From Candidatus Bathyarchaeota archaeon (GTDB lineage: Archaea; Thermoproteota; Bathyarchaeia; TCS64): a stretch of DNA of 15,042 bases. The notes below the pieces were generated by a model. That model worked only from the letters and a program-made list of their open reading frames with translations. It ran no database searches and had not been told where the DNA came from. The stretch's first letter is position 1. Each line of letters starts with the position of its first letter. The translations under genes were made by a program, and so were the position numbers. This document shows, one piece after another, positions 1 to 15,042 of the stretch. The stretch covers positions 1 to 15,042 of the forward strand of contig CAVYVF010000020.1 of assembly GCA_963771885.1 (NCBI GenBank), written 5' to 3'.

Positions 1-170
1 GTATAGCTCAATTGCGCGCGTACCTGAGCGTTCAGTATCTGTGAATGATTTACCTTGGTGTGCGCTTTGTTAATTTGAGGACTATAATAAATATTATATT
101 TACATTATTTACTTCATAGACTGTTTGTGTCTCGCCTCCGATTTTCGTCGTAGTCTAAAATAAAGAGGGT

Positions 171-665
171 GTGTCAAACCGAATGGTTAAAACAGAAAAG
201 CTGCTCGAGCGCCTACTCGACGAGAAGAAGCTAAGTTACTGCCAAGACTGTGGGAGTTGTACCGGAAGTTGCCCAATGGCAAAAGCCCTTCCTGATAAAT
301 ACAACCCGCGTAGACTCTTGCAGAGGGTCTCGCAGGACCTCGCTGGGGTTTTAAAGAGCGAGGAGCTGTGGCTATGCGCCTGGTGTTATAGGTGTACCGA
401 GAGGTGTCCTAATGGGATTCAGCCCACAGAGATCTTTCTACTCGCTAGAAATCTGGCGTCAAGAGAGGGGTACATCCCTTCGAACCCGAAGGCTATTATG
501 AGGCAGATTATGAAGTCTGGGCGCTCAGTTCAGGTCCCCGAGGACTTTGACGAGTGGAGGGAGGGATACGGTCTACCTCCCATCGGAGTTACGATATCCC
601 AGAATGCACTTGATGAGCAGAGGAAAATTTTCGGGGAGAAAAACCTCAGGAGGCTCCAGTCGTGA
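171..665 (+). CDS. hdrC: Heterodisulfide reductase subunit C (2x[4Fe-4S])
   Basis: Two ferredoxin motifs, CQDCGSCTGSCP and (ELWL)CAWCYRCTERCP. Overlaps a CCG-domain gene by 4 nt (GTGA). The start could be ATG 183. Confidence 0.88.
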   Translation: MSNRMVKTEKLLERLLDEKKLSYCQDCGSCTGSCPMAKALPDKYNPRRLLQRVSQDLAGVLKSEELWLCAWCYRCTERCPNGIQPTEIFLLARNLASREGYIPSNPKAIMRQIMKSGRSVQVPEDFDEWREGYGLPPIGVTISQNALDEQRKIFGEKNLRRLQS

Positions 666-1549
666 CGGAGTATCTGCTCTACCCCGGTTGTGTGGCATCA
701 GTTAGGGAGCTCGGCTATGAGATGTCTATGCGCGCTGTATTCAAGGCTCTGGGTGCTTCGCTGAAGGGCAGAGATGACTTTAATTGCTGCATGCCTGCCT
801 GCCTCATTCACAGCGTAGACTATACGAAGGGCTTAGCTCTTACCACGCGTAACCTGGCGATCGCGGAGGAGGAGGAGCTGCCTCTGCTGACCCTTTGCTC
901 GAGCTGTTTCGGTAACCTCTCTAGAGCGAAGTATCTGCTGGATCATGATGCTGAACTTAGGGAGGATGTGAACAAGTCACTAGCTGAGGTAGGCAGGGAG
1001 TACAAGGGAACCGCTAAGGTTCAGCATGTTGTCACTGCTCTGTATGATGATTATACGCCGGAGGTGTTGATGAATCTAAGTTCTGAGCCTCTACACGGGT
1101 TAAAGGCTGCGCCTTTCTATGGTTGTCACCTTTTCCTCCCGCAGAGATATGCTAAATTTGATGATTCAGACTTCCCCGAGAAGCTGGGTCACCTAATCGA
1201 GATGACGGGGGCTGAGGCGGTTGATTATCATGAAAAGTCTAGCTGCTGTATAGGCTGTGGCTCCTTCTTTGGTGATGTCTCTGAGGATGCTTCCCTGAAG
1301 CTTGCGGAGGTTATACTCGACGATGTTAAGAAGTCTGGTGCTGACGCGGTTGTGGCTACCTGCCCATTCTGCATGATGCAGCTCGAGGTGGGGCAGATGA
1401 AGCTCAGGGAGAAGGGTAAGCATTATGATCTGCCCATCTTCCATTTCGTTGATATCCTCGGTTTATCTATGGGTCTTAAGCCGGAGGAGTTGGGACTGAG
1501 TTTGAGAAGAGTAGATTCATCTCAGCTTCTTGAGAAGCTAGGTCGATGA
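662..1549 (+). CDS. hdrB: Heterodisulfide reductase subunit B (two CCG domains)
   Basis: YPGC...NCC...LCSSC and FYGC...SCC...ATCPFC patterns, RNLAIAE motif and C-terminal LPIFHFVDILGLSMG. Translationally coupled to hdrC. Confidence 0.9.
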   Translation: MTEYLLYPGCVASVRELGYEMSMRAVFKALGASLKGRDDFNCCMPACLIHSVDYTKGLALTTRNLAIAEEEELPLLTLCSSCFGNLSRAKYLLDHDAELREDVNKSLAEVGREYKGTAKVQHVVTALYDDYTPEVLMNLSSEPLHGLKAAPFYGCHLFLPQRYAKFDDSDFPEKLGHLIEMTGAEAVDYHEKSSCCIGCGSFFGDVSEDASLKLAEVILDDVKKSGADAVVATCPFCMMQLEVGQMKLREKGKHYDLPIFHFVDILGLSMGLKPEELGLSLRRVDSSQLLEKLGR

Positions 1550-1639
1550 AGATTGTCTGCCCACGTAGCGCTAACTTCGTTATGTTTAACGTCATCGATG
1601 TTGGGGTTCAGGTGGAGGTGACCCGCACTCACTAAGATA

Positions 1640-2326
1640 TCATACATTAAGTTGGCCTGATTTTTTTTCCCTAACTACCTCACCTAAACGATGCGCGATA
1701 ACCTCAGCCTTCCTATAAGCCTCTGGGTTTACGCGGGGAAGAATACTCTCACGAATCTGGTCAATAAACCCGTGACGAGAAACAACTGAGCCAGCCGCGC
1801 ACCCCTCACCAAAACCACACTGATAACATTGACTTACTCCAGCAACCTTCAACGTGCCAACTGGCTCCGCCATATAATTGCTGCGAAACACCTTTCGAAT
1901 AAAATCCTCAACAACTGGATCATCCTCACTACCCGTCGTCACAATGACGTTCAGCTTACCTGCCAGCTTGAACCTCTCCCTGTGGCGGAGGCTAAAAGTA
2001 CGCTCCAGGAAAGCGTGACCCAGCCCATTAATAACCCCAAAATAGTTTGGTGCGCCGAACACTACCGCATCCGCTTTAAACATTAAATCCCGTATGGTGG
2101 CCCAGTCATCCTCTAACACGCAAATGTTATTCTCAGCGCATCCGCAGCAGCCGGTGCAGCCTCGTATAGTCTTCCCCGCTAGACTCACGAATTCAGTTGG
2201 CTCCCCCGACTTCGCTAGGATGTACTTCACAATCTCCTCTGTGAGTCCATGCGTTAGTGTCCCGGATTCATTTCGTTGAACGTTCCTTCCACTCGCGGAT
2301 ATACCTAGAATCATAATGTCCCTCAT
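1640..2326 (-). CDS. Iron-sulfur flavoprotein / NADPH-dependent FMN reductase (flavodoxin-like) family
   Basis: N-terminal ILGISASGR, Cx2Cx2Cx5C (CTGCCGCAENNIC), DDW..I...ADAVVFGAPNYFG and FLER. ATGA overlap with the upstream gene. Confidence 0.85.
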   Translation of the reverse strand: MRDIMILGISASGRNVQRNESGTLTHGLTEEIVKYILAKSGEPTEFVSLAGKTIRGCTGCCGCAENNICVLEDDWATIRDLMFKADAVVFGAPNYFGVINGLGHAFLERTFSLRHRERFKLAGKLNVIVTTGSEDDPVVEDFIRKVFRSNYMAEPVGTLKVAGVSQCYQCGFGEGCAAGSVVSRHGFIDQIRESILPRVNPEAYRKAEVIAHRLGEVVREKKSGQLNV

Positions 2327-2934
2327 TGACCAGAGGGCTGTGCCCTCTTCTTCATGTACTCGGCGTCGGCTTTTTCTCTGCTTAGTGGCATAACCACGAT
2401 TTCTCTAAGCTTGAAGTCAAGTGGCTTCGATGAATCCTGAGCCTCAAGGACCACTGCGGTGTCAAGTCCGCTGTGGCTACCAGCGAGGCTTATTACACGT
2501 TCGCCTGGGGTTAAGATGCCGGCGTCGGTAGCCTTCAGAACTATTTCCACGTTGACCTTTATCTTGAGGGTTGAAAGCGTCTGGGTGATTATGCTAATGG
2601 GTGAATGTCCAAGTCTGTCCCTTTGTCGGATGCTGTTTGTTAGGACGTCAGATCCTAGACTTATCTGTGCACCATGAGTTTTGAGTTTCTCGATGTTTTC
2701 GGGTTTGAATCTTTGGCCTGGCACTGGGAAACCATACTGATGTCCAACAGCAATTATTGTGATCCCTGATCCTTTGACTCTCTCGGCAGCCTCACATGCA
2801 GAGTGACCCGAGGTGCTTGCGACTACCATCTTGTTAATTCCAAGATTAATTGCGGCTTCCTTTGCGGCTTCAATTGTTGCTGAGGTATGCTCTGGTCCGC
2901 CTTCATCGAAATAAGTTATCTTAGATGTCGTCAA
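2323..2934 (-). CDS. MTH1675/COG1751-like protein (pyruvate kinase C-terminal-like fold)
   Basis: KITYFDEGGPEHT, MVVASTSG.SA, VGHQYGF, VEIVLKATDAG and GSHSGLDTAVV are typical of this archaeal family. TTG 2934 chosen as start; the ORF extends to 2961. Confidence 0.82.
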   Translation of the reverse strand: MTTSKITYFDEGGPEHTSATIEAAKEAAINLGINKMVVASTSGHSACEAAERVKGSGITIIAVGHQYGFPVPGQRFKPENIEKLKTHGAQISLGSDVLTNSIRQRDRLGHSPISIITQTLSTLKIKVNVEIVLKATDAGILTPGERVISLAGSHSGLDTAVVLEAQDSSKPLDFKLREIVVMPLSREKADAEYMKKRAQPSGQ

Positions 2935-3000
2935 TTGCTCTCGGGTATAATGTATGTGCACGCCATAAAGTATTCTAACCCGCCAGATCCCACTTTAAAG

Positions 3001-4239
3001 ATGCTTGAGAGTCTCACAGAAGAGGAGAGGCGGAGCCTATTCGGGGCGGCATTGATCTGTATCGCCATATTCTTCGCTGACGCTAGCCACAGCCTTGTGA
3101 TCCCTATCTTCCCAGCGTTCGCACAGGAGCACGGGGCGAGCCTGATCATGATCGGGCTCTACGGTTCGGCGATCGGTGTCGCCATGGCACTACTCTCTGT
3201 CCCGATCGGCAGCATCAGTGACAGGTCGGTCGTAAAGTGGTTCTATCGATAGGATTTGCCCTATTCACTTTTGTGCCACTTATCTACATCGTCGCCTCAA
3301 CTACGCTGCACCTACTCGTCGCGAGGCTCATCCTTGGCATCGCAATGGGCTCGACGTTCGGACTTGGGTTTCGTATGGGTGACCGAGGAGGCGAAGGGCG
3401 AAGCGAGAGTGATCGCGCAGGGAATATACATGACAGCAATGGGAATTGGATTCACTATTGGACCAATAATTGGAGGATACGCCTCGACGACTTGGGGGTA
3501 TAACGCCGCCTTCATCGCGAGCAGCCTACTAGGATTATGCGGGCTCGCCTCAATTCTATTAGCTAAGAGTGGAACCCCGCAAAGGCACTCGCCTGCCAAC
3601 AAAATTGGTATACGGGAGACTCTCTCAGACCCAAGGGTGCTCGCGGCGGGACTTACAAACTTCATAAACACGCTCCTCTACAACGCCTTGAGCACGTTCT
3701 TCCCACTTTACGGTCTCTTTGTTGGGCTCAACTCGGCGCAGGTAGGTCTCGGCTTCACCGTCAGGGGATTATTCTCGACGATCATAAGGTACCCTGCCAA
3801 TATAGCCATGAAGGGGCGTACAACCTTTCTGCTACTTGTGGGCGGCTTGGTGGCGCAGGCAGCCATGATTTTTATCCTTGCATCGAGTCGGTCTCTGAAC
3901 ATGATCCTCGTTTTTCTCGCTGTCCAAGGTGTAATGTATGGGATCTCTCTCACCGCCGGAAACGTCTACGTTACATCTGAGGCTCCACCCGAGCAGAAAG
4001 GTGCAGCTATGGGCGTCTACCAGAGCTTCTCAAACGCAAGCAGCGTGTTATCTCCAATAATACTTGGGGGAGTCGCATCATCTTATGGCGTTGCCTCCTC
4101 ACTTCAACTCGCAGCTACGGTCGCTATACTGGGAACAATCCTGTGTGTATTTCTCAGCGCTCGAGCACATTCTAAAGATTCACCTGTCAACGCGCGCGAG
4201 TTGTACCGAGGGCAATCTAACGCTAAGATTTCTGAATAG
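3001..4239 (+). CDS. MFS transporter (DHA1-like), frameshifted near 3230-3250 and ~3360
   Basis: Hydrophobic helices are spread over three ORFs (2887-3252, 3237-3503, 3256-4239). Motif-A-like GSISDR, motif-B-like ARLILGIA, GFTIGPIIGG and KGAAMGVY. Confidence 0.8.
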
Positions 4240-4347
4240 TAAAGAGATACGCGCGCATGCACCACTCTAGCACAAATACCAGAGTAATTACTTGTGTACA
4301 TGCAATAACTACTTTAACCCCGAGATGCGAACTATGAAAAGACTTTA

Positions 4348-5564
4348 GTGACCGCTACTCAAGAGATGAACAAAGGTCTACAAGTCCTTCTGCTGGCTAT
4401 ATTCGTGGCTATGCTTGGGTTGGGAATAGTTGGACCCTATACTACCTATCTACGCAGAGAGTTTCGGTGCATCATTCATCCAGATCGGGTTACTCAGCTC
4501 AGCTTGGAGCATCAGCCGATTCATATTCAGTACACCTGCGGGTCGGCTGAGCGACAACACTAGTAAGAAGCGGGTAATTCAGGGTGGATTGCTGATCTAC
4601 AGGTAGTATCAATTCTATACGTGCTGTGCAACTGACTATAACTGCTGCTTGCTGTCAGGTTTATTCACGGTATAGGCTCCGCGATGGCTTCACCCATCGC
4701 TATGGCTTACGCCGCTGAGCTCTGCGCCGAAGGGTCAGGAGGGCAAGTATATGGGGACTATGAACCTCGCGATGTTTCTTGGGCATGGGTATAGGGCCCC
4801 TCATCGGCGGCACGATGTCTGACTGTATTCAATTTGAGCACTCCCGTTCTACGTGATGGGGGCGTTGACGGCATTGAGTCTTCTGGCAACCACAGTATAT
4901 CTTGAGGATAAGAAGATGGATCCACGTGATCGGATGAAGCGTCCTTCGCTGCCTTGATTTGCTTAAGAATAAAACGCTTCTTGCCTGCTTCATATACCGT
5001 GCAGTGAACAGCCTGGGAAATAGCAGCATAATGGGTTTTCTAAGCCTCTATATGGTTTCCACGCTTGTTAACGGCGGATTGGGTTTGAGCATAACTGAGG
5101 CTGGTTGGGTGCTCTCAATCGGTTCAAATAGGGGGAGCGTTGATGCAGAGGCCGAGCGGCAGCCTGGCTGATAGGTATCAACAAGGGTCATCTGATAATG
5201 TTGGGCGGAGTAGTAAGCAGCATAGGTATGGTTATGTTCGTGTTTTCCTCAACGTTCTATCACTGTATGGCTGCGCAACTCGTCTTCGGGTTGGGCACTG
5301 CGTTGATTTCACCCTCACTAGCCAGTATAGCGGCCATTGAGGGCAGACGGTATGGTTCAGGCACCACAATGAGCGCGCTCGAGAGCGCGATGAGTCTAGG
5401 GATGATGGCTGGTCCTCTGAGTTTCAGGGGTGCTAGCAGACTCGTTCAGCATGCACCTCATCTTCTGGGTAGGCTCGGGTATATCCTTCTTCGGCATCAT
5501 CGTCTTCTATACGCTGCTGGGCAGAAGTTATACCCCCCAATATGTTGAAAGTGGGCAAATCTAA
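4348..5564 (+). CDS. Second MFS transporter, multiply frameshifted (sequencing error or pseudogene)
   Basis: Fragments LLLAIFVAMLGLGIVGP, AGRLSD, VRFIHGIGS, SGSLADRY and MMAGPL. The final frame reads SGVLADSFSMHLIFWVGSGISFFGIIVFYTLL to TAA 5562-5564. Start is GTG 4348 or ATG 4366. Confidence 0.72.
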
Positions 5565-5810
5565 TAATTTTAAAAACAATGCCGCGTTCGTGATTAATCT
5601 TAGGGTCATTAAGTTGGTCTGCTGATTCACGCGTGCGAATAACTATAACGCTAACTAAAAGAACAATTGGCTTGAAGTGAGTTGAACTTGCGTGTACATT
5701 CGAATTTATTTAATTCAATTTACCAAAAATTATTTCGGCTACATAGCAGATATGCGATTTTTGGTTAAGATATGTTGTTTCTTCGCGCGCGTTAATAATC
5801 AAGATTGTTT

Positions 5811-7248
5811 TTACTTACCGCCACCGCTTCCCTTTCCGGATCCCCGCCGCCCTCACCTGATCCGCTTCCTCCCTGACCTGAGCCATAGTACTGCCCACCC
5901 TGCGAAGCGTCGCCGAAGAGACCGTTAGCACCCGAGTAGTCCCCCATCCTCATCCTCCTCATGCCCTCATTAACGAGCCCCTGGAGTTCCTGTATCTGAG
6001 CCTCTACAGTCGAAGCATCTTGGCCACGTCTTCTAAGCCTCTCTGCTACACCTTGCTGTACCTGTATCTGGCAGCGAATCATGTTAAGCTGTATCAGCCC
6101 TTGAGACAGGTCATCGTTCCCAAGATCACCCAAGCATAAGCGTAATCTACTCGATGCTTCCTCGAGACCACTGATCGCATCTCCGTCGAGGCCCTCCTGG
6201 AGGCGGTTCTCAGCCTGAGCGGTTAACCCGTTAGCCTCTTCAAGTCGCTGCCTAGCAGAGTTTATGTAAGAGGTTTGAATGTGGGCGCTTAGCTGATCAA
6301 GGTCATCACCTGACGAGCCTATTCGCTCACGTAGACGATTCGCGAACTGAGCAGCAAGGCCTCTCCTATAGTGGTTGAGGCTGGACTTGATGAGTTGCAT
6401 TGCTACTTGCAGGTCATTCTGAGCGGCCGTTAAAGCCTGAGCCGCCTCATCGTAGCTACCCTCCCCCATCTTTATTGAGGCTAACGCGAGGCTAGACTCA
6501 GCTGACTCTAATAACGTGGTTAGAGTCGGGAGGTTTGCGTCATCCTCATCGAGGTTTACAATCAACTCCGATACTTGGTCTAGTTTGTCGTTAAGATTCT
6601 CTAATCTGTGTGTTAAGGCCTCATTTTGGCTGGGGATGTACTCGTATCCCTCCGCGTCTCCTAAGGATAGTGCGAGGCCGTTTCTGAAGTGACGCATAGC
6701 ACGGTAGCCGCTTCAGCGGAGGCACCATAGAGTCCTTGAGCGTGCAGACTCTTAGCATCCGCGACGGCCTCCTGTCCCTGAGCCATCTCAGAGTTCGCCG
6801 CCGCTGGCACGATGTAGCCTAGTGCTATGATTTCTCTCATGGTTCCCCCGGCTAAGGCCTGGGATCCCTCCGCAGATTCGATTAGCTGCCTCGCAATCTC
6901 GCCGATGGAGCTAGTAGTAACCGTGAAGAATGCTTCACTCGACAAATCGCCACTTGTAGCAGCAACTTTGTAGACTCCCAATGCGGCATCCGAGGGCAGA
7001 GTATACGTCGATTCATATACACCTGTCGAGTCCGCCTTCACCTCAACATCGTATATTTGTATAGCGTCAACCTATATCGATAAATCGAGAACTGCATCGG
7101 CTGGAGATGTTCCATTGATAGTAACGACGCTTCCAACACTATAGTAAGCTTGGCCGGTTTGAACCGTGAGCGCATCGGCGAAAGCAATATGCGCTACAGG
7201 CAGCATTAGCAGTGCAGCTAAGATCACCGCCATTATACTCCTTCTCAT
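5811..7248 (-). CDS. Large secreted protein: signal peptide, Ig-like (MG2-type) beta domain, long alpha-helical repeats, Gly/Ser-rich tail (reconstructed across indels)
   Basis: MRRSIMAVILAALLMLPVAHIAFA signal; TVQTGQAYYSVGSVVTING...YTLPSDAALGVYKV beta sandwich; Ala/Leu/Glu/Gln-rich helices. Breaks at ~7073, ~6700 and ~5845. Adding one G to the G-run gives GGGGSGKGSGGGK-TAA(5811-5813); otherwise the stop is 5792. GGTGA SD-like sequence lies upstream of ATG 7248. Confidence 0.7.
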
Positions 7249-7309
7249 CCGCTTATCACCTGTAATATGCCTGTTATTGTGTCTACTTGAGGAACATGGA
7301 CTATTGTTT

Positions 7310-7325
7310 TGGAACACTTGTTCCA
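7310..7325. promoter_or_regulatory. Palindromic operator copy 1, TGGAACA-CT-TGTTCCA
   Basis: Perfect 7-2-7 inverted repeat abutting the inferred regulator stop codon, ~60 bp upstream of ATG 7248. An extra half-site GGAACA lies at 7291-7296. Confidence 0.75.
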
Positions 7326-8629
7326 TCATTCTTGGGCCTCCCGGTACTTTTTGACGACGGAGATGAGGCTTTGGCCACCGATTTTTTCTCCTCAAGGATG
7401 CCCATAGATATTAGTCGCCTTATCATCCTCCATGTGCTGGTTCGGGGTATATCGAAGCGGTCCCTGATTCGCGTTGGCAAACACCTGGCCTCGATGCTCG
7501 GCAATGAACCTTAAAACCTCCTTATCGTTGACTCGGAGCTCGGTGTGTTTCTTGAATATAGCTTCCAAGTTCACAGCGCTATCGTCGGTTCTCCTCGGAA
7601 GTCGCCTGCTGAGTTGGTGTAGGCTTAGTAGGTTCCTCTTTTCGCCTCTTATAGTAGAGAAATATACCAACAGCAGCCAAGGTAATGGCTACAGCGCCGC
7701 CGATGATGAAGATGTAATTGACCTCTGATTTTGATGTTGATGCAGATACGTACGATACATCGGCTTTTGTTTTTGCCTCCGAGTAGGCGCCTGAGGAGTA
7801 TTTGCTCTGCGCGTCTGCGAGGGAGGCTTCAGCCTCAGCTAGGTTGGATGTCCTTCCCTCATTCTTCGCCGTTTGGATTGCGGTTGATGCGTCTTGTATT
7901 GCAGATTTTGCCGCCTGCGCCGCTTCGTCAATATTTAGCGCCAGGTTTTCCGCCTGGGCGGCAAGCTGCTCGGCGCTTAGATATCTGTTGCGTTAAATCG
8001 CTGTCTTCGCCTGAGCCAGCAGGTATTCGGCCTCCGTGGTTATGACGCCTTTATCCTTCACCATCTCGATTGCCGCTTCAGCGTCCTGAATAATGGACTC
8101 GGCGTGATCCTTCACAGCCGTTGCAGAGACTACGTAGGATACTTGGTTGTTGCCAAGAGGCAGAGTAATTTGGGTTCTCTCATTCACGGTTTTGACGCTT
8201 AAAGGTATCTGGCTAATGCTCGACGATCGTGGCTCCGGAGGGCATTGTAACCAAAAAGTTCGCCGGAGAAGTAACATTAAGGGTCCAAAGTATACCGATC
8301 TTCGATGTGAACTCAGGAGTAGAGTAGGTGAAGGTAAGCTTCGAGGATCCTAGGGAGTCAAACGTGATATTTGAGACTGAAACTGTTGAAACGAGTGGAA
8401 TTCCCAGCTCGTTCACTACAAAAAGATCTGTGAATGTTGATCCGAATAGTGAGATCGTTACTCTGGCTAGCGATGGGTCCACGTCGACTCCGTATGTTAT
8501 CGCAGTGGTGCCGTCAGCGTATACGAATGCGGTGAGACTCTTTGAAATATACTCTGAGGAAAATGCGCAGGGAGCCATCAGCGTCAATAAGGATAGTCCG
8601 AGAAGGAGAGCGGCGCCTGCATGCTTCAT
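7326..8629 (-). CDS. Membrane-anchored transcriptional regulator (COG2512-like): signal peptide, extracellular beta + helical domains, TM helix, C-terminal winged HTH (reconstructed)
   Basis: MKHAGAALLLGLSLLTLMAPCAFS signal; TM YIFIIGGAVAITLAAVGIFLYY followed by KRRK (7651-7716, missing from the ORF track). C-terminus reads LRVNDKEVLRFIAEHRGQVF..IRDRFDIPRTSTWRMIRRLISMGILEEKKIGGQSLISV. Breaks at ~8220, ~7995, ~7590, ~7470 and ~7385. Confidence 0.75.
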
Positions 8630-8658
8630 GTACAACTGGTTCAATCCACGACCTTCTG

Positions 8659-8667
8659 TTTATAAAA
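8659..8667 (-). promoter_or_regulatory. Archaeal TATA box for the regulator gene
   Basis: TTTTATAAA on the minus strand ~30 nt upstream of ATG 8629. Confidence 0.55.
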
Positions 8668-8692
8668 CAATTGAAGCGGGGATTAGGATATT

Positions 8693-8710
8693 GTGGAACA
8701 GTCGTTCCAC
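8693..8710. promoter_or_regulatory. Palindromic operator copy 2, GTGGAAC-AGTC-GTTCCAC
   Basis: Inverted repeat in the divergent intergenic region. A TATA-like TTTAATTT (8719-8726) starts 10 bp after the 16-bp core. Confidence 0.75.
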
Positions 8711-8758
8711 GCTTGCCCTTTAATTTTACCGATAGTCTGCTATAGGCGGCGACAAATA

Positions 8759-9109
8759 ATGAAGACGCTAAAAATCTTCGGAATATTCGCGCTGCTACTT
8801 GTGGCAGGCGCGTTTGTTGTTCCCGCGCTCGCACAGCAGATGCAGAGCCGCTCCCAGCTAGGCGACGGTGATGGTGTATGCGACTGCGATGGCGTGTGCG
8901 ATGGCACTTGTGACGGTGTTTGCGATAAGGACGGTGATGGCGTCCCTGACCAGACTAGGTCTAGGACTAGGGACTGCAGCTGCGACGGCTCACAGACCCA
9001 GGATGGGCTGCAGAAGGGGGACATGACGCAGACCCGTAGCAGGCTCTGTCAAGTAGCAGATCAGTTGAAGACCCAGCAGAGGATCCAGCTTAAAGACCAG
9101 AGCTGCTGA
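8759..9109 (+). CDS. Small secreted Cys/Asp/Gln-rich protein (116 aa)
   Basis: Signal peptide MKTLKIFGIFALLLVAGAFVVPALA, CDGx tandem repeats, DKDGDGVPD, QTRSR repeats and 9 Cys. Followed by a hairpin and T-run. Confidence 0.75.
   Translation: MKTLKIFGIFALLLVAGAFVVPALAQQMQSRSQLGDGDGVCDCDGVCDGTCDGVCDKDGDGVPDQTRSRTRDCSCDGSQTQDGLQKGDMTQTRSRLCQVADQLKTQQRIQLKDQSC
8861..8950 (+). repeat. Intragenic 12-nt-period repeat encoding (C)DG(V/T)
   Basis: tgcgatggcgtg-tgcgatggcact-tgtgacggtgtt-tgcgat, with variation concentrated at synonymous positions. Confidence 0.7.
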
Positions 9110-9146
9110 ACTCGAATCTAGTCTGAGTTCCACTTTTTTTATTTTT
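9108..9146 (+). terminator. Hairpin plus oligo-T terminator
   Basis: GAACTC...GAGTTC stem followed by TTTTTTTATTTTT right after the stop codon. Confidence 0.6.
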
Positions 9147-9194
9147 AATTATTCGCGAAGTATTTTATTGATAGATTTTTAGTGAGCGTATATT

Positions 9195-9210
9195 TGGGAC
9201 AGGTGTTCCA
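9195..9210. promoter_or_regulatory. Palindromic operator copy 3, TGGGACA-GG-TGTTCCA
   Basis: One mismatch to consensus. Followed by CACTTGTCC and TTTTAGTT at the same spacing as copy 2. Confidence 0.72.
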
Positions 9211-9261
9211 CACTTGTCCTTTTAGTTAATGATATACACATTACTTGTGGAGGATGAAAAA

Positions 9262-9498
9262 ATGAAAATGACGAAAATGGTCGGAGTGTTAACATTATTG
9301 CTCGTGTCAGGCGTTTTTATTGTTCCAGCGCTTGCCCAGCGAGTAGATTCAGTCTATATTGACTTGGTTAGCCCGGGGCCGGCTCCCTCATCAGGCGACG
9401 GTGTACCAAGTGGTAACCCGTATATTCAACCAGATACTGGAGGCGTGGGACCTGCTCCGAATGCCGGCGACGGGGTATCAGACGGCAGTGGGTTTTAA
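9262..9498 (+). CDS. Small secreted Gly/Pro/Asp-rich protein (78 aa) with two GPAPxxGDGVxxG repeats
   Basis: GGAGGA SD at 9249-9254; signal MKMTKMVGVLTLLLVSGVFIVPALA; repeats at 9376-9414 and 9448-9486. Confidence 0.72.
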   Translation: MKMTKMVGVLTLLLVSGVFIVPALAQRVDSVYIDLVSPGPAPSSGDGVPSGNPYIQPDTGGVGPAPNAGDGVSDGSGF

Positions 9499-9531
9499 TT
9501 AATCTATGTATGAATGAAATTATTGACCTTC

Positions 9532-10008
9532 TCAGTTGAGTGGCATATTTTGGAGTATCCACTTCTCCACGAATCGCTGAGATGCGGTAAAACCTTCATC
9601 AAGGAATATTGCACCAACGAGCGCCTCTAAGCTGTCTGATCCGAAGGATACGCTTCTCCTTCTGATTTTTTCATCAACACTTTCTTCGAGGAATAGATAC
9701 TTTTCGAACCCGAGTCCATCCGCTATCTTATCCAGCTCGGTGTTTTCGGTCATTCTGCGGGCATCGTTCATCTCTTTGAGAGGTGTGTCTCTGGCATACA
9801 TGGCTCGGTAGAGTATCAGGTCGATTATCTTGTCCCCGAGCAGGGCTAGTCTGAGCATCTCGTCTTTTGAGGTGAGGCTAAGACCAAGTGGATTTCTATG
9901 GCTTAAGGCCGTGACGAGTAGGGCTTTGTCTTTGAAGTTTAACCCGAATAGTTCCTCAAACTCGTTGAGTCTATTTTCGGTGTAGAGCCTTGACGCGTCT
10001 TGAGACAT
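9532..10008 (-). CDS. Stand-alone RNase III nuclease domain protein (no dsRBD; Mini-III-like)
   Basis: FKDKALLVTALSHR, RLALLGDKIIDL and SDSLEALVGAIFLD signatures. The 158-aa protein ends right after the nuclease domain. Confidence 0.82.
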   Translation of the reverse strand: MSQDASRLYTENRLNEFEELFGLNFKDKALLVTALSHRNPLGLSLTSKDEMLRLALLGDKIIDLILYRAMYARDTPLKEMNDARRMTENTELDKIADGLGFEKYLFLEESVDEKIRRRSVSFGSDSLEALVGAIFLDEGFTASQRFVEKWILQNMPLN

Positions 10009-10212
10009 AGTTGAAGATAGGAACTAAGTGTCATCTTATGTTTTTGGAATTTCTCGACTGTCCTATTTCTCTAATGGTAAACATAATGTCAAGATAAAAC
10101 GAACAATCAAAGAAAATTTCGATGTATTGGGTTCGTGTGTGCCGACTTTGTAAAGTTTCCTTTTCAAAAAACGTTAAACAGCTTCCCAAAGGCGTATTCG
10201 GGGCAAAGGTCG

Positions 10213-11592
10213 ATGGATTCCAAGATAATCTCATACCTAATCGTCGCAATACTCGTGGGCAGCAGCGTCTATCTCGGAAACATCATACTAGATAAAACCA
10301 ATCAAGAACAAAGCCCCCAAGAAACAGCAGAACTCAGAGCACAGGTGGCGAACCTCACCAAATCCCTCTCAACACTCGAATCGGAGTGCGACTTACTCCG
10401 TGACGAGCTAGCCACCCTCTCTGAGAAGAACTTGGTGAATAAGACTGTAACAATAGGCTACCTTGACCATACAACACGAGACATACAACACGCCATCGAC
10501 ACGAAACGCTTCATCGAGGAGATTATTGAGCCGGACCTCAACGAGTACGCTGCTAAGCTCGGGTACGGTCTACGCTTCGAATTCGACATAGAGTTGGTTA
10601 GAGACATGATGACCTTCAACCGGCGATTCATCGAGCTCAAAGGCAGGGGCATCGAAAACATTATCGTCGGGAGGGGTAACGCCGGAGTCGATGTCAGCCT
10701 CAGCTACGCGGCCAGCAATGGCATGGTCCTAGTCAGCGCCACCTCCAGCCAGTGGGACCTCGCCATCGGCCAGGGCGTCAAGGAACGCCTCTTCAGGCTC
10801 TGCCCCTGGGATAGCTACGAGGGCACCTCCCTTGGAGACCTGCTCTGGGAGAGAGGGGTCCAAGGAGTTGTGGTCCTGCAGCGTGGAGACTCCTGGGGAG
10901 ACAGGGTCTTCCACGACCTCAGGAGGGCTTGGTGGCAGCTTAGTCAAGAGTCAATCGCAGATAGCATCAGATACGATGTGTCGGCTAGTGACTACACGAG
11001 CTACCTGCAGCAACTCGATACTTTAGTCGCGGAGGAAATTGCGAGTGGAGTGGATAGGGAACGCTTGGCGGTGGTCGCCCTCTGCCAGCGGGAGGAGGCG
11101 CCTCAGGTGCTGCGACAGGCCGCGGCCTACCCCCGGCTCATGAACGTCACCTGGTACGGGGTGGAATCAACGGCGAATAACACCGCGGTCATAGAGCAGG
11201 CTGGGCAGTTGGCTGCCCAGGTTGGGTGGGTTAGCCTAAAGCCTGACATGCCACAAACTGACGCCTATCGCAGCCTCTCCACGAGGTACGAGTCCTTGAT
11301 CGGTCGAGAGCTGGATATTTCGAGTGCTTACCTCTACGACTCGGCGATGGTTCTGGCTAGGTCAATCGTTGAGGCGCAGAGCGCGGATGGCCTTAAGGTG
11401 GGGTCGGTTTTCCCGATGGTCGCGAATGTGACTTATGGTGTGACGGGTTGGTGTGGACTCAACTCCGACCACGACCGGATCCCCACCCCCTATGGTATCT
11501 GGAGCTACACAACAGCCGGAAACGGTACTGTCACCTCGGTAAAGATCGGGAGCCTCATCCCAGCTACGTATAGGTACAGTGGACCTTGGTAA
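10213..11592 (+). CDS. Membrane-anchored ABC-type branched-chain amino acid (Liv-like) substrate-binding protein with coiled-coil stalk
   Basis: N-terminal TM, heptad stalk (ELRAQVANLTKSLSTLESECDLLRDEL), LFRLCPWD, RGDSWG, AYLYDSAMVLA and YGVTGWCGLNSDHDR. ATG 10213 preferred over GTG 10135. Confidence 0.8.
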   Translation: MDSKIISYLIVAILVGSSVYLGNIILDKTNQEQSPQETAELRAQVANLTKSLSTLESECDLLRDELATLSEKNLVNKTVTIGYLDHTTRDIQHAIDTKRFIEEIIEPDLNEYAAKLGYGLRFEFDIELVRDMMTFNRRFIELKGRGIENIIVGRGNAGVDVSLSYAASNGMVLVSATSSQWDLAIGQGVKERLFRLCPWDSYEGTSLGDLLWERGVQGVVVLQRGDSWGDRVFHDLRRAWWQLSQESIADSIRYDVSASDYTSYLQQLDTLVAEEIASGVDRERLAVVALCQREEAPQVLRQAAAYPRLMNVTWYGVESTANNTAVIEQAGQLAAQVGWVSLKPDMPQTDAYRSLSTRYESLIGRELDISSAYLYDSAMVLARSIVEAQSADGLKVGSVFPMVANVTYGVTGWCGLNSDHDRIPTPYGIWSYTTAGNGTVTSVKIGSLIPATYRYSGPW

Positions 11593-11805
11593 TTCGTCAG
11601 CTATCTTCGCGTGATTTCCCAAATTCCTTCTCTCATGCAAAGGACGGATTTTCCGCTTCTATAGAGGAGTGCTTCATGTCTAGGTTGCCCAAGCGTCCCT
11701 ACTGCCGCGCGCGCGGTAGGGGCATCGAGTACATCGGAGAAGCGCAAAAATAATAAGAGATATTTTGAAATATATCTTCCAATCCAATTGATTTTGGGTG
11801 TGTTC

Positions 11806-12209
11806 ATGTTAAAGTTCCAGAGGACATCCGAGAGATATTCACGAAGCAGGCCGTCATACCTATGTCGACCACGGATAAGAGGGGTAACCCCAACGTGGTC
11901 TACGTTCTCATGTGGTGGTGGAAGGACGATGAGACAATGGTTGTCGTGGACAACTTCCTGAACAAGACTAGGAAGAACCTCGAGGAGAACCCGAAGGCCT
12001 CATTCGTATGCTTCAACCAGGAGAAGGGGAAAAGCTTCCGAATCAAGTGCTCTGCCAAGATAGAGACGAGCGGCTCCCTGTATGAGATGGGGAACAAGAA
12101 GGCGAAGGAGTGGAAGCCTCCGCTTCCAGGTAAAGCCGTGGTCATCTGTAAAGTGACAGAAGTCTACCAGGCACTCTACGGACCCGGCGCTGGCTCGAAA
12201 CTTCTTTAA
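11806..12209 (+). CDS. Pyridoxamine 5'-phosphate oxidase-like FMN-binding protein
   Basis: MSTTDKRGNPNV, DNFLNKTRKNLEENP and GPGAG. One missing base after ATG 11806 restores MVKVPEDIREIFTKQAVIP. Confidence 0.8.
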
Positions 12210-12339
12210 CATCATCAGGTTCAGGTGCATTTTTTAAAAAGTATCTGGTTAATCGCGCTTGTATGCAAGTTATTTAGACATCTCTAAAAAAACAAGTGTT
12301 AATATTATCTCATTCCCGAAAAATTACTTGGGAAACAAG

Positions 12340-12606
12340 ATGTTTTTCATATCTCTAGTTAAATGGAAGGAATCGCCTAGGAAGCAGAAAGAGTTTGTAG
12401 ATCAGTTTACTAAGGCAATGGATGATTTTGCGAAGCAGGGCATCAAGATGCAGACCTATTGGACTCTAGGCCGGTACAACGGGGTCTCGGTGGTGGAGGC
12501 ACCATCTGAGAAGGATGCTATGAAAATAATGCTCTCCTTGTTTGATGGGGTTGAGCTGGAGATGATGGTCGCGATTCCGCGGGAGGAAGCGATTAAGCTT
12601 CTCTAG
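12340..12606 (+). CDS. GYD-domain protein (COG4274-like)
   Basis: MFFISLVKW...YWTLGRYNGVSVVEAPSE...AIPREE; the canonical GxYD appears as GRYN. Confidence 0.75.
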   Translation: MFFISLVKWKESPRKQKEFVDQFTKAMDDFAKQGIKMQTYWTLGRYNGVSVVEAPSEKDAMKIMLSLFDGVELEMMVAIPREEAIKLL

Positions 12607-12753
12607 CGCGCGCAATTACTCCTTATGTACAATTATTTTCTATTAAAATACAAGTTCGCGTGCGCGGTAGCTCCATGAAGTGTCATTTATACGCATAAGT
12701 CATATATATAGTGTTAATTATCATTTAATTGATGGATTTGTTAGATATAAAAA

Positions 12754-14047
12754 ATGGAAAAATCATATAACTGTATTCCTATTAACGATTCTTCTAATCG
12801 CGTCGATTCCTCTCTCTTCTGCGAAGGTTTTCCCGAGCATTCCCTTGGATGATATTGGCACACAGTCTTCCATTGAGGCTGACGAAGAAATGGACGATCA
12901 TTCAGTATAACGATGCCGACAATGAACTCGGCGTCTACGCCAGAGATGATATTCGGGAGATGATGGTTGTTGGAAGTGACTCCAACGTGAACATGGTGGT
13001 GCTTTACGATACCTGGGCCGAGGGAGCTGCCCCCTATTATATTGTGAATGGCGGCGCTTACAGGATTACGAAGGGACCCGACCTCAAGGCGAGCTCAATA
13101 TGGGCAGTCAGCAGACCGTCGTAGATCTCCTCGAAATGGCGCTCGAGATGTTCCCCGCGGAAAACTACGCGTTGGTTATTTGGGATCATGGCGATGACTT
13201 CCTCGGCTCTTGCAAGGATTTCCACGGTCCGGACATTGAAGAGGGCACTTACGACTTCCTCCACCACAGCGAGCTAGCAGCTGCGCTTGAGACCGTGTAT
13301 GAGCGAACATCGGTGAAGATTAGCATCCTTGCGTTCGATGCGTGCATATGCAGCATGATTGAGGTCGCATACGACTACCAGGACTTGGCACAGTACCTCG
13401 TCGCAGCGCAGGACTATGAGAACTACTGGAGTTTCCCATACGACGACATCCTCCAAGACCTGGAGATGACAAACGGTGGAAAGATGACTCCTAAAGCCTT
13501 GTCGCACCTGCTCGTCGACGACTTCATGGCGGAGTATCTAATGCCTAACGGGTGTGCGAGAGACGGGGCTTTCCCAGCGTTCACAGTGGTAGACCTGAGC
13601 CAGACGGACGAGTTCGTCGACGACCTTAACACTGTTACAGGGGTGCTCGCTGGCAACGTTCAGAAGTATAAGGGGGTTATTGATAGAGCGCGGGGGAAGG
13701 CGAACACAGGCCAGCCGATGAGGGGATGGGACGCTGACATCGATCTCTATACGTTCGTGGATGAAGTCGGTGTGATCGACGGCGGTCCAGAATACAAAGA
13801 TGCGATAGAAGACATCAAGTCAGCTTGGCTCGGAGACGAACCCTTCATCTACACGCGTTGCAGCCACCAGTACTCCGTCAAATCCGCCCATGGGCTCGGC
13901 GTCTACTTCCCACAGTCACGAGGATGCATACTTCATAACGACTTGAATGATCCCAGCTACTACTTTGGTGAAACAAACTCAGTCCTCAATGTGCCATTCG
14001 CGGGCACTGGTTGGGGAGACTTCCTTAGAGTCTACTTCGACATCTAG
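12754..14047 (+). CDS. Secreted clostripain-family (C11) cysteine peptidase, frameshifted
   Basis: Signal-like KNHITVFLLTILLIASIPLSSA; KWTIIQYNDADNEL..DIREMMVVGS; NMG; catalytic WDHG and FDAC; HGLGVYFP. Breaks at ~12880 and ~13085; the exact start is uncertain. Confidence 0.8.
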
Positions 14048-14094
14048 CGCTTGCCATCAATCTTTCTGAGAGGTTTGTCGCGCTTGCCTCGAAT

Positions 14095-14898
14095 TTATCT
14101 GCCCTTGAAAACTATCTTCTCTCCCTTATGACCGCAGCCAGACCCTCCCTCGCATCCCATGTGACATTGACTATTTTCGCAGCTTCAACCTCCTTCGCCT
14201 TAGCTTCTAAGAAACTAGAGTAAATAGCGGTTCGGACGCACTCCTTATAGATAGCGTACAGCAAGAGGCGCCGCGGTAGACATTTTTTTAGCTATAGCTA
14301 AACCGATTTCATCAACTTGGTCATCTTGAACTACCTTACTGACAAGACCTAATTCGTATGCTTGTCTTCCGGTAAAGCCCTCGTTCAGGAACATGTAATC
14401 CATCACCTTGTTCCTGCCGATCCAGATGGGGAGTCTGAGACTGCTCATGCCCCATGAGCCGACCATCCCATAGTATATGTCCCCGTCATGAATGTTGAAT
14501 GTCTCTCCCACTATTCGAATGTCAAATGAGCTGAAGACCGCCGTCGATCCGCCGAGACAGATACCGCGTGCTGCAACTAATGTTGGCTTCGGATAGCTAT
14601 CTATCCTCTCGACGATCTTTCCGCCTAACTCTGAGAATGATTCTTTGATTTCATTTGAACCCGCCAGGTCTTTTTTGATGTCGTCGACGCCTGCCCCTCT
14701 AGAGAAATTTTCACCTGTGCTTTTAGCCATGATGGCTCGAACTTCGTCGTCCTTCTCAAACTGGTCTAGAGCCTCAAGTATCTCGAATATCATTCTCTTA
14801 CCCATTCCATTCCACGGAGGGTCATTGAGGGTGATTATGCCTACCCTATCATCTTTTGTCACTGTGATTTTGGTGAATTCCATATTCATTACATCCAT
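14095..14898 (-). CDS. Enoyl-CoA hydratase/isomerase (crotonase) superfamily protein, C-terminus frameshifted
   Basis: VGIITLNDP, FSRGAG, YPKPTLVAARGICLGG, AYELGLVSKVV and APLAV. Continues after a shift at ~14250 as YKECVRTA...DAREGLAAV...VFKGR-TAA(14095-14097). Confidence 0.82.
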
Positions 14899-15042
14899 CT
14901 GCTTATTGATCTTATTAGATGGTTGTTGTCAGTTCAGGTGCGCCTTTTTGTAGAGAATAATTAACGCTGAAAATTGATTTGGCTACATATTATGAGTCCT
15001 CGAGAATCTTATCCCAGGGCGCGCGCGACAAAATAATGCTTC

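Follow-up and report, generated by a model that had tools for sequence, protein, structure and literature searches.

Transmembrane transcription regulators, in which one protein carries both a DNA-binding domain and a transmembrane (TM) helix, are common in Thermoproteota (Demey et al. 2023, PMC10269533; this and the following papers are cited from the parts of their text available to us). In the available part of that survey, ArnR is the only studied archaeal member, Bathyarchaeia are not mentioned, and an operator or regulon for the family described here was not found. ArnR and ArnR1 of Sulfolobus acidocaldarius are membrane-bound activators that oligomerise and require multiple boxes upstream of BRE/TATA; ArnR begins with its HTH, also contains HAMP and sensor domains, ends in two TM helices and lacks a preceding exported ectodomain, and its targets are pili and archaellum genes (PMC6396743). 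In the bacterial ToxR/ToxS and VtrA/VtrC pairs, a membrane-tethered factor with an N-terminal CadC-like HTH is joined on its outer domain by a lipocalin-like exported partner encoded by the next gene; the word 'archaea' does not occur in the available main text of the paper on these co-components (Kinch et al. 2022, PMC9214523). TFB-RF1 and EarA activate archaeal promoters with a weak BRE from sites immediately upstream of it, four short repeats in the case of EarA (PMC5937170, PMC5512572). The present system is not described in the available part of the PSP survey (PMC11237479), and our search of the literature on the regulator, COG2512 (the label given to it in the earlier note), DUF7343, DUF5667 and the element gave no description, in agreement with that note, to which neither an operator nor a regulon of the family was known; supplements could hold expression data.

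The window, that is, the whole stretch of 15,042 nucleotides analysed from a Candidatus Bathyarchaeota archaeon, encodes a transmembrane regulator on its minus strand (7326..8629). When intact, the protein has about 433 aa and consists of a signal peptide, a β-sandwich resembling that of M1 aminopeptidase/ribophorin I, helical repeats, one TM helix (hydrophobic residues 306-329 followed by basic residues) and a winged HTH (wHTH) fold at residues 352-422. This is the layout that had been read from the sequence before, though the gene is broken in the assembly by several frame changes and one stop. The frameshifts in the window are likely assembly errors, because relatives 80-90% identical carry an intact 433-aa regulator, contigs from two other sequencing runs lack three of the indels, and the essential rpoB is likewise split in the same assembly. 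MarR_2 and HTH_IclR match 13 of 15 regulator members (E<=0.01). DUF7343 (PF24034) matches 12 of the 15 at the same threshold (best 1.7e-5); an ammonia-oxidiser member scores 19.6 against a cut-off of 27.6, and there is no match in the source genome, whose regulator gene is frameshifted. The recognition helix is conserved across regulators as PRTS/T-x-WR, and neither domain profiles nor the structure model revealed a kinase or receiver domain in the regulator.

With a predicted DNA-binding domain and a TM helix in a single chain, the protein has both defining features of a transmembrane transcription regulator (PMC10269533). Its likeness to ArnR would extend to membrane-bound activation by oligomerisation on more than one box; the domain order and the exported ectodomain set it apart (PMC6396743). 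Like ToxR and VtrA, it has an exported, predicted partner encoded by the next gene; unlike them, the signal peptide and the sensor, here a β-sandwich, come first and the wHTH last, the partner is an MG2 immunoglobulin domain with a helical bundle, and the partner gene carries the putative operator (PMC9214523). The sites stand immediately upstream of an off-consensus BRE as for TFB-RF1 and EarA, with the differences that the binder is presumably membrane-anchored and that the BRE position itself is taken up by the last repeat (PMC5937170, PMC5512572). We give somewhat better than even chances to the reading that the wHTH of the linked regulator reads the element and switches exported-protein genes on, and that one of the products, protein A, feeds back.

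The earlier note had reported three copies of a 16-bp palindrome within 2 kb, each some 50-60 bp upstream of a signal-peptide gene, and this description held. In the window scan, TGGAACANNTGTTCCA occurs at 7310-7325 without mismatch and at 8694-8709 and 9195-9210 with one mismatch each, 62, 50 and 52 nt from the starts of genes A, B and C, all of which encode a signal-peptide-like N-terminal stretch. At up to 3 mismatches the window holds five matches (the two extra ones with 3 mismatches each) against 0.54 expected, and none of 200 shuffles had five. In the 2.46 Mb genome only four sites are found at <=1 mismatch, three of them in the window and the fourth within a coding sequence on a different contig. 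By its sequence, the palindrome is only the head of a longer unit, a palindrome plus phased direct repeats: the full element comprises a TGRAAC-N4-GTTYC head and one or two GTTCC-like repeats at 10 bp steps, and it adjoins a weak TATA-like box.

Copy 1 is of the long type (7283..7325, minus strand) and abuts the stop codon of the regulator. Its palindrome (7325-7310) is followed by a degenerate middle repeat (7305-7301), GTTCC (7295-7291) and the TATA-like box TCAAGTAG (7290-7283), which is 42 nt 5′ of the gene A start codon. It was once objected that this copy has no TATA at the spacing of the others; the box does exist, one helical turn further out owing to the additional repeat, and the objection therefore falls away. 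Copy 1 is the best-scoring site in the genome (33.5 bits) and the sole match above 12 bits with a matrix from which it was excluded, the shuffle maximum being 12.6. Copy 2 is of the short type (8694..8726, plus strand), with the palindrome at 8694-8709, the repeat TGCCC at 8714-8718 and the TATA-like box TTTAATTT at 8719-8726, 40 nt 5′ of the gene B start codon; at 24.9 bits it is the top genome match of a short-type matrix built without any site of its own genome (maximum over 10 shuffles, 16.2). Copy 3 (9195..9228, plus strand), also of the short type, is degenerate, and its TATA-like box begins at 9220, 42 nt 5′ of the gene C start codon. It scores weakly (16.5 bits, inside the shuffle range, and <10 bits in the held-out model). 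Alternatively, this copy can be seen as a hairpin plus T run. With stricter filters, the copies of the source genome were not among the matches of the short-type model R2, and no further regulon members were found in that genome, the remaining matrix matches staying in the shuffle range.

To judge from the sequence, copies 2 and 3 stem from a local duplication and are not independent sites, since genes B and C have a common N-terminus and are fused into one gene in a same-genus genome. Of the regulon of three sites that had been proposed, the conserved element stands; the support from copies 2 and 3 is weakened by their lack of independence, copy 3 being degenerate besides. Self-regulation through copy 2, likewise suggested, is unsupported: the regulator promoter contains a canonical TATA box of its own, TTTATAAA (8659..8666, minus strand; compared with tRNA promoters; 37 nt 5′ of the regulator start codon), 27-28 nt from copy 2; in relatives, such a site was seen in the regulator promoter only where a target gene is divergent; and in two other runs the homology to the window begins exactly at 8694.

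Of 80 regulator loci, 67 carry the element (about 17 of these 67 equal training sites as judged by eye), compared with none in each of five block shuffles, so that the motif is indeed kept beside orthologous regulators. Among Bathyarchaeia it occurs in 48/66 regulator-positive against 2/84 regulator-negative genomes, and outside the window's order in 14/28 against 2/80; these comparisons are to be read with both search models having been trained on regulator-adjacent sites, with related genomes not being independent, and with joint loss of the whole locus removing regulator and element together. There was no element match at E<=0.001 in 18 of the 66 regulator-positive genomes, and two genomes have an element and no detected regulator; one of the two is 99% complete, and its site scores 42 bits. 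The element accompanies gene A in downstream, upstream and convergent positions, and falls in different reading frames among loci, so it is under no coding constraint. As to whether the motif is common at random sites, it is rare in its own genome, but the bare palindrome is scattered class-wide (63/151 genomes); in most of the 30 contexts inspected, all outside the window's order, repeat and TATA-like box are lacking, and the palindrome alone is thus a poor marker. A tail-only pattern showed no excess over the reversed control across the phylum. In one regulator family with a different recognition helix no full element was found at four loci, and nine weaker regulator-homologue loci had no intergenic site; these are too few for any claim of co-variation between recognition helix and element.

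In one ammonia-oxidiser family the element is present in 45 of 61 genomes. In ammonia oxidisers it has a different spacing (12, 13, 10) and an GTTCCGCT repeat, and it stands directly before the first gene of the operon, which encodes a small soluble HTH_45 protein. This arrangement, the very conserved junction with the TATA-like box and the existence of orphan sites would suit a different reader of the element, namely that HTH_45 protein or an alternative TFB/TBP. We regard such a reader as improbable, given that, from family to family, the element goes with the membrane regulator and that the HTH_45 protein matched only 5/151 Bathyarchaeia genomes, weakly and none of them element-positive. 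The idea that the element works as RNA, a hairpin or terminator, draws on the terminator-like scores of copies 1 and 3 and on the position of copy 1 behind the regulator stop codon. It is highly improbable: 11 of 33 distinct palindromes would have an A-C mismatch in the stem, the direct repeats are the best-kept part, and the element is missing behind four regulators whose next gene is unrelated to gene A, despite similar C-termini. Binding by the linked regulator remains the reading we prefer.

Homologues of all three secreted genes are tied to this operator-like element, in support of the earlier reading. Gene B (8759..9109, plus strand) encodes a small exported Cys/Asp/Gln-rich repeat protein of 116 aa, and at three loci (L071, L084 and L118) its homologues follow the element. 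Gene C (9262..9498, plus strand) encodes a small exported protein of 78 aa with two GPAPxSGDG repeats; of 80 gene C homologue loci, chosen by protein alone, 42 have the element upstream, and among the 67 neighbours of element-less homologues that were scanned, out of 163, no common regulator was seen. In Pfam, none of the window's proteins A, B and C reached the cut-off of any family. The element also recurs at remote positions, with up to 11 matches per genome, ahead of genes for B, C, DUF5667 and further exported proteins. A hydrophobic N-terminus is present in 38/59 ORFs downstream of the element against 161/1561 background ORFs; the other 21 include stand-alone receiver domains, which are targets in one genus only. 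CxCDG and DxDGDG-like stretches in B and the invariant GDG repeats of C might suggest metal buffers and a metal ion (Ca, Zn or Cu) as the cue. That cue seems rather unlikely to us, as Cys, His and Met are absent from the invariant ectodomain columns of the regulator alignment, no metal transporter was found among the 35 targets scanned, and the Cu-limitation motifs of Nitrososphaera viennensis, in the available part of the report, differ from the element (PMC7785015).

The last GTYCC repeat occupies positions -5..-1 before the TATA-like box, the position of the BRE. The fraction of A at -6..-3 is 0.08, compared with 0.48 in the 30 tRNA promoters of the genome, and both BRE and TATA of element promoters are off-consensus relative to these. 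In ammonia oxidisers the box is about 29 nt 5′ of the start codon, which is where a TATA box belongs if the transcript is leaderless. The placement matches where archaeal activators act, in keeping with the original suggestion. The same regulator might instead repress, the last repeat covering the BRE and blocking TFB until a signal, perhaps proteolysis, frees the promoter; promoter-bound regulators that block TFB or TBP are described (PMC5937170). We consider repression unlikely, however, since most half-sites are upstream of the promoter core and since BRE and TATA both deviate, leaving little basal transcription for a repressor to act on. For activation by the regulator, several wHTH domains would very probably bind the phased half-sites, and it is fairly likely that, once bound, they would help TFB/TBP onto the off-consensus BRE and TATA.

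The product of gene A (5792..7248, minus strand) is exported and combines a signal peptide with an Ig domain of the MG2 type and a long helical bundle. In the assembly the gene is interrupted near 7072 by a stop and near 6700 by a frame change, both probably errors of assembly, and the structure was predicted from an intact homologue; the MG2 fold match has Z 13.3 and rmsd 1.6 over 87 aligned residues. In the complex model the regulator β-sandwich sits in the helical bundle of protein A with a score of 0.78 (best of three controls, 0.00), above a mark that 116/157 solved complexes and 2/215 mismatched pairs reach, counts that apply only roughly to the alignments used here. At least 79% of contacts are shared between model runs, and the partner pLDDT is at least 86. 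The closest contacts are D92, L94 and G95, in a motif kept by most of the distant members; the interface is scarcely more conserved than the rest (0.59 vs 0.56; 0.43 vs 0.39). With moderate confidence, the model suggests that protein A binds the sensor domain. A profile match between regulator and protein A at 97% probability rests on helical repeats and is a mere lead; an HMM count of A beside the regulator (64/80) was rough, missed known cases and was set aside. Atlas searches found clusters without names.

Gene A lies directly behind the regulator in the window, at most Bathyarchaeia loci and in ammonia oxidisers. Together with the complex model and the gene order shared with bacterial co-components (PMC9214523), this could make protein A an obligate positive co-sensor like ToxS or VtrC, stabilising or activating the regulator rather than inhibiting it. 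We consider such a role rather unlikely: in several families gene A is convergent with or upstream of the regulator, in Bathyarchaeia it has its own element-bearing promoter, and protein A is a helical bundle without a ligand-binding barrel. The feedback proposed here resembles that of CpxAR-CpxP, the envelope stress system of enterobacteria, where a helical exported protein, itself an induced target of the response, binds the sensor domain and acts back on it. Unlike that system, the core here has no kinase or response regulator, and no homology is claimed.

We propose that exported protein A probably binds the outer β-sandwich of the regulator and so would feed back. Tentatively, it may silence the sensor until titrated; the likeliest titrants would be exported proteins that are damaged or unassembled. 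More speculative still is a phylum-wide, kinase-free extracytoplasmic stress response in which helical target A holds the sensor off, titration frees it and oligomerisation on the repeats recruits TFB; the range of the family beyond the phylum is based on Atlas rows under 0.9. What the analysis shows is the element, its fixed position relative to a TATA-like box, that it co-occurs with the regulator, which genes are its targets and how the domains are arranged. As a whole, the earlier reading of this locus is partly supported; the predicted binding of protein A to the sensor domain and the spread over the phylum go beyond it.

To our knowledge, many archaea lack two-component systems. How archaeal signals pass from outside the membrane to the genes is largely open, ArnR being the sole studied membrane regulator in the available part of the survey (PMC10269533). 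The system described here supplies a regulator with a precise candidate operator, a list of targets and a partner predicted by modelling, all of them conserved between Bathyarchaeia and ammonia-oxidising archaea, and it assigns several unnamed exported proteins, including DUF5667, to one putative regulon. Since members are recorded in Ca. Nitrosopelagicus brevis, Ca. Nitrosotenuis cloacae and Ca. Bathyarchaeum tardum, existing stress transcriptomes and simple binding assays are applicable. The element is likely the switch of the regulator, and if protein A grips the sensor as predicted, this would be an undescribed feedback circuit from outside the cell to the gene.

The 16-bp palindromes that the earlier note had proposed as the operator of the transmembrane winged-helix (wHTH) regulator are all three present in the window sequence where they had been reported. 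With up to three mismatches allowed, the window holds 5 matches against 0.54 expected. A genome scan also points to this region, with 3 of the 4 sites with at most one mismatch in the entire 2.46 Mb genome falling inside the window, which is a complete contig (C20). Database homologues bear Bathyarchaeia names. Within the palindrome at 7310-7325 stands GAAC-N4-GTTC, which is also the LexA box of Gram-positive bacteria, a likeness that is probably due to convergence among winged helices. A perfect palindrome, TAGAACAATTGTTCTA, lies upstream of two small paralogous genes on another contig of this genome (C23:411839-411854), its element-model score staying inside the shuffle range. A ribonuclease III-like gene convergent with gene C (9532-10008) and the next gene, encoding an anchored periplasmic-binding-type protein (10135-11592), show no element above noise.

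The long form of the element has the consensus TGRAAC-N4-GTTYC-N5-RTTCC-N5-GTTCY, immediately followed by a TATA-like box (e.g. TCTAATA). It is located directly 3′ of the regulator stop in 21 of the 27 loci of relatives in which the wHTH can be read, the window counted in, and one more of these loci has the short form; behind four regulators whose next gene is unrelated the element is absent. Since the left palindrome arm is absent in some copies and six direct repeats are found in one, the direct repeats are the core of the element. In distant families and in Nitrososphaeria the element generally takes the short form, which has two repeats, and a palindrome with a five-base spacer (TGAAAC-GCNGC-GTTTCA-like) occurs in several lineages (L211, L331, L341, L347, L349 and L350). 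In the window, copy 1 is of the long type and copies 2 and 3 are of the short type, with the boxes of copies 1, 2 and 3 being 42, 40 and 42 nt upstream of the start codons of the exported-protein genes A, B and C; the earlier caveat that copy 1 has no TATA at the same spacing is thus removed. Scored with matrices built without any site of this genome, copies 1 and 2 reach 33.5 and 24.9 bits (shuffle maxima 12.6 and 16.2), and copy 3, which can also be read as a hairpin, stays below 10 bits. Against the element acting as an RNA hairpin speaks an A-C mismatch in 11 of 33 palindromes. Copies 2 and 3 are probably the product of local duplication, because B and C have a common N-terminus and are fused in one gene of a same-genus genome.

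The regulator gene (8629-7326, minus strand) and gene A (7248-5792, minus strand) are both broken in this assembly. These breaks are likely assembly errors, since the 433-aa regulator is intact in relatives that are 80-90% identical, contigs of two other sequencing runs do not show the indels at 7983, 7998 and 8222, and rpoB of this assembly is likewise split; intact homologues were used in structure modelling. The G+C content of the window contig is 0.50, the four largest contigs have 0.55-0.58 and many small ones 0.44-0.50; the genome bin (contamination 6.7%) may be a mixture of two related genomes.

Conservation beside related regulators, which the earlier proposal had called for, was borne out. 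Among 80 regulator loci taken from named records, 67 have the element (about 17 of these are identical to training sites, as judged by eye), and none of 5 shuffles gave it, and a looser search gave a degenerate form at 3 of the 13 remaining loci, including Ca. Bathyarchaeum tardum. Among 150 Bathyarchaeia genomes, 48 of 66 regulator-positive (E≤1e-20, one helical-repeat-only hit and six weak hits being scored negative) and 2 of 84 regulator-negative genomes have the element (E≤0.001 to either of two models); outside the window's order the figures are 14 of 28 and 2 of 80. Several of the 18 regulator-positive genomes without a match have sites below threshold. The two exceptions, in which a second query found no regulator either, carry strong short-type elements (L201:5040-5083, 42 bits; L203 near 3543, 27 bits) with no exported gene behind, which are possibly relics. 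The association is strong, an association rather than a formal test because related genomes do not count as independent cases and regulator-adjacent sites served to train the models; binding of the element by another protein is a rival reading. One typical Bathyarchaeia regulator locus (L132) stands in a record titled Patescibacteria group bacterium and is likely misbinned.

Targets were surveyed in 60 regions, mainly surrounding remote element matches. Homologues of A, B and C, DUF5667 proteins, other unnamed exported proteins and one subtilase are encoded behind elements, together with a few small cytoplasmic proteins and, in one genus, stand-alone receiver domains (L074, L075, L076, L092, L094, L100, L104, L105 and L112), some of them divergent from truncated regulator copies. 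Of 59 ORFs behind elements, a set that takes in close kin and regulator-adjacent A genes, 38 have a hydrophobic N-terminus; among ORFs of the background the figure is 161 of 1561. An independent check started from protein C only: of 80 metagenome loci picked in this way, 42 show the element no more than 260 nt upstream, in most cases at 35-60 nt, and the remaining 38, many of which look bacterial, gave scores around zero or lower. Low-G+C homologues of C have a different conserved upstream element, GATGCGAC followed by CCCAGG-N6-CCCTGGG and a T-rich run (L249, L254, L255, L263, L273, L275, L278, L281, L283 and L284); they are probably bacterial, and this element may be a hairpin or the operator of another system.

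The regulator as modelled, with a mean pLDDT of 89, comprises a signal helix, a β-sandwich (28-168), helical repeats (174-298), a TM helix (306-329) and the wHTH (352-422). The β-sandwich matches the M1 aminopeptidase N-terminal domain (Z 12.2, rmsd 3.3, 136 aligned), tied with human and yeast oligosaccharyltransferase chains (Z 12.1, rmsd 14.4, 195 aligned; Z 11.3, rmsd 4.5, 168 aligned), presumably ribophorin I, and for the helical unit the match is DUF4398 (Z 10.6); such a predicted common fold is no proof of function. Protein A, in a homologue model, is an MG2-type Ig domain plus a long helical bundle. A complex of regulator 26-300 and A 28-450 from one organism, modelled in one job, scored 0.78 versus 0.00 for the best control; the runs have at least 79% of contacts in common, and the pLDDT of the partner is at least 86. 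Solved complexes reach the mark for this score in 116 of 157 cases and mismatched pairs in 2 of 215, figures that are a rough guide for the alignments used here. The β-sandwich is placed within the helical bundle of A. The nearest contacts, D92, L94 and G95, are 80-97% conserved, with a TLG-like motif kept in most distant members, and the interface overall is barely more conserved than the remaining residues. The complex is a prediction that supports binding of A to the β-sandwich.

Of 36 tRNA upstream regions, 30 could be aligned on the TATA box, with an A-rich BRE. In 54 elements the BRE position reads GTYCC, with the A fraction being 0.08 versus 0.48 in tRNA promoters, and the TATA-like box itself deviates from the tRNA-promoter TATA. 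Passages of two papers describe weak-BRE promoters activated by TFB-RF1 and EarA from sites just upstream (PMC5937170, PMC5512572). Because the last repeat overlaps the BRE, the regulator may repress rather than activate at the element.

Building on the established element, its position, its co-occurrence with the regulator, the target set and the domain layout, we propose activation, in which several membrane-held wHTH domains would occupy phased half-sites and aid TFB/TBP loading, and the main target A would be exported, bind the sensor and feed back on the regulator. A could also be a positive co-sensor. By analogy with CpxP, an exported target that feeds back under envelope stress, the most likely cue would be a stress on the envelope or on secretion, through which A is titrated away; a metal is the rival cue.

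Across the phylum, the regulator alignment finds matches at E≤1e-6 in 131 of 251 genomes, a count that takes in weak partial hits. In an element-bearing family whose proteins are named as Nitrosotalea, Nitrosopelagicus and Nitrosotenuis, the element (spacings 12, 13 and 10; box about 29 nt upstream of the start codon) precedes a small HTH_45 gene that forms an operon with the regulator and gene A, an arrangement in which the regulator would control the operon that encodes it. A model of this form, all 15 training sites of which come from the same family, matches 45 of its 61 genomes, mostly once. Among element-positive Bathyarchaeia no close match to the HTH_45 protein was found (weak hits in 5 of 151 genomes). 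At L332:38-1157 and similar loci a coiled-coil gene and a further gene lie divergent to the operon; we take the latter to look like an ESCRT-III/Snf7 paralogue, a Pfam search of a partial piece giving no confirmation. In some genomes this side has additional weak elements.

From the portions consulted of the respective papers, the protein falls under the definition of transmembrane transcription regulators (PMC10269533) and would work in a way like co-component systems, although topology and partner fold set the regulator/A pair apart from that family (PMC9214523); it is no ArnR (PMC6396743), and the Cu-limitation motifs of N. viennensis are unlike the element (PMC7785015). The open-access literature searched gave no description of the module. 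The regulatory module is real and conserved over a wide range; transmembrane regulators are known as a class, and what is new is this variant of regulator, element and predicted partner.
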